From an uncultured virus (IMG/VR IMGVR_UViG_3300021963_000039) (Duplodnaviria > Heunggongvirae > Uroviricota > Caudoviricetes), in the IMG/VR virus record IMGVR_UViG_3300021963_000039: a stretch of DNA of 64,000 nucleotides. One strand, 5' to 3'. Both the position numbers and the translations under genes were made by a program. The notes under the pieces are model-generated. The model was not told the DNA's origin and searched no databases. It worked only from the letters and a program-made list of their open reading frames with translations. Shown here piece after piece: positions 1 to 64,000 of this stretch; the first letter of the stretch is position 1; each line of letters starts with the position of its first letter.

Positions 1-269
1 ACATTATGAACAAACCCAACACAATCCAAAGTAATGGAAGGATGCTCTAGTGGTCCCCAGTGCCCTCTTTCGTTCGCAAGTAGTTGCTCCACCGCCCACT
101 CACCACATTCCTTCTCATTTGGTGGAAACTTGGTGTGAATAGGGTCTTCACTATAATCATTTTTACCCGCCTGCCATACAAGAGTTTGTGGAAGTTGTGT
201 CTGTCGGATCATCACAACCTGCATGCGATGATCCAGTTCCAGAAGGTCTTTTGCTTTAATCGGTTTCAT
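1..269 (-). CDS. thyX: FAD-dependent thymidylate synthase ThyX, N-terminal part (runs off window)
   Basis: Manual translation MKPIKAKDLLELDHRMQV...ERGHWGPLEHPSITLDCVGFVHNV; GHxGPLEHP motif of cyanobacterial-type ThyX; not in ORF track. Confidence 0.8.
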   Translation of the reverse strand, partial: MKPIKAKDLLELDHRMQVVMIRQTQLPQTLVWQAGKNDYSEDPIHTKFPPNEKECGEWAVEQLLANERGHWGPLEHPSITLDCVGFVHN

Positions 270-430
270 TTTCCAAATCCTTTTGATGTTTTTGTCTCAA
301 TAATTGCGAGTTCTTCCTTAATCACCCGCAATTGTGATTTCATTTGTTTCAGTTGTTCGTCACTATAAAGATGATCCTGTCTAATCAGTTTCTCTAAAAG
401 TTTTACCAGTTGCCGTGCTCTCTTACTCAT
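266..430 (-). CDS. small hypothetical protein (54 aa)
   Basis: MSKRARQLVKLLEKLIRQDHLYS...SKGFGK; ATGA overlaps with both neighbours. Confidence 0.7.
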   Translation of the reverse strand: MSKRARQLVKLLEKLIRQDHLYSDEQLKQMKSQLRVIKEELAIIETKTSKGFGK

Positions 431-573
431 TCTCCAAAAACCTCATCATAATCTTCTTCTAATGGAACAATATCAGATATTTTATATGTCTCGTCGGTTA
501 AAATCTCTACCTTAAGGCTATCGAGAAGAAGTTCCATATTTCTCAAAATCAATTTAATTTTATCTCTATCCAT
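427..573 (-). CDS. small acidic hypothetical protein (48 aa)
   Basis: MDRDKIKLILRNMELLLDSLKVEI...; downstream of a sigma70-like promoter, coupled to next gene. Confidence 0.7.
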   Translation of the reverse strand: MDRDKIKLILRNMELLLDSLKVEILTDETYKISDIVPLEEDYDEVFGE

Positions 574-595
574 TTAACGAGTTCATACTGTTCCT

Positions 596-633
596 ATTAT
601 ACAAAAAAAGAGAGAATTAGTCAATTCTCTCTT
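596..633 (-). promoter_or_regulatory. intrinsic terminator overlapping a sigma70-like promoter
   Basis: Minus strand AAGAGAGAATTGACTAATTCTCTCTTTTTTTGTATAAT: hairpin + U tract; TTGACT-17-TATAAT. Confidence 0.7.
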
Positions 634-687
634 AAAAAACCTTTTGGGGCAAAATTTTTGGGGAGATTTTTTCGCCCTTCTGGGAAA

Positions 688-1056
688 TCACTTTCGCCTT
701 TTTCTTTCGGCTGGTTTATAACCCCACGATCTTGGATTTATTTTTCCACATCCAAAATCAATTTTTTTAATCACTCCGGCACCAAACTTATCATAATACA
801 TATCAAAGATACTTACTCTCTTTCCTCTACATAAGTCCAGATGCTTTTTGCCATCAATTTCATAAAATACAATATAGGCATCACTTGGATAATTAGGAGA
901 CCTCACATCATCAACCGAACCATCAGAAACTAATACCTCACAACTATATTGTGGTGGAAGTGATTTTTGTTCTTCAGGGGACCAGTTCATTAGTGTTTCC
1001 GTATTTTTTGCTCTCTCAACTACATCACGAAGCCTACTCACGAACGACCTCCCCAT
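688..1056 (-). CDS. hypothetical protein
   Basis: 122-aa ORF in minus-strand gene run. Confidence 0.7.
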   Translation of the reverse strand: MGRSFVSRLRDVVERAKNTETLMNWSPEEQKSLPPQYSCEVLVSDGSVDDVRSPNYPSDAYIVFYEIDGKKHLDLCRGKRVSIFDMYYDKFGAGVIKKIDFGCGKINPRSWGYKPAERKRRK

Positions 1057-1634
1057 TTAATATCGGGATATGCCTGTGAGACAATCTCTTTTGTTATCTT
1101 ATATTTAGTTTCGAGTTTCTTATCTTTAACGAGAAAAAGGATTTCTGCCTCAAGAGGATGAAGACCTTCGAGAACATTAATAAACATCGTTTCTCTACGA
1201 AGAGAACTCAATCCATCATTTCCACCCTTGATGAAATTATAAAACTTTGTATATTCTTTGCGAATTGAAGAACGTCCCTGATCCTGTGATCCAAGTGATC
1301 GGGAATTAAGTTCTTCCATTTTACCAACGGCATCTTCAATTTTGCCGGATAGTGTTCCACTAAAAGAACCTTGTTCTCCAACACTGGAGTAAGGAACAAT
1401 TCCATCGGGAAGAGCTGATTTAATACTCTCATCAAAGTTCCAAATCAAAATGGACTTTAATGATGGGTCTTCATATCGCTGAAGAACCTCAACTTTCTTT
1501 AAGTTAGTTCTTTGTTTTGATACAAGAGTAAGAACTTCAAAGACAAATGGATTTGCCGGAAGACTATCAACCGCTGGTACGGATTGTGATACCTTTGGTT
1601 TTGTAACTGGTGTTTTTGCTTTTGTCGCGGTCAT
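1038..1634 (-). CDS. conserved T4-like phage hypothetical protein
   Basis: 198-aa ORF with RRETMFINVLEGLHPLEAEIL motif; CTAAATA late promoter at ~1664-1670. Confidence 0.75.
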   Translation of the reverse strand: MTATKAKTPVTKPKVSQSVPAVDSLPANPFVFEVLTLVSKQRTNLKKVEVLQRYEDPSLKSILIWNFDESIKSALPDGIVPYSSVGEQGSFSGTLSGKIEDAVGKMEELNSRSLGSQDQGRSSIRKEYTKFYNFIKGGNDGLSSLRRETMFINVLEGLHPLEAEILFLVKDKKLETKYKITKEIVSQAYPDIKWGGRS

Positions 1635-1673
1635 AGTTATTTTATTAAATAATAAGTTGAAAATATTTAGTGA

Positions 1674-1943
1674 TTATTCTTCATCATCATCGTCGTCATC
1701 GTCGTCATCATTAAACAGACCTCCATATTCTTGTTGAAATCCTTCATAAAAATCTGGTGAAACACTTAAAGAAACCACTTCATCAGCGATCAAGTTTCCG
1801 TCTTTATCAAAGAGTTCTGGATGCTGTCTGGGTATCTCACGATAATTCATCATATATTCTCTGGAAACCCATCCAACCATTATTCCCACAACAAAAAACA
1901 TTATGATAATGAACGAACCGAAAACTAAACTTGTAGCTAACAT
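1674..1943 (-). CDS. membrane protein, DUF2973-like
   Basis: N-terminal TM helix, HPELFDKDGNL motif, poly-Asp tail. Confidence 0.6.
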   Translation of the reverse strand: MLATSLVFGSFIIIMFFVVGIMVGWVSREYMMNYREIPRQHPELFDKDGNLIADEVVSLSVSPDFYEGFQQEYGGLFNDDDDDDDDDEE

Positions 1944-1964
1944 TTGTTTTCTCCGGTGAGGAAG

Positions 1965-2141
1965 TTATTCGATCTTACGAGTTTTGATCGATAATTCAAA
2001 GTAGATAGTTATTTCTTTCTTAAAGAGAAGAATTAACTTTTCGTAAATAATACCAAAAGGTTGTGATTTCTTTTGTTTTCCTCCGCTTAATATTAACTCA
2101 ATACCACGATTTGGTGTGATATTGTTATTTAGGTTAGACAT
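1965..2141 (-). CDS. small hypothetical protein (58 aa)
   Basis: MSNLNNNITPNRGIELILSGG...; start overlaps glutaredoxin stop (TAATG). Confidence 0.55.
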   Translation of the reverse strand: MSNLNNNITPNRGIELILSGGKQKKSQPFGIIYEKLILLFKKEITIYFELSIKTRKIE

Positions 2142-2377
2142 TAAACAATATGATTTTCCTGAAGAAACTTGACTGTTTGTGAAGCTCCTCCTAATTTTTT
2201 ATCATTACAGATGACTTGAGGAAATGTGGAACCCTCACCAAACTCGGCATAAAACTCATCTTTGGTAAAGTGCTCTTCAAGATTATACACCACAAAGGTA
2301 CTTCCTGTCAATTCCAGAACTTGTTTAATCTTGTAGCAGTGAGGGCAATTGTCTTTGGAATATATGGTAAAGTTCAT
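2141..2377 (-). CDS. nrdC: glutaredoxin
   Basis: IYSKDNCPHC (CxxC) and TFPQV...LGG motifs. Confidence 0.9.
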   Translation of the reverse strand: MNFTIYSKDNCPHCYKIKQVLELTGSTFVVYNLEEHFTKDEFYAEFGEGSTFPQVICNDKKLGGASQTVKFLQENHIV

Positions 2378-2449
2378 TATAATTTTAAATAATATACAGC
2401 ATACAATATTTTTTAGTTAATGTCAATATCAGTTTCTCTTTTTAGTTAT

Positions 2450-2905
2450 TTATGTCTGGGGTGATAATGCCTGAATAAAACTCTCTGGTAAATCATATTC
2501 TCCGGCAATTTGCTGAACTGTGGTAATAAGTTCTGGTGAGATAAGTTCCATCGCATAAGCAGCATTCCAGGAATTAAGAAAAACTCTACTATCTCCTTCG
2601 CTAGCGTTCTGTAGTCCAACAAAAAGACCACCATAAGGACCCGGTGCGTTTTGTACTACCTCACCCAGCATTAGATTGACTGATGGATGTGCCATAACGA
2701 CGGCACTAAAATCTACCCAGCGTGGAACACTTGGATATTCACCGGGGACCTCAACACAACTGACAGGCCACCAACCGCTGCCACCTTCTGTGTAAGCGAG
2801 TTCTAGAATCTGTCCATATTGTCCGTTTTCTATAGTTAAAATGGTCGCAGTGGCATCTGGTCCTTCTCCTATGCGATTAACTAATTGTCCGATGGTGTAG
2901 TTCAT
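2450..2905 (-). CDS. hypothetical protein, possible tail-fiber assembly/accessory protein
   Basis: 151-aa ORF directly after the fiber gene; GC-richer like the fiber tip. Confidence 0.6.
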   Translation of the reverse strand: MNYTIGQLVNRIGEGPDATATILTIENGQYGQILELAYTEGGSGWWPVSCVEVPGEYPSVPRWVDFSAVVMAHPSVNLMLGEVVQNAPGPYGGLFVGLQNASEGDSRVFLNSWNAAYAMELISPELITTVQQIAGEYDLPESFIQALSPQT

Positions 2906-2944
2906 AAGATGTGAGTTTTATGTGATTGGTGTAATTTATAAGAT

Positions 2945-5900
2945 TTAAGGAGATGTCATCACCCGAATTCCGGTTCCAGAATCAGAAACAGCAGCCAGAA
3001 TACTTTGCTCTGGGGACCAGCATACGCTGGTCCACTGGATATCTGCGGCAGCGGTCCTTCCAGTCCAGTTGATTCCATCCGGGCTGGTCATTACACGGTT
3101 AGTGTTGTTATTTGATACGGCAACAAATAGTCCCAACTCGGCAGCCCAGCATACGCTGAGCCACTGGTTATCTGCGGCGCTGGTCCGGGAAGTCCAGTTG
3201 ATTCCATCCGGGCTAGTCATCACACGGTTTCCGGATCCGTCGTATGAAACGGCAACAAAAAGTCCTAACTCGGGAGACCAGCAGAGACCCACCCAAACAT
3301 TCTGCGCGGCAGCGGTCCTTCCAGTCCAGTTGATTCCATCCGTGCTGGTCATCACCCTCTGCGATCCAGTTCCATTATTTGCCGCACCAGAAACAGCAAC
3401 AAACAGTCCCAACTCCGAAGCCCAAACGACGCTGAACCACTGGTTATCTTGGACTCCATTTGTTATGGTCCAGTTGATTCCATTCGAGCTGTACATCACA
3501 CAATCTAGTCCATTATAATTTGAAACAGCAACAAGCCGTCCCAACTCGGGAGACCAGCAGACAGATTGCCAATCTTTATTGAAACTCTGGCTTTGGGTGG
3601 TCCAGGTTGTTCCATTCGGGCTGGTCATTACCCGGTTAGCAGCTCCGCTCCAAGCAACAGCAACAAACAGTCCCAACTCGGCAGCCCAGCAAATACCCCT
3701 CCAGTTGTTGGCGGTGGTGGCGGCCTGCGAAGTCCAGTTGATTCCATTCGGGCTGGTCATTACACGGTTGGTGCCGGTGGAACTGACGGCAGCAAACATT
3801 CTCAACTCGGGGGACCAGGCAACGGCGTTCCAACTGTTATCTGCGGCACTGGTGCGACTGGTCCATGTCTGACGGGCCCAATAGTTTGCCATAGAAGATG
3901 TGGCACCTCTACCGCTAAAATAGGTTGCCTTTACTGTTCCATTAACATCAAGTTTTTTCGTAGGATTGGTGGTTCCAATACCAAGATTACCTGAAACATA
4001 GGCACCACCAGTAACTTGAAGTCTTTGTAATGCGGTTCCTGTTGATGTCCCAGTTCCTATTAATACTGGTCCGTTGGTGAATGTAGAAATACCAGTAATA
4101 CTTAATGAGGTTCCTACAATATTAGTACCACTAACAGAACCACCAACAAATTCACCATATATACCGCTATAAAGACGAGTAGCGGTTAAGACACCGGAGA
4201 CTAATACATCACCAACTACTGTGAGTTTTGATGTTGGAGTTGTGGTTCCAATACCAAGATTACCTGAAACATAGGCACCACCAGTAACTTGAAGTCTTTG
4301 TAATGCGGTTCCTGTTGATGTCCCAGTTCCTATTAATACTGGTCCGTTGGTGAATGTAGAAATACCAGTAATAGAAAGTGATGTTCCTACAATATTACTA
4401 CCACTAATAGAACCACCAACAAACTCACCATATATACCACTATAAAGACGAGTGGCAGTTAGAACACCAGAGACTAATACATCTCCAATTACGTGAAGTT
4501 TTGATGTGGGATTTGTGGTTCCTAATCCTATATTTCCGCCATAAGGTCCAAGTTGTATGGTTCCATTCGCATCCACATCAATACTTGGAATACCGGATAC
4601 ATCATTTACAGAATATATTGACCCTGTGGTTAGATTATTTGTAATTGAGAATAACTGACCTGCCGAACCTTCCCAACTTAAGGTTCCGGAGTTAAGAGTA
4701 TCATAAGGAACTATATCAATTACTGTTCCAATACCAAGTGTGGAGGCAATAGAGACATCACCTCTTACATCCAGTTTTGATAATGGATTTGTGGTTCTAA
4801 TACCAAGATTGCCAGTTGAGGGATTAAATACAAGACCAGTTGTGGTAACTCCAAGTCCGGTTGTATTGCCAGTTCCTATCGCATAAGTTAAGAATTGAGA
4901 TTGATTAGTGGTATTTGTTGATATTGATATGGAACCTCCACCACTACTATTGGAATTAATTGTAACCTGACCCGTTCCGCTGGGAGAAATAGTTATATTT
5001 GTTCCGGCAACAATTGAGGTTACAATACCCGTTAAGTTAAGACCATCACCATAATAGGTTACTCCAATTCCTCCTACGGTAGCACCAGTACCAACAGGAG
5101 ACATCCTGAAGTTCGCTATTGTAGAAATACCAGTAATAGAAAGTGATGTTCCTACAATACTTCTTAAGGTTGTAATTCCGGAGACATCTAATGAAGTAAC
5201 AGAAGCAATACCACCGATTACATTAGTTGCTATTCCTGCTCTATCGGCATAAGACGCTACGGATACACCAATACCAGTTAATTGAGAACCATCACCATAA
5301 TAGGTTACGACACCAGTAGTGGCAGTAATAATACCCGAAGATATTTTAACGGTTCCTAATGTAGAAATACCAGTAATAGAAAGTGATGTTCCTACGATAT
5401 TATTAAAGGTAGAAACACCGGAGACACTTAATTGAGTGACGGAAGCAATACCACCAATTACATTCGTAGCAATACCTGCTCTTTCGGCATAAGTTGCTAT
5501 ACCAGCAGTAGTAGCATATCCAGAAACTATATTAGTTAATTGAGAACCATCACCATAATAAGTTACAACACCAATTCCTCCTACGGTGGCACCAGTACCT
5601 ACATTTGTAATTGTAAGATTTGCTATGGTACTGATACCAGAGATACTTAGAGCAGTTCCTACAATACTTGCTAATGTTGTTATGCCGGTTACATTAAGTT
5701 GCGAAACAGAAGCAATACCACCGATTACATTAGTGGAATTAGTGGCAATACCAGCAGTAGTAGCATAACCCGAAACTATATTTGTTAGATTACGACCATC
5801 ACCATAATAAGTTACAATACCAACTCCGCCAACAGTAGCACCAGTACCTACCGGTGTCATTAGGAAGTTCGCTATTGTAGAAATACCAGAGATACTTAAA

Positions 5901-8900
5901 GCGGTTCCTACAAGATTTCGTGCGGTTAGAACACCGGAGACTAATACATCTCCAACTACGGTGAGTTTTGATGTTGGAGTTGTGGTTCCAATACCAAGAT
6001 TACCGGACGATAAAAATCTTGCCCATTCAGTTGCACCAGACCCAAATGCCATTCCATAAATAGCACCATTTGGATTATATTCAATATAACCTTGTTCGGT
6101 TACATCAGTTATATTAACAAGTTTTGTTGATGCACTTAACCAATCACTTCCTACAGCATTTCTTGTTGCTTTGATTCTTAAGTATGATGCATTTGTATTG
6201 TAATATAAAAATTGTGCGACGGTAAGTGCCGAACCAACTGTTCCTGCTAAAGTTATTCCAGAACCAACATTAGAAATAACAGCATTTGGAGAAAGTTGTA
6301 GTTGAACAGTTGGATTATTAGTTCCAATACCAATATTACCAATTGCATTCACAACAAAGGGACTACTATCGGGATTGGTAGAATCTTCAACTACCAGAGC
6401 ATTACCAGTTCCAAGTTGTGTAATACGAACCATATCACTTGATGTGGTTCCAGAGAATAATCCAGCAATAGAAGTTGCTGTTGGAACTACATTTAAAGTT
6501 GCTCCTGGATTTGTGGTTCCAATACCCAATGAATCAGTACCAGGATTGAATACTATTGAATTAGCGGATACTGTAATGGACGATATTGTACCAGTGGTGA
6601 TATCGGTCATTAATGGATAATATATTTTAGTATTTTCAGTATTTTCAATTGTATTTTTTATGCTTCCAGTTAGATTAGAACCATCACCATAATAAGTAAC
6701 ACCAATTCCACCAACGGTGGCACCAGTACCTACATTTGTAATTCTAAAGTTTGCTATTGTAGAAATACCGGTAATAGAAAGTGAAGTTCCTACAATACTT
6801 GCTAATGTTGTAATACCCGTAACATTTAAGGAAGTAACGGAAGCAATACCACCTATTACATTAGTGGCGATACCTGCTCTATCAGCATAAGTTACTACAC
6901 CGACAAGAGAACCTGCCGGAACACTACCCCAAGTAGGGACAGTACCATTCCAAATAAGAACTTTATTGGTTTCTGTGGCATTAGTTACAAAAGATGTAAT
7001 TCCAGCAGTATATTGATAAACAACACCAGGACCACCACCAAGATTAGTCGCTATACCGGCAGATGAGGCATAACCAATTAAAGTTCCCTTAAATGTTGTT
7101 GCCGTTATAATTCCAGAAGCATTAATATTTCTTACGACCGCTAAATCATTTTCGGTAAATTGGACTGAACCGGCAGCAAGTCTGGTTCCTACCGGGAATT
7201 GAGTGGAACCAATACCAACAGCATAGTTACTTAACCAAGCATCGGTTCCAAGTCCGGCAAAAGAACCTGCCTTAAACCACATAAATTTCTTATATGTGGC
7301 AGGATTTGTTTCAATACCCGCAATGAATAACTGAACTAATGGAGTTCCTTCAGTCGAAGCAAGAGCAACACCACCATGATTTGCGGTATTGTCATTAGAA
7401 GTATCATTACCAAAAGAATCAGTCCTATAACCAAGAACAATATCTGGGTCAAATATGTTTAATGATTGTGAAAAGATTACGGCAGAAGTACCACCAATCG
7501 TAATGTTTCCATTTACATTTAAGTTACGAATAACCTGAAGGTCTCTGGTAACCGTAACATCTTGTGGTGCCGTAAATTGATTTGGAATACTTAAGGTTAG
7601 TGATGAACCTTCGCTTATTCCGCCCGCAGGTGTAACTGTAATTTGATTTGCGGTTCCTGTGATATCCTTAACATAATCACCAAAGGTATCGGTTCCAAGA
7701 CCAACACTATTTGGTTGGATTGTCGCTGCTAATGATACATTACCGGTTCCATCAAAGAAGATTGGAGAAGCGACAACATCACCGGTAATCTCAAATGTTC
7801 TTTGATATTGGAGTGCTGTAGATACTCCAGCATTAGTAGCGTAAGTAGCAATACCAGAATTGGTGGCGTAAGTCGCTATACCAGAATTGGTGGCGTAAGT
7901 AGCAATACCTGCTGATGTAGCATAAGTAGCAATACCTGCTGATGTCGCATAAGTAGCAATACCTGCTGATGTCGCATAAGTTGCTATACCAGAATTGGTG
8001 GCGTAAGTAGCAATACCTGCTGATGTAGCATAAGTCGCTATACCAGAATTGGTGGCATAAGTTGCTATTCCTGCTGATGTAGCATAAGTCGCTATACCAG
8101 AATTGGTGGCGTAAGTAGCAATACCTGCTGATGTAGCATAAGTTGCTACGCCAGTAATAGAACCCGCATCCACATTACCCCAAACAGGAGCAGAACCATT
8201 CCAACGAAGAACTTGAGTTGATGTTGCTGATGAATTATCTACAAAAGTTGTGATACCGGGATTTAACTGATAAGGAATATTACCAGTAAGACCACCTTTA
8301 AGATTAGTAGCAATACCAGCGTTAGTGGCATAAGATGCTATTCCAGCATTAGTGGCATAAGTTGCTACGCCAGTAATAGAACCCGCATCCACATTACCCC
8401 AAACAGGAGCAGAACCATTCCAACGAAGAACTTGAGTTGATGTTGCTGATGAATTATCTACAAAAGTTGTGGTATCGGGTGCGGATTGATAAACAACATT
8501 ACCGGCATTACCACCTTTAATATGAGTTGATATACCAGCAGTAGTGGCATAACCAGAAGTAGAAACTACATTTGTTAGATTACGACCATCACCATAATAA
8601 GTAACACCAATTCCTCCTACAGTAGCACCAGTACCTACCGGCGTCATTAGGAAGTTTGCTATTGTTGAGATGCCACTAATAGAAAGTGAAGTTCCTACAA
8701 TACGCGATGCTGTTAAGATTCCAGTAACATTAAGTTGTTGTGAAGTTAGATTAGTAGTTGATGTAATTCCTAAAGTAGAAATACCAGAAATACTTAATGA
8801 TGTTCCTACAATACTTGCTAATGTAGTAATTCCAGTAACCAGAAGTTGTTGCGAAGTTAGATTAGCGGTTGATGTAACACCTAATGTGCTGATACCACTA

Positions 8901-11900
8901 ATAGAAAGTGAAGTTCCAACAATACTTCTTAAAGTTGTAATTCCGGAGACATCTAATGAAGTAACAGAGGCAATACCACCAATTACATTAGTAGCAATAC
9001 CTGCTCTTTCGGCATAAGTTACAACACCAACAACAGAAGAAAGATTGATATTAGTTAATCCAGAACCATCACCATAATAAGTAACTCCAATTCCACCAAC
9101 AGTGGCACCAGTACCAACCGGTGTCATTAGGAAGTTTGCTATTGTGCTGATACCACTAATGCTTAATGAGGTTCCAACAATACTTTTTAAGGTTGTAATT
9201 CCAGTAACATTAAGTTGTTGTGAAGTTAGATTAGTGGTTGATGTAATGCCTAATGTTGTTATACCAGTAATAGAAAGTGATGTTCCTACGATACTTGCTA
9301 ATGTTGTTATGCCCGTAACATTTAATGAAGTAACAGAAGCAATACCACCAATTACATTAGTAGCAATACCTGCTCTTTCGGCATAAGTTACAACACCAAC
9401 AACAGAAGAAAGATTGATATTAGTTAATCCAGAACCATCACCATAATAAGTAACTCCAATTCCACCAACAGTGGCACCAGTACCTACATTTGTAATTCTA
9501 AAGTTTGCTATTGTTGATATGCCAGAAATACTTAATGAGGTTCCAACAATACGCGATGCTGTTAAGATACCAGAGACATTAAGTTGTTGCGAAGTTAGAT
9601 TAGTTGTTGATGTAACTCCTAATGTTGTAATACCAGAGACATTAAGTTGTTGTGAAGTTAGATTAGTTGCTGATGTAACTCCTAATGTGCTAATACCGCT
9701 AATAGAAAGTGAAGTTCCAACAATACTTGCTAGTGTTGTAATACCAGTAACACGAAGTTGTTGTGAAGTTAGATTAGTGGTTGATGTAACTCCTAATGTT
9801 GTAATACCAGAGACATTAAGTTGTTGTGAAGTTAGATTAGTTGCTGATGTAACACCTAATGTACTGATACCACTAATGCTTAATGATGTTCCAACAATAC
9901 TTGCTAGTGTTGTAATTCCAGTAACATTTAATGAAGTAACAGAAGCAATACCACCAATTACATTTGTAGCAATTGTAGCAATTCCTGCCGTATCGGCATA
10001 CCCAGAGGAAGAACTAATTTTAGTTAATTGAGAACCATCACCATAATAAGTAACACCAATTCCTCCTACAGTAGCACCAGTACCAACAGGAGACATCCTG
10101 AAGTTCGCTATGGTGCTTATACCACTAATAGAAAGTGATGTTCCTACAATACGAGATGCCGTTAAGATACCAGTAACATTAAGTTGTTGTGAAGTTAGAT
10201 TAGTGGTTGATGTAACTCCTAATGTCGAAACTCCAGAAGAATTAATATTTCTTACGACTGCTAAATCATTTTCTGTAAATTGAACCGAACCAACGGCAAG
10301 TCTAGTTCCTGCCGGGAATTGAGTAGAACCAATACCAATCGCATAATTACTTAACCAAGCATCGGTTCCAAGTCCGGCAAAAGTACCTGCGGAAACCCAT
10401 ACAAATCTTTTATAGGTCGCAGGTAGGGTATCAATACCAACAACAGTAAGATTTACAAGAGGAGTTCCTTCGGTAGAGGCAATCGCAATACCACCAGTAT
10501 TTGCCGTGAGGTCAGTAGAAATATCACTCAGATTTGAGCTGGTTGTAACTCCAAGAAGAATTTGAGAGTCGGTAACAGTAAGTGTTTCGGTATTTAATGT
10601 AGCAGAAGTACCTCCAATCGTAATATTTCCATCTACATTTAGATTATTAGTAACCTGTAAATTATTTCCAATTGTTACATTTCCACCAATTGTTGGATTT
10701 GGGTCAAATGAAATAACAGGCGTTGAACCTTCTCCTGTTCCGCCCGTAACTACAATTTGACCGACTGTACCACTAATTGATTTTAAATAATCACCAAAGG
10801 TATCAGTTCCAAGACCAACACTATTTGGTTGGATTGTTGCCGCGAATGATACATTACCGGTTCCATCAAAGAAGATTGGAGAGGCAGCAACATCACCAGT
10901 AATCTCAAATATTCTTGGATTCTCAAGTTTAGTCGCTGTTGAGATAATTCCAGTAATTCTACCAGCAAAAGTAGAAACTCCGGATACATAAAGTTCACTT
11001 ATTGTTGTAATGCCTAAAGTAGTAATACCAGAGACATTAAGTTGTTGAGTAGTTAGATTAGTAGTTGATGTAATACCTAAAGTAGAAATACCAGAAATAC
11101 TTAATGATGTTCCTACAATACTTGCTAATGTAGTAATTCCAGTAACCAGAAGTTGTTGAGAAGTTAGATTAGTGGTTGATGTAACTCCTAATGTAGTAAT
11201 TCCGGAGACATTAAGTTGACTTATTGTCGTAACACCTAATGTTGTTATACCAGAGACATTCAGTTGACTTATTGATGTAACTCCTAATGTTGTTATACCA
11301 GAGACATTAAGTTGACTTATTGATGTAATTCCTAATGTACTTACACCAGTTACTCTAAAGGTGGAAACAATACCGACATTAAGAGTTGTAATACCGGTTG
11401 CTTCAATATTTACAACTTTTAAATTCTTAATATCAAGTTTATTGGCAAATAATGTTCCCCCTACATATAAGTCTCCACCGGTTGTTGTAATTCCACCAGC
11501 GGAAGCTAAAAATGCCGCGACTAATGTAGAACCGAGACCAACGACATTTAACTGGTCCTTTACTGTAATTTGGTCTATAAAGGCATAATTTCCATAGTAT
11601 CCCAGAGCACTTACAACACCAATAGAACCATCAATTGTAACTCCTGTGGTTCCAAATCCAACCTGAAAATCAGTAGTGGGAATTGTCGTCCCTATACCTA
11701 CATTTTTGGTCGTATATATTCCAGTATCTCCGCTCTTAAGCCATCTTGGGAGAATTGTAATGTCGGCAAAATTGGGATTAATTGGATTTGTAGAGACACC
11801 AATTAACTCATCAGAAATGATATTAAGACCCGTGAAGGAACTTACACCTAATATATTATTATTCTCGGCAACAAAAATAGCATTAGAATCAATAGGAGGA

Positions 11901-12160
11901 ACAGCAACCCATTTAATTCCGTCAGTATCTTTTACCAGATAATATCCAAATACCCCGCCAGAATTAGTATAGTCATATAAAGTATCACGAACTCTGATTG
12001 TATCAACATCAACATCTTGTGTTGGAACTGTCGTCCCGACACCAACACTACCAAAACCAACCAGAACATTCCCGATAATTTTAGTCGTATCGGTATACTC
12101 GGAATAACTATTGATTCCGATACTTTGCTTTCTTTTTTTATTGCTAAGATATTCTGGCAT
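2945..12160 (-). CDS. giant tail fiber / receptor-binding protein (3071 aa)
   Basis: G/T/S-rich repeats (LNVSGITTLG, GNLGIGTTNP, TYYGDGS), internal duplications, C-terminal repeat domain. Confidence 0.9.
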   Translation of the reverse strand: MPEYLSNKKRKQSIGINSYSEYTDTTKIIGNVLVGFGSVGVGTTVPTQDVDVDTIRVRDTLYDYTNSGGVFGYYLVKDTDGIKWVAVPPIDSNAIFVAENNNILGVSSFTGLNIISDELIGVSTNPINPNFADITILPRWLKSGDTGIYTTKNVGIGTTIPTTDFQVGFGTTGVTIDGSIGVVSALGYYGNYAFIDQITVKDQLNVVGLGSTLVAAFLASAGGITTTGGDLYVGGTLFANKLDIKNLKVVNIEATGITTLNVGIVSTFRVTGVSTLGITSISQLNVSGITTLGVTSISQLNVSGITTLGVTTISQLNVSGITTLGVTSTTNLTSQQLLVTGITTLASIVGTSLSISGISTLGITSTTNLTTQQLNVSGITTLGITTISELYVSGVSTFAGRITGIISTATKLENPRIFEITGDVAASPIFFDGTGNVSFAATIQPNSVGLGTDTFGDYLKSISGTVGQIVVTGGTGEGSTPVISFDPNPTIGGNVTIGNNLQVTNNLNVDGNITIGGTSATLNTETLTVTDSQILLGVTTSSNLSDISTDLTANTGGIAIASTEGTPLVNLTVVGIDTLPATYKRFVWVSAGTFAGLGTDAWLSNYAIGIGSTQFPAGTRLAVGSVQFTENDLAVVRNINSSGVSTLGVTSTTNLTSQQLNVTGILTASRIVGTSLSISGISTIANFRMSPVGTGATVGGIGVTYYGDGSQLTKISSSSGYADTAGIATIATNVIGGIASVTSLNVTGITTLASIVGTSLSISGISTLGVTSATNLTSQQLNVSGITTLGVTSTTNLTSQQLRVTGITTLASIVGTSLSISGISTLGVTSATNLTSQQLNVSGITTLGVTSTTNLTSQQLNVSGILTASRIVGTSLSISGISTIANFRITNVGTGATVGGIGVTYYGDGSGLTNINLSSVVGVVTYAERAGIATNVIGGIASVTSLNVTGITTLASIVGTSLSITGITTLGITSTTNLTSQQLNVTGITTLKSIVGTSLSISGISTIANFLMTPVGTGATVGGIGVTYYGDGSGLTNINLSSVVGVVTYAERAGIATNVIGGIASVTSLDVSGITTLRSIVGTSLSISGISTLGVTSTANLTSQQLLVTGITTLASIVGTSLSISGISTLGITSTTNLTSQQLNVTGILTASRIVGTSLSISGISTIANFLMTPVGTGATVGGIGVTYYGDGRNLTNVVSTSGYATTAGISTHIKGGNAGNVVYQSAPDTTTFVDNSSATSTQVLRWNGSAPVWGNVDAGSITGVATYATNAGIASYATNAGIATNLKGGLTGNIPYQLNPGITTFVDNSSATSTQVLRWNGSAPVWGNVDAGSITGVATYATSAGIATYATNSGIATYATSAGIATYATNSGIATYATSAGIATYATNSGIATYATSAGIATYATSAGIATYATSAGIATYATNSGIATYATNSGIATYATNAGVSTALQYQRTFEITGDVVASPIFFDGTGNVSLAATIQPNSVGLGTDTFGDYVKDITGTANQITVTPAGGISEGSSLTLSIPNQFTAPQDVTVTRDLQVIRNLNVNGNITIGGTSAVIFSQSLNIFDPDIVLGYRTDSFGNDTSNDNTANHGGVALASTEGTPLVQLFIAGIETNPATYKKFMWFKAGSFAGLGTDAWLSNYAVGIGSTQFPVGTRLAAGSVQFTENDLAVVRNINASGIITATTFKGTLIGYASSAGIATNLGGGPGVVYQYTAGITSFVTNATETNKVLIWNGTVPTWGSVPAGSLVGVVTYADRAGIATNVIGGIASVTSLNVTGITTLASIVGTSLSITGISTIANFRITNVGTGATVGGIGVTYYGDGSNLTGSIKNTIENTENTKIYYPLMTDITTGTISSITVSANSIVFNPGTDSLGIGTTNPGATLNVVPTATSIAGLFSGTTSSDMVRITQLGTGNALVVEDSTNPDSSPFVVNAIGNIGIGTNNPTVQLQLSPNAVISNVGSGITLAGTVGSALTVAQFLYYNTNASYLRIKATRNAVGSDWLSASTKLVNITDVTEQGYIEYNPNGAIYGMAFGSGATEWARFLSSGNLGIGTTTPTSKLTVVGDVLVSGVLTARNLVGTALSISGISTIANFLMTPVGTGATVGGVGIVTYYGDGRNLTNIVSGYATTAGIATNSTNVIGGIASVSQLNVTGITTLASIVGTALSISGISTIANLTITNVGTGATVGGIGVVTYYGDGSQLTNIVSGYATTAGIATYAERAGIATNVIGGIASVTQLSVSGVSTFNNIVGTSLSITGISTLGTVKISSGIITATTGVVTYYGDGSQLTGIGVSVASYADRAGIATNVIGGIASVTSLDVSGITTLRSIVGTSLSITGISTIANFRMSPVGTGATVGGIGVTYYGDGLNLTGIVTSIVAGTNITISPSGTGQVTINSNSSGGGSISISTNTTNQSQFLTYAIGTGNTTGLGVTTTGLVFNPSTGNLGIRTTNPLSKLDVRGDVSIASTLGIGTVIDIVPYDTLNSGTLSWEGSAGQLFSITNNLTTGSIYSVNDVSGIPSIDVDANGTIQLGPYGGNIGLGTTNPTSKLHVIGDVLVSGVLTATRLYSGIYGEFVGGSISGSNIVGTSLSITGISTFTNGPVLIGTGTSTGTALQRLQVTGGAYVSGNLGIGTTTPTSKLTVVGDVLVSGVLTATRLYSGIYGEFVGGSVSGTNIVGTSLSITGISTFTNGPVLIGTGTSTGTALQRLQVTGGAYVSGNLGIGTTNPTKKLDVNGTVKATYFSGRGATSSMANYWARQTWTSRTSAADNSWNAVAWSPELRMFAAVSSTGTNRVMTSPNGINWTSQAATTANNWRGICWAAELGLFVAVAWSGAANRVMTSPNGTTWTTQSQSFNKDWQSVCWSPELGRLVAVSNYNGLDCVMYSSNGINWTITNGVQDNQWFSVVWASELGLFVAVSGAANNGTGSQRVMTSTDGINWTGRTAAAQNVWVGLCWSPELGLFVAVSYDGSGNRVMTSPDGINWTSRTSAADNQWLSVCWAAELGLFVAVSNNNTNRVMTSPDGINWTGRTAAADIQWTSVCWSPEQSILAAVSDSGTGIRVMTSP
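2948..3870 (-). repeat. about seven ~44-aa repeats (W-S-P-E-L-G-L-F-V-A-V ... VMTSPDGINWT), probable beta-propeller
   Basis: Repeats visible in translation; S-x-D-G-x-x-W Asp-box-like turns. Confidence 0.8.
3970..4515 (-). repeat. near-perfect 273-bp tandem duplication in fiber gene
   Basis: ccaagattacctgaaacataggcaccacc at 3981 and 4254; 91-aa unit. Confidence 0.85.
7826..8148 (-). repeat. 27-bp coding tandem repeat (ATYATSAGI/ATYATNSGI, about 12 units)
   Basis: Visible in DNA and protein. Confidence 0.9.
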
Positions 12161-12169
12161 TTTACTGAA

Positions 12170-12523
12170 TTAGTTGAGGGTTTCTAGGATACTGAAAATA
12201 TATTTTATATCAGTATTATTGCTTGCTTGAATTTTTATAAAGTCTCCGGGTTCTAAAAATAATTTTCCACTAATCGCATCAAATGCGTCATTTGATTCAA
12301 GAGGAAACTTCTGAAAAAATTCAGTCACAACTGTACTGATAGTTCCGGAACTTCTTACTGGTCGGTTATGAGTTAAGGATACAGTTTGAGTAAAATTTCC
12401 AATATTCGCAACATTCGCACAAAGCACGACCCCGGTATATCCAACCGGTGCTTTATATATTTGAGATGAAGATGTGGTTGCTATTCCGACTTTTGTTTTG
12501 TATACGTTTAGTGCTAATGCCAT
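12170..12523 (-). CDS. virion structural/fiber-associated protein
   Basis: 117-aa beta-rich ORF between two giant structural genes. Confidence 0.65.
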   Translation of the reverse strand: MALALNVYKTKVGIATTSSSQIYKAPVGYTGVVLCANVANIGNFTQTVSLTHNRPVRSSGTISTVVTEFFQKFPLESNDAFDAISGKLFLEPGDFIKIQASNNTDIKYIFSILETLN

Positions 12524-12526
12524 TTG

Positions 12527-15500
12527 TTAATCTCCTCCTAATGATAGAATAAATGGTGTCATTGTCGCAAAAAGGCTCTTTGTATAATCTGTACCGGATA
12601 TTCTTCCGGTATTTTGATTAATTACTACTCCATCACCTATTCTAAAATTACCGGCCTGATCGGTTGTGGTAAAGACAACCAATCCACCATCCTTGGAGAT
12701 AGTTTCATTTTCTTGAATTGGTACTCCACCCAAGACCGGAATTGCTCTTTTAATTGTAGTACCGGTTCCAATATATTCCATACAGTGACTTGACGCTAGA
12801 ATTCTACTTTGTCTATAAAAATAAACTTCCGCTCCGGCAGATATCTCATATGGTATATTCTCATTCAGGGTAATTGTAGTAATTCCAGAAGAACTAATTG
12901 GAGTTGAACTGGTAACACTAAAATATGTAGGTTTCATAGTCAGCGAGAATGTCGCAGTAGTTATTCCGGCATTTGGCACCGTAAGAGATAATGTTGGTGG
13001 CAATAAGTACCCTCTTCCACTAGAAACCAAATTAACTTCGGTAATTCTTCCATTACGAAGTGTCGCAACTGCCTGTGCCGGAATGCCCCATTCCTCTTCT
13101 GGCTCGGAGAATATAAACTCCGGAGGTTCTTCATAACCAGAACCACCATTAATTATTTCCACAGAAGCAACATCAGAATAGAGTCGGTCAAAATACAACA
13201 CCTGACCATCATAGGGTCTGCTGGTATAATTTTTAACTCTACCACCAAACACATAATAGTGCTCTAAAGTAGAAACACCCACACTCGCAGTAAATGATTG
13301 ACTGGTAAGATTGGTTGGATAATTTCCTTTTGTTTGATTTGTCAGGTCAGTAATTAAATAAGAAACTAAATTATCAATAAAACTCTTAACATCAGAACAA
13401 GAATTTTGATTATTATTTGATCCGGTTAGTGGGTCAGCGATTAAAGTAAAATCTTTCTTATTTAATTGATTATTAATTGCGAGTTTTGCGTATTCTCTTA
13501 ATGAGGTAAATCCTACGATTGATTGTTGTCTTTCAGAAGCAATTCCAACAACACCACTTTGATCAAAATAAGCATCTCGTGTCAATAGAGTCTGTTCGTT
13601 ACTATAACTTCTTAAATCACTAATAATCGCATCTAAAACATATCCAAGATCTCTTCTACAAACATTTTCGCCCGTAAGGAAAATACCGGGATTTACCGTA
13701 GGAAGATTTGAGGTACTTCCGGAACCAATTACGGTCGTAACAATACCCACCAGATTATTCACCGCTTGCTGAACGTCAGTACAGGCATTTGGACTTGTAT
13801 TCGGAACACTTCCAACAATACTTCCATATAGTGCCGGTCCGGTGCTAATTCCAACTTCCTTATATGTTAATTGATTAGTAATTGCCTTCTTTATCAATTC
13901 TCTTGCCTGAACAAAGGCATAGATTGATTCAACCTCTTCTCCAACCAAACCATTTGTAATGGCGATACCAACGGCATTAAAGTATTGCTTCACGAATTCA
14001 ATACTATAATAATTTCCACCAGTATAAAGGTCAGTAGAAACGGCATCAACAAAATAACCAAGATCTCTTTTACATTTAGATTCTACATTTGGTACATTAT
14101 TTAAGTCACAAATAAATTGATTATAAGTATTCGTCCAAGCGACACCAACAATCTCGCTCTTATTCTTTAGTACCAATCTTGTGGCATCCTTAAAACGATA
14201 ACTTAAATTACTTAAGGGATCATCTGGATATACAAAGTTAGAATAAGAAAGTGCGATTCCAACCAAAGATTTATCTAAAATCTCTTTTCTATTCGCATCA
14301 ATACGATCAGCGGCATCAAGATATCTTCCGGGAGCAGTATCAATAATCTCAAAGATAGGTTCTTTTTTGCCATCTTTAGTATCAGGATATATTAAAATGT
14401 TAGCAGGAAGAGTTGGAATTCCTGGACGAGTTGCTGTATTAATTGCGTTGTTTATAATACCAATCAAATTATCTATTGTGGTCTTAACATTAGAACAAGA
14501 ATCTTCGGTATTATTTGATCCGGTTAATGGATCGGGAATTAGAGTAAAATCTTTTTTGTTTAATTGATTGTTAATCGCAAGTTTTGAGTAATTTCTAACA
14601 GCAGTAAATGCGGTGATTGATTGAGTCTCTTCACCCACCAATCCATTTGAAATCGGATTTCCAGAAGAATCAAAATATGCGTTTGCCGCTGCAAAAATAT
14701 TCGCATTAGTATTAAATTTAAGATCATTCACTATGGCATCTACGATATAACCAATATCCCTACTACACTTATTCTCTCCGGTAGCAATAAGAGTTCTTGT
14801 GGTTTCATTAAAAGTAGTTAAGAACCCAACATTATTTGTTCCAATTACAGTCGTAACAATACCAACAAGAGTATCTAGCGTGTTCTGAACGTTTGTACAG
14901 GAATTTGGACTTGTATTTGGAAGATTTCCACCAGGTCCATTATATAATGCTGGTCCTGTACTGATTCCAACATCCTTAAAGTTCAATTGATTGGTGATTG
15001 CTCCCTTCATCAAATCTCTTGCCGCATTAAAAGCATAGACGGATTGAGATTCTTCTCCAACTAAACCATTCGTAATAGCGATACCAACGGCATTAAAATA
15101 TTGTTTGGTGAAGTCTCTGGAATACTTATTTCCTCCCAGGAAAACATCAGTTGAGACGGCATCCACAAAGTATCCCAAATCTCTCATACACTTAGATGAA
15201 CCAGGAGTAAAGACTCCTTTATTTTCGGAGAACGTAGTTAAAAATCCAATATTAGATGTTCCAATTACATTTGTAACAATACCAACTAAAGTATTAATTT
15301 GATGCTGAACTCCATCACAGGAAGTTGGATTTGTGTTAGATACCGGACCATTTAGTGGATTAGGATCGGCTGTAATTGTAAGATCACTATAAGCGGCACC
15401 AACAAGAGTATTGGTGATTGCCTTTTTCATCAACTCTCTGGTTGAAGTAAATCCAACCAAGGCACCATTTATTTCTTCTACATCATTAATGCCGTTTGTA

Positions 15501-17029
15501 ATTGCGGCACCAACAGAATTAAAATAATGTTTTGTAAAATCTCTTGAGTAACGATTTCCTCCGGTGAATATATCGGTAGAAATCGCATCTACAAAATAAC
15601 CCAAATCTCTTTTACATTTTGTTTCGGTAGAAGAGAGTGTGGGATATTGATTGATGATTGCGGTCCAGGCAATACCAACTATTACAGATTTATTTCTTTG
15701 AATTAACCGATAAGAATCAAAATATTGAGATCTTGAATTCGTTTGAGTATCACCCGGAAAATAAAAGTCAGGATATTCAATCGCAATAGATGCTAATGAT
15801 TTATCTACAATTTCTTCTTTATTTTTCTGAATCAGTCTATATGAGTCTTTATATCTTGAGTATGCCGTGGTTTGATTATCACCGGGAAAATAAAAGTCAG
15901 GATGATCTATGGCAATAGAAGCAAGAGATTTATCTACGATTTCTTGCTTATTCAAAACAATCATATTTGCCGCATCTTGATATCTTCCGAGATTTGTAAA
16001 GTTCGGGGAAGAATTACAGGTAAAGGCAAGTCCGGTAATTTCAACACTCATTCCTTTTTTGAATTTGTGTGGGAAATCAGTATCTATTTGAACGATTCCG
16101 GTTTTATTATCATAATCAGCATCGGTTACATTAAATGTAGGAGTATTAACATTTACTTCAAATATAAAATCACTAGGTTGAATTGTAGATGTTAATATTC
16201 CTGTATATTTTAATGGTCCTACTCCATTCGCAACTAATGCCTTGTTGCCGAAAGAAGAGTTGCTGTTGGTTAGGTCACATGCTCCTCCGGTATCACAATA
16301 CACGGAAGTATCAGAACAAATGGTAAATAGTGATACTAACTGTGCGTATCCTTCATTGGTAATTGAGATTCCTATACCATTCGCATTATATTGAGTAAAA
16401 CTATCAAGAACCATCGATTTTATTGGTCCGATAGCATGATTTCCGTTAATTCTTAATCCAATACTGTTTGGAATAAAATTAGTACAGTTCTGAACGTATG
16501 TGGATTGATTGATATATTGCTTATTGTCCGGATCAAAAGCGGCAATCGCAAGTGGATAAGTATTATCTTCTTTGATAAAGGACATTCCGGTAATATAATT
16601 ACCTCTTCCCACATAAAATAAATCAGCATCATTTATTGGAGTTACAGTCACTTCTCTAAGACTGTCTCCAACAACACTAACTTGAGGAGGTAATTTTATT
16701 GGATTATCTTCTACATAGGTTCCGGCAGTTACACGAATAACTGTTCCTTCTTTAGAATCCGCAACTGCCGCTTTAATGGTTGCTTTCGCATCCCCCATTT
16801 TTAATCCGGTATTCTTATCATTTCCGTCTGGTGTAACCCAAATCAGATTAGATATAGTCGCTCCGGCACCAACACGAATAATGTCCGTTCCAATTCCGGC
16901 ACGATCTCTTCTAGCGGTTAATTCACCATCATAGGTGTTATATGCTAGTTCGCCAGTTAATAATTGATCGATTGTGGGTCTTTTGCCGGGAACAGCAGAC
17001 CTTCTAATTCTAATTGGAGTTCCGTCCAT
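12527..17029 (-). CDS. large virion structural/fiber protein (1500 aa)
   Basis: N-terminal IRIRRSAVPGKRP..GELAYNTYDG motif, beta-helix-like region, five KCxRDLGYxVDA repeats; late promoter ATAAATA at ~17080-17086. Confidence 0.8.
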   Translation of the reverse strand: MDGTPIRIRRSAVPGKRPTIDQLLTGELAYNTYDGELTARRDRAGIGTDIIRVGAGATISNLIWVTPDGNDKNTGLKMGDAKATIKAAVADSKEGTVIRVTAGTYVEDNPIKLPPQVSVVGDSLREVTVTPINDADLFYVGRGNYITGMSFIKEDNTYPLAIAAFDPDNKQYINQSTYVQNCTNFIPNSIGLRINGNHAIGPIKSMVLDSFTQYNANGIGISITNEGYAQLVSLFTICSDTSVYCDTGGACDLTNSNSSFGNKALVANGVGPLKYTGILTSTIQPSDFIFEVNVNTPTFNVTDADYDNKTGIVQIDTDFPHKFKKGMSVEITGLAFTCNSSPNFTNLGRYQDAANMIVLNKQEIVDKSLASIAIDHPDFYFPGDNQTTAYSRYKDSYRLIQKNKEEIVDKSLASIAIEYPDFYFPGDTQTNSRSQYFDSYRLIQRNKSVIVGIAWTAIINQYPTLSSTETKCKRDLGYFVDAISTDIFTGGNRYSRDFTKHYFNSVGAAITNGINDVEEINGALVGFTSTRELMKKAITNTLVGAAYSDLTITADPNPLNGPVSNTNPTSCDGVQHQINTLVGIVTNVIGTSNIGFLTTFSENKGVFTPGSSKCMRDLGYFVDAVSTDVFLGGNKYSRDFTKQYFNAVGIAITNGLVGEESQSVYAFNAARDLMKGAITNQLNFKDVGISTGPALYNGPGGNLPNTSPNSCTNVQNTLDTLVGIVTTVIGTNNVGFLTTFNETTRTLIATGENKCSRDIGYIVDAIVNDLKFNTNANIFAAANAYFDSSGNPISNGLVGEETQSITAFTAVRNYSKLAINNQLNKKDFTLIPDPLTGSNNTEDSCSNVKTTIDNLIGIINNAINTATRPGIPTLPANILIYPDTKDGKKEPIFEIIDTAPGRYLDAADRIDANRKEILDKSLVGIALSYSNFVYPDDPLSNLSYRFKDATRLVLKNKSEIVGVAWTNTYNQFICDLNNVPNVESKCKRDLGYFVDAVSTDLYTGGNYYSIEFVKQYFNAVGIAITNGLVGEEVESIYAFVQARELIKKAITNQLTYKEVGISTGPALYGSIVGSVPNTSPNACTDVQQAVNNLVGIVTTVIGSGSTSNLPTVNPGIFLTGENVCRRDLGYVLDAIISDLRSYSNEQTLLTRDAYFDQSGVVGIASERQQSIVGFTSLREYAKLAINNQLNKKDFTLIADPLTGSNNNQNSCSDVKSFIDNLVSYLITDLTNQTKGNYPTNLTSQSFTASVGVSTLEHYYVFGGRVKNYTSRPYDGQVLYFDRLYSDVASVEIINGGSGYEEPPEFIFSEPEEEWGIPAQAVATLRNGRITEVNLVSSGRGYLLPPTLSLTVPNAGITTATFSLTMKPTYFSVTSSTPISSSGITTITLNENIPYEISAGAEVYFYRQSRILASSHCMEYIGTGTTIKRAIPVLGGVPIQENETISKDGGLVVFTTTDQAGNFRIGDGVVINQNTGRISGTDYTKSLFATMTPFILSLGGD

Positions 17030-17093
17030 CTATTACATTCGGTATTTACCAGAAGAAGACAGTATATACTGCTCGATAGTTATTTATAAACTT

Positions 17094-17465
17094 TTAAGAC
17101 GCATTATTTTTTCTTGGACGATAAGAATAAAGATTAGTTGGTAATGGAGGTTTTATCCAATTTTCTATTTTATCAAATCTTTTTTCACTATAAAAATCTT
17201 GCTGTACATACCATAGTTTCCAGTGCTCGTGCCCCTTGGATTGATTACAAGAATGGCAAGAGCATACTACATTCGTGGTAGTATCCAATCCACCTTTTGA
17301 TTGAGGAACTATGTGATCTATTGTAAGATTATCCTCAGACTCACAATAGGCACACTTATGATTCCAACTCTCTTTGATATCTTTTCTCCATATTCGTTTA
17401 GCATCCCCAGAACTTGTTACACAAAGATTAAACAGGTACTCTTTAGGCGAATGGAGAGGTCCCAT
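17094..17465 (-). CDS. HNH endonuclease
   Basis: CAYC...LTIDHIVPQSKGG...NVVCSCHSCNQSKG. Confidence 0.9.
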   Translation of the reverse strand: MGPLHSPKEYLFNLCVTSSGDAKRIWRKDIKESWNHKCAYCESEDNLTIDHIVPQSKGGLDTTTNVVCSCHSCNQSKGHEHWKLWYVQQDFYSEKRFDKIENWIKPPLPTNLYSYRPRKNNAS

Positions 17466-17711
17466 AAGTTACTGCGACTTATGATTATTTAGAGTTATTG
17501 AGATGGTTTCTTTTAGACAAATCCAAATATAATGAAGTTGCTCTGATAATGTGGTATTATACTTCATTCTTCTTTATTTCTTCCAAAATTATAACCCCAA
17601 TATATGATATAGAGGTCTATGAGAACATTAAACCAATTGATGTTTTGTGTCATTTTTTATTTCCTTTTTATTATTATAGGTCATTTATGAGGTTTTGTAA
17701 AGATCATTCTA

Positions 17712-18413
17712 TCAGTACTTTTCCAAACAATATACACCATTCTTTTCTACAATGGCAGAGCAAGTATCCACAAAATCACCACAGCACATATAAGTGATTT
17801 TACCAAAGTTGCGAATATTCCCATGATGAATGTGCCCGCAAATTACACCAGCATATTTCTTATCTCTCTGAATACAATAAGAAGCAATATCAGTCTCATA
17901 TTGATTGATATAATTCTTTCCACGAATAGTGTTCTTCAAGACATAAACTAATGAAAATCTAAAAAATCTTTCAAAGAATAAACTAAGTGGAGTAATTAGT
18001 TCATAACCTTTATTAAAGATGAGTTGCTTCCAAGAACCCGAAGAATACTCCGAATACTTATCTCCATGAACACAAAGAAACTTATTTCCTTTGGAATCTT
18101 TGTAAATATACTCATCTACCATCTTAAAGTTCTTATGCTCAAAATCACAATAACGACGAATCATTCCTTCATGATTTCCAAGAATATAAACAATCTCAGT
18201 TCCTTTCTTTGCAAGATTTAGAAGTTGATGAACACATTCTGTATGTTCTTTGGTCCAACGAGTATTATATCTTTCCATACAATGAATATCAATAACATCA
18301 CCAACTAAAACTAATTTCTTGGTCTTAAGTTCTTTTAGAAATTTTAGAAACTTTTCAGTATTACATCTTGGGGTTCCTAGGTGAATATCACTGATAAAAG
18401 TTGCGTCGTACAT
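17712..18413 (-). CDS. calcineurin-like metallophosphoesterase, UDP-2,3-diacylglucosamine hydrolase (LpxH-like)
   Basis: SDIHLG, GDVID, GNHE, HGD, GHIH motifs. Confidence 0.85.
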   Translation of the reverse strand: MYDATFISDIHLGTPRCNTEKFLKFLKELKTKKLVLVGDVIDIHCMERYNTRWTKEHTECVHQLLNLAKKGTEIVYILGNHEGMIRRYCDFEHKNFKMVDEYIYKDSKGNKFLCVHGDKYSEYSSGSWKQLIFNKGYELITPLSLFFERFFRFSLVYVLKNTIRGKNYINQYETDIASYCIQRDKKYAGVICGHIHHGNIRNFGKITYMCCGDFVDTCSAIVEKNGVYCLEKY

Positions 18414-18556
18414 AAAAAGTTGTGGTTTTATCTTATATATTATAGCAGAGACATAAGGAATAGGAACACTCCGAATGCTATGAATGCTGCGAGGATTATG
18501 AGCATTTTTTATTGATTATATATTATAAATAGAAACATATAAGCATATATGTCTCT

Positions 18557-18991
18557 ATGAAATACTGCACACATTGTAACACTACCAGACCTCTTGATGA
18601 ATTCTATAAAATTAGAGTGAAAAGAAAAGATGGAACTTACCGAGAAGGTCACAGGTCTATGTGTAATTTCTGCGATAGAAGTAGAAAAAGTAAAAGAGAT
18701 AGACGCACAAAAAAAGAAAGAGCAGAGCAACATTTATTCTCAAAATATAAAATGACCCCAGAAGAATTTACATTCCTACTGGAGTCACAAGAAAATAAGT
18801 GTGCTATTTGTGAAACATCAGATCCAGGTGGAAGATATAATAAATTCCATGTAGATCACTGCCACAAGACAGAGAATGTTAGAGGACTTTTGTGTCATAG
18901 ATGTAACTATGCTCTTGGTTATTTCCAAGATAATTCCTCCAATCTTTTAAGGGCTATCCAATACTTGGAGCAGTCAAAGCAACTTCAGTAG
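18557..18991 (+). CDS. endonuclease VII-family homing endonuclease (F-CphI-like)
   Basis: QENKCAIC...[24 protein letters not shown] (DHHRN-type); adjacent to psbA; ATAAATA at 18525-18531. Confidence 0.85.
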
Positions 18992-20036
18992 TAGATACTG
19001 CAGCAAGATCCAAAGGATAGTTATGGGCGTTCCTTTCGTGGACCACTTCAAACCCAAGATTGGCACGATTTAGGATATCTGCCCAAGTGTTGATTGCGTG
19101 TCCTTGAGAGTCAAGAATACTCTGGTTAAAATTTAGTCCGTTCAGATTAAAAGCCATGGTAGAAACACCAAGAGCAGCAAACCAAATACCAACTACCGGC
19201 CACGCTGCTAAAAAGAAGTGCAACGAACGGGAGTTATTAAAGGACGCATATTGAAAGATAAGACGACCAAAATATCCATGAGCTGCACATATGTTATAAG
19301 TTTCTTCTTCTTGACCAAACTTATAACCATAATTCTGCGATTCAGTTTCAGTGGTCTCACGAACTAGTGAAGAAGTCACTAGCGAACCGTGCATCGCTGA
19401 GAACAATGAACCACCGAAGACACCAGCAACTCCAAGCATATGGAATGGGTGCATCAGGATGTTATGTTCTGCCTGGAATACAAGCATATAGTTAAAAGTA
19501 CCAGAGATGCCGAGTGGCATAGCGTCAGAGAAAGAACCTTGACCGAAAGGATACACAAGGAATACGGCACTCGCAGCAGCAACAGGTGCAGAGTAAGCAA
19601 CCATAATCCAAGGACGCATACCTAGACGGTAAGAGAGTTCCCATTCACGACCCATGTAGCAATAGATGCCGATGAGGAAGTGAAATACAACAAGTTGAAA
19701 TGGACCTCCATTATACAACCATTCATCAAGGGAAGCAGCTTCCCAGATAGGATAGAAGTGAAGTCCGATAGCATTAGAACTGGGAACAACGGCACCAGAG
19801 ATGATGTTGTTTCCGTACATAAGAGAACCTGCTACTGGTTCCCGAATGCCGTCGATGTCCACTGGGGGGGCACCAACGAATGCAATAATAAAACACGTTG
19901 TCGCAGCGAGCAACGTAGGAATCATAAGAACGCCGAACCAACCAACATAAAGGCGGTTGTTCGTAGAAGTAACCCAGGAACAGAAATCATTCCACAGATT
20001 ATTAGTATTAGAACGTGTAGCAATTGTAGCAGTCAT
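18954..20036 (-). CDS. psbA: photosystem II D1 protein
   Basis: [15 protein letters not shown], HERNAHNxPLDLA; 360 aa, uninterrupted. Confidence 0.99.
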
Positions 20037-20039
20037 TTG

Positions 20040-20156
20040 TTAAAAAGGGGGTAAGTATGAGTTCGGGGGACGAACTTATTAGTAACTATATTCCACAACA
20101 CCCTCCGTCGTGGATATGAGGGATGCTTTACTTCTCGTGATCCCGGTTTGAGAAGA
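20040..20156 (-). ncRNA. structured psbA 5' leader, PhotoRC-II-like RNA motif
   Basis: Hairpins CTTCTC..GAGAAG, TCCACGAC-GGAGGGT-GTTGTGGA, AGTTCG..CGAACT; loop GAGGG complementary to CCCTC; position matches PhotoRC-II. Confidence 0.7.
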
Positions 20157-20202
20157 CACGGTTCTCAGAATTGTCACATTCCTTAACCCCGTGTATGTAT
20201 AT

Positions 20203-20231
20203 ATCATACCATTGTGTGGAAATCCTGTCAA
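20203..20231 (-). promoter_or_regulatory. sigma70-like promoter of psbA
   Basis: TTGACA-17-TATGAT. Confidence 0.8.
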
Positions 20232-20310
20232 TAGGTGGAAATACTCATAAGACCTGGTATAAATAAAGGGTTTTTAATAAATATAAGTGTAATCAAAACA
20301 TCTCATCTCC

Positions 20311-20424
20311 GTGCCAAAATCACCGAACAAAGGTAAGAAAGGTTCTACTGGAGGAAAGCGTCCCAAACAAAATCAGGGAAATGCGGCCGCTAAAAAAGCA
20401 AAGAATGGCGGCAAGAAGAAGTGA
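20311..20424 (+). CDS. small Lys/Gly-rich basic peptide (37 aa)
   Basis: GTG start, MPKSPNKGKKGSTGGKRPKQNQGNAAAKKAKNGGKKK; two ATAAATA late promoters upstream (~20258-20283). Confidence 0.6.
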   Translation: MPKSPNKGKKGSTGGKRPKQNQGNAAAKKAKNGGKKK

Positions 20425-20430
20425 GGAATT

Positions 20431-20628
20431 ATGCCACGCGAATTCAACACTCCTCATAGAAAAGATTGGAACGCACCGATACATAACATTCTTAAAGCAA
20501 TAGATAATCACAATCAAGAATACTTTAAAAGTGGCGATACTTGGCATCTACAAAAAGCACAAATACTCCGTGAGTATGTTGCGGAATTAAAAACTTGGAT
20601 ACATAAAACAGAAAAAGAAAACTTATGA
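20431..20628 (+). CDS. hypothetical protein
   Basis: 65-aa ORF with GAGG RBS. Confidence 0.7.
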   Translation: MPREFNTPHRKDWNAPIHNILKAIDNHNQEYFKSGDTWHLQKAQILREYVAELKTWIHKTEKENL

Positions 20629-20765
20629 CTGACCCAGTATGGAGCGTAAATATATTACTTGCCCTTGGAATGCTTGGAGTTGCCTGGGTAATATACTACA
20701 TACTCATATTAGACACTAAAGAAAATGTATCAATACAAGATCAAGAAGATACACAGGATCATTGA
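20625..20765 (+). CDS. small single-TM protein (46 aa)
   Basis: MTDPVWSVNILLALGMLGVAWVIYYILIL...; ATGA coupling. Confidence 0.55.
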   Translation: MTDPVWSVNILLALGMLGVAWVIYYILILDTKENVSIQDQEDTQDH

Positions 20766-21063
20766 TGGTGACACGGTAGACCTGGAAATAGATCTGGGAT
20801 TTCATCTAACAATCAATCAAAGAGTTCGTCTCAAAGGTATTGATGCTGCCGAAACAAGAACCAAAGACCTTACAGAAAAAACAGAGGGTCTGGCAGCAAA
20901 AGAGTGGTTGGAGAAAGAACTTTCCAAACCCGGTGAATGGATTATCGAAACCACAAAGGACGATAAGTATGGAAGAATACTTGGAACACTATACTTGGTT
21001 GGAGAACCAGTCACCGTGAATGAGAGAATGGTAAATGATGGAATTGCTAAACCTTATATGTAA
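20725..21063 (+). CDS. thermonuclease (SNase-like)
   Basis: IIDGDTV, RVRLKGIDAAE, DKYGRILG motifs. Confidence 0.9.
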   Translation: MYQYKIKKIHRIIDGDTVDLEIDLGFHLTINQRVRLKGIDAAETRTKDLTEKTEGLAAKEWLEKELSKPGEWIIETTKDDKYGRILGTLYLVGEPVTVNERMVNDGIAKPYM

Positions 21064-21067
21064 TTAC

Positions 21068-21736
21068 TTAGATAACACTAAGACATCTATTATAATACTT
21101 CTTGCGATCTTCTAATCCACGATAACCACCATTCACTTTTTTGGTGACTTCTTCTACGGTAGGATTTTTATCACATAAGGCATTCATATTGTTATTATAC
21201 CACCAAAAACCAGCGGAAGTAGCAGGATACTTGGAAGAAACATAATCTACTCCATTCATAATCTTTGGATCATTCATATACTTGGAGAATGATGCGTAGT
21301 TTGCTCTGCCCGTAAGTTGAATAAATCCGGCGCCTTTGTACTTTTTCCCATCACCCGGTTGAGTATTTCCTATATCTCTTCTTCCTTCATAAGCATCACC
21401 AGAAGCAAGTTCTTTCATCCATTTCCCGGCACCAGATTCGTGTGAGATTTGAGAGATAAAATGTCTCATTCGGGACTGGGTATTGATCTTAAAAAGATTG
21501 AGACAACTATTCAAGTCATTAATTACAGCGTCCGTGATTGAGTTTTCGTTTGATCCCCAAATAGAAGCAAGTTGTTTCTTGGTGATAAGTAATTTAACTT
21601 CAGGTTGTTTACGATATAATTTTTCAAACTCTTCTAAAACATATGGAAGAGTATTTTCTTGTAGATACTCAAATGCTTCTATTTGTTCTTTGGTTCCCTT
21701 AAAATGTTTTGCGGCGTCTGTGAATTTGATAGACAT
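21068..21736 (-). CDS. glycoside hydrolase family 19 endolysin
   Basis: [36 protein letters not shown]. Confidence 0.9.
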
Positions 21737-21787
21737 AATTAACTCTCCTGATAAACAACTTTGAATTTTCTTTTGGTGGACTCTTAC

Positions 21788-22498
21788 TTAGGGTAGAAAG
21801 ATGCGACCCCATCCGGTTCCAACTCCATCAGCAGTCCATCTTTTTTCTAGTTCCATTCTTCTATAAACCACTTGTTTGCCTTCAGTAACAGGACCAGTAT
21901 ACCCCCGCACCAGACTTCCGTATGGGTCGTGGAAAATATAATCTCCTTTATCAGTCTTACCAATACAGCAAATCATATGACCCGAGTTTCTAGTGGGCAT
22001 ATGAGTTGGACCACGATGAAGAATACCTAAAACAAGCGGTCTCCCGGCGGTAAGTTCACGATCCAAATCAGAAAAATTAAGATTAGTACGGAATACAGAA
22101 TTAAGTCCATATCCTTGTAATACTCTTGTTTGAACGGATTGATCTGTTGATTTGCCAATAGCAAGAACTTTTCTCAAATATGCGTCATCACCTTTTGGTC
22201 CAGAAGGAAGAGAACCTGGTTTCAGGAACTTGAGAACCATCGCACAAGAAGAAGAATTACAAGTACTATCTGGTAAGGTATAATTATCTGTTTGTGGATA
22301 AAACGGAACATTCAACAAAATACCAGAAGGTGGTGTAGGAGCACTTGTATTTTTATAAAGACGCACCCAATTCGCATTATCTTGAAGAAGTTCGGGTGTC
22401 TTCTCTTCCAATACTCTTACAAGGTCATCAATCGCAGCACGATGTCTTGGAAGTGTATGGTCGTAATATCTAAAAAAGTTTTGTAGATCTATTTTCAT
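21788..22498 (-). CDS. C39-like cysteine peptidase (probable lysin)
   Basis: LNVPFYPQTDN..CNSSSCAM, GHMICCIG, HDPYG. Confidence 0.85.
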   Translation of the reverse strand: MKIDLQNFFRYYDHTLPRHRAAIDDLVRVLEEKTPELLQDNANWVRLYKNTSAPTPPSGILLNVPFYPQTDNYTLPDSTCNSSSCAMVLKFLKPGSLPSGPKGDDAYLRKVLAIGKSTDQSVQTRVLQGYGLNSVFRTNLNFSDLDRELTAGRPLVLGILHRGPTHMPTRNSGHMICCIGKTDKGDYIFHDPYGSLVRGYTGPVTEGKQVVYRRMELEKRWTADGVGTGWGRIFLP

Positions 22499-22505
22499 TT
22501 CAATA

Positions 22506-22533
22506 AAAAAACTCCCCCTATATTTAGGAGGAG
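22506..22533 (-). terminator. intrinsic terminator containing late promoter CTAAATA
   Basis: Minus CTCCTCCTAAATATAGGGGGAGTTTTTT. Confidence 0.65.
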
Positions 22534-22635
22534 TACATTGATGCTTTAATTATAATCGCAGATACACATAATACGATGAAAATATCCGCAATTAACATTT
22601 TAGTAAGTTTGTAAGGTTGTTAAGAGTATAATATA

Positions 22636-22755
22636 CTAAAAAACTCCTGGAAGTATTTGTCCGGTGGTAAGATAAGTACCAACGGCAATTACAAATCCCA
22701 ACATCGCAAGTCTTCCGTTTAGAATTTCTGCCTCGGGGGTAAATCCAAATTTCAT
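22636..22755 (-). CDS. hli: high light inducible protein (39 aa)
   Basis: MKFGFTPEAEILNGRLAMLGF...TGQILPGVF; AGGAG RBS; missed by ORF track. Confidence 0.92.
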   Translation of the reverse strand: MKFGFTPEAEILNGRLAMLGFVIAVGTYLTTGQILPGVF

Positions 22756-22766
22756 AATTTTTCTCC

Positions 22767-22853
22767 TTAATAAGTGTTGGAAAGTTGATTGATAGAATGT
22801 GCCAGAAGCACCAGGAAAGCAATAATCGTTACGGTAAAAACAAGTTCACTCAT
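22767..22853 (-). CDS. tiny hydrophobic peptide (28 aa)
   Basis: MSELVFTVTIIAFLVLLAHSINQLSNTY; coupled to hli stop. Confidence 0.5.
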   Translation of the reverse strand: MSELVFTVTIIAFLVLLAHSINQLSNTY

Positions 22854-23062
22854 CAAAATACACCAAAGAAAAGGTGTCCTGTGAGAGCATAAGAGACAAC
22901 TGCGGAAACAAATCCAATCATCGCCCATCTTGAATTTGCCTTTTCTGCCTTTTCAGCATATGTCTCAAGCGCATAACGCTCTGCGTCATCCGGAGACACA
23001 TACATTTCAGGTTCTTTAGCGAACATATTCATTTGCCCGCGTTCATCAGTTGTAACAGTCAT
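22853..23062 (-). CDS. hli: high light inducible protein
   Basis: NMFAKEP..AEKANSRWAMIGF. Confidence 0.92.
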   Translation of the reverse strand: MTVTTDERGQMNMFAKEPEMYVSPDDAERYALETYAEKAEKANSRWAMIGFVSAVVSYALTGHLFFGVF

Positions 23063-23089
23063 TGTAGTTTCATTAAGAACTATAACAAT

Positions 23090-23118
23090 ATTATATATGA
23101 GAAGACGGGTCTTGTCAA
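23090..23118 (-). promoter_or_regulatory. sigma70-like promoter of hli operon
   Basis: TTGACA-17-TATAAT. Confidence 0.85.
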
Positions 23119-23144
23119 GGGTCTCGTGTCAGCATCCTCTAACT

Positions 23145-23924
23145 TTACGACGGGTTTGTAATTCTTCCAAGATATGGATCATAGTTCATCAGTTCGTCAA
23201 TCTTCATATCAGAACCCTGGGTTTCCCAGAACTGAAAAAGACCATCACGACTTTGACGATGAAAAACATCAATATGCTCCGGATGTATACTTGACCCCAA
23301 CTCTATCTTATAAAGAAACAAAGGAATTGAGAAAGTATTTCCAGAATTATAAATCAAATCATCCGCCACTGCTCTGGGTTTGACACCCTGATCGAGTTTA
23401 TACTTATCACCACGACAATGAAGATCAATTAGTTTTTTTGCGTGATGGCGAGTAATGATATATGCCGCTGTTGAAAAATCATTCACAAATCTCTTATGAA
23501 GTTTAACGTGTAAATCACCAGTACAAATGATCGCAAGTTGAATTACATCATAGTCATAAGGAACTTTAGCGACAAAATCACTCCAAGTAAAATTCCAGAA
23601 TTTTGCTGTATGTAAATCTACATCATCTTCCATAATGACCGCATATGGACTTTCAGAGGTTTCTATCCAGTGCTTGAGTGCCTTAAGATGAGAGGTGGTA
23701 CATCCAATCTCACCGGTAGTCATATTATCCGGATACTTTCCCTTGATAATTTCACTCAAGTCATCTTCTCTTCCGTCATAGGCAGAAATACGAGTATAGT
23801 TTTCAATTTCCCAATATTTAAACTGCTCTTCCATATATTGTGCTCTTTCTGGTTGCCCGTCAAGATTTAAGTAATATATTGGTCCGATATTTTTAAATTT
23901 GTATGCTGCCTTATTTTTATCCAT
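23145..23924 (-). CDS. glycosyltransferase family 25
   Basis: YLNLD..ER, GEIGCTTSH, IMEDD motifs. Confidence 0.85.
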   Translation of the reverse strand: MDKNKAAYKFKNIGPIYYLNLDGQPERAQYMEEQFKYWEIENYTRISAYDGREDDLSEIIKGKYPDNMTTGEIGCTTSHLKALKHWIETSESPYAVIMEDDVDLHTAKFWNFTWSDFVAKVPYDYDVIQLAIICTGDLHVKLHKRFVNDFSTAAYIITRHHAKKLIDLHCRGDKYKLDQGVKPRAVADDLIYNSGNTFSIPLFLYKIELGSSIHPEHIDVFHRQSRDGLFQFWETQGSDMKIDELMNYDPYLGRITNPS

Positions 23925-23933
23925 AAGTATTCA

Positions 23934-24671
23934 TCAACATTCAATATAGTTTACATTATTAAAAACAAAAAATCCCATATCCTTATGCTCCTGAAGAGTT
24001 CTATAAAGAAAACAATTAATTTTTACATTTGAATTATAACGATGCTTAATTCCAGACGCCATACTATTTCCACCAGAGTACATGCAGTAATATTCTTTAC
24101 AACTATGAATATAGTCTGCGTATTGAAAAATGCTATCAATAATTAAAGTTTTTGAATGAAAATTAAATTGATGTGATAAAAAATTAGTATGAATGTTTTT
24201 AAAATCTACAAATAATATATTATTTTTTTCTGAAATATTCTCGTCAATTAATTTATAAAGTTTTTCAACATTATAAAGAGTTTGAATGCCGGATACAATG
24301 ACACTATGGGCTGATAGATCTACAATAATTTTATCAGAAAATGTTTTAATATAATTTGGTTTGTAATAAATTTCAGGATATTTACTATCCCCAGGAAACC
24401 CATGACGAAGTTCTGATGCTGCAACAATATTATCCGCCTTTCCAGCATCCGCAGGAGGGGAACAAGATCCTATTGTAGCGAGATGAGTTGATATTCCCTT
24501 TACATAAGGATTTTTCCCCCAACAAAATTCATAAATTTCAGTATTCCTATAAGCATTTTGATCACTTAAATAAAAGTCAATTCCTTTCTCATGGTAAAGT
24601 CTTGGAAGAGATGAAAACTGGAGATTATCCCCTAAACCACCCCAAGGTTGTGCCAAATAAACTGCTTTCAT
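23934..24671 (-). CDS. putative glycosyltransferase (paralog of 27425-28162)
   Basis: GGLGDNLQFSSLP, RNTEIYE, KYPEIYY shared with paralog. Confidence 0.6.
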   Translation of the reverse strand: MKAVYLAQPWGGLGDNLQFSSLPRLYHEKGIDFYLSDQNAYRNTEIYEFCWGKNPYVKGISTHLATIGSCSPPADAGKADNIVAASELRHGFPGDSKYPEIYYKPNYIKTFSDKIIVDLSAHSVIVSGIQTLYNVEKLYKLIDENISEKNNILFVDFKNIHTNFLSHQFNFHSKTLIIDSIFQYADYIHSCKEYYCMYSGGNSMASGIKHRYNSNVKINCFLYRTLQEHKDMGFFVFNNVNYIEC

Positions 24672-24673
24672 TA

Positions 24674-25030
24674 TTAATCTCCAACAATAAGTCTATAACT
24701 ATCTTCATCAAAATGTTGGGTAGAAAATTCAAATAATTCAGTATCTTCTAAAGATATTATTTGATGTCTTAGGTTTCGATAGATATGAAACTTATCTCCC
24801 TTGGATAAAATAATTTGATTTGCATGAAGAATGTCATCTCCATCAAAATATTTTAGTAAAATTTTACCAGATTGAATATAAAAAGTTTCATCTTTAAGAA
24901 TATGATAATGCCAAGAACATTTTTTATCCTTAACAAAATATAAAAGTTTTCCACAATACTCTTCAGTATTGGTTATCCAACGTTCAAATCCCCAACCTTT
25001 AGGGACAAATTTAATTTCCAAAAAATTCAT
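24674..25030 (-). CDS. cupin-fold sugar isomerase-like protein
   Basis: VPKGWGFE, CSWHYHILKDETF, FEFSTQHFDEDSYR. Confidence 0.8.
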   Translation of the reverse strand: MNFLEIKFVPKGWGFERWITNTEEYCGKLLYFVKDKKCSWHYHILKDETFYIQSGKILLKYFDGDDILHANQIILSKGDKFHIYRNLRHQIISLEDTELFEFSTQHFDEDSYRLIVGD

Positions 25031-25331
25031 CAGAATTAATACCTTTATCGTCTATGTAGTAATCGCCAGAGGGTTTTCCAAGAACAAGTTTATGATATTT
25101 ACATCCCCATAATTTTAATTGAAGTTCCGTAATTTCTCTAAATCTTGAATTTGCTAGTTTATCATCATCAAAATATCTACCCATCCCTCTAGCAGTAAAG
25201 TAAATAATGATATGACCTTCATCATATAATTTATTTATTTTATTAATTCTATCAGTAAGTGGAGATGATGTTTCATAGTCACTATTTTTTTGAGTGCAAA
25301 TAGTTCCATCAATATCTATAATATATTTAAT
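25011..25331 (-). CDS. HAD-superfamily (capsule biosynthesis-type) phosphatase, ATT start
   Basis: IKYIIDIDGTIC...YFTARG...GKPSGDYYIDDK; GGAGGT 6 nt upstream; missed by ORF track. Confidence 0.8.
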   Translation of the reverse strand: MKYIIDIDGTICTQKNSDYETSSPLTDRINKINKLYDEGHIIIYFTARGMGRYFDDDKLANSRFREITELQLKLWGCKYHKLVLGKPSGDYYIDDKGINSDEFFGN

Positions 25332-26125
25332 TAGATTACCTCCATAATATCTTGTTTAGTAAGTTTATAAACTCCCATATGTTGAACAGACTTTGATGCA
25401 AGATGAACTGCTTTAGGAATTGCAACTTCTAATTTTTTTGAAGTAAGATAGAAATAACAAAGCGCCGCAAGAAATATGTCTCCAGCACCAGTAACATCAA
25501 AAACATCTACATGAGGTGCCGCAAATAATTTATCATTCCATTTTGCACCCGATTTTCCTAATGTTACAATTAGTTCAGAATTAACTGGAATAGTTTTTAT
25601 TTTTTTCTCTTCATCACTATTAATTTTAACAATTGCATTTTTAAAAATTTTTAGATTTGGATTTTTGCTATCAATAAAAATTGGAATATTAGAGTTTTGG
25701 CAAATATATTCAATAAAATCTTCATCAAGCAATCCTTTACAATAATCAGATATTACTACTGCATCAAAATCAAAAGAAATATCAACTTTAATGGGGAGAA
25801 CCTTACTACCAATATCTTCACGAAGTAAAAGTTGATTTGATTTGATGTCAACAAACCTTCTCTTAATTAAAAGATTCGGATCATTACTAATAAACTCAAC
25901 ATCTACACCTAAAGAAATAAGATTTTCTTTTACATTTGCCGCCATTCCGGGACGAACCTCACTTTCTATATAATCAAATACGGGCACAGGAGCCTCTGCA
26001 CATATGCGTTCACAGACTCCATAATGATATTCATCAATACAAGATTCACCTAACAGAAGAACCTTGAAGGATTTTTGTTGTGGAATAGTCCCCAACTCTT
26101 TTAAAAAATTTAAGTGATTTTGCAT
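25331..26125 (-). CDS. PfkB-family heptose-7-phosphate kinase (HldE/RfaE domain I-like); true start likely ~26100
   Basis: RICAEAPVPV, ISDYCKG, VFDVTGAGD. Confidence 0.85.
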   Translation of the reverse strand: MQNHLNFLKELGTIPQQKSFKVLLLGESCIDEYHYGVCERICAEAPVPVFDYIESEVRPGMAANVKENLISLGVDVEFISNDPNLLIKRRFVDIKSNQLLLREDIGSKVLPIKVDISFDFDAVVISDYCKGLLDEDFIEYICQNSNIPIFIDSKNPNLKIFKNAIVKINSDEEKKIKTIPVNSELIVTLGKSGAKWNDKLFAAPHVDVFDVTGAGDIFLAALCYFYLTSKKLEVAIPKAVHLASKSVQHMGVYKLTKQDIMEVI

Positions 26126-26444
26126 ATTGAGAACCTATAACTTTCTTTTCTTTCCAATCTGATCCAACTACCATTACATCTGGATTTATACTAGAAATTA
26201 GTGTCTCTAGTTCATTTTCAGAATCAAAAAAATAAACAGCATCAATGTAACGAACGGATTCTAAAATAAATTTTCTATCATCTTGATTATTAAAAGGTCT
26301 ATTCAAACCCTTTAGTTCCTGAACTCTCCTATCAGTATCAATGGAAACTATAAGATAATCTCCAAGAGATTTAGCATATTTAAAAAGTTCAATATGACCC
26401 CTATGAAGAATGTCAAAGCATCCATTAACAAAAATGATATCCAT
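26046..26444 (-). CDS. heptose-1-phosphate adenylyltransferase (HldE/RfaE domain II-like)
   Basis: NGCFDILHRGH, KGLNRP, YSTTKI. Confidence 0.88.
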   Translation of the reverse strand: MDIIFVNGCFDILHRGHIELFKYAKSLGDYLIVSIDTDRRVQELKGLNRPFNNQDDRKFILESVRYIDAVYFFDSENELETLISSINPDVMVVGSDWKEKKVIGSQYAKSLKFFKRVGDYSTTKILQGSSVR

Positions 26445-26445
26445 A

Positions 26446-27423
26446 TTAATTAATTTTATTATACCAATATTCTAAAAGATCATTCAAAGTCTGATCAATT
26501 GTATATTCAAATTTCCAACCGGTGATTTCAACAAGATTACTAGAATCTCCATGCTGATAATGAATATCAATCGGACGATAAAGATTTGGACAAACCTCTT
26601 GGACTATATTCTTTAATCCACTCAATTCAATAAGTTTTTCCGTAAAAAATCTCATTTTAAAAGGAGTGTCTCCACAGACATTAAAAATTTGACCATTCAC
26701 ATTATCATTAATCATTGAAAGATAATATGCATTTACAGTATCTCTAACATCAATTACAACTCTAACACTATCAAGATTTCCAACTTTTAAAATTGGTTCT
26801 TGAAGACCTTTCATCATACGAGCAATTTGAAATGCGTCAGAAGAAATTGAAAAGTTTTTACCCCTACGCGGTCCAGTATGAGAAAATGCTCGTGTTATAT
26901 ATCCTTTTAGTTTTTTATTTTCAATTCTTTCTTGCATATAAAGATCCGTAGATGCTTTAGATGCTCCATATGGATTAGCAGGAAATAATGTATCGTTCCA
27001 ATTAATTTTACGACCATCAATGCCAATATTTCCATAAACTTCGGATGTTGAACAAAACATCATTTTGCAATCAGGTTGATGATCACTAATTGCCTGAATT
27101 AAATTTGCACTTCCAATAATATTTTCTTCAAATGTCCCTAGAGGGTCAATAAAACTAGAAGGAGGGTGAGACTGTGCCGCAAGATGAAATACACCGTCAA
27201 ATTGATTATTTTTAAATACTTGGTGAAGTACACGATAATTTTTTAAATCAGAATATAAAAATGTAATGTCACGATATACTTCATCAGTAACTATATCACG
27301 AATATCATTTTCTCTTCCATTAGTACTACGAATTAAACCATATACTGTATGCCCTTGCCTGTGAAGAAGGTTTGCAAGATGCGGACCAGCAAATCCTGTT
27401 ATTCCTGTGATGAGAAATTTCAT
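26446..27423 (-). CDS. GDP-mannose 4,6-dehydratase/reductase-family SDR
   Basis: ITGITGFAG, HLAAQSH, STSEVYG, PYGASK. Confidence 0.88.
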   Translation of the reverse strand: MKFLITGITGFAGPHLANLLHRQGHTVYGLIRSTNGRENDIRDIVTDEVYRDITFLYSDLKNYRVLHQVFKNNQFDGVFHLAAQSHPPSSFIDPLGTFEENIIGSANLIQAISDHQPDCKMMFCSTSEVYGNIGIDGRKINWNDTLFPANPYGASKASTDLYMQERIENKKLKGYITRAFSHTGPRRGKNFSISSDAFQIARMMKGLQEPILKVGNLDSVRVVIDVRDTVNAYYLSMINDNVNGQIFNVCGDTPFKMRFFTEKLIELSGLKNIVQEVCPNLYRPIDIHYQHGDSSNLVEITGWKFEYTIDQTLNDLLEYWYNKIN

Positions 27424-27424
27424 A

Positions 27425-28162
27425 TTAATAAATTAAATACTCTATATTATCGAAGAGAAATAGTCCTCTGTCTACATGATAATTATACCACATTTTTTCT
27501 ATTATACAAATACTTACTAAATTTGGATGGTATTTTTTAAGAGCCGAACTTAAATGACTTGCTCCACTGCTCAAGGCAACCAATCCATATACTGAAGAAA
27601 TTAGATCACAGTATCTGAATATATTTTCAATTTCAATATATCCATCAAAATCAAAATCATAAACATTTAATTTTTCAGAGTTAATAACTTTTTGAAATGA
27701 TATTGAAACAAATTTTTTATCTGAAAATTTATTTTTAATTTTGTAAAAAGTAGATTTAAGTTGTTCCACATTATAGTCAATACTTATACAAGTAAAATCG
27801 ACCAAAAAAATATCACCAACATCAGAATGTTTTACGGGTTCATAATAAATTTTTGGATATTTATTTTTTATTTTTAAACCATGAAGATTTTCCCAATTTG
27901 AAATATTATTTCCAGCAATATTTGAATATTGAATTTCTGGAATATCTCCGGCATTCCAATCTCCAGATTTGATGCCTTTTATATAAGGATTACATTTCCA
28001 TAACAATTCATATATTTCAGGATTTCTAAACTTTGCTTTATCCCAGATATAGGTTTCTCTTTTCTGCTGCTTATAAAATTCTTCTGGGAGAGTTGTAAAT
28101 TGCAAACTATCTCCCAAACCTCCATGATATGCCGAAAGTATTACATCATTCATAAAATCCAA
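27425..28162 (-). CDS. putative glycosyltransferase (paralog of 23934-24671)
   Basis: GGLGDSLQFTTLP, RNPEIYE, SSGASHL. Confidence 0.6.
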   Translation of the reverse strand: MDFMNDVILSAYHGGLGDSLQFTTLPEEFYKQQKRETYIWDKAKFRNPEIYELLWKCNPYIKGIKSGDWNAGDIPEIQYSNIAGNNISNWENLHGLKIKNKYPKIYYEPVKHSDVGDIFLVDFTCISIDYNVEQLKSTFYKIKNKFSDKKFVSISFQKVINSEKLNVYDFDFDGYIEIENIFRYCDLISSVYGLVALSSGASHLSSALKKYHPNLVSICIIEKMWYNYHVDRGLFLFDNIEYLIY

Positions 28163-28794
28163 CCAATTTGATAGTCTTCAAAAAGTAAAGTTGCTCCTAT
28201 ATTATCCATAAATTCTTTTACATAGTTACCTTTACCAATATTTACTTCGGGCAAATTTGGAAATGCATTATGATCATCGACTACAACTATGCTATCTTTA
28301 TCAATTTTATCAATTGCGGCACAAAGTTCCTTAACATGATGCATCATAGACGGATGAGGATTCCCAAGTTCAATATCATAGGAATCAAGATATAGAAAAT
28401 CAATTTTTCTATCTTTAGGAAGATTCCATAAAAATTTTACAGAATCGGAGCAAAATACTTTCGTATTGTTTGTAACTACACTCCTGCAATATCTAACATT
28501 TTCTTCCTTAATATCTACTGAATTAACCTCTCCATCATAATAATTAATAAAGTGATCGAAGATATAAGTTGATGCTCCATCATCACCAAAAGCCAAATTA
28601 CCGTGATCTGCCCTTGTAGTTCCAGTTTCTACAACATAAAAGTTTTTATTTTCCTTTTTCTCAAGTTCTTGAAATATTTTTAAAAAACTATCTGAACGAT
28701 TCCTTACAGGATTATTAGGGTGTCCAGGAATTTTCATTTTATCATAATATTCAGTTTTAAATAATTCAGAAAAAGTCATATATTTTTTACACAA
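28150..28794 (-). CDS. class I SAM-dependent methyltransferase
   Basis: VVETGT, SVDI, SDSV, IDFLYLDS, VVVDD. Confidence 0.75.
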   Translation of the reverse strand: MCKKYMTFSELFKTEYYDKMKIPGHPNNPVRNRSDSFLKIFQELEKKENKNFYVVETGTTRADHGNLAFGDDGASTYIFDHFINYYDGEVNSVDIKEENVRYCRSVVTNNTKVFCSDSVKFLWNLPKDRKIDFLYLDSYDIELGNPHPSMMHHVKELCAAIDKIDKDSIVVVDDHNAFPNLPEVNIGKGNYVKEFMDNIGATLLFEDYQIGWIL

Positions 28795-29432
28795 AGAACA
28801 TTACCAGAGAGAACTTTAACATCATAATCAAGTTTCTCTAATGTATTTACCATATTTCCTAAAACATCATTTCCAGTCTCAACATTGTTTAATCTATCAT
28901 TCCCTACAGATGGATATGGTCTTTCAAAAAAAATAATATCAGGATATATTTTATTTTCAATAACTTGATTAATAATTTTAATATCATACCCCTCAGTATC
29001 AATTATTAAAGCATTTATTGTATGTGAAATTTTTTCTAATAATGTAGAAAAATTTATTCCCTTTACCAATTCATATGCTTCTTCAGAAAAATGTGACGCA
29101 AATTCATTTTGTCTAAGTAAAAGAGATGAGTGACCAGAACTCCCCAATGGATCAATGTTTTTATAAAGTTTTACATTACCATTTTGAGAAGTAATAGCAA
29201 CATTTAAAAACATTAATCTATCTTCACATGATTTATAATTATGTTTTAATTTTTGAAATTCTTCTTTTTGAGGTTCAATAAGACAAGCAGAAATTCTACT
29301 TTCAGTTTTAATTAATGTATGGACAGGATCTGCCATAACACCATCATTAGCACCAATTTGAACTAAAAATATATGCGTATTATTAGAAAATCTTTGTTTA
29401 AAAGTTTCTATTAATTTAATTTCATCATCCAT
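28776..29432 (-). CDS. FkbM-family methyltransferase
   Basis: QIGANDG, LIEP, IDTEGYD. Confidence 0.85.
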   Translation of the reverse strand: MDDEIKLIETFKQRFSNNTHIFLVQIGANDGVMADPVHTLIKTESRISACLIEPQKEEFQKLKHNYKSCEDRLMFLNVAITSQNGNVKLYKNIDPLGSSGHSSLLLRQNEFASHFSEEAYELVKGINFSTLLEKISHTINALIIDTEGYDIKIINQVIENKIYPDIIFFERPYPSVGNDRLNNVETGNDVLGNMVNTLEKLDYDVKVLSGNVLCVKNI

Positions 29433-30189
29433 TTACCAATTCCTTTTTAATTTGTTGAATATTGTGATTATATTCATCACTTGACCAGTATGAAGATCCA
29501 TAGTCATTTCCATCTGGACCAATTGCCTGCATAATATTCACATTAAGATTAGAAATAAAAAGATTTTCTATTGTATAATCTTTCTGTGGCAATTTTTCAA
29601 TAAGATCATTTCTGACATAAAATGCATTTCCTGTATGACAAACTAATGTATATCCTTTTTTTTCTGCCAATTTAGTAATAGATTTTAAAGAAGATCCATT
29701 ATTTGAAACATATTCTTCTGTAGGACCATAATTTGTATTTGTTTCTATGATGATAACTTTAGGAAAATATTTTGTCATAGATTCAAAAATATAATAATCA
29801 GTTGTATCCACATCAACAGATACAAGTGCTAGATTAGAAAAAGTAACTTTAAATTTAGATTTTGTTAGGATATTATCGAGAGAATCTTCATGATTTGCAT
29901 CCGAATTCACAAGATAATTTAAACATTCAATTGAATCTATTTTCCCACAAATATTTTCTAAACTATTATATTTCTCAATATCACATTCAATTAAAATTGC
30001 TTTAAATTTTTTATTTTTCCAAAGATTCAAAACATTACTGATATACAACCCATCACAGGCACCAAATTCAACAACTATTCCCGATGTTATTTTTAAATCT
30101 TTGAAAAGTTGTTCAATAATACCATCTTCCCCACATTGACTATAGATGTTTTTTGCAAATTGTAAGTAATAAGAATTAGGTAAGGTCAT
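29425..30189 (-). CDS. FkbM-like methyltransferase
   Basis: YSQCGEDGII, VEFGACDG, SVDVD, NAFYVR. Confidence 0.75.
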   Translation of the reverse strand: MTLPNSYYLQFAKNIYSQCGEDGIIEQLFKDLKITSGIVVEFGACDGLYISNVLNLWKNKKFKAILIECDIEKYNSLENICGKIDSIECLNYLVNSDANHEDSLDNILTKSKFKVTFSNLALVSVDVDTTDYYIFESMTKYFPKVIIIETNTNYGPTEEYVSNNGSSLKSITKLAEKKGYTLVCHTGNAFYVRNDLIEKLPQKDYTIENLFISNLNVNIMQAIGPDGNDYGSSYWSSDEYNHNIQQIKKELVNG

Positions 30190-30877
30190 TTAAATTTTTA
30201 TAAAATATCTCATGATTTATATATGCCAAATTAATAGTTGATATTGAGGGATAAACTGATATTGGATTGGGATATAAAACTCTTGAATCCAATGTGCGAT
30301 AAACAAATGTTCCCATAAAACCATCAATGGCAAAATATTTTTTACAAAATTCTTTATTGAATAAATCTACAAACTTATTAGACGCCAATTGAGTATATAA
30401 AACTGCAACACTACAATTAACCTTTTTTACACCATAAAGTTGCTCATCTCCAATGTCAGTAATCCATTCATCAGTAAAGTCATCATAAAATCCACCCATA
30501 CTCAAAATATCAAATTCAAAATTCTTTTCTTTAACTTGGTTCTTCCAGTCATTAAAATGATCTAATATTTTAAAATCATCTTCCAATGTTAAAAAATAAT
30601 CGTATCCACTCTCTTTTGCTAAGGTATGAATAATTCGATGTGAAATTGTTCCACAAACACATCGTTTATCATTATCAGGAAGATTAAACATATCATGATA
30701 TTCCTTATACTCATCATAAAGATGTAAAGTTTCTGGAGTTATTGCATCAAATATTTTGATATTTTTAGATCCTAATTTTTCAATTTGGGATAAAATAATA
30801 TTTCTTCTTTCTTGACTGTTTGTACAGTGTATAATGTAAATTGGAAGATTATCAAAATCTATTTCCGAACTTTTCAT
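30176..30877 (-). CDS. glycosyltransferase family 25-like
   Basis: IYIIH..ERR, FDAI, SH, LEDD. Confidence 0.7.
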   Translation of the reverse strand: MKSSEIDFDNLPIYIIHCTNSQERRNIILSQIEKLGSKNIKIFDAITPETLHLYDEYKEYHDMFNLPDNDKRCVCGTISHRIIHTLAKESGYDYFLTLEDDFKILDHFNDWKNQVKEKNFEFDILSMGGFYDDFTDEWITDIGDEQLYGVKKVNCSVAVLYTQLASNKFVDLFNKEFCKKYFAIDGFMGTFVYRTLDSRVLYPNPISVYPSISTINLAYINHEIFYKNLNDLT

Positions 30878-31719
30878 TTTAAAACTCTATTTTGATCATG
30901 GTTTTCATTAAAAATAATATCTTTATGCCTTTCAAAAACTATTCTAGTATTTTTATGATGGGATTTTAATAACCAAGATGCTGGATTATTTCCATCAGGT
31001 CGAGTACCTCCCCAAGAAATATCAGAGATATAATCAATCCAATAGGAACCTACTACTTTACCGAGTTCTTTAAAAGCACGATAGCATAAATCTGCATCAT
31101 CTTGATCTTGCGGTTCAAATATCTCATCAAAATAATTTAACTTTACGAGATCAGAATGATCAATCATTAAAGGTCCTCGACATACATTATTTCTGATGGC
31201 AAATATATTTCTACTCAGACCCTGAGAGCGATTAATGTGCGATTCATAGGTAAAAATATCACTCCAGCAATCTCCAATTTCTCGGTCAATTTCTGAAGGT
31301 AGGAAAATATGCTGACTAGATGAATTAAATCGATAATTAAAAGCAGAAGATGCAGTAACTGCAAACACATCATTAAACTCATCAAATGGTTTTTGTAATC
31401 GAAGATTCCAAGAATCTTCATTTATTATCATATCATCCTGAATAATAACTACCATATCACCAGTTGCTTCTTTCAAACCAGCATTATTTGCTTTGGTTTC
31501 AAAAACATCCGGAGTATAAATTTTTTTAACTTTTAAATTTTTATTCTGATTAATAAAATTATCAAGAATACTTTCAGATGCATCACTACAACCATCAAGT
31601 ACAACTATTAATTCATAATTATTTGTGGTATATTTTTTAATTGACTCTAAAACTTGAGATAAAATAAAGTCTTTATTATGAACCGTAAGAATTAAACTAT
31701 ACATCCATTTTCTCCCCAA
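30874..31719 (-). CDS. glycosyltransferase family 2
   Basis: SLILTVHN, VVLDGCSD, ANNAGL, IQDD. Confidence 0.85.
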   Translation of the reverse strand: MGRKWMYSLILTVHNKDFILSQVLESIKKYTTNNYELIVVLDGCSDASESILDNFINQNKNLKVKKIYTPDVFETKANNAGLKEATGDMVVIIQDDMIINEDSWNLRLQKPFDEFNDVFAVTASSAFNYRFNSSSQHIFLPSEIDREIGDCWSDIFTYESHINRSQGLSRNIFAIRNNVCRGPLMIDHSDLVKLNYFDEIFEPQDQDDADLCYRAFKELGKVVGSYWIDYISDISWGGTRPDGNNPASWLLKSHHKNTRIVFERHKDIIFNENHDQNRVLK

Positions 31720-32453
31720 ATGTAAGACCCATTACCGTACTCTTGACCCTTTATGTGGTGATAAACATTCCATTTTATGTATTTCCTAACTCCAAAAATT
31801 AAACTACTATCCGCATCCTCCGCAGGAAGATTATATTTAAGTTGAAGATTTGTGAGAATACTTTGATCGTGCCTATGATCTTTAAATCCATCTAAATTTT
31901 TTAGTCCACAGACATTCGGAATGTCTGTAACAATTTTTTCATCACTACAATAACTCAACCACTCATCTACTAGTTTTAGATTAAATTCAGTTTTTCTAAG
32001 TGCAACAAATCCATCTTCCAACTGCAATGAAGTCCAATATTTTTCTTCATCACAATTCATATAATAAAAACAATCCCTTTTAGTCCACCACTGATTTATA
32101 GAGGTAAAATTACCTTGAATAAAATATTGGTCAACATCATCCATATAATCAAGAATTATACCCTTAATTCCCTTTTTTGGATAATCCCCACAATCCATGT
32201 ATACGATTATGTCATCATCATTGATAGTCTCAAATGCTTCTCTAATAATAAAAGGTTTCCATAGAGCATATCCTGCCAACCTATCTTTATCTAGGATATT
32301 TTTATGTTTTATATAGAATTCTGTCTTTTCTAAGTATTCTCTAGTATAAGCATGGACATTATCAAAAATTTTATTTTTAACCACATGATCAATTAAAACA
32401 TTTTGATGATTTCTATAGTTTATGTCGGAATAATTAATATATTTTACTATCAT
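31692..32453 (-). CDS. putative glycosyltransferase
   Basis: GYALWKP, YMDCG, HRHDQSI. Confidence 0.65.
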   Translation of the reverse strand: MIVKYINYSDINYRNHQNVLIDHVVKNKIFDNVHAYTREYLEKTEFYIKHKNILDKDRLAGYALWKPFIIREAFETINDDDIIVYMDCGDYPKKGIKGIILDYMDDVDQYFIQGNFTSINQWWTKRDCFYYMNCDEEKYWTSLQLEDGFVALRKTEFNLKLVDEWLSYCSDEKIVTDIPNVCGLKNLDGFKDHRHDQSILTNLQLKYNLPAEDADSSLIFGVRKYIKWNVYHHIKGQEYGNGSYIWGENGCIV

Positions 32454-33340
32454 GATACCCTACTTTTATAATATTTTTGAACTTTATAGTAATCTATTAA
32501 CTCTTGTTTAGATAAACTCTTCAAATATTCCCACAATCTAAAATTGTGCTTCATGAATGGATTTGAAAAAGAAGAATTTGGAGTTCGTTTATGCTCTAAA
32601 TGATATGCGTAATTATCTATTCTCTGAATATTGTATCCCAGGATAGACCAACGATAATGACGCTCAATGTCTTCTGGAGCATATGCGATAAAACCTTCAT
32701 TTTCTAAATAACCATCAATATAAACCTGACGGTTGAAAAATTGACACATTCCATATTCCGCCCACCCTTCACCTTGATCAAGTTGGTAGTAAAAATACTT
32801 AGAGTCAAATACTTCAGGATTATAACCGGACGATATAAATTCTGAAATATCTGAATTTTTTTCAAAATTATCAATATCATCTTGAGTTTCAAAATGAGTA
32901 TTTAAATTTACCTTCCTTTCACCATGCATACCAAATCTATATGGATATATAATATCACAACTTTTAAGAAGATTGGTTGCTTTAGTATAACTACTTAAAG
33001 GCAAAATAATATCACAATCATAGTTAACTACAATATCAGTAGTTGCCATCATAATCATATCATTCAAAACTTTTGTCCTATGGAAAGCATTATCCTCTCT
33101 AGTTTCTTTTTCAAAGATATAAGTCAAATTATCTTGATTTACATTTAATCTTCCAATAACTGGTTTTGCATATTTTTCAAACACATTATCATCTGACACC
33201 TCTTTTATTAATAATTTGCAATTAAAATGATGAAGTAAAAATGAAGATGTAAGAATAATATTTCTCAATCTATCATCAGTTTCAATTCGAAGAGGAATGA
33301 TGAAAGTCACATTAGATAAATCAATCATAATTGAATCCAC
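32450..33340 (-). CDS. GT-A fold glycosyltransferase (GT2/GT7-like)
   Basis: TFIIPLR, YDCD, ENEGFIAYAPED, HLEH. Confidence 0.75.
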   Translation of the reverse strand: MDSIMIDLSNVTFIIPLRIETDDRLRNIILTSSFLLHHFNCKLLIKEVSDDNVFEKYAKPVIGRLNVNQDNLTYIFEKETREDNAFHRTKVLNDMIMMATTDIVVNYDCDIILPLSSYTKATNLLKSCDIIYPYRFGMHGERKVNLNTHFETQDDIDNFEKNSDISEFISSGYNPEVFDSKYFYYQLDQGEGWAEYGMCQFFNRQVYIDGYLENEGFIAYAPEDIERHYRWSILGYNIQRIDNYAYHLEHKRTPNSSFSNPFMKHNFRLWEYLKSLSKQELIDYYKVQKYYKSRVS

Positions 33341-34131
33341 CTATCAGGTATTAAATCAGAAATATCATTTTGCTCTTTCAGAGGTGGACCAAACCAAAGT
33401 TTCGGAGAATAAACACATTTACTATTTGATAACCAAGCTCCCCACCAAGAAAATGAAGAGTTGGCAATAATGTGATAATTGCACATAGACATTAAGCATA
33501 GATCAAAATAATTAGTATTACTTTCAGAAACATAAAATCTATCAGATTCGAATAATTTTTGTTGAAGACACCATTCCGAATCATCGGAAAAAATAATAAC
33601 CGGAATATTATTGTCAATTAATGACAATGCCTTTTCGTAATATTCTAGTGAGCAACATCCGTGCCAAGGATATTTAAGATAATCACCCCGACGTATATGT
33701 ATAGAAATTATCTCATTACTTTTTAATTGATTTAGATAATCATTAACTTCATGTATAATTTCTTCTTTAAAGGTAAAGTCTTCTTTTACTTTATTTGCAA
33801 CATGCAAAAAATATTTTTCTGTCTGAAAATATCCAAAAATATCTACATTATCTGGACATGTTTCAAAGAAAGTAGAATCAAATCTGAAGCTAGATTCCTT
33901 TATTTGCCCAACACCATATAACTTTTTAATGTTTTCTTTTTTAAGATTTTGTAAAGTAAATACTTCCAATAATTGATGATCATAAAGAGGATCATTAAAA
34001 TCACTTGGAGGAATATAAAATTCATAACCATGTTTTTCAGCAATTCCAAGTAAAGTTGCATACTGAAACATCTGATTTCCGAGTCTACCATTAGAACCAA
34101 GTAAATTGTAACTAATCATTTCATTCTCCAC
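33325..34131 (-). CDS. glycosyltransferase family 11 (alpha-1,2-fucosyltransferase-like)
   Basis: GRLGNQMFQYA, HIRRGDY, IIANSSFSWWGAWL. Confidence 0.9.
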   Translation of the reverse strand: MENEMISYNLLGSNGRLGNQMFQYATLLGIAEKHGYEFYIPPSDFNDPLYDHQLLEVFTLQNLKKENIKKLYGVGQIKESSFRFDSTFFETCPDNVDIFGYFQTEKYFLHVANKVKEDFTFKEEIIHEVNDYLNQLKSNEIISIHIRRGDYLKYPWHGCCSLEYYEKALSLIDNNIPVIIFSDDSEWCLQQKLFESDRFYVSESNTNYFDLCLMSMCNYHIIANSSFSWWGAWLSNSKCVYSPKLWFGPPLKEQNDISDLIPDRWIQL

Positions 34132-34924
34132 TATAAGTCAATAAAAAGTTTCTCTGATTTTCGCTATTTATCCATGTATTTAGTTCTAGAAAATTATCTA
34201 AATTTATCTGTTTGACTGTAATATGATTCATTAACATTTCTGGATTTAAGTGACTTTTCATATAAAGATTACTACAATAAAAATTTTTAACATTTGTAGA
34301 GCAAAGAGCAGCTGCAACTGAAAAAGTTCCTGTTCCAGACGATGCAATATTTTTTGCTCTCATAAGTGTTGAAAAATCTTCTTCTACAGATAAAGATTGT
34401 ATTCTAATTTTAGAAATTTTTTTTAATTGATCAACAATTGGATTATAATTATCCGGTTCAGTTACAACTATAATTTTATTATAATATTCAGTAAGTTGCA
34501 AATAATAGTATAAAGGATTTGGACAATAATCATGCGGAGACAAGTGAACATCAGAAAAAATATCTCCACTACGAATATGAATAACTAGAGTATCCTTATC
34601 AAAAGGATCATCAATTTTAAATTTGAAGTTAGGTCTTATATAGTCCAAACAAACTCTACGAATATTATTAAACAAATAATTCACGTCAATATTGAAACTC
34701 TTATATTTCCCATCATAATAATAAAAAGGATTATAAAAAGTTGGAGACAATTTGGATGTACAGTTAAAATAAATTGAGTTTATATATTGATGATCTGGAC
34801 TTATAAATCCACAATTATTCATTTCAGAATATAAAATTCCATTACATATTTGTTGGATATTATTACCAAATCTACCAGACCAGTCAGAAATAGAATTAAT
34901 TATCATTTTTAATTTGATTATCAA
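34121..34924 (-). CDS. GT11-like glycosyltransferase
   Basis: GRFGNNIQQ, HIRSGD, GTFS. Confidence 0.65.
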   Translation of the reverse strand: MIIKLKMIINSISDWSGRFGNNIQQICNGILYSEMNNCGFISPDHQYINSIYFNCTSKLSPTFYNPFYYYDGKYKSFNIDVNYLFNNIRRVCLDYIRPNFKFKIDDPFDKDTLVIHIRSGDIFSDVHLSPHDYCPNPLYYYLQLTEYYNKIIVVTEPDNYNPIVDQLKKISKIRIQSLSVEEDFSTLMRAKNIASSGTGTFSVAAALCSTNVKNFYCSNLYMKSHLNPEMLMNHITVKQINLDNFLELNTWINSENQRNFLLTYSGE

Positions 34925-35942
34925 TCCAATTATAAGTTTTCCTAATTCCTTCTTCTAAAGGCATAGAATAATCCCATTCAAGTTTTTTACGAATTAAATC
35001 ATTATTAGAATTTCTACCACGAACTCCAAGAGGACCATCGATATGTTTCTTTGTAACAATTTTTCCAGAAACTTTGGCAGCTATATTAGCTAGTTGATTA
35101 ATTGTTACCATTTCTTCAGATCCAATATTTACTGGACCCGAAAAATCAGACTGAACTAAACGATAAGTTGCTTCAATACATTCATCAATATAAAGAAATG
35201 ATCTAGTTTGTTCGCCATCACCCCAAATTTCAATTTCACCACCTTCATCTGGAATTTCTGCTACTTTCCGACAGATTGCTGCTGGTGATTTCTCTTTGCC
35301 ACCCCTCCAAGTTCCTTCTGGTCCAAAAATATTATGATATCTGGCAATATATACTGGAATAGAATAATTACGATTGTATGCAAAATAAAGTCTTTCGGAA
35401 AATAATTTTTCCCAACCATATTCTGAATCTGGATTAGCTGGATATGCCGATTCCTCCCGGCAATCAGGATTGTCGGGATCGAGTTGATTATGCTCTGGAT
35501 ACATACAAGCAGAAGATGAAAAGAAAATCTTAGTCTTACTGTGACCGATTCTTTCATTTAAATTCTTTAGAGACCGAAGAATATTCAAATTAATTGATGC
35601 GGAATTATTCATCACATCTGCATCATGATCTCCCGTAAAAATATATCCAGCACCTCCCATATCAGCAGCAAACTGATAGATCTCATCAAAAGGTTGAATA
35701 TATTTTATTGGAAAAAATTTATAAAAATTATTTCTATATCCTCCAAATTTAACTATCTTTTCAACTAAATGTTGATCTGTTAAATTTCCTAGAATAAACT
35801 CATCCGCTACAGTTTTAGAATGCTCAGGATACTTTACATCTACGCCACGAACCCAATATCCTTTAGATTTTAATTTTTTTACCATGTGGCTTCCAATAAA
35901 ACCACCAGCACCAAGAACAAGTGCGGTTTTTATATGATTCAT
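34896..35942 (-). CDS. NAD-dependent epimerase, GDP-mannose 3,5-epimerase-like
   Basis: GAGGFIG, AADMGGAG, SSSACMYP, YGWEK, GVRGRNS. Confidence 0.9.
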   Translation of the reverse strand: MNHIKTALVLGAGGFIGSHMVKKLKSKGYWVRGVDVKYPEHSKTVADEFILGNLTDQHLVEKIVKFGGYRNNFYKFFPIKYIQPFDEIYQFAADMGGAGYIFTGDHDADVMNNSASINLNILRSLKNLNERIGHSKTKIFFSSSACMYPEHNQLDPDNPDCREESAYPANPDSEYGWEKLFSERLYFAYNRNYSIPVYIARYHNIFGPEGTWRGGKEKSPAAICRKVAEIPDEGGEIEIWGDGEQTRSFLYIDECIEATYRLVQSDFSGPVNIGSEEMVTINQLANIAAKVSGKIVTKKHIDGPLGVRGRNSNNDLIRKKLEWDYSMPLEEGIRKTYNWIDNQIKNDN

Positions 35943-36089
35943 AAAATTTTATATACACTTTTTATATATTAAAGAAAGAGAGAGAGATTGATTAACAATT
36001 TTTATTAAGGGTTTTTATAATATTACTCTCTTTCTCAAAGTTTTTTTCTATATCTACATATGTCGTTAAAAGATAATATCTATTAATAT

Positions 36090-36353
36090 TTAATAATTAC
36101 TATCTTCGTCATCATCCTTAATATAAGAAGGAACATTATCAGGATCTAACCAGCAGGTGTAAGAAAAATCTTCCATAGCAGTCATAAGTTGCATTTCATT
36201 ATCCAGAAGATACATATCTCGATATCGTCCAGTATAAGAATCTACTTTCTGAATGCGACAATCAGGTTTTCCATTAATTTCAAGAGTTCCGACCTGAACA
36301 TAACGATATGGAAAACGCTCAAGAAGAACTGTGGGTTTCCGAGAAACTTTCAT
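36090..36353 (-). CDS. conserved cyanophage hypothetical protein
   Basis: 87-aa ORF ERFPYRYVQVG...RDMYL. Confidence 0.7.
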   Translation of the reverse strand: MKVSRKPTVLLERFPYRYVQVGTLEINGKPDCRIQKVDSYTGRYRDMYLLDNEMQLMTAMEDFSYTCWLDPDNVPSYIKDDDEDSNY

Positions 36354-36568
36354 CAGGCAACCTCTACAGATTTTAGATCTTGATCAAGATAGTCCATTAG
36401 AATATCATAATTATCGAGAGGATCATCAGAAAAAATTACTCCTTGATTCTCATAAAATCGGCGGACTTTTTTATAAAGTTTTGGATTTTTTACATCAAGA
36501 TAAAAATCACCATTAGTAGCACCACGAAGGGTACTAACGTCTTTCTTAAATTTTTGAATCAGAGACAT
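36353..36568 (-). CDS. conserved cyanophage hypothetical protein
   Basis: 71-aa ORF; TTGACA-17-TATAAT at 36592-36620, GAGG RBS. Confidence 0.7.
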   Translation of the reverse strand: MSLIQKFKKDVSTLRGATNGDFYLDVKNPKLYKKVRRFYENQGVIFSDDPLDNYDILMDYLDQDLKSVEVA

Positions 36569-36644
36569 TGTTCTGTTTTGTTTACCTCACTATTATAGTG
36601 TATTTGAATTTTTTTGTCAAGTGTGCCAGTCATAAAACTGGCAA

Positions 36645-36720
36645 TCGGAGTATTCAGATTTGAACTGAAATTATTCCGCTTCCCAAAAGCGGTGCCATAA
36701 CCAAATTAGGCGATACTCCG
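36645..36720 (-). tRNA. tRNA-Pro(TGG)
   Basis: CGGAGTA/TACTCCG acceptor, CCGCT-TTTGGGA-AGCGG anticodon arm, TTCAAAT T-loop. Confidence 0.9.
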
Positions 36721-37033
36721 GTGTTAATCGTCTTCGTTCTCATCCTCATATTTAGAAGGTTCCTCAAAGAGTTCTTCCATCTTGAGTTTTTGAATGCGAC
36801 CATAAAGTTCATTATAGTCGTCATCAGGCATTTCGTCAAAACTTACAACCATCAGTTCATCTCCTTTTTAACTCCTTTCATTTCATAGAACCCAATGTCT
36901 TATCAACCATATGGAATGTATAATGCCAAAAACAAACAAAGAACCAATAATTCCACTAATCCATCCAACACGAACTTCGTGATTTTTGATTGCCGCAGAG
37001 ATTGATTCATTTATCATTGACTGAATTTCATCT

Positions 37034-37234
37034 TTATCCATTCATAAAATCCTCATATGTCCTTAAGATTTCTGTATCAATATCATCTAAACTTTCATAA
37101 GAAGATTTCCAATCAGAATTAATTAATCTATCTATAAATTGATATACTTTAGTTGTTAGAGAAATATTCATACGAACAAAAGAACTCAAAAAAAATTGTC
37201 TTTTTTGCCAATTTTTATCCTTGATGTTCTCCAT
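37034..37234 (-). CDS. hypothetical protein
   Basis: 66-aa ORF in gene run. Confidence 0.55.
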   Translation of the reverse strand: MENIKDKNWQKRQFFLSSFVRMNISLTTKVYQFIDRLINSDWKSSYESLDDIDTEILRTYEDFMNG

Positions 37235-37370
37235 TTAGATACTTTGATAATGGATCTTTTTTAGTTTTTATAATTTCACAAGCTCTTTTATAGAACATAT
37301 TATCAATATTACCAGATTCTTCAAATGTTTGTTTAATTTTTACCCAATTGCTATAGGTATGATCGTCCAT
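37215..37370 (-). CDS. small hypothetical protein (51 aa)
   Basis: MDDHTYSNWVKIKQTFEESGNIDNMFYKRAC... Confidence 0.6.
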   Translation of the reverse strand: MDDHTYSNWVKIKQTFEESGNIDNMFYKRACEIIKTKKDPLSKYLNGEHQG

Positions 37371-37455
37371 TTAAATTTATAGTTAATAATAATAATTTAT
37401 CTTAAAGAGAATATTGACTTTAATTTTTATGTGTGGATTTTATGACATAAAATAT

Positions 37456-37716
37456 TCAACGAACCTCAAAATCTAAACGCCGAACTTTACGCTGGCGTCT
37501 TTCTTCTTGCCACATCAAATCCTCATTACGAAGAACATTACTTGTGGTTTTTTGAGTTTGATTATTCAACATTACTATCATTGACAAATCAAGAGCAGTA
37601 ATTTTAGCATTACGAATAATGGTTGCCATATTAGAGCAACCACAAGAAACTGATTTTGCGGCATTTCCTTCTATCTCCTTTTCACAAGAGCGACATCTAA
37701 TTCTTAAGTTTTCCAT
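37456..37716 (-). CDS. hypothetical Cys-motif protein
   Basis: CRSC...CGCSN. Confidence 0.7.
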   Translation of the reverse strand: MENLRIRCRSCEKEIEGNAAKSVSCGCSNMATIIRNAKITALDLSMIVMLNNQTQKTTSNVLRNEDLMWQEERRQRKVRRLDFEVR

Positions 37717-37736
37717 TTGTCATTATAAGTTAATTT

Positions 37737-38171
37737 TTATTCGGTAAATGAACGTAGCATCCAAACAAACTTACCGTGTGCTTCGTTTAAATCATCAGCA
37801 AGATTAACAGTTCCTCTTGACTTTTGTGCGTCTGCTTCTTCGGCAACTTCACCTAACATATCTATAATCTTTTTATGACCCTCAAGTAGATCTTTAATCA
37901 TTTCCATTTCAGAAATATTAGTTTTTGCTTCTCCTACACCAGAAACTTCTACAACTCTAGACAAAGAACTAATAGGTTTGATTCCTAAAAATCTCATATG
38001 TTCTGATATACGATCAACTTCTTCTTGAATTTCTGCGTATTGGTCACCAAACAAATCGTGAATTTGCTTAAAGTCGGATCCCACAACGTGCCAATGATAG
38101 ACCCAGGTTTTTTGAAATAACAAAAAAAGTGATGCTTGCGTATCACTTATAAGTTTATACAGTTTTTCCAT
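37737..38171 (-). CDS. dps: Dps / DNA starvation-protection ferritin-like protein
   Basis: YHWHVVGSDFKQIHDLF, DRISEH, KFVWML; ATAAATA at 38190-38196. Confidence 0.92.
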   Translation of the reverse strand: MEKLYKLISDTQASLFLLFQKTWVYHWHVVGSDFKQIHDLFGDQYAEIQEEVDRISEHMRFLGIKPISSLSRVVEVSGVGEAKTNISEMEMIKDLLEGHKKIIDMLGEVAEEADAQKSRGTVNLADDLNEAHGKFVWMLRSFTE

Positions 38172-38195
38172 TATACTAAATGTTTTAAGTATTTA

Positions 38196-38381
38196 TTAGG
38201 AACCACTTATCATATATTCTACAGTATTTGCCACATCATTCATCGCTTCTCGTAGATTTTCACTTTGACCAGATTCTTGTTTGCGAACAGGACGAGAACT
38301 ATCACAAAGAGTCCACCGCCACTGCTTCATAGAATCACACCACCATAAGTTAATTTTCATTCTTATAGTGCTCCAGCTCAA
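38196..38381 (-). CDS. hypothetical protein (start likely 38360)
   Basis: MKINLWWCDSMKQWRWTL... Confidence 0.6.
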   Translation of the reverse strand: MSWSTIRMKINLWWCDSMKQWRWTLCDSSRPVRKQESGQSENLREAMNDVANTVEYMISGS

Positions 38382-38508
38382 TCCATTTAAGAAGTGTATT
38401 AAATGAAGTAATAGATGCCTGAGTACAATTATCTTCTTTTAATTTAAGAATATAATACTCAAGTGCCTCGATTACCATCTCTCGATCTTTTTGTGATATT
38501 AGTGACAT
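38350..38508 (-). CDS. small hypothetical protein (52 aa)
   Basis: MSLISQKDREMVIEALEYY...LLKWIELE. Confidence 0.6.
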   Translation of the reverse strand: MSLISQKDREMVIEALEYYILKLKEDNCTQASITSFNTLLKWIELEHYKNEN

Positions 38509-38537
38509 AAAAATCTTAACTCCAAGTTATAGTACAC

Positions 38538-38563
38538 AAAAAGGGGGGTTTGCCAACCCCCCT
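38538..38563 (-). terminator. intrinsic terminator after pstS
   Basis: GC hairpin GGGGG-TTGGCAAA-CCCCC then TTTTT. Confidence 0.8.
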
Positions 38564-38568
38564 ATGTA

Positions 38569-39534
38569 TTATTCCTTAATTTGATTTACAGCAGCCTGTG
38601 CTTTTGCTTGAATTGCATCCTTAAGAGGAACATATCCAAGATCATCAGCAAATGCCTGTGCCTTATCACTCAGCATATAATTGATGACACCTTTAATAGC
38701 ATCAGTCTTAGCACCATTACCAGTTCTATAGGCAAGCAGATAAGTCAGTGTTGCAATGGGATATGCACCTTTTGCAGAAGGATTTGGATCCTGCCCTGCA
38801 AGGTTTTTATTCAGAACAATACCATTCAGTGCCTTGGCACCGGAAGCATAACTAGGGAGAACAAACTCACCAGACTTATTCTGAACTGCCGCTGCTTTCA
38901 GATTACCTTTGACAAAGGATTGATTGAGATATCCAATAGATCCTGGAGTTGTTGCAAGAATACCGGCAACGCCATCATTACCTTTACCACCAACACCAAC
39001 TTTCCAATTTACAGACTTAGCAGATCCAAGTGTCCATTCTTTAGAAAATGCTTGCATTGATTCGGTGAATGCAGCAGTGGTTCCAGAACCATCAGAACGG
39101 TGTGCTACGGTGATTTTACCAGCAGAGCAACCAAGTTCTTTCCAGTTATCAATAGAACCCATAAAAACGGATACTGCTTGCTTCTGAGTGAGTTTCAGTT
39201 TGCAAGCAGGATTATTGTAGGCAATTGCAATTGTTCCACCAACAGTAGGAATTTGTACCACACCACGAGAAACTTTAGCACGATCCTTATCACTAATTGG
39301 ATCATCAGTAGCACCAAGGGCAACTGTTTGGTCAATGAATGCCTTACGACCACCACCAGAACCAATTGCTTGATAATTGACTTTGGGACCGCCAGATTTG
39401 GCAAGATTAGAGAACCAACGAGTATAGATGGTTTCAGGAAATGTAGCACCAGCAATATTGATTCTTGCAGGCAATGCAAATGCTGCGGTAGGAGAAAGAG
39501 CAAGACCAATAGCAATAAAATGTTTGAGTTTCAT
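38569..39534 (-). CDS. pstS: phosphate ABC transporter substrate-binding protein
   Basis: Signal peptide; AGATFP, YQAIGSGGG, HRSDGSGTT, YPI. Confidence 0.97.
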   Translation of the reverse strand: MKLKHFIAIGLALSPTAAFALPARINIAGATFPETIYTRWFSNLAKSGGPKVNYQAIGSGGGRKAFIDQTVALGATDDPISDKDRAKVSRGVVQIPTVGGTIAIAYNNPACKLKLTQKQAVSVFMGSIDNWKELGCSAGKITVAHRSDGSGTTAAFTESMQAFSKEWTLGSAKSVNWKVGVGGKGNDGVAGILATTPGSIGYLNQSFVKGNLKAAAVQNKSGEFVLPSYASGAKALNGIVLNKNLAGQDPNPSAKGAYPIATLTYLLAYRTGNGAKTDAIKGVINYMLSDKAQAFADDLGYVPLKDAIQAKAQAAVNQIKE

Positions 39535-39546
39535 AAAAATGTTTTA

Positions 39547-39576
39547 AAGTTAAATTTTGGTTAAATGTACCTTAAT
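39547..39576 (-). promoter_or_regulatory. pho box (SphR/PhoB site)
   Basis: ATTAAGGT-aca-TTTAACCA-aaa-TTTAACTT, 11-bp period, fits cyanobacterial PyTTAAPyPy(T/A) repeats. Confidence 0.75.
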
Positions 39577-39578
39577 AT

Positions 39579-39601
39579 CAAAAATCCCCCTTGCGGGGGA
39601 A
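39579..39601 (-). terminator. intrinsic terminator after porin gene
   Basis: TCCCCC-GCAA-GGGGGA-TTTTT. Confidence 0.8.
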
Positions 39602-39628
39602 TAAATTGATATTGTACCTTATAGGTTA

Positions 39629-41113
39629 TCAGAACGTAAACTTAGTCTGAATTACGCCACCCCACTTGGAGGAGTTTTGATAACGTTGGTTGTTATCAGC
39701 ATAAAATATTGCCGGAGTAATACTAATGTTATCGGTGACTTGATACTTATAGAAGATCTCAATCATCAGAGCATCAGATACTTTTGAAACTTCTGCCGAG
39801 GGTGCTTGACCCACAGCAACGCCAGCACTATTACCCTTGGCAAATACATCAGACCACTGAAGACCAGCAAACCATGAATCTGAGTTCGTAGCACCATTTT
39901 TACCAACACGACCAGTTACGGAGTTATATCCATAACCGGCACTGATAGAAGGAACCCAACCAGATTCAACAGGTTGCCAATAAGCATTCAGAGCAACAGA
40001 GTTTGATTCCTGACCACTATCAAGAGTACCATTGGCACCCAGAAGACCGTTGTAGGTGCGAGGACGAGTGTTAACACCACCATAGCGGTAACCAACAGCA
40101 ACTCCCCACTGAGGAGCACGATAACCCACCTGAGCGAGCACGTTTAGACCACCATCAGAATCAAATACACCTGTTTCAGAAAACTCACCATCTTGTGCGA
40201 CATAGTTCACACCAGCCATGAAACCACCTTGACCTTTTTGAGTAGGTTGTTTCCATTGAGCACCAAAACCAGCACCAGTTGCCTTGTTATAGACACCCGA
40301 AGTACCGGCAAGTTGGAAGAAGTCAAGGATTTCTGACTTATAGGCAGAAGGAATCCACGACATCTCGGTGTTACGAACCAAAGGACCAGCAGTTAGAGTT
40401 ACACTCTTACCGACTGGGAATTGATAGTAAAGACGATCAATCACTGCTTGGTCGGAATATGATTCTGCCTTATCAAGTTTGAACAGAGAAGAGGAAGAAC
40501 CAAAAGGATCAGAACTAAAGTTTCCTGAACGGAGACGAGTACGAAGCAAATCCTTACCCGTGAATGAAGTATCAAAGTTCAGACGGAGATCATAGTTGAA
40601 TGCGGTGTTGCCGACGTTTCCACCTTTATTCGTTTTAAGACCAGGAACTCCACCAAGAACGAAGTTTGCTTCACCCTTGAGTTTGGTTGTAGTAGAAAAT
40701 TGTGTTGCCTGAAGTTGACCAACTTTATTCTCAAGACCATCCACACGAGAAGTCAATACAGTCAATTCTGCATCAAATTCTGCTAGGAGTTTTTTGAGTT
40801 CATCAGTAACTTCTGTTACACGATCCAGACAAGCATTAAGAAGAGCAGCAGCCTCAAAGCGAGTCATTGACTGACCGCCCTTATAGGTTCCGTTAGGATA
40901 TCCTGCTACGCAACCATAACGCTCTACAAGATTGCTGAGTGCTTGATATGCCCAATCAGTTGTTTGGACATCAGAGAATTGAGTAATGCTAGTAACTTGT
41001 TCTGAAGAGGCATATTGATTTACACCCTCAAGATTCAGTTCAGCAGCAGTTGCGATAGGAGCGATAAGTCCTAGAGCAACCGGAGCAAGCATTAATTGTT
41101 GAAAAAATTTCAT
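39629..41113 (-). CDS. cyanobacterial outer-membrane porin (SLH + OprB-type barrel, Som-like)
   Basis: Signal peptide, QVTSITQFSDV..DWAYQAL..ERYGC..TRFEAAA SLH domain, C-terminal F; CTAAATA at 41145-41151. Confidence 0.93.
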   Translation of the reverse strand: MKFFQQLMLAPVALGLIAPIATAAELNLEGVNQYASSEQVTSITQFSDVQTTDWAYQALSNLVERYGCVAGYPNGTYKGGQSMTRFEAAALLNACLDRVTEVTDELKKLLAEFDAELTVLTSRVDGLENKVGQLQATQFSTTTKLKGEANFVLGGVPGLKTNKGGNVGNTAFNYDLRLNFDTSFTGKDLLRTRLRSGNFSSDPFGSSSSLFKLDKAESYSDQAVIDRLYYQFPVGKSVTLTAGPLVRNTEMSWIPSAYKSEILDFFQLAGTSGVYNKATGAGFGAQWKQPTQKGQGGFMAGVNYVAQDGEFSETGVFDSDGGLNVLAQVGYRAPQWGVAVGYRYGGVNTRPRTYNGLLGANGTLDSGQESNSVALNAYWQPVESGWVPSISAGYGYNSVTGRVGKNGATNSDSWFAGLQWSDVFAKGNSAGVAVGQAPSAEVSKVSDALMIEIFYKYQVTDNISITPAIFYADNNQRYQNSSKWGGVIQTKFTF

Positions 41114-41172
41114 ATAGTTTGTTAAGAAATACAACTACGATGTTTATTTAGCTCCCCTGATATTTGAGGGGA

Positions 41173-41243
41173 AGCGGATACACGGATTTGAACCGAGGAT
41201 AAAAGTTTGGAAAACTCTTGTGTTACCACTACACCATATCCGC
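41173..41243 (-). tRNA. tRNA-Gly(TCC)
   Basis: GCGGATA/TATCCGC acceptor, TTTCCAA anticodon loop, U discriminator; own TTGACA-17-TATAAT promoter at 41254-41282. Confidence 0.9.
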
Positions 41244-41281
41244 ATTTGAAAGAATTATAAGACATAATGAGTATTATGTCA

Positions 41282-41355
41282 AGCCCCCAGCGAGGATTTG
41301 CACCCGCGACTATCGCTTACAAGGCGATTATTTTAACTACTACAACTATGGGGGC
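41282..41355 (-). tRNA. tRNA-Thr(TGT)
   Basis: GCCCCCA/TGGGGGC acceptor, ATCGC-CTTGTAA-GCGAT. Confidence 0.85.
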
Positions 41356-41435
41356 AAATAAAAGCAGGGTCTCTTGGATATACCGCAGTTCTTACTTTTA
41401 AATTTGGAAGACCCGAACATTTCCAGACCTTCCAA

Positions 41436-41508
41436 CTCCCCTCCTAGGTAACGCTCCTAGCTATCTCGAATTAACAGTTCGGCCCATTCGCTTGCTTGGT
41501 CGAGGGGA
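41436..41508 (-). tRNA. tRNA-Asn(GTT)
   Basis: TCCCCTC/GAGGGGA acceptor, CTGTTAA loop, G discriminator; atypical T-loop AGCGTTA. Confidence 0.75.
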
Positions 41509-41625
41509 ATGATGGTAGGAGGGATTTCTATGTGCCGATAGAATCACCTTTCACATCATCTAGCAGAAACCAGAGAGCGGTGTTGCACTTCCTACATTTT
41601 GATAGAGGCGCCTCTATCAGTTTAT

Positions 41626-41654
41626 ATATTACACCATTTCTGGGATGGTGTCAA
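41626..41654 (-). promoter_or_regulatory. sigma70-like promoter for Asn/Thr tRNA transcript
   Basis: TTGACA-17-TAATAT. Confidence 0.65.
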
Positions 41655-42121
41655 GTCCAAAGATTATGATCATATTCCCAATGACAATTTGGGCACAAAG
41701 GCATTATATTTTGTTTTGAGTTTATTTCACTAATCAATATATCATCACTAAAGGAAGAAATGGGTTTTATATGTGCAACTTCTATATGTTTATTATATCC
41801 ACATTTAAGACACTCAGTAAATCCAAGTTTTTTAGCAATTGCTCTCGCTCTTGTTCTTACCAAGGAGAATGCCGATGACTTGTGGTGATTTTCATATATC
41901 GCTTCTTTAAGAGTCATATCTTTTACTTCTTTATTCTTTATCCATATCAAATAGTGTTCCATACAACGAGCACGATTTGCTGTTATTGGTTTTCCACAAT
42001 CCAAACATTTATGTTCAGGTTTTCTTTTAGGAACCTTTTTATTGTTATAAGAAGCAGCACAACTTCTACTGCAAAATTTGGGATTAGAAGTATGCTTTTC
42101 GCAAAATAAACATTTAATCAT
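41651..42121 (-). mobile_element. free-standing HNH homing endonuclease in tRNA cluster
   Basis: KFCSRSC, CLKC...IEVAHIKP...NIMPLCPNCH; inserted between tRNA genes. Confidence 0.85.
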
Positions 42122-42123
42122 AA

Positions 42124-42165
42124 TGGAACCTTTAGTTACTATTATTTATACGCTAAAAGGTTCCA
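42124..42165 (-). promoter_or_regulatory. RBS-sequestering hairpin with T4-type late promoter in loop
   Basis: TGGAACCTTTTAG-cgTATAAATAatagtaa-CTAAAGGTTCCA-tt-ATG. Confidence 0.85.
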
Positions 42166-42169
42166 AAAA

Positions 42170-42288
42170 CGTCTCGTGCAAGATTCGAACTTGCGACCCA
42201 CTGCTTATCACCTTATAAGGAATTGAACCTTATCATAACCACCCGGAAGGCGGAAGGCAGTTGTTCTAATCCGCTGAACTAACGAGAC
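42170..42288 (-). tRNA. tRNA-Arg(TCT) interrupted by 45-nt insert (42208-42252)
   Basis: GTCTCGT/ACGAGAC acceptor, D arm with A20, ACTGC-CTTC[45 nt]TAA-GCAGT, GCAAG-TTCGAAT-CTTGC; 74 nt after removing insert; TTGACA-17-TATGAT at 42297-42325. Confidence 0.85.
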
Positions 42289-42326
42289 ATAAGACAATCA
42301 TAACAGACGATGCTAGGATTGTCAAA

Positions 42327-42399
42327 TGGGTTCGGTGGGGTACGATCCCACAACCTTTGCCTTAAGAGGGCACTATTCTTCCAGTTGAATTACGAACCC
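42327..42399 (-). tRNA. tRNA-Lys(CTT)
   Basis: GGGTTCG/CGAACCC acceptor, TGCC-CTCTTAA-GGCA; T-loop ATCGTAC. Confidence 0.85.
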
Positions 42400-42474
42400 A
42401 TAAGAAGAGAAGACCCAGACCTTCTCTATGGTCTCTCAACCACCCTCATAGAATAGCACCCAAGACCCGTGCTG

Positions 42475-42663
42475 TCAATCCTTTACTTCCTTGCGGGCGT
42501 TCTTCTCTTCGGTAATCTCGCCTCTGCGGGTCTTTACCAGTTTTGACATTTCTTGTAGTGCCTTGCGAGCACGAGTACCAGCGGCATTATTACCGGCAGC
42601 GAACTTTTCGTCTTCTACTTTCCATGCTTCAACAGCGTTCAGTAGTTCTTGTGATGTAGTCAT
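42475..42663 (-). CDS. histone H1-like (Hc1-family) small DNA-binding protein
   Basis: KFAAGNNAAGTRARKALQE motif. Confidence 0.7.
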   Translation of the reverse strand: MTTSQELLNAVEAWKVEDEKFAAGNNAAGTRARKALQEMSKLVKTRRGEITEEKNARKEVKD

Positions 42664-42707
42664 AATGATCTCTATAAAAAATAAGATATGTTTATATAGG
42701 TTAAAAA

Positions 42708-43193
42708 TTACTCAAATGGTATTTCACGAGGGTCTGGAGCAACCCATGCACCACGAATACCCATGGTTCCGTCAGCAAACTCATAATAAATTGCGTTTTC
42801 CACAATCAGTTTTTGTAACTTATCATACTTTGGTTTATTGATTTCTTCCAGAATATTTTGATTTCTCATATTAATCATGCGACTTCTGTGTTCTTCTATT
42901 TCATAAGATATAATCGCATAATCAACTTCGTTTTCTATTTTTTGTTGTAGAAGTTCTGGGTCTTCATTAATGCGTTGATTGAGTTGATTATCAAACTCAT
43001 CAACCATAGTATCAGGCAAATCCCACTTTATAAGTTTTCTCAGTTCGTTATAATACTTTAGAACATCTTTTTCTGAAAAATCACATTTTACCGTTAGAAA
43101 AGCAAGAAATGATGCTACTGCTACAGCGACTATAGACGCTTTTCTGGATATTTTTAGATTGAATAGAACATTAAAGTTGGGTTTTTGTTTCAT
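42708..43193 (-). CDS. membrane-anchored hypothetical protein
   Basis: N-terminal hydrophobic helix; late promoter at 43236-43243. Confidence 0.65.
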   Translation of the reverse strand: MKQKPNFNVLFNLKISRKASIVAVAVASFLAFLTVKCDFSEKDVLKYYNELRKLIKWDLPDTMVDEFDNQLNQRINEDPELLQQKIENEVDYAIISYEIEEHRSRMINMRNQNILEEINKPKYDKLQKLIVENAIYYEFADGTMGIRGAWVAPDPREIPFE

Positions 43194-43288
43194 ATTAATC
43201 CTATATCCTAATAATTCATGATAAGGAGTTTTAAGTATTTATAAAAAAAGAGGGTTGGTTAGACCCTCTAAAGATTATCTTATGAATA

Positions 43289-44017
43289 TCAAACTGAAGT
43301 AGTAATCAGTCTCTTTGAGTAATCATAAGCATATTCAGTTCTGGCACCAGTATGCCCCCAACGAATCCACTTTCTAGCAAGTTTCATATATTGATGAATG
43401 GTCTTGCCGGGAGTTTTCATATGAGGTTCAATCATCTTCCAATCACCTTCATACAACATATAATCAAGTTGTGTATCAAGTGCGGAAGGATTGGCACCAA
43501 TACGAGCAGCATGATACCCTAGTCCTTTATACCTTGGAGCATTCGTCCACTGAATCAATCCAAAACCACCACTTCTACAAGCGTGATAAGGCACTCGGGC
43601 ACCTCCTTCACAAATGTTTGGAGTGAAGGTAGATTCTTGGCGAATATTACCCATAATGGTCGCTAGGGCATTTTTGTCAGTAACTCCACGATCCTGGAGA
43701 AACTCCAAAGTTCGTGATTCATTATGATTACATCCTTTACAAACTAATCGTGTTTTAAGGTTTTCGGGAACAACCTCTTTGGTCTCTGTTTCTTGTGTGG
43801 AATCTTTAGTCATTAAAGGATTTGTGCTGGCACTTGTTCCTTTTGTTTTTTCTCTTTCTGAAAGAACATCAGCAAGTTGAGGATTTGCTTTTTGCCATTC
43901 AGAAATACTCACGGATACATTTTCTAAAGATTGAGCCATACCTTGTGTTGGCAGTGCTACCGCTGATGTTGCAACCGCACCTAAAAGCACGGCTACATTT
44001 GTTAGGTTTTTAAGCAT
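43289..44017 (-). CDS. secreted phage-tail-lysozyme-family cell wall hydrolase
   Basis: Signal peptide; ALATIMGNIRQES, GFGLIQWT..R, TQLDYML. Confidence 0.85.
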   Translation of the reverse strand: MLKNLTNVAVLLGAVATSAVALPTQGMAQSLENVSVSISEWQKANPQLADVLSEREKTKGTSASTNPLMTKDSTQETETKEVVPENLKTRLVCKGCNHNESRTLEFLQDRGVTDKNALATIMGNIRQESTFTPNICEGGARVPYHACRSGGFGLIQWTNAPRYKGLGYHAARIGANPSALDTQLDYMLYEGDWKMIEPHMKTPGKTIHQYMKLARKWIRWGHTGARTEYAYDYSKRLITTSV

Positions 44018-44181
44018 TTAAGTTAATAGAATTCGGCATCCGTATAGAAGGGGGGTATACCAACCCTCTCGGGAGGCACCTTCCACGGCTCTAGTTTCAA
44101 GTCAAAGACTCATTATGAAAAAACCCACCTTTAGAAGCGGGTTTGGAATATTATATGTGATTATTTAGGGTTTGTCAAGAC

Positions 44182-44682
44182 CTATCTTCCAATTTTTCCA
44201 CCAGAACCAGACTCTCCAGTTCCACCACCACCATAGGTGCCTTTTGTATATTTGTCCTTTATTCTCACATCTGATGGATCTGCTGGACCCAAATCCCTTC
44301 CAGTACTCATATTAACAACTCTTCTTCTTCTACTATTAGAAACGGTTCCAACTGAACTTGCTGAATCGGGACCAATTCTACCTCTACGACCAGTTTGTGC
44401 GTATCCTGTATTGACTGTCGTTCTACCAGTCCTTTGCATCCTTGTCGCAGTAGTTTCTGGTTTTGGATCAGTATCTTTTGCTAAGGCATCGGCACCAGAT
44501 ATTCCTTTTTTAATTCTAGTTACTCTTCCAAAAATTTTTGGAGATGGTTTTTGCCTAGCATCTCTATCTAGTTTTGCTTTCCTTTGCTTTGCAGTATCAC
44601 TGGGACTTTTTTTACTTCCTTTAAGAGTTCCAGTATTCCACTTGATTTCTGCTTCTAAAATAAACTCTTGAAACGTCTTCAT
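44182..44682 (-). CDS. putative capsid-internal (injected) basic protein
   Basis: N-terminus MKTFQEFILEA resembles T4 IPII/IPIII targeting sequence MKTYQEFIAE; TATAAATA at 44699-44706. Confidence 0.75.
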   Translation of the reverse strand: MKTFQEFILEAEIKWNTGTLKGSKKSPSDTAKQRKAKLDRDARQKPSPKIFGRVTRIKKGISGADALAKDTDPKPETTATRMQRTGRTTVNTGYAQTGRRGRIGPDSASSVGTVSNSRRRRVVNMSTGRDLGPADPSDVRIKDKYTKGTYGGGGTGESGSGGKIGR

Positions 44683-44721
44683 ATGAATAGTTTCTAGTTA
44701 TTTATATTATCAGTATAAAAA

Positions 44722-44921
44722 TCAAGATCCAAAGTATTTACACGATAGAATATCGTGATCTGCAATATCAGGGTCAATCCATTCACTAAACTCCGCTAGA
44801 ATTGAATTAGCATCTTCAACACTTTTGCTTTCGTGAAATGTTTTTAGTGAGTGAATCCTATTGACAGCCCAGTTATGAGAGTACCGGAGAGTCTCTTCTA
44901 ATAGTTCTTTGTCTGCTTCCA
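44722..44921 (-). CDS. hypothetical protein (start uncertain)
   Basis: EETLRYSHNWAVNRIH...EFSEWID; TTGACA-17-TATATT promoter just upstream. Confidence 0.55.
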
Positions 44922-45015
44922 AGGTCTGATTTGATAAGGTCAGTACCAATATAATGGGTCCGTGGGTCTGTGTCAAGTGCTTTGCCTACATACTATGATT
45001 AGAAATACTTATCAT

Positions 45016-45441
45016 ATGACTTGGCAGTACAACAAAGAGGACTTTACCAGTGTACCCAAAGGTATGGAAGGATTTGTTTATGTCATTACAAATCTAACTA
45101 ATGATAAAAAATATATTGGAAAAAAGAACTTCTGGACTAGACAAAAGGACAGAAAGACTGGTCGTAGAAAAACTAAAGAAAGTGATTGGCAGAAATACTT
45201 TGGTTCTTGTGATGAACTAATTGAAGATGTAAAGTTATTAGGTCAAGATAAGTTCTCTAGAGAAATCTTGTATTTGTGCCCTCATAAGAAATCTATGAGC
45301 TATTATGAGACTATGGAACAATTCAAGCGTGATGTAATCTTAAGAGAAGATTATTATAATACGAATGTTGAAGGTAAGTTCTTTAGTAGCGAAGTAGAGA
45401 GACTTTATGAAATTGTCCTTAAGAGTTCGAACGTGTCTTAA
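45016..45441 (+). CDS. GIY-YIG family nuclease
   Basis: GFVYVITNLTNDKKYIGKK...YYN; likely start MTWQY at 45016. Confidence 0.8.
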   Translation: MTWQYNKEDFTSVPKGMEGFVYVITNLTNDKKYIGKKNFWTRQKDRKTGRRKTKESDWQKYFGSCDELIEDVKLLGQDKFSREILYLCPHKKSMSYYETMEQFKRDVILREDYYNTNVEGKFFSSEVERLYEIVLKSSNVS

Positions 45442-45479
45442 AGTACTTAAAGCTCCCTGTTCTCAAAAGCAACAAACCT

Positions 45480-45518
45480 ATTATAGCGACAAAAAAGCAC
45501 CTTGTCAAGAGGTGCTTT
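45480..45518 (-). promoter_or_regulatory. terminator hairpin fused to sigma70 promoter
   Basis: AAAGCACC-TCTTGACAA-GGTGCTTTTTT; TTGACA-17-TATAAT. Confidence 0.75.
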
Positions 45519-45542
45519 AAGTTATGTTAAGGATTGAAGATA

Positions 45543-46868
45543 TTATTTTTCATCTACTTTAGGATCATATTCTCTATATGGACCACCCAAAGGTTCCCCT
45601 GGCTTTCGCTTAGGCATACTAGTTGGGCGACCATTAGTCATCGAAGGTGGTGCTGATGGCATAGGAGATCCTTTGCGACCATTAGTTAGTGAAGGTGGTG
45701 CTGATGGCATAGGAGCTGCGTTATTTACCTCATCAAGAATCTGTTCTCTCCACTCCTCACTCATATTTGCCATAATGACAGTTGCGGATTCTTCTGTGTC
45801 AGCAAATCCCTCATCAAGTAAGTGTGATAGAATAACATCATAAAGATCTACAGTTTCAGTATCTTCTACAAGATAGTTCTCAGCGATTTCACCTATCTCA
45901 TAATCACTAAATGACTCAAGAACTTCAAATGCTTCCTCAAAGGTATTGGCATAACCTTCGTTGATTATGTCCTCAAGGATGTATGAGGCAAGAAGTTCAT
46001 ATTGCTCTGCAACTGATGTAGGTTTTCTTGCTCTTCTTGCTTCTCTTTTTTTACCAGAAGCAGCTTTCATCAACGCTGTTTGATCTTTTTTATTAGTTGC
46101 TAATGGACTTACACCACCAGGACCGGCAAATCTTGTTCCAGGTGAAGAAGAACCTGCGGCAGCGGCATCCGATTTAGCAGCAGCTTTAACTCTTCTTCCA
46201 GAAGGAAGATTTTCCCATGCTGGTTTGGGTGCCGGTTCATAATCAAAAGGAGATGATTTCGTTACAAAAGCACTTGTATCTTTACTTCTTTCTGCAGATG
46301 CTTGAGTTCTTGCCGCTCTTCTCAACTGACGACCAGTTACTCTTGCGTTTGCTTCTCTTCCTGCTTCACCACTAAACTCTTTCTTTGCGGCAGATGCTCC
46401 TGCCTTTAATGAACGACCAATTTTACCTAAGAATCCTGTAATCTTTTCTTTAGCAGAAGCAAGTCTTCCGGTTACTTTTTCTTTTGTCTTTTTAGCGCCA
46501 CCCTTAATCTTTTCTCCAGCTCTCTCCGCTGCTTGCATTACTCTACCAACTCTTACTTTCTTTCTTCTTTCTGCAGTTTTTTCTGATCTTCTATCTGAGG
46601 AGGAAGTAACTCTTGATGATCCTTCAGATGGTCTGTCCTCACTTGAAGTTACTGTTGCTTCAATTAAAACTTCGTCAAAAGCATCAAAACATTCGTCAAG
46701 AGTAACTTCTCCCTCAGAAAGAATCTCTTCCATTACCTGAACGAGTTCATTATCACTTAGATCATCAATAAAAGAAAAATCTTCTTTTATTGGTGCAGAA
46801 AGAAGTTCCTGCCTAAGATTATCATCATAAACGGCAGCATATGCTTCGTAAAGGTTGAAAGAAGTCAT
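45543..46868 (-). CDS. putative internal head protein, paralog 3
   Basis: Acidic ends (EAYAAVY; YDVILSHLLDEGFADTEE..NMSEEW), basic core; late promoter ~46899-46906. Confidence 0.7.
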   Translation of the reverse strand: MTSFNLYEAYAAVYDDNLRQELLSAPIKEDFSFIDDLSDNELVQVMEEILSEGEVTLDECFDAFDEVLIEATVTSSEDRPSEGSSRVTSSSDRRSEKTAERRKKVRVGRVMQAAERAGEKIKGGAKKTKEKVTGRLASAKEKITGFLGKIGRSLKAGASAAKKEFSGEAGREANARVTGRQLRRAARTQASAERSKDTSAFVTKSSPFDYEPAPKPAWENLPSGRRVKAAAKSDAAAAGSSSPGTRFAGPGGVSPLATNKKDQTALMKAASGKKREARRARKPTSVAEQYELLASYILEDIINEGYANTFEEAFEVLESFSDYEIGEIAENYLVEDTETVDLYDVILSHLLDEGFADTEESATVIMANMSEEWREQILDEVNNAAPMPSAPPSLTNGRKGSPMPSAPPSMTNGRPTSMPKRKPGEPLGGPYREYDPKVDEK

Positions 46869-46897
46869 TTTAATTCTTAAAGTCTTACAATTTATAT

Positions 46898-48793
46898 TTA
46901 TTTATAAAAAATATCTACAATACCACCAATCATCTCAGCGTCCATCTCAAGCATCACATAATTTGCTTCTTCTAAGGTGTTTGCGTGACCCTGTGAGAGG
47001 AGATACTCAAGCACGAGGTCATAGGCATCATAAGATTCCTTTACACCCTGACGAGCTCGTGAGTCTGCTTGCATCCTTTTAATATCCTCAACATCTTTAC
47101 TGATGGGTCTAGGTGCTGGCATAGCAGTTCCCTTTTCGGCAGCACTAAGAATTTCTTTCTGCTGAGGAGTTCCTACTTTATTAATCATACCTTTATTTGC
47201 CGAAGCCCAGGTTGTAAGGTCCTTGGTTCTATCACCAGTTTGTGCTGATGCTGCTGGTCTTGTTGATGCTGGGGCCCTTGTCGTTGTTGCTGGTCTTGTT
47301 GATGCTGGTTGTGTTGTTGATGCTGGAGGTGTTGATGCTGGAGGTGTTGATGCTGGAGGTGTTGATGCTGGAGGTGTTGATGCTGGAGGTGTTGTTGATG
47401 CTGCTGGTCTTGTTGATGCTGGAGGTGTTGTTGATGCTGGAGGTGTTGTTGATGTAGTTGGGTAATCCTTTTGTAATTCTGCAGATTGTCTTTTAGCAAA
47501 ATCTCCAAGAGATTCTCCAGATTTTCTCTGTCCTTTGTCTTGTGCTGGAGGTTGTTGTGTTGGGGATTTTGCTGGTTGTGATGGATTAGGAATTTTATCC
47601 CAATTTTCATATCCTTGTGCTCTAGCCCACCTTCTAGCAGTTGCGGGATATTGCCACCCCTGTCCGGGAATGAACACTTTCCTTTCACTACCTAATGTCA
47701 AAACTGCGACACCTTTTGGTTTAGGTGCAGAACTCCAATCTGGACCCTCAGTTATAATATTTTCAATAGGTAAATCATAAGAACTCTTTTGAAGACCAGG
47801 AAGCAATTTCCTTCTTTCTGGTTGGGATGGAGTTGTTCCGTCCCCCCTGCCCCTAAGTTTATCATACGCTGGTCCAGCTTGTCTTGTAAGATTATAAGTG
47901 TCTCTTGCAACTTTTCCGACAACACCACCAAGGGGGCCCTGATCTATAAGACCTGCCACTCCAGCCCCCAACCCTATTTTTGCAACATTCTTGGCAGCGG
48001 TTGCTAATTTATTCACACCTCTTACTGTCAAATCAGCAGCTGTGTCAGACACAGCTTGTCCGATTGGATTTGGTTTTGCTCTTCTCGCTTCTTTCGCTGC
48101 TTCTCTCTTTGCTCTAGCATCCTCAAGCTTTCGCCTAATTTTTTCTCCAATACCTGGAGGTTTTTGCGATCCACTACCCCCAGAAGATGATGCTCCAGAA
48201 GAAACACCTGACGGTTGCCCATACGCCCTACCGAGATTTTGGCCGATTCTTCCTCCACGAGATGGAGTCTGTTGTACACTTGGGGCAGAAACTGAAGTTA
48301 TTTTCTCTTCTGGTTTAGGATTTTTTGCTGCTTCTCTTTCTGCTGCTTTTCTTTCTGCTGCTTCTCTTTCTGCTGCTTTTCTTTCTGCTGCCGCTGCTTT
48401 TTTATCCCTAGCATCTGAGGAAGTAACTCTTGCCGAAAAAGAACCAGGACTCATTTGCCCATAATCAACTGGTTCTTGAGGTTTTGATTGTCCTCGTCCC
48501 TGCAACAACTTAGTAGCAGCTCCAATTGCTGGTAAAGCTGCCCGTCCAATTGCTGGTAAAGCTGCCCGTAGACCTGCCTGTATTAGGGGTACTGCATATT
48601 CATCTAACTGAGAATACGCCTCATACATCTCATCCCAAGTATATTCACTTAAGTCATAACCTTCTTCTACGAGAGCATTAACCCACTCTTCCACTTCTTC
48701 CCATACCTGTTCTTCGGTGAGTTCTTGAGGAGCATATACTGCCTGATATGCCTCCATCAAACCCCGAACTTCATTACCCGTAAGTCTAGACAT
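46898..48793 (-). CDS. putative internal head protein, paralog 2
   Basis: EAYQAVYAPQELTEE..EEGYDLSEYTWDEMYE; YDLVLEYLLSQGHA; late promoter 48820-48827. Confidence 0.7.
   Translation of the reverse strand: MSRLTGNEVRGLMEAYQAVYAPQELTEEQVWEEVEEWVNALVEEGYDLSEYTWDEMYEAYSQLDEYAVPLIQAGLRAALPAIGRAALPAIGAATKLLQGRGQSKPQEPVDYGQMSPGSFSARVTSSDARDKKAAAAERKAAEREAAERKAAEREAAKNPKPEEKITSVSAPSVQQTPSRGGRIGQNLGRAYGQPSGVSSGASSSGGSGSQKPPGIGEKIRRKLEDARAKREAAKEARRAKPNPIGQAVSDTAADLTVRGVNKLATAAKNVAKIGLGAGVAGLIDQGPLGGVVGKVARDTYNLTRQAGPAYDKLRGRGDGTTPSQPERRKLLPGLQKSSYDLPIENIITEGPDWSSAPKPKGVAVLTLGSERKVFIPGQGWQYPATARRWARAQGYENWDKIPNPSQPAKSPTQQPPAQDKGQRKSGESLGDFAKRQSAELQKDYPTTSTTPPASTTPPASTRPAASTTPPASTPPASTPPASTPPASTPPASTTQPASTRPATTTRAPASTRPAASAQTGDRTKDLTTWASANKGMINKVGTPQQKEILSAAEKGTAMPAPRPISKDVEDIKRMQADSRARQGVKESYDAYDLVLEYLLSQGHANTLEEANYVMLEMDAEMIGGIVDIFYK
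47245..47455 (-). repeat. 15/18-bp coding repeat (PASTP/PASTT)
   Basis: gatgctggaggtgtt tandem units. Confidence 0.9.
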
Positions 48794-48827
48794 CTTTTAT
48801 TTTAAGTTCTTTATAGTTTTATTTATA

Positions 48828-48852
48828 AAAAAAAGAGTCCCGAAGGACTCTT
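48828..48852 (-). terminator. intrinsic terminator with cUUCGg loop
   Basis: AAGAGTCC-TTCG-GGACTCTTTTTTTT. Confidence 0.9.
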
Positions 48853-48859
48853 TTAATTA

Positions 48860-50446
48860 TTAATTACCTACGGTCCTTTTTCTTGGTTTTGATTTTAAGT
48901 TTCGACGTTCGTTATAAGGTTCTCCTGTCTTCTTAAGATTTTGCATAAGTAATCTTTCAGTATCTACCGAATGTACCTCTAAAATAGTAGATATCCATTT
49001 TTCACTCATATTTTCAACAATAGTTGTCGCTGCTTCTTCATTATCAGCATATCCTTCATCAAGAACATAAGAAAATAGAGCATCATATTCTTCCTTTCTC
49101 AATAATCTACCAGCAAGTCTTGCTGCACCACTTATACCAGAAGCAACTCCACTAGCAAAAGGGGCAGCAGCTGTTGCTGCTTTTCTAATGGTTTTACCAG
49201 TTTCGCCAGCAAGGCGCTCTACATTTTTTGTTGCTTGATTATGGCGTTCTATGCCGGCATCAATCGCAGCGAATAATCCCCTTTTGGTTTGTTTTGGAGT
49301 TTCCTTAGTTTCTGGTTGATTTTCTACTGCTGCTTTTGTTGCTTTTTCTCTTGTTTTGGCAGCATCCCTTTCCTTCTGCTTTTTCTTTACTTCCTCATAG
49401 CTAGGACCTCCGGCACGTCTTCTTTTTGCTGCCCTTGCCTCATTCAAGGTATAATCTTCAGCAATCTCATTAACCCAATCAACAAACTCTTCCACTCCAA
49501 GTTCTTCAATTAAAATATCAATTCCATATTCATTAAGTCCCATTTCGTAGAAATATTCAGTTGCGATCTCTACTTCTTCGGTAAGTTCTTGAGGAGAATC
49601 ATATCCTTCAACTTTATAAGACTTGTTGTTCCAAGTAAAAGTAGAACCCATCCCACTTTTAATTTTTGCTGTTTTATATGCCTTATCAAAAGACTGAGAT
49701 TTAGACAAACCTTGATCTGGATTTTTTGGACCCTGTTGTGGTTTATAATCTCCTCTCTTTAATGCGGCAGTAAGTGTTCCGGAAGCAGTAGGTCTTGGTG
49801 CAGACACAGCAGCAGCAACACCAGCAGGAGTTATTCCTCTCAATCCAGCAAGAACACCTGCAACTTGCCCTACTCGATTGGCACCAGGTAACTTAGTTGT
49901 TGGTTTTGTAGTAGATGTTGGAGTTGGTTTTGTCGTTGTTGGTTTTGGTGCTGGTCCTAATGCAGGTTTTTCCCAAGCAGGTTTTGGTGCTCTTGAAGGA
50001 AGATTTGTTGGTTTTGTTGTTCCCATTAGACCACCACCAGTTGTTCTGTTTAGTCTTTGAGTATCTCTAAATTGTTGAGAACGATTTATTGAAGTTGCTG
50101 GAGATGGTACTTTAGTGCTTTTAAATTGAAGTTCTGGTCTTGCTGCAGCGCCTGTTGGACCTCTTTGTGCCGCTTTTGCTGCCTTTGCTGCGTCTTTAGC
50201 AGCAATATCTGCTTCCACTTGTGCAACAGAAGGTCCACCAGTTCTTCTATTCGCTAGTCTACCTTGTTCTTCAATATAAGACTCATACATCTCTTCCCAA
50301 GTACAATCACTTAGGTCATAACCTTCTTCAATAAGGTCATTTACCAAGTTCTCAACTTCTCCCCAAACTTTTTCTTCGGTAAGTTCTTGAGGAGCATAAA
50401 CTTCCATATATGCTTCTTGAAGATTACGAATATCTTGTGCGTTCAT
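48860..50446 (-). CDS. putative internal head protein, paralog 1
   Basis: EAYMEVYAPQELTEE..EEGYDLSDCTWEEMYE; YDALFSYVLDEGYADNEE..NMSEKW; late promoter 50466-50473. Confidence 0.7.
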   Translation of the reverse strand: MNAQDIRNLQEAYMEVYAPQELTEEKVWGEVENLVNDLIEEGYDLSDCTWEEMYESYIEEQGRLANRRTGGPSVAQVEADIAAKDAAKAAKAAQRGPTGAAARPELQFKSTKVPSPATSINRSQQFRDTQRLNRTTGGGLMGTTKPTNLPSRAPKPAWEKPALGPAPKPTTTKPTPTSTTKPTTKLPGANRVGQVAGVLAGLRGITPAGVAAAVSAPRPTASGTLTAALKRGDYKPQQGPKNPDQGLSKSQSFDKAYKTAKIKSGMGSTFTWNNKSYKVEGYDSPQELTEEVEIATEYFYEMGLNEYGIDILIEELGVEEFVDWVNEIAEDYTLNEARAAKRRRAGGPSYEEVKKKQKERDAAKTREKATKAAVENQPETKETPKQTKRGLFAAIDAGIERHNQATKNVERLAGETGKTIRKAATAAAPFASGVASGISGAARLAGRLLRKEEYDALFSYVLDEGYADNEEAATTIVENMSEKWISTILEVHSVDTERLLMQNLKKTGEPYNERRNLKSKPRKRTVGN

Positions 50447-50485
50447 CTTACAAATACTTTTTAGTTATTTATAAAAAAAAGGGTC

Positions 50486-50635
50486 TCAAGGACCCTTATC
50501 TAACCATACATAAGAATAGTCATGATCTCCAAAAAGAACATCATCATATTCGGCAGCATCTTTATAACATTTTAGAAGTTCTTCTTTACACCACTCATCG
50601 CAATTTTCATCACTATTGAGTAGTTTTGGTTTCAT
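50486..50635 (-). CDS. small acidic hypothetical protein (49 aa)
   Basis: MKPKLLNSDENCDEWC...DVLFGDHDYSYVW; ATGA coupling to nrdB. Confidence 0.5.
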   Translation of the reverse strand: MKPKLLNSDENCDEWCKEELLKCYKDAAEYDDVLFGDHDYSYVWLDKGP

Positions 50636-51813
50636 AATTTAAATCCGGAGAAAGTATCAGATTTTACATCAGACTTAATACCACCAACCAAATATGAAGT
50701 TATCTCCGATTCTTGTGGTGCTATTTGTACTTCTCTGGAATTTAACCAGTGTGAGGTCCAGGGAAGTGGATTATTCTTCGCCGGAACATCATAAACAGGA
50801 CGAAGACCGATTGCCTTCATTCTACGATTAGCGGTCCATTCCACATACTGCTGAAGAAGTTTATCATTTAGTCCAATCATCGAACCATCCTTAAAGAGAT
50901 ATTCAGCCCAGTGTTTTTCCTGATTGACTGCGTTCTCAAAGGTCTTATAGACCCACTGCTCTTCTTCCTGTGAGATTTTCTTCATATCAGGGTCATCACC
51001 CTCCTTCCACTTGTTTAGAATGTTCTGGGTGATGACTAAATGCTGACTTTCATCTCGGGCAATCAAACCGATGATTTTTGCACTTCCTTCCATAAGTTTG
51101 AGTTCGCCAAATGCAAAACTGCAAGCGAAACTAACATAAAAGCGAATACCTTCAAGAATATTAACATTTGCAACTGCTCTGTAGAGTTTGCGTTTGAGTT
51201 CATATCTTTCTACCTGTGCGTAAGGAACTTGTTCTTGAGCGTGTTTCCAAAGTTCAGAAGTTCCATAATGTTGAGCACTATTGATAAAGTCATTATATGC
51301 CTCAGTTACACTTGCCGCTCTTTCCATGATACGATCATCACAAAGAATTGTATCAAAAACATCAGAAGGATTTGAATATACATTCTTAATAATATAGGTA
51401 TATGAACGAGAATGAATCATCTCCATAAACTCCCATACTTTCATACATGCTTCTAGTTCTGGTAGAGAGCAGTACGGAGCAAATGCCATACCGGGACCTC
51501 TTCCCTGAACCGAATCAAGCATAATCTGATATTTTAGATTACTTGTGAAAATATGTTTTTGTTCGGGTCGTAGAGTCTGATAGTCTCCACGATCTTTTTG
51601 TAATGAGATTTCTTCGGGTCTCCAAAAGTATCCAAGTTGTTGTTGAGTCAATTTATCAAAGATTGGATACTTATAAGAATCATATCTTTGTATTCCCAGT
51701 GGCTGACCAAAAAACATAGGTTGTTTTTTAGTATCCACTTCTTGGGAATTAAAAACGGTCATAGATTCGACCATTAGGTTCTCCTTCGTACTTTTCTTAA
51801 AACTAAAAGTCAT
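50632..51813 (-). CDS. nrdB: ribonucleotide reductase class Ia beta subunit
   Basis: FWRPEE, EMIHSRSY, LEGIRFYVSF, IARDESQH. Confidence 0.97.
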   Translation of the reverse strand: MTFSFKKSTKENLMVESMTVFNSQEVDTKKQPMFFGQPLGIQRYDSYKYPIFDKLTQQQLGYFWRPEEISLQKDRGDYQTLRPEQKHIFTSNLKYQIMLDSVQGRGPGMAFAPYCSLPELEACMKVWEFMEMIHSRSYTYIIKNVYSNPSDVFDTILCDDRIMERAASVTEAYNDFINSAQHYGTSELWKHAQEQVPYAQVERYELKRKLYRAVANVNILEGIRFYVSFACSFAFGELKLMEGSAKIIGLIARDESQHLVITQNILNKWKEGDDPDMKKISQEEEQWVYKTFENAVNQEKHWAEYLFKDGSMIGLNDKLLQQYVEWTANRRMKAIGLRPVYDVPAKNNPLPWTSHWLNSREVQIAPQESEITSYLVGGIKSDVKSDTFSGFKL

Positions 51814-51858
51814 TTTTTTCCTTTAATAAATTAACTCACCTTCTTATATTTAATCAAA

Positions 51859-54159
51859 TCAAATAGAGCAACTTTCGCAATCTTCTTCTTTAGAATCAGA
51901 AAGTTCTGATAGAAGTGATTGGAGGTCTTCTTTTGATTCTTCAACTACTTCATCGGTCTTGATGTCATAGGTATTTTGGTAATATGCTGTCTTATGACCA
52001 ACAGAGTAGGCATAAAGCATATCACCCGCCATTACGCTAACAGGAACTTCATTATCGGCATAATTCTGTGGATTATACGACCAGTTTCCAGAAATCGCCT
52101 GATCGAAGAACTTTTGCATAACAGCAACAATATTAATATAACCAGTATTCCCAGACATATCCCAAAGCAACGTATAATTGTTCTTAAGAGTTTGATACTG
52201 GGGTACAATTTGCTTAAGAGGACCTTTCTTTGATTTTTTAATGGACAAGTATCCGCGAGGTGGTTCGATTCCATTAGTTGCGTTTGACACAACGGAACTG
52301 CTCTCCGAAGGCATCTGTGCCGACAATGTTGAGTTCCTGACTCCGTATTGCTTAACTTGCTCCCTAAGGATATTCCAATCATATTTTAAGTTGTTGGGGA
52401 CAATTTCATCGACTTCCTTCTTATAAGTATCTATAGGAAGAATACCACGAGAGTATTTGGTTCGGTGAAAATATTCACAGGCACCCCTTTCTTTCGCAAG
52501 ATTTGTAGATGCCAGAATAAGATAATATTGGAATGCTTCCGTCAAGTCATGAACGAGTTTCCAAGCAACAGGATCCTCGTATTTAACGCCGTTCTTGGCG
52601 AGATAATGTGCCAGACCAATATAACCCACCCCAAGCGAACGACGCCTCTTGGTGAAGTTCTCCGCCGCTTTTACGGGGTAATTCTGGTAGTCAATAATCT
52701 CATCCAAAGCACGGACAGAAAGATCGCAAAGTTCTTTCATATCATCAAGGTGCTTTAGTTTTCCAATATTAATCGCAGATAGAATACAAGTCGCAATTTC
52801 TCCATTCTCATCATCAATATGCTGAATTGGAACTGTGGGTTCTGTGATTTCCATACAAAGGTTACTCATATTAACCTTATCCAAATAAGAACTATGAGAG
52901 TTACAGTGATCGATATTCATAATGTAAATACGACCGGTCTCCGCTCTTTCCTTTAGAAGGTCTAGAAAAAGTTCTTGTGCTCCAATCGTTTTTCTTGGAA
53001 TAGACTCATCTTGTTCCGCATTCACATATATCTCATCGAATAAATCTGTGCCAAAGGCATCATACATTCCTGGAACTGAGTGTGGGGAGAAAAGTGTAAT
53101 CTCCTCATTCTTGATAAACCGCTCATAGAACAGTTTGGAGATTTGGATTCCATAATCTAATTTGCGAACACGATTATCTTCGGTTCCTTTATTATTTTTG
53201 AGAACTAAAATATCTTCTATTTCTTGGTGCCAGATAGGAAAGAAAACTGTAGCAGAACCACCTCTGATGCCGTTCTGAGTGCAGCATCGGACAGTTGCCT
53301 CAAACTTCTTAAGGAAGGGCACCACGCCTGTGTGCTGTACCTCTCCGCCTCTGATTTTGCTATTGATGCCACGGATTCTACCAGCGTTAATGCCGATACC
53401 AGCCCTTTGTGAGACGTATTTACCAATAGCCATATCGCTGCTAAAGATACTATCGAGGGTGTCATCAACATCAACGAGAACACAAGATGCAAATTGACGA
53501 AGTGGTGTTCTGACCCCTGCCATGATTGGTGTGGGGATGTTGATTCTGTGCCTACTGATTGCGTCATAATATCTCTTAACGTAATCCAAACGTGTTTCTT
53601 TTGGATATTTAGAGAAGATGGTCGCAGCGATCAAAAGGTACATAAACTGCGGTGTTTCATATAGTTCTCCGGTGCTGCGATCCTGTACCAGATACTTATC
53701 CGCAACCTGACGAAGACCGGCATAAGTGAAGAGATAGTCCCTATCGTGATTTATAAAAGACTCAAGTTTCTCGAAATCCTCATCGGTATAAAAAGACAGG
53801 ATCTCCTCATCATAAACTCCCATCTCTACACATCTTACGGTATGCTCCTTTACGGTTGATGTCTCACGTATTCCCCCGAAGATTTGCTTACGAATCGCAA
53901 ACAGAAGAAGACGAGCAGCAACAAACTGATAGTTTGGATGATCCAAATCAATTAAATCAGAAGCGGAGCGAATTAGAATCTCCTGAATCTCTGCGGTTGT
54001 AATGCCATCATAAAACTGAATGCCAGACTGCATTTCGACCTGACTTGCGGAAACTCCGGCAAGATCTTTACATGCTTCCTCCACCATTATATGAAGTTTA
54101 TTTAAATCCAGAGATTCGGTAGAACCGTTTCTTTTAAATACCTGTGTTCCGTTACTCAT
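51859..54159 (-). CDS. nrdA: ribonucleotide reductase class Ia alpha subunit
   Basis: ATP-cone, PTPIMAG, SNLCxEI, C-terminal CESC. Confidence 0.97.
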   Translation of the reverse strand: MSNGTQVFKRNGSTESLDLNKLHIMVEEACKDLAGVSASQVEMQSGIQFYDGITTAEIQEILIRSASDLIDLDHPNYQFVAARLLLFAIRKQIFGGIRETSTVKEHTVRCVEMGVYDEEILSFYTDEDFEKLESFINHDRDYLFTYAGLRQVADKYLVQDRSTGELYETPQFMYLLIAATIFSKYPKETRLDYVKRYYDAISRHRINIPTPIMAGVRTPLRQFASCVLVDVDDTLDSIFSSDMAIGKYVSQRAGIGINAGRIRGINSKIRGGEVQHTGVVPFLKKFEATVRCCTQNGIRGGSATVFFPIWHQEIEDILVLKNNKGTEDNRVRKLDYGIQISKLFYERFIKNEEITLFSPHSVPGMYDAFGTDLFDEIYVNAEQDESIPRKTIGAQELFLDLLKERAETGRIYIMNIDHCNSHSSYLDKVNMSNLCMEITEPTVPIQHIDDENGEIATCILSAINIGKLKHLDDMKELCDLSVRALDEIIDYQNYPVKAAENFTKRRRSLGVGYIGLAHYLAKNGVKYEDPVAWKLVHDLTEAFQYYLILASTNLAKERGACEYFHRTKYSRGILPIDTYKKEVDEIVPNNLKYDWNILREQVKQYGVRNSTLSAQMPSESSSVVSNATNGIEPPRGYLSIKKSKKGPLKQIVPQYQTLKNNYTLLWDMSGNTGYINIVAVMQKFFDQAISGNWSYNPQNYADNEVPVSVMAGDMLYAYSVGHKTAYYQNTYDIKTDEVVEESKEDLQSLLSELSDSKEEDCESCSI

Positions 54160-55127
54160 ACTTTTTTCCATTCGTTAAACTTTACTTTTGCTTCTAAACC
54201 TGAATAAGTATTTGATTCTAACATATTTTCCGGATCATAACCGGAAATTACAAGATCATTAATATCTTTTTGTTTAATACTTGTGGGCCATATGACTACC
54301 TTATCACCTCTGTCGATGGTTTTTGAGATTCTGTTGACGATTTCTCTGTTACGTGGTTCATTATCAAAAACCCAAATATAATCGCTCCAGCCAAACGACC
54401 TAATATCAATATCGGACCCACACATAGCAATAGCATTTTTAATAAATGTGGAGTCGAATGGTCCTTCGACAATATAAACTGGTTTTTGGGAATCAATTTT
54501 TTCAAGTCCGTAAACTTTGGGAGCATCATCAACAAGCATTATGGTGATATATTTATTATAAGAAGATTCGATTGATCTTCCCTGAAACCCAATCAAATTA
54601 TTATCAACATCATACATGGGTATAATGATACGAGATTCATCTTTATCAGTATTCTTAAATGTATGTTTTTGTTGATTTACCCATTTTTTAAAGTTTTCGG
54701 CATAATAAAACTTCTCTGGATTGAGTTTTCTTTTCTCAAGATACTCTTTGGCAACAGGAACTTCTGATGCCTTTGGTAGATCTATTTTTTTTGTAAACTT
54801 TGGTTTACTGAACTCAAACTTTGGTTCTTCTACCACAAAGTTTTTTCCGGTGAATCCTTCTTTAAACTTCTCCAAAGTATATTGCTTATGAAGCATCGGG
54901 TCTATCTGTTTAAGAAAGTTATTAAAGGATAAACTTACTCCACAATTATGACACTTATAATTTGTGTTGTTCTTAATCTGGTACAAGTATCCTCTTGTTT
55001 TTGTTTTGTTCTTCTGGGAGTCGCCACAAATAGGGCATCGACAATTATAAAGATCTGCCTTAACTCTCTTGAACTTTTCCAAGCGAACCGAAACTAATCC
55101 AATATACTTGGAATCAATTAAATCCAT
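54156..55127 (-). CDS. gp61: DNA primase (T4 gp61)
   Basis: RCPICGDS..CHNC zinc finger; VEGPFDS; DNEPRN. Confidence 0.95.
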   Translation of the reverse strand: MDLIDSKYIGLVSVRLEKFKRVKADLYNCRCPICGDSQKNKTKTRGYLYQIKNNTNYKCHNCGVSLSFNNFLKQIDPMLHKQYTLEKFKEGFTGKNFVVEEPKFEFSKPKFTKKIDLPKASEVPVAKEYLEKRKLNPEKFYYAENFKKWVNQQKHTFKNTDKDESRIIIPMYDVDNNLIGFQGRSIESSYNKYITIMLVDDAPKVYGLEKIDSQKPVYIVEGPFDSTFIKNAIAMCGSDIDIRSFGWSDYIWVFDNEPRNREIVNRISKTIDRGDKVVIWPTSIKQKDINDLVISGYDPENMLESNTYSGLEAKVKFNEWKKV

Positions 55128-55141
55128 TATAAGAGGTTTTA

Positions 55142-55561
55142 TTACTTCTTGCTCTCTATTCTAACAGGTTGTGGGTCAGGAGTCAAGATGTCAATTATGA
55201 CTGGAGACTGGGAAAGGGCAAATGAAATAAAAACAACGGCACCGAGTATCATCCAACGAAACTTTACAACTTCATCAATTTTAGTTTCTAATCCATCTAT
55301 TCTTTTTTCTACTTCTTTATGTTGAGATTTATTTTCACTTCTCATATCTTCAATTGATTTAGATATTGATTCATCCGTCTTCGAGCACTGGTCTATTTTT
55401 TCTTCATGGACCGCAAGCATTTTAGAAATGTTTTGACTGGTTTTACCCATGATCTGAATTGCTTCGTCTATTTTTCTCATCATGACCTCATAAGAAGATA
55501 AACGTTCTTCTAAGACAGCGAGTTTTGTTTCTGAATTTGTAGGTTTGTTATCGAAGATCAT
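55142..55561 (-). CDS. coiled-coil protein with C-terminal TM helix
   Basis: LAVHEEKI; RWMILGAVVFISF. Confidence 0.65.
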   Translation of the reverse strand: MIFDNKPTNSETKLAVLEERLSSYEVMMRKIDEAIQIMGKTSQNISKMLAVHEEKIDQCSKTDESISKSIEDMRSENKSQHKEVEKRIDGLETKIDEVVKFRWMILGAVVFISFALSQSPVIIDILTPDPQPVRIESKK

Positions 55562-55646
55562 TTTTAGGAAATCTGAGGATTATTTGACTCTACAAAAACT
55601 AAAATCTCAAGTAGATTATATGATTATTTATTGGTTTTAGATTTAT

Positions 55647-55874
55647 TTAATTTTCTTTTTTAGCAAAAAACTTTCTATATCCGGGAGGCAATCTTCTCAT
55701 AAGATTAGTTTTACGCCCTAATGGTTTAGGATACCCGGCAGTGGGAGATGGTGATTTCTCGCTATATCCCGCCACTTCCGGAGTACTACCAGTATTGTTT
55801 GTGGGTGCCCCTACACTCATACCCTCTTCTTTAAGATTTCTAATAATCGAAATAAGTTTATCTATTTTATTCAT
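55647..55874 (-). CDS. hypothetical protein
   Basis: 75-aa ORF in operon. Confidence 0.6.
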   Translation of the reverse strand: MNKIDKLISIIRNLKEEGMSVGAPTNNTGSTPEVAGYSEKSPSPTAGYPKPLGRKTNLMRRLPPGYRKFFAKKEN

Positions 55875-55875
55875 A

Positions 55876-56247
55876 TTAGATTTTTTGTAAGTGAGAAAGG
55901 CAATTCTGATCTACTTCAATATCATGTATTTGAGTTCTTGGATATTCCGGAAATCTATTTAGAAAAATTAAAAAACTTTTAATCGAAGACCAAAGATCTT
56001 TATCTAAACTATAAAACAATAAGGGTACTGTGGCATCATTAAACACATTAAAGAGAATGATAAGATGATTCAATATTAAATGTGTTTTTAATTCTCCGGT
56101 ATTCTTATATCTTTTTAATAATCTTTTTACATACCGTATTCTTTTCAAGTCAGCCTCAAAATCCTCCATCGTCACAGATTGGGGATTTTCATAATATTTA
56201 ATCGCAAATAATATATAATTATTCTCATTCAATTCATCAAATCTCAT
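55876..56247 (-). CDS. conserved T4-like hypothetical protein
   Basis: FAIKYYENPQ, LILNHLIILFNVF. Confidence 0.75.
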   Translation of the reverse strand: MRFDELNENNYILFAIKYYENPQSVTMEDFEADLKRIRYVKRLLKRYKNTGELKTHLILNHLIILFNVFNDATVPLLFYSLDKDLWSSIKSFLIFLNRFPEYPRTQIHDIEVDQNCLSHLQKI

Positions 56248-56253
56248 ATATTA

Positions 56254-56811
56254 TTATTCTGGGTATCTTGTGTCGTCATCAGCATCGTTAATAATGCTAC
56301 TACCAGCAACTAATGTTTCGGTCTTAACTCTAAAATTGCCGTGAGCGTCGATATAAGTTGTAACACCAACCCAACCAGCATGAGTAGGAGCATACTTGCG
56401 AGCATTACCGGTTGCCGTATTCGCAACACTTACTTCCACGGTGCTTACGCCAACTACGCTGGTGAATACAGGGTTTGTGGAGTATCCAACGGTCTTGCGT
56501 TCTGGTGCTCTATAAACTGAATCGTGAAGAGCATAAATTGGTTCTTCCGAAACAAAATATGTCGTACCGGAAGGAACAGTTGTAATACCAGTGACAATTC
56601 CTGCGGTAGAGGCAATTGAAATAGTTGTAGAAGTAAATCCGATTATAGACGCATATCCGTAAGTTGCTCCTAAACCAATAGTAATTACATCACTGGTTGT
56701 AATACCGGAAGTGGTGAATGTAACACCAGTACCAGTTACAGTTTTGGTGCCAAGATTGACGGCAATTGTGCCGGCATTATAAACTAAGTCTTTATTTCCC
56801 CAAAGAGCCAT
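56254..56811 (-). CDS. virion structural protein
   Basis: MALWG..HAGWV..RVKTETLVA; late promoter 56845-56852. Confidence 0.7.
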   Translation of the reverse strand: MALWGNKDLVYNAGTIAVNLGTKTVTGTGVTFTTSGITTSDVITIGLGATYGYASIIGFTSTTISIASTAGIVTGITTVPSGTTYFVSEEPIYALHDSVYRAPERKTVGYSTNPVFTSVVGVSTVEVSVANTATGNARKYAPTHAGWVGVTTYIDAHGNFRVKTETLVAGSSIINDADDDTRYPE

Positions 56812-56901
56812 TTTTTTAACCTTGTAAATGTCTTATATACTGAATATTTATAAAAAAAGGAGACCTTATATTTGGTCTCCTTTATATTGATTTGTTTATA
56901 C

Positions 56902-57087
56902 TCAGGGAGTATGGTCGTGTGCTCCCTTATCTTTTAATACTTTTTGTACTTGAATAATAACGAAAGAGACAAGACCGTTGGATTTAACTGCGGGAACTGC
57001 TCCAAGAAGCTCAGAAAGAACAAGAAGAACTGTTGCGAGTGCAGCTTCATTTGCAAGCACCCAAGCCCAGATTACGGCTAAAGACAT
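56902..57087 (-). CDS. small membrane protein
   Basis: Hydrophobic 61-aa ORF, GAGG RBS, CTAAATA upstream, terminator downstream. Confidence 0.65.
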   Translation of the reverse strand: MSLAVIWAWVLANEAALATVLLVLSELLGAVPAVKSNGLVSFVIIQVQKVLKDKGAHDHTP

Positions 57088-57121
57088 AATGCTACCTCGG
57101 TGTAAATGTATCCTATCTTAT

Positions 57122-58639
57122 TTAGGAATATCCAGGTCTTCTATTTCTTTGACTAGCAGTTAGAGATGGATGATTTCTATCATCTTCATCATCATGTAAT
57201 TGATTTTCTTTTGGTTCTGGAAAAATGCGCTTCATACTTTTTGGATCGTTTTTCTCATCTGCTCTTCTTCCATAAGGCCCTCCCCTATGAGTAAAGTTTG
57301 TAGTTCCAGATAATTTTTTACCTTTTACTTTTTTTGGCATTTCCTCATCAATCACATCGCCTTCTGGTTCATAAGACATCTTAAGACCCATCGCCCTTAA
57401 ATAATTTCTTCTAAGGTTATCTCGTGTCTTATTGGAACGGGGGTCATCTTCGCAAGTTTCTTCCTCACTTTTCTTTTTTTTATCATCATAATCCATTTCT
57501 TCCTCTACTTTTACTTTTTCAGGAAGACCTTTGTGAGAAGTTCTGGCAAACTTTTTGAGTTCTTTTCTTCCCATTTTTGCCATTTGTTTTACGGCATCAC
57601 TCGCATCAGGCATATTTCCATTAAGATATTCAATAGCCATAGCAGCAAGTTGTTGTTGATTTTGACTTACTGCTTTTTCCTGAAGAGAATGGACCTTTTT
57701 AAGAAACTTGGAATATCCGGTTTCTGCGATCATCTCACCCTCAAGTTCTTGATGCATCGTCAAGTCATCTTTCGTTGAGGGACCATGAACTTTATAGTTA
57801 TTTTTTTTTTTCGGTGGCATCGGTGTAATTTGTGGATTTTTACCTCCATTATCCTTTTCGCCAATAAACTCAACTTCTTCTTTGCGAGTTGCGATTGCCG
57901 AACCAATTTTATTACGACGATTTATAAGATAATCATCAGTCTTATCAACTTTTCTGTCATTATTAATATCAGAATCTTCTTTACCAACAGGATCTAATCC
58001 TTTGCCGGCCGCCACACTTGCGGTTTGAGAACCCTTTGTTTTTTCACTTTCATTTGGTTCTGGACTTCCATAAAGATCGATCATTTCTATAGATGCAATA
58101 TTTGGATTTGCACGAAGTTCATTTGCTTTTGAGCGAGTCGCCCATCTAAGATAGGAGTTTCCAGTTTTCTTATCCGTTACTCTCCACTTATAACTTCTCT
58201 CTCCAGCAACTTTATCAACTCGTCCAATCTCCTTTTTAATATATCCTGCTTTAAGTTCTTCAATATATTCTTCATCAATAACTCTAGAAGGTTGCTCCAC
58301 AAAAACGGAATAAAGTGCTCTGGCAACGTTCTGTGAGGCAAACTCCTTCATTTCTTTTACCTGATTATCTCCCTTCACAATTTGGATTGCCCTTGTTTTA
58401 ATTGGTAGATCATATTGCGAATTGCGAAGTTTTTCTATAACTGCTTGAATAAAGGCAGCAGGGTCCAAATTGGTATCCGGACCCATATCCTTTTTAACCC
58501 GATATTTAGAATCATGAATAGCTGCCCTTGCTTTTTTCTCCATATCTCCACCACCACCATCTACTGCTGGTCCTCCACCTGTACTTGCGGCAGGAGCAAA
58601 CTTTCTTGCTGGCAAATCTTCAGAAATATTCCTTTTCAT
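57122..58639 (-). CDS. modular virion-associated protein with DUF3008-like segment
   Basis: KAVSQNQQQL..ELKKFARTSHKGLPEK; DSDINNDRKVDKTDDYL. Confidence 0.65.
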   Translation of the reverse strand: MKRNISEDLPARKFAPAASTGGGPAVDGGGGDMEKKARAAIHDSKYRVKKDMGPDTNLDPAAFIQAVIEKLRNSQYDLPIKTRAIQIVKGDNQVKEMKEFASQNVARALYSVFVEQPSRVIDEEYIEELKAGYIKKEIGRVDKVAGERSYKWRVTDKKTGNSYLRWATRSKANELRANPNIASIEMIDLYGSPEPNESEKTKGSQTASVAAGKGLDPVGKEDSDINNDRKVDKTDDYLINRRNKIGSAIATRKEEVEFIGEKDNGGKNPQITPMPPKKKNNYKVHGPSTKDDLTMHQELEGEMIAETGYSKFLKKVHSLQEKAVSQNQQQLAAMAIEYLNGNMPDASDAVKQMAKMGRKELKKFARTSHKGLPEKVKVEEEMDYDDKKKKSEEETCEDDPRSNKTRDNLRRNYLRAMGLKMSYEPEGDVIDEEMPKKVKGKKLSGTTNFTHRGGPYGRRADEKNDPKSMKRIFPEPKENQLHDDEDDRNHPSLTASQRNRRPGYS

Positions 58640-58648
58640 TTGATTAGA

Positions 58649-59842
58649 TTACTGATACGCTTTTCTATGCTTATTTATGAAGTTTTTAATCTCTTCTATT
58701 TTTTGTTCTCTTAAACTTTTATTTCTATTTCTTGGAGCATGATACTCCGAAACATCTCTAATCCAAGACTTAAACATCATTTCAGATTCTGTTACACAGA
58801 TTAGATAATTTGTTCCTCTACGAATAATTTTTCCAACCAGACCGGTATTTAAATTTTCAACCAATTGCCCGATTTGAAATATTTTTTCATTCACATAATT
58901 TTCACGAAGAGACTTGAAATCTAACTTTGGAGCAATATCCCAGATATCCCAACTTTCTTTGATTCTCATCGAACCACGAAGAATATCAAATAGTTCTTTT
59001 GCTTCTGATCTCTTTACATCAGGAGGAAGACCGGATCTAAATGTCTTAAAATCATTTTCCGCAGCGGCAAGTCTCATTCTTGATGCCGACATTCCTTCTA
59101 CACCTTTCGCATCAGGATCTCTGTCCCCAGAAGAAATAATCTCAATATTATCAAATTGATATAGTTCCCCGTTATAATTATTGGATAATTTCTCAAACTC
59201 CTTTACTCTATCGGCACCACCCACAATTCTTACACCAGCATATCCATCATTATGTGCCATCCTTAACACATCAAAGATTGTTTTGGTATTAGGATCATTT
59301 ACGATGTTTCCAGCGTGAGTTGGATAAAATCGCTGCATATAATCAATCTTTGTATCAGGATCTAATGGATTTTTCTTTTTATCCTGACTGCGTGATGGGA
59401 AAATTAGATATTGCCCGTCTTCATCCCCTGCAGCAGCATTTGCGGCAACATCCATAAGTTGCTGATGCCCTATTGTAGGAGGATTAAATCTTCCAAAAGC
59501 AACAGTTAGAGTTCCCTTTGTTTTTTCTACCGGAGGTGGTCCAACTTGCTCCGGTGCTACTGCTTGCTGTTGAGGTACTGGTTCTGCCGCTGGTTGTGGT
59601 TTGTTATTGTCGTTATAACTTGGAGATGGAATCCTTTTTTCGTGTTCTGTTTGATTAGGATCTTTTGCTCCTATTCTCTGTCTCTTATTATAAAATACTA
59701 ATTCATTTCCAACAGTTTTAGCAACAAACTCCCCGGTTCTTGGATCTAACCATCCTCCATGCCCGTCAGTTCGCAGATTAAGTTTTTTAGCGTGTTCTTT
59801 CGCTGAGATTGCTTCGTATATAAACTGACGAAAAGATTTCAT
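58649..59842 (-). CDS. cytidyltransferase-like nucleotidyltransferase
   Basis: FGRFNPPTIGH, KNPL, GADR, GMSASRMR; N-terminus MKSFRQFIYEA. Confidence 0.88.
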   Translation of the reverse strand: MKSFRQFIYEAISAKEHAKKLNLRTDGHGGWLDPRTGEFVAKTVGNELVFYNKRQRIGAKDPNQTEHEKRIPSPSYNDNNKPQPAAEPVPQQQAVAPEQVGPPPVEKTKGTLTVAFGRFNPPTIGHQQLMDVAANAAAGDEDGQYLIFPSRSQDKKKNPLDPDTKIDYMQRFYPTHAGNIVNDPNTKTIFDVLRMAHNDGYAGVRIVGGADRVKEFEKLSNNYNGELYQFDNIEIISSGDRDPDAKGVEGMSASRMRLAAAENDFKTFRSGLPPDVKRSEAKELFDILRGSMRIKESWDIWDIAPKLDFKSLRENYVNEKIFQIGQLVENLNTGLVGKIIRRGTNYLICVTESEMMFKSWIRDVSEYHAPRNRNKSLREQKIEEIKNFINKHRKAYQ

Positions 59843-60075
59843 TTTTTATTGGTAATTTTTTTCTTAATTATATTGTTTATGAGAATCTTATTGGATAGAA
59901 TATACTGAAGAATACTCTTTCTCATTTTAATATATTTATTCTTTATGATTTCTTTTTTTTCTTTTTTGATTTTTTCATCAAATGAGAAGTAAAAATATTT
60001 CAGAAAATCACCAAATGTTAATTTCTTTTCGTTTTTTATAAACTCAGCGATATAATCATTTACAAGTTGTTTCAT
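59839..60075 (-). CDS. small basic hypothetical protein
   Basis: 78-aa ORF, ATAAATA upstream. Confidence 0.55.
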   Translation of the reverse strand: MKQLVNDYIAEFIKNEKKLTFGDFLKYFYFSFDEKIKKEKKEIIKNKYIKMRKSILQYILSNKILINNIIKKKITNKK

Positions 60076-60120
60076 AGAAACAGCACATTATACCTTATTT
60101 ATTCTTACAAAAAATACAAT

Positions 60121-60531
60121 CTAAATGTCTCCTTCTTCACGATGTTCGCTATAATACACATCGAAAAATCCGGCTGGATAACGCTTCATCAGTTTATCAA
60201 TATTAGTCTCAATTACTTCGTCAAAAGAAACATCAAGGGCAATACACGCTTGTGCCACATACCACATCGTATCACCGAGTTCTTTAATCAGGTGAGTTCT
60301 GGTCTCATCATTCCAAGATTTACCCTGAAAGACCATTTTCTTTACAATCTCCAAGAACTCTCCACCTTCGGCATTAATACCGACAGAAGCGGTTAAAAGA
60401 CGCTCAATATTAGCACCCTTTTCATCCAACTGAACCATACGATCTGATAGAGCAAGAAAATCTTTGGACGCATCAGATGTTACTGCGTCTACAAAGTTCT
60501 GATACTTATTAAAATCTACTTTTTGTGCCAT
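60121..60531 (-). CDS. mazG: MazG-like NTP pyrophosphohydrolase
   Basis: AEGGEFLEIVKK, KELGDTMWY, NIDKLMKRYP; start MAQKV. Confidence 0.92.
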   Translation of the reverse strand: MAQKVDFNKYQNFVDAVTSDASKDFLALSDRMVQLDEKGANIERLLTASVGINAEGGEFLEIVKKMVFQGKSWNDETRTHLIKELGDTMWYVAQACIALDVSFDEVIETNIDKLMKRYPAGFFDVYYSEHREEGDI

Positions 60532-60532
60532 A

Positions 60533-61921
60533 CTAAAACTTAAATCCCTCGAATGATTTTTTTGGTTTGGTTTCTTCGTAATTATACTCCTCTTCTTGCC
60601 CGCTGTCAAGTATGTCTTTTTGTGCTGACTGTTCTACATCATAAAGTCTCATTTTGGCACGATCAATACCGACAACAAAACGCTTGAGGATTGATTTATC
60701 ACCATAACGATTTTTTAACTGCTTTATCATAATTTGATTCAGTCCTTCTAATTCTTCGGTGCTGATAAGAGCAACAAGAAAGTCGGCAGTCGCAGGAAGT
60801 CCAAAAGATTCTGAAGTATCCGTGATTTCAACATCTGATGAACTAAAACCGCTACGTGTCGTCTGTGTGGCGCTGAAAATTGGAACATCGTGCTCCACAG
60901 CGAGACCACGAAGTTCTTCGGCAATTGATTTAATTATGCTATAAGAATTGATATTACTTCCGGCACGAAATCTAGATGACGCACAGATATTAATATAATC
61001 AATAAAAATAACATCAGGTCTGAAAGATTTCTTAAGAGAAAGTTCATTTAGAAGTGCCTTAAAGTGTCCGGAGTGTGCGGAGGCAGTTGGATACTCCTTG
61101 ATAATTAAGGTTCCTTTTGTTTTTTCTGCGAGTTTAGATGCCTTATTAGTGAAAGTGGATTTTGGTAAATCTTCCAATTGATTAATAGCAACGTTTAGCA
61201 TATTAGCGTCCATTCTTTTGGCAATTTCTTCTTCTGCCATCTCCATAGTAATGTAGAGAACATTTTTCGATTGAAGCAAAAAAGAAGATGCCATATGACA
61301 CATCGCTAGAGTTTTGCCAACGTTTGTTCCGGCAAGAAAAATATTTAGAGTTTTATTTGGAACACCACCATTCGTAATTTTATTGAAGAAATCTAAATCA
61401 AACTCAAGACGATTTTCTTTCTTATGATAATACTCATAGCGTTCTTCATAATTGAGAAGATAATCGTGACCGATATTATTATCAAAAGATACCGCTAGAG
61501 CATCAGAAAGAATACTGGGAATAGCGTCTCTACCTTTTTTCTCATTATTTCCATCGGCAATATGAATCGATTCCATAAGTGCCAGATAAATTGCCCGGTC
61601 ACGACACCACCTCTCGGTAGTATCCAGTATCCACTGACTATCTATCGGACTATCATTAAGTTTAGAAAGTAGTTCTACAATTTCCTTACTTTCGGTTTCT
61701 GTTAAATCCTTACGATTATCAATCTCAATATTGAGTGCTTCTATTGTAATTGAAGACCCATACTTAACAATAAACTTAACAATTTCCTCAAAAACTATTT
61801 TTTCTACTCTTTGTTCGTAATATTCCGGTTGAATAAATGGAATAACTTTTCTGGCATAGTCTTCATTAAATATTAAGTTTTTAAGAATTGTAATCTCAAG
61901 TCGTTCCATTATTTTATTCAA
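60533..61921 (-). CDS. gp41: replicative DNA helicase (T4 gp41)
   Basis: AGTNVGKT Walker A, IKEYPT, IDY, SESFGLPATAD. Confidence 0.96.
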   Translation of the reverse strand: MNKIMERLEITILKNLIFNEDYARKVIPFIQPEYYEQRVEKIVFEEIVKFIVKYGSSITIEALNIEIDNRKDLTETESKEIVELLSKLNDSPIDSQWILDTTERWCRDRAIYLALMESIHIADGNNEKKGRDAIPSILSDALAVSFDNNIGHDYLLNYEERYEYYHKKENRLEFDLDFFNKITNGGVPNKTLNIFLAGTNVGKTLAMCHMASSFLLQSKNVLYITMEMAEEEIAKRMDANMLNVAINQLEDLPKSTFTNKASKLAEKTKGTLIIKEYPTASAHSGHFKALLNELSLKKSFRPDVIFIDYINICASSRFRAGSNINSYSIIKSIAEELRGLAVEHDVPIFSATQTTRSGFSSSDVEITDTSESFGLPATADFLVALISTEELEGLNQIMIKQLKNRYGDKSILKRFVVGIDRAKMRLYDVEQSAQKDILDSGQEEEYNYEETKPKKSFEGFKF

Positions 61922-62463
61922 AGATTGCTTTTATGATGCGGAACGTCAAATACAAAAGTAATTCTAACGTTGTCGCCAATATTAACTGCCTTATGAGGTA
62001 GTTTATTATTAAACCAGAAGAGTGTTCCGGGTTCGACAATTATGGTTTCGTCCCCAACAGTATATTCGTATTTGCCCTGAATGGAAAGATGATATCTGTC
62101 TTTTGTAAGATAATAAGTTCCTTCGTCAATATGAGATCCCACAATTTCACCAACTGGAAGCGCCAGAAACGCACAACGTCGAAGTTTCTTAAAATACTTA
62201 CTTAAGTAATTAAGAATCTCTGTATGTTTTTCATATGCCGGGGTTTTAATACATATTTCAGTATTTCCAACATATTGACCTTCAGTCTCAACTCCACCCA
62301 CAATAAGTTGTAGAACATCCACAGTAACTGTATATTTTGTGGGGTCTAATTGTTCCGCATCTTTAATATTTTTTTGAGAACCCCAATCTTCTGGATGTTC
62401 CTTAAGTTGTTCTAATATTTTAGAGACATTTACATTAGTTTTTATAATGCGAATATTTTTCAT
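61918..62463 (-). CDS. aspartyl/asparaginyl beta-hydroxylase-family 2OG-Fe(II) oxygenase
   Basis: HID..RYHL..WFNNKLPHKAVN..RITFVFD. Confidence 0.8.
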   Translation of the reverse strand: MKNIRIIKTNVNVSKILEQLKEHPEDWGSQKNIKDAEQLDPTKYTVTVDVLQLIVGGVETEGQYVGNTEICIKTPAYEKHTEILNYLSKYFKKLRRCAFLALPVGEIVGSHIDEGTYYLTKDRYHLSIQGKYEYTVGDETIIVEPGTLFWFNNKLPHKAVNIGDNVRITFVFDVPHHKSNL

Positions 62464-63476
62464 GCTCCATAACTGAAATTACCCTTGGCGATTACATCAA
62501 GTTTTTCCATTACTTCTGGTGGAAAATATTTTTCAATATTTTTCAGGATGTCTTTGGCATAAAGTTTCTTACCATCAATTTCATATCGTCCGGCAACATT
62601 CTTCCACATTCCTCCCAATTCACCAAGTTCAAGAAGACCATAATAACGATCAAGACCTCGTTCATCATAGAACAACCGAATTTGAACCTCTTGATTTTCT
62701 TTACTTAAACGAGACTTTTGAGTTTTAGCACGAATGATATTTCCAATTATTTCTGTTCCATCTTTTTCTTTTGATTTGGAAAGATAGATGATTGTAGAGG
62801 CAGCATATTGTAATCCAGAACCACCTGACATTTGTTTTCCACCATAAAGAGACATACTATCATAGGTGTGATTTGTCACCAGCATAGGAATCTTTGCTTG
62901 ACCCAGTTTGAGAGTAAGCATACGGAAAGCACCCTTAATCAATTGTGCCTTCGTCATATCACGAGTATCCTTCTCCGCAAGAGCATCATTAATCTCTTTA
63001 TTTGTAGAAAGCATTCCCAAGGAGTCCAACACAAAGATACAAGGTTTTCTTTCTTCCTCCTTTTTCTTAAGGTAAATATCAACTGCCTTAAGTGTCTTGG
63101 TACGAAACTCTTCAACCGTGACTACATTAACAACCACCAAACGATTTGTATCAATTCCACGAGACTCTAATAGTGATTTAGTAATTGCGGATTCAGTATC
63201 AAAGTATAGACAGTACCCATCAGGATGAGTATCAAGAAAGTTCTTAACAACAGCGAGACTGAAGAAAGTTTTTCCCGTAGAAGTTTCACCCGCGATAGCA
63301 GTAATCTTATTGCCAGATACACCACCATATATACTGCCGGATACAAGAGCATTAAAAATGTACGAGCCCGTATCCACATAAGTTTCAGTTTCATCAATCT
63401 CTGATGCGAGTTGCGTATATTCTCCCCCAATCTCCTTTACAATATCTTTAAGAAAACTTAATCCAGAATCAGTCAT
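62460..63476 (-). CDS. uvsX: RecA-like recombinase UvsX
   Basis: AGETSTGKT, FDTE, LDSLGML; GGAGG RBS before ATG at 63476. Confidence 0.95.
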   Translation of the reverse strand: MTDSGLSFLKDIVKEIGGEYTQLASEIDETETYVDTGSYIFNALVSGSIYGGVSGNKITAIAGETSTGKTFFSLAVVKNFLDTHPDGYCLYFDTESAITKSLLESRGIDTNRLVVVNVVTVEEFRTKTLKAVDIYLKKKEEERKPCIFVLDSLGMLSTNKEINDALAEKDTRDMTKAQLIKGAFRMLTLKLGQAKIPMLVTNHTYDSMSLYGGKQMSGGSGLQYAASTIIYLSKSKEKDGTEIIGNIIRAKTQKSRLSKENQEVQIRLFYDERGLDRYYGLLELGELGGMWKNVAGRYEIDGKKLYAKDILKNIEKYFPPEVMEKLDVIAKGNFSYGA

Positions 63477-63477
63477 T

Positions 63478-63615
63478 TCATTCCTCCTTTTGTTGTTGTT
63501 TGTCATCATAATTCATTTTATATTGCCAGAGTTTTTGATAAAGAGCGGCATCTCCACCTAATCTCATAGCACTAATAATCGTATCAAGTTCTTTTTCGTT
63601 AATTGGCAAGTTCAT
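63478..63615 (-). CDS. small hypothetical protein (45 aa)
   Basis: MNLPINEKELDTIISAMRLGGDAALYQKLW; TAATG coupling. Confidence 0.6.
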   Translation of the reverse strand: MNLPINEKELDTIISAMRLGGDAALYQKLWQYKMNYDDKQQQKEE

Positions 63616-64000
63616 TAGATAAAAAATGAATCAAGGTTTGCTGTATGTTCTGTTTTCCATCCAATCGAATCTAAAATAGACTTAAGTGGGTCCAAGAAGC
63701 TCTTCTCAAATTGTAGTTCATAATCAATATATTTGTCAAGTCCCAATTCTTTAGGAAAATCAGAAATAAAGGAAATGACATTCTCTCGTATGATATTCGG
63801 TTTTTTTAAGAAAATATACTTCACTTTTTCTCCATTATTAATAAGTGAATATTTATGAGTAAGTTTTTTCTCCTTTATGTGATGATTAAACAAAAGAGAA
63901 CCACGAATATGAATTGGAGTTCCTTTTGAGTATATTCCGTCACGAGAACTATACTTTCTTATATCTGACGCTGTTCTGGGAAAGGCAATTTGCTCCGGAG
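63615..64000 (-). CDS. gp43: DNA polymerase B (T4 gp43), C-terminal part
   Basis: IAFPRT..KGTPIHIRGSL..IDYELQFEKSFLDPL..LDSFF; upstream of uvsX. Confidence 0.93.
   Translation of the reverse strand, partial: PEQIAFPRTASDIRKYSSRDGIYSKGTPIHIRGSLLFNHHIKEKKLTHKYSLINNGEKVKYIFLKKPNIIRENVISFISDFPKELGLDKYIDYELQFEKSFLDPLKSILDSIGWKTEHTANLDSFFI

Follow-up and report, generated by a model that had tools for sequence, protein, structure and literature searches.

To our knowledge, tRNA introns leave the transcript by self-splicing or through the archaeal and eukaryal endonuclease–ligase machinery, and by no other route. Neither route suits the insert analyzed here, a conserved and apparently selected 45-nt sequence that has the shape of a tRNA and interrupts the chief Arg decoder of a common aquatic phage. 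Group I introns in tRNA anticodon loops resemble it in position and in that taking them out restores the loop exactly, but they measure about 200 nt or more, and the 45-nt insert gives no Intron_gpI signal. Another likeness is offered by mascRNA (from MALAT1), a tRNA-like RNA freed by RNase P and RNase Z, and by the plant mitochondrial t-elements. Like the insert, these carry an acceptor/T-arm mimic within a longer transcript, with ends where RNase P and RNase Z are expected to cut; however, they mark transcript ends, their flanks are not rejoined, and they are eukaryotic or organellar.

Devoto et al. (2019, PMC6784885) described tRNA introns of Lak megaphages as "enigmatic" and highly conserved, with one that "may encode a tRNA". 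The predicted introns range from 23 to 141 nt (Table S6, PMC6784885). In the portion of that report used here, they are short ORF-less inserts in the anticodon loops of phage tRNA genes, as is ours, whose removal restores a normal tRNA, and the sequence is nearly identical wherever the same insert recurs; here, 38 of the 45 insert positions are identical in all four full variants. The 93-nt insert of a Lak tRNA-Tyr gene, one sequence judged by eye, also has an acceptor-like helix and a T arm near its 3′ junction (PMC6784885). The comparison is based on position, build, and conservation, not on sequence similarity. As far as the same portion goes, there are also differences: Lak phages are megaphages of gut Prevotella, whereas our insert belongs to a T4-like cyanophage, where it is a bare module of 43–45 nt with nothing else, splits the anticodon itself (35/36), has an HNH gene as its neighbor, and in relatives gives place to a group I intron. 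We regard it as a minimal form of these unexplained introns.

In collaborative homing, as described in the part of PMC3984707 considered here, a conserved gene with an ORF-less insert is followed directly by a free-standing nuclease gene, and carriers occur both with and without the nuclease gene. The same is found at our locus, and sister phages hold a true group I intron at the adjacent nucleotide together with the same HNH family. In contrast, our insert is without a ribozyme core and cannot self-splice, the interrupted gene encodes a tRNA rather than a protein, and the HNH cut site is putative. SegB of T4/T6 is a homing endonuclease in a phage tRNA gene cluster (PMC2330249, PMC13096335). 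Free-standing in the cluster of a T4-like phage, it targets the tRNA region of relatives that infect the same cell, but in the parts of these sources considered here it is a GIY-YIG rather than an HNH enzyme and is accompanied by no intervening sequence in a tRNA gene.

In light of these systems, we read the insert as an HNH-linked mini-intron comparable to those of the Lak phages. Specifically, we propose, with a probability of about 55%, that it is a tRNA-shaped mini-intervening sequence, conserved and without an ORF, which splits the anticodon of the tRNA-Arg(UCU) gene in T4-like cyanophages, most likely at the homing site of the free-standing HNH endonucleases encoded next to this gene.

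The interrupted tRNA-Arg(UCU) gene and its insert

The window is the whole stretch of DNA analyzed, 64,000 nt from an uncultured virus (Caudoviricetes; IMG/VR IMGVR_UViG_3300021963_000039). Its minus strand holds, at 42170–42288, a tRNA-Arg(UCU) gene whose nucleotides 35 and 36 are separated by a 45-nt insert, and the sequence agrees exactly with that written out in an original prediction for this locus. Infernal matches the Rfam tRNA model RF00005 to the gene end to end (model positions 1–71) with 53.2 bits, against a gathering score of 29, and the alignment places the extra bases in the anticodon loop. ARAGORN detects the gene only when introns are permitted, and its choice is a tRNA-Gly(tcc) whose 45-nt intron occupies the canonical site, an alternative junction; the junction therefore cannot be read from the window gene alone. 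The ARAGORN reading (37/38) was rejected, as it would require a Gly anticodon on an Arg body. Homology, in contrast, is decisive: the best matches of both tRNA halves are annotated phage tRNA-Arg genes, the loop CTTCTAA is present in all uninterrupted syntenic Arg(tct) genes, and one of the latter (L034) shares CTGCCTTCTAAGCAG with the window gene. By this comparison, the gene is Arg(UCU) and the insert lies between C35 and U36, as had been predicted.

The 5′ exon (nt 1–35; 42253–42288, minus strand) is supported by the Rfam tRNA model, the phage tRNA-Arg matches, and the uninterrupted Arg(tct) orthologues. It comprises the acceptor 5′ strand, the D arm, the 5′ strand of the anticodon stem, and the loop bases CUUC. 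The 3′ exon (42170–42207, minus strand), also recognized by the Rfam model, contains UAA, the 3′ strand of the anticodon stem, the variable loop, the T arm, and the acceptor 3′ strand, with discriminator G and no CCA. A sigma-70-like promoter, TTGACA-N17-TATGAT, was read from the sequence at 42297–42325 (minus strand), ending 8 nt upstream of the tRNA, and is kept in the window-type, L093, and L005 flanks.

Five tRNA genes are present in the window, one fewer than the six originally counted, and, as claimed, none of them encodes CCA; nor does CCA follow the insert. The claim that AGA codons are common also holds, with AGA accounting for 350 of the 689 Arg codons in 49 ORFs, which makes it the main Arg codon of the phage. 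No second Arg(UCU) gene was found in the 64-kb window or in a 96.7-kb carrier contig, and an uninterrupted Arg(UCU) gene is present in 46 of the 51 related loci having tRNAs.

The insert itself (42208–42252, minus strand; 43 nt in L002) is absent from these 46 syntenic plain Arg(tct) genes. Its outer, acceptor-like helix is formed by CGCCTT (42247–42252), invariant in 4/4 full distinct variants, pairing with 42209–42214. Together with the exon end, this 5′ strand creates the tandem GCCTTCC GCCTTCC. A 13-nt linker, CCGGGTGGTTATG (42234–42246), follows; its GG-rich 5′ part is invariant, and its 3′ end falls within a variable patch (42231–42236) located at the equivalent of the tRNA variable loop and the first T-stem pairs. 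Next comes a T-arm-like hairpin, ATAAGG/TTCAATT/CCTTAT (42215–42233), which appears in all folds. The outer helix is closed by its 3′ strand AAGGTG and followed by an unpaired "discriminator" A that adjoins the 3′ exon (42208–42214 for strand and A together).

RNase P and RNase Z require an acceptor/T stack, a T-loop, and a discriminator. The insert mimics such substrates in its 12-bp acceptor/T stack, T-loop consensus, unpaired discriminator, and absence of CCA. The predicted helices and the TTCAATT loop are present, and the centroid fold recovers both helices (CGCCTT/AAGGTG and ATAAGG/CCTTAT); the minimum-energy fold, on the other hand, favors a rival 5′ hairpin, CGCCU/GGGUG, over the CGCCTT/AAGGTG helix. 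The folding energy is ordinary (z = −0.75; 56/200 shuffles fold equally well). The arrangement is not: a terminal helix of at least 5 bp together with a T arm bearing a TTCRANY loop arises in just 9/300,000 shuffles of the insert, and the T-arm-like hairpin alone in 148/300,000. Judged by these shuffles, the tRNA-like architecture is far beyond chance, which upholds the build originally described. Infernal aligns the insert as a 5′-truncated tRNA with the hairpin on the T arm (14.9 bits, E 0.39, below threshold). It also aligns the insert end to end with mascRNA (12.5 bits against a gathering score of 42.5, E 1.7, below threshold).

Two further readings of the insert were set aside. A promoter within it (TATGAT in the patch) was rejected, as the hexamer is lost in other variants. 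Decoding with the insert retained, or with TTCAATT as the anticodon loop, would be ruled out on geometry.

Carriers and sequence constraint

The suggested search for homologous inserts in IMG/VR and metagenomes yielded eight contigs besides the window, three from IMG/VR (L001, L002, and L003) and five from metagenomes (L091–L095). These nine contigs, from different samples, carry five sequence variants of the insert in two exon backgrounds, and the exons are free of decay in all five variants. A looser IMG/VR pattern gave three extra matches outside the family, namely an ordinary tRNA-Thr (L086), a tRNA-like 3′ end (L087), and an unrelated sequence (L088); a further metagenome match (L090) was likewise unrelated. 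A fuzzy search of L001–L095 and the window found no insert halves outside the tRNA-Arg context. Among isolated phages no insert was found, with megablast giving a tRNA-sized match only and blastn giving exon halves only. An insert 21-mer had no match in 185,579 prokaryote genomes and thus no source tRNA or host copy there.

The variation is concentrated in one place. All four substituted columns (42236, 42234, 42233, and 42231) fall in the 6-nt patch, the 2-nt deletion in L002 (42235–42236) is also inside it, and patch changes recur in one RNA-library contig. Four sites within 6 nt are expected by chance with p = 1.4e-4 over 119 nt and 2.7e-3 over 45 nt. Because all variation is confined to this patch, the insert appears to be under selection. 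Between the window and L002, the exons differ in 16 of 74 columns, including five compensatory pairs, and the 38 non-patch insert bases are identical. Between the window and L094, the HNH gene differs at 27/468 nt (18/156 at third positions) and the spacer at 3/48, with 0/38 differences in the 3′ exon and 3/47 in the insert, every one of the latter in the patch. The occurrence of the same insert in differing exon backgrounds could also reflect recent transfer rather than selection.

The helices of the insert did not yield the covariation that had been looked for: compensatory changes were found in 0/12 pairs. The pair changes that occur are one A-U to G·U in the T-arm-like hairpin and a broken outermost hairpin pair in L093. 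Consequently, motif and conservation alone carry the fold.

The HNH gene and the neighboring group I intron

A free-standing HNH endonuclease gene (156 aa; 41651–42121, minus strand; Pfam HNH_2, 2e-9; PHROG 1271) lies 48 nt downstream of the tRNA. Its start codon is preceded by an inverted repeat, GGAACCTTTTAG/CTAAAGGTTCC (42125–42164, minus strand), read from the sequence and enclosing TATAAATA (42143–42150), which we take to be a putative T4-late promoter. The original prediction overlooked this downstream gene, as well as the group I intron at 34/35 and the tRNA-like introns of Lak phages.

HNH relatives adjoin tRNA-Arg(UCU) genes in 71 of 80 IMG/VR loci. At 80% identity or more there are 31 loci: in 26 the neighbor is an Arg(UCU) gene with a 201–209-nt intron, in 2 it carries the 45-nt insert, 2 have a plain Arg gene, and 1 is without upstream DNA. 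Thus, for 28 of the 30 close relatives with upstream DNA, the preceding Arg(UCU) gene is interrupted. Among more distant relatives, a plain Arg gene is the neighbor in 41 of 49 loci. The intron of about 200 nt in the HNH-linked Arg(UCU) genes is located at 34/35, one nucleotide upstream of the insert site. Rfam Intron_gpI matches it in L081 with 63.2 bits (gathering 50), which confirms the group I assignment for this one locus. The association of the HNH gene with the insert is not strict: the insert occurs without the HNH gene in L091, L093, and L002, and two loci (L121 and L122) have an HNH gene of 84–85% identity beside an uninterrupted Arg gene with a different anticodon stem, ATTCT/AGAAT. 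This difference in stem may hint, if only indirectly, that the HNH enzyme would cut insert-free alleles near the insertion site and spare carriers.

The original view that the insert is not itself a group I intron is borne out, as Intron_gpI finds no match at E up to 10 either in 36000–43500 or in the insert alone. The junction bases also differ, with C before the 5′ junction and A as the last insert base, where group I introns have U and G, and no ribozyme family in Rfam matches the insert. Nor does the insert fit the archaeal or eukaryal route. Introns spliced in that way usually sit at 37/38, whereas the insert is at 35/36. In agreement with the earlier statement, no bulge-helix-bulge (two 3-nt bulges around a 4-bp helix) is present in the minimum-energy or centroid fold, and none of the 62 window ORFs scanned contains an archaeal/eukaryal splicing endonuclease Pfam family.

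We propose that the insert, like the group I intron at 34/35, would interrupt the putative target sequence of the HNH nuclease. Since the insert splits this presumed target, the carrier genome would be immune to HNH cutting, and the insert would be copied into the cut, insert-free alleles of co-infecting phages, whether or not it is accompanied by the HNH gene. At the DNA level, such a scheme would follow the logic of collaborative homing.

The relatives provide clean natural controls for this locus, as they include insert-free, mini-insert, and group I intron forms, each with or without the HNH gene.

Fate of the interrupted transcript

Since AGA is the Arg codon that the phage uses most, and since exons and insert alike are intact, the insert probably has to be recognized through its tRNA-like fold. 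The leading idea at the RNA level is that RNase P would cut before the first insert base and RNase Z after the unpaired A, whereupon an Rnl-type ligase would join the 3′-OH of C35 to the 5′-phosphate of U36 to give a working tRNA-Arg(UCU). We consider this route to a working tRNA doubtful, and our low estimate reflects that no sealing ligase was found. Several observations favor the model nonetheless. The predicted cuts coincide exactly with the only junctions that restore CTTCTAA; the 12-bp stack, the T-loop, and the one-base overhang are beyond chance; variation is limited to the equivalent of the tRNA variable loop; and CCA is missing after the insert as after every tRNA gene. In addition, AGA is the main Arg codon, the exons are intact in both backgrounds, and similar nested mini-tRNAs occur in the Lak tRNA introns, as far as the portion of the Lak report used here shows.

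The search for a ligase of the rnl1, rnl2, or rtcB type was negative. No RNA ligase family was found in the window or in three partial carrier or relative contigs (including the carrier G001), and PF09414 and RtcB were found in 0/5 complete related Kyanoviridae genomes. The family of the likely host also has them rarely, with PF09414 in 6 and RtcB in 2 of 81 genomes. Searches for PF09511 and PF16542 carry no weight, as their controls were silent. RtcB, moreover, acts on RNA ends different from those that RNase P and RNase Z would leave. In four RNA runs, no joint across the 45-nt insert was seen, a weak negative since these are contigs from which rare or short RNAs would escape and in which depth comparisons are unusable; one RNA-library contig bears the unspliced form. 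The lack of covariation in the insert helices also counts against the model, and the presence of a self-splicing intron at this site in related phages suggests that there is no general protein-based splicing route. The RNase P/RNase Z/ligase splicing that was originally predicted is thus not supported.

If the gene is spliced after all, it would imply an undescribed tRNA-splicing route and an unrecognized ligase in bacteria or phages. We raise, tentatively and as an unlikely outcome, a third kind of phage tRNA intron, a miniature tRNA cut out by RNase P and RNase Z whose exons are resealed by an unrecognized ligase, and which spreads as the immunity partner of an HNH endonuclease specific to tRNA genes. 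Such an intron would place the ligase activity in picocyanobacteria or their T4-like phages. If the gene is not spliced, either a homing endonuclease drove a costly, gene-breaking element through wild phages, or the gene became a new small RNA.

The first of these unspliced outcomes would mean a dead tRNA: the insert would act at the DNA level alone, as a scar or shield disrupting the HNH target, it may have been copied from part of a tRNA gene during break repair, and the Arg(UCU) function would be lost. It fits the lack of a known removal route and of a ligase in the relatives, as well as the unspliced form in the RNA library and the unseen joint. An Infernal alignment is possible in which the insert is the 3′ two-thirds of a tRNA, the tandem GCCTTCC where the 5′ exon meets the insert resembles microhomology, and selfish HNH drive could exceed the cost. 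A shield, however, needs no fixed sequence, yet the 38 non-patch bases are identical where the exons differ in 16 of 74 columns, and they are unchanged while neighboring third codon positions differ at 18/156. Moreover, none of the five variants has decayed exons, no Arg codon is used more often than AGA, and 46 of the 51 relatives with tRNAs have kept Arg(UCU). On balance, we regard the loss of the tRNA as unlikely.

Alternatively, the gene may now serve to make other RNAs: a free 45-nt mini-tRNA-like RNA along with two tRNA halves, set loose by RNase P and RNase Z and left unsealed, or an unspliced, non-decoding RNA, for example a decoy. This would explain the sequence constraint on the insert itself and would require no ligase; the gene has its own promoter (TTGACA-N17-TATGAT, as read from the sequence), its unspliced form is present in the RNA library, and its best non-tRNA Rfam alignment, although below threshold, is to mascRNA. 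That taking out 45 nt restores a canonical anticodon loop exactly would then be a relic without function, no partner or target is known, and nothing would account for the phage giving up its most used Arg decoder, so that we find this reading improbable. A decoy of this kind, an unspliced RNA of tRNA shape, would target a tRNA-binding host factor.

A derivation from a group I intron whose core was deleted, leaving the insert as a stump, seems very unlikely. Such an intron does lie 1 nt away in the same gene beside the closest HNH relatives, and the insert has a 12/13 match (CCTTATAA-GTGA) to the 5′ part of the intron in L106, whose HNH is the closest intron-linked relative (90%). However, this match was equalled in 20 of 1000 shuffles with seven introns tested, and the other six gave 133–852 per 1000, so the similarity to the neighboring introns is not significant. 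The insertion points are unlike (34/35 versus 35/36), the C before the 5′ junction and the final A are not U and G, Intron_gpI is silent at E up to 10, no intermediate-length forms exist among 160 loci, and the constraint on the insert is not expected of a stump.

Finally, an assembly or sequencing artefact can be dismissed, and with it the earlier worry about a decaying pseudogene: the insert recurs in the window and eight other contigs from different samples, in five variants, as well as in an RNA-library contig, and its non-patch bases are conserved like those of the exon.

Identity of the split gene and of the virus

The minus strand at 42170-42288 has the same sequence as that transcribed in the original prediction. 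The Rfam tRNA model spans the segment end to end with 53.2 bits (gathering score 29) and places the surplus bases in the anticodon loop. ARAGORN calls a tRNA here only when introns are permitted, and then reads Gly(tcc), interrupted at the canonical site by a 45-nt intron, so that deciding the junction takes more than the window gene alone. The best matches of both tRNA halves are annotated phage tRNA-Arg genes. Of 80 IMG/VR loci retrieved via the neighbouring lysozyme-like gene, tRNA genes are present in 51, of which 46 carry an uninterrupted tRNA-Arg(tct) with the loop CTTCTAA, usually as the first tRNA past the lysozyme-like gene; one of the uninterrupted genes, in locus L034, has an identical CTGCCTTCTAAGCAG. 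This loop is regained in the window only by cutting between C35 and U36. Homology thereby places the junction of the 45-nt insert (42208-42252) at C35/U36 of tRNA-Arg. The Rfam score, the matches of the two halves and the loop of the orthologues confirm the split tRNA-Arg(UCU), and its reading as Arg was right. The window holds five tRNA genes, not the six first counted, but it is correct that none of them encodes CCA.

The tRNA-Lys gene at 42326-42400 (minus strand) has the anticodon CTT, where the otherwise identical genes of the carriers L003 and L092 have TTT; these near-identical phages thus differ by one C/T substitution in the wobble position. The Arg gene and the Gly gene (41173-41243) each have their own sigma-70-like promoter a few bases upstream (TTGACA-N17-TATGAT or TATAAT), and there is thus apparently no single shared cluster transcript.

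The window belongs to a T4-like Synechococcus/Cyanobium phage. Its genes include psbA, nrdAB, UvsX, a gp41-like helicase, MazG and PstS; UvsX is 80-82% identical to that of Kyanoviridae isolates, and psbA matches a Cyanobium genome at 89% identity. A PhotoRC-II RNA motif (Rfam, 40.2 bits, gathering 39) lies immediately upstream of psbA (18954-20036), at 20078-20167 (minus strand). About 1.5 kb from psbA there is also an HNH gene unrelated to the one discussed below (17094-17465, minus strand; 123 aa; HNH_5, 1.8e-13).

Fold and conservation of the insert

Pattern scans for homologous inserts recovered them in three IMG/VR and five metagenome contigs, every time inside tRNA-Arg. Five variants are distinguished: the window type, L091, L093, L094 (truncated where its contig stops) and L002, the last a 43-nt form within a clearly different Arg(UCU) gene. 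The folding energy of the insert is ordinary (z = -0.75). Its proposed two-helix fold is recovered in part: both helices are present in the centroid fold, but the minimum-energy fold favours a CGCCU/GGGUG hairpin over the outer helix. The architecture is far from chance, as the combination of a terminal helix leaving 0-2 nt of overhang and a hairpin of at least 5 bp with a TTCRANY loop appears in 9 of 300,000 shuffles of the insert. Infernal, given the insert alone, returns sub-threshold matches to a 5'-truncated tRNA (14.9 bits, E 0.39) and to mascRNA (12.5 bits, E 1.7).

Covariation was assessed on an alignment of all four full variants. Five compensatory pairs distinguish the two exon types in the tRNA helices, and the two insert helices show none, so that this test is negative so far. 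The outer helix is invariant; in the inner helix one pair switches from A-U to G.U and the outermost pair is broken once. All four substituted insert columns and the L002 deletion are confined to a 6-nt patch (42231-42236) just 5' of the T-like stem and reaching into it, a clustering with a probability of 1.4e-4 over the whole gene and 2.7e-3 within the insert. The exons of the window and of L002 disagree in 16 of 74 columns, whereas their 38 non-patch insert bases are identical. Compared with L094, the HNH gene differs at 27/468 nt (third positions 18/156), the spacer at 3/48, the 3' exon at 0/38 and the insert at 3/47, every change being in the patch. By these comparisons, either purifying selection acts on the insert roughly as strongly as on the exon, or the insert moves between alleles; it is not drifting junk. 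We conclude that the insert is genuine and conserved, a tRNA-like mini-intervening sequence linked to an HNH homing system, and we give a probability of about 0.55 to its being a selected, HNH-linked mini-intron.

Proposed splicing and other possible fates of the gene

The original prediction had the insert removed by RNase P and RNase Z and the exons joined by a ligase. The geometry is attractive: because the first base of the insert opens a helix and one unpaired A is left, the predicted cuts fall exactly where the junctions have to be. The variable patch sits at the equivalent of the tRNA variable loop. But ligase, covariation and RNA evidence are all missing in the data searched, and we regard this route as unlikely. 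No RNA ligase occurs among the window ORFs, and PF09414 and RtcB each gave 0/3 in the partial carrier or relative contigs (the 96.7-kb carrier G001, G002 and G003) and 0/5 in complete related Kyanoviridae genomes; the control for PF09511 in the latter five was silent. In the family around the best psbA match (81 genomes), PF09414 is found in six and RtcB in two, and PNKP_ligase in 0/81 but with a silent control. Since these searches cover incomplete carrier genomes, a carrier could still encode a ligase. In the contigs of four metatranscriptome runs, no record joins across the insert, and one contig (depth 10) contains the L093-type gene unspliced. This result is weak because mature tRNAs are seldom assembled and DNA may contaminate RNA libraries.

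We also doubt that tRNA-Arg is simply dead. AGA is common in this phage, as had been stated, accounting for 350 of the 689 Arg codons counted across 49 ORFs, and a second Arg(UCU) gene is absent from the window and from G001; a dead gene would therefore leave the phage without a decoder for its commonest Arg codon. That the gene now yields some other RNA, which the unspliced contig would also fit, appears rather improbable.

The HNH neighbour, its probable homing site and a possible origin of the insert

An HNH endonuclease gene (41651-42121, minus strand; 156 aa; Pfam HNH_2, 2e-9), missed in the original prediction, begins 48 nt past tRNA-Arg. Relatives of its protein were retrieved in 80 IMG/VR loci, 31 of them at least 80% identical. 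Among these 31, the gene stands directly behind a tRNA-Arg(UCU) with a 201-209-nt intron in 26, behind the 45-nt insert in two, and behind an uninterrupted Arg gene with a different anticodon stem, ATTCT/AGAAT, in two (L121, L122); upstream DNA is absent in one. More distant or partial relatives adjoin an uninterrupted Arg(tct) in 41 of 49 loci. The insert occurs without HNH in L091, L093 and L002. The long intron of L081 is a group I intron (Rfam Intron_gpI, 63.2 bits, gathering 50) located at U34/C35, one nucleotide from the insert site; the others were compared by eye in 13 printed sequences.

A review (PMC3984707) describes collaborative homing, the convergence of an ORF-less intron and a free-standing endonuclease on one target site, and the window locus has the layout described there, an HNH gene beside an ORF-less insert. 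Given this layout, this HNH family very probably homes to the anticodon region of cyanophage tRNA-Arg(UCU), a cleavage specificity that we infer. We propose that carriers would protect the HNH target by a group I intron, by the mini-insert or by a divergent stem.

Several features of these loci may be recorded. In the many cyanophage contigs whose Arg(UCU) gene is intron-split between nt 34 and 35 (among L079-L081 and L106-L134; for example L081, 7447-7723), HNH follows about 48 nt on and is 80-90% identical to that of the window; ARAGORN with a 200-nt intron limit miscalls the split gene of L081 as Leu(taa). In many relatives an abiF RNA hairpin motif (RF03085, 53.8 bits, gathering 37) lies directly 5' of tRNA-Arg (L081, 7403-7439; also L034, L106, L116 and L121). 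Its 15-nt core was not found in the window, where the tRNA-Lys gene and a sigma-70-like promoter stand before tRNA-Arg instead. Between tRNA-Arg and the HNH start codon (42125-42164, minus strand), an inverted repeat, GGAACCTTTTAG / CTAAAGGTTCC, surrounds TATAAATA; we take it to resemble a T4-style late promoter in a hairpin masking the ribosome-binding site. L133 has a 118-nt tRNA-shaped gene (199-316) whose acceptor stem, D arm and T arm are normal but whose long middle is unassignable; ARAGORN reads it as Arg(tct), interrupted at position 30 by a 34-nt intron, and its cluster also contains an Arg gene split by a group I intron.

The insert is unlikely to derive from the neighbouring group I introns, to which it has no significant similarity: the best match, 12/13 to L106, was equalled by 20 of 1000 shuffles with seven introns tested. 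A 21-mer of the insert had no source among 185,579 prokaryote genomes. The Infernal reading as the 3' two-thirds of a tRNA and the GCCTTCC tandem at the 5' junction lead us to conjecture that the insert arose when part of a tRNA gene was copied in as a template. Separately, L087 has at about 2960-3045 a tRNA-like 3' end with encoded CCA, uncalled by ARAGORN; its T arm reads GAGG/TTCAATT/CCTC, and CCGCGATG/CATCGCGG is acceptor-like.

Judged by titles and abstract openings, none of the papers searched on cyanophage tRNA introns, RNase P/Z-ligase tRNA introns and phage tRNA-Arg group I introns describes the insert. Devoto et al. 2019 (PMC6784885) report 'enigmatic' highly conserved introns in Lak megaphage tRNA genes, with predicted lengths of 23 to 141 nt, and say of one such intron that it 'itself may encode a tRNA'. 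Viewed by eye, one Lak intron from its supplementary sequences likewise ends in an acceptor-like helix and a T arm.
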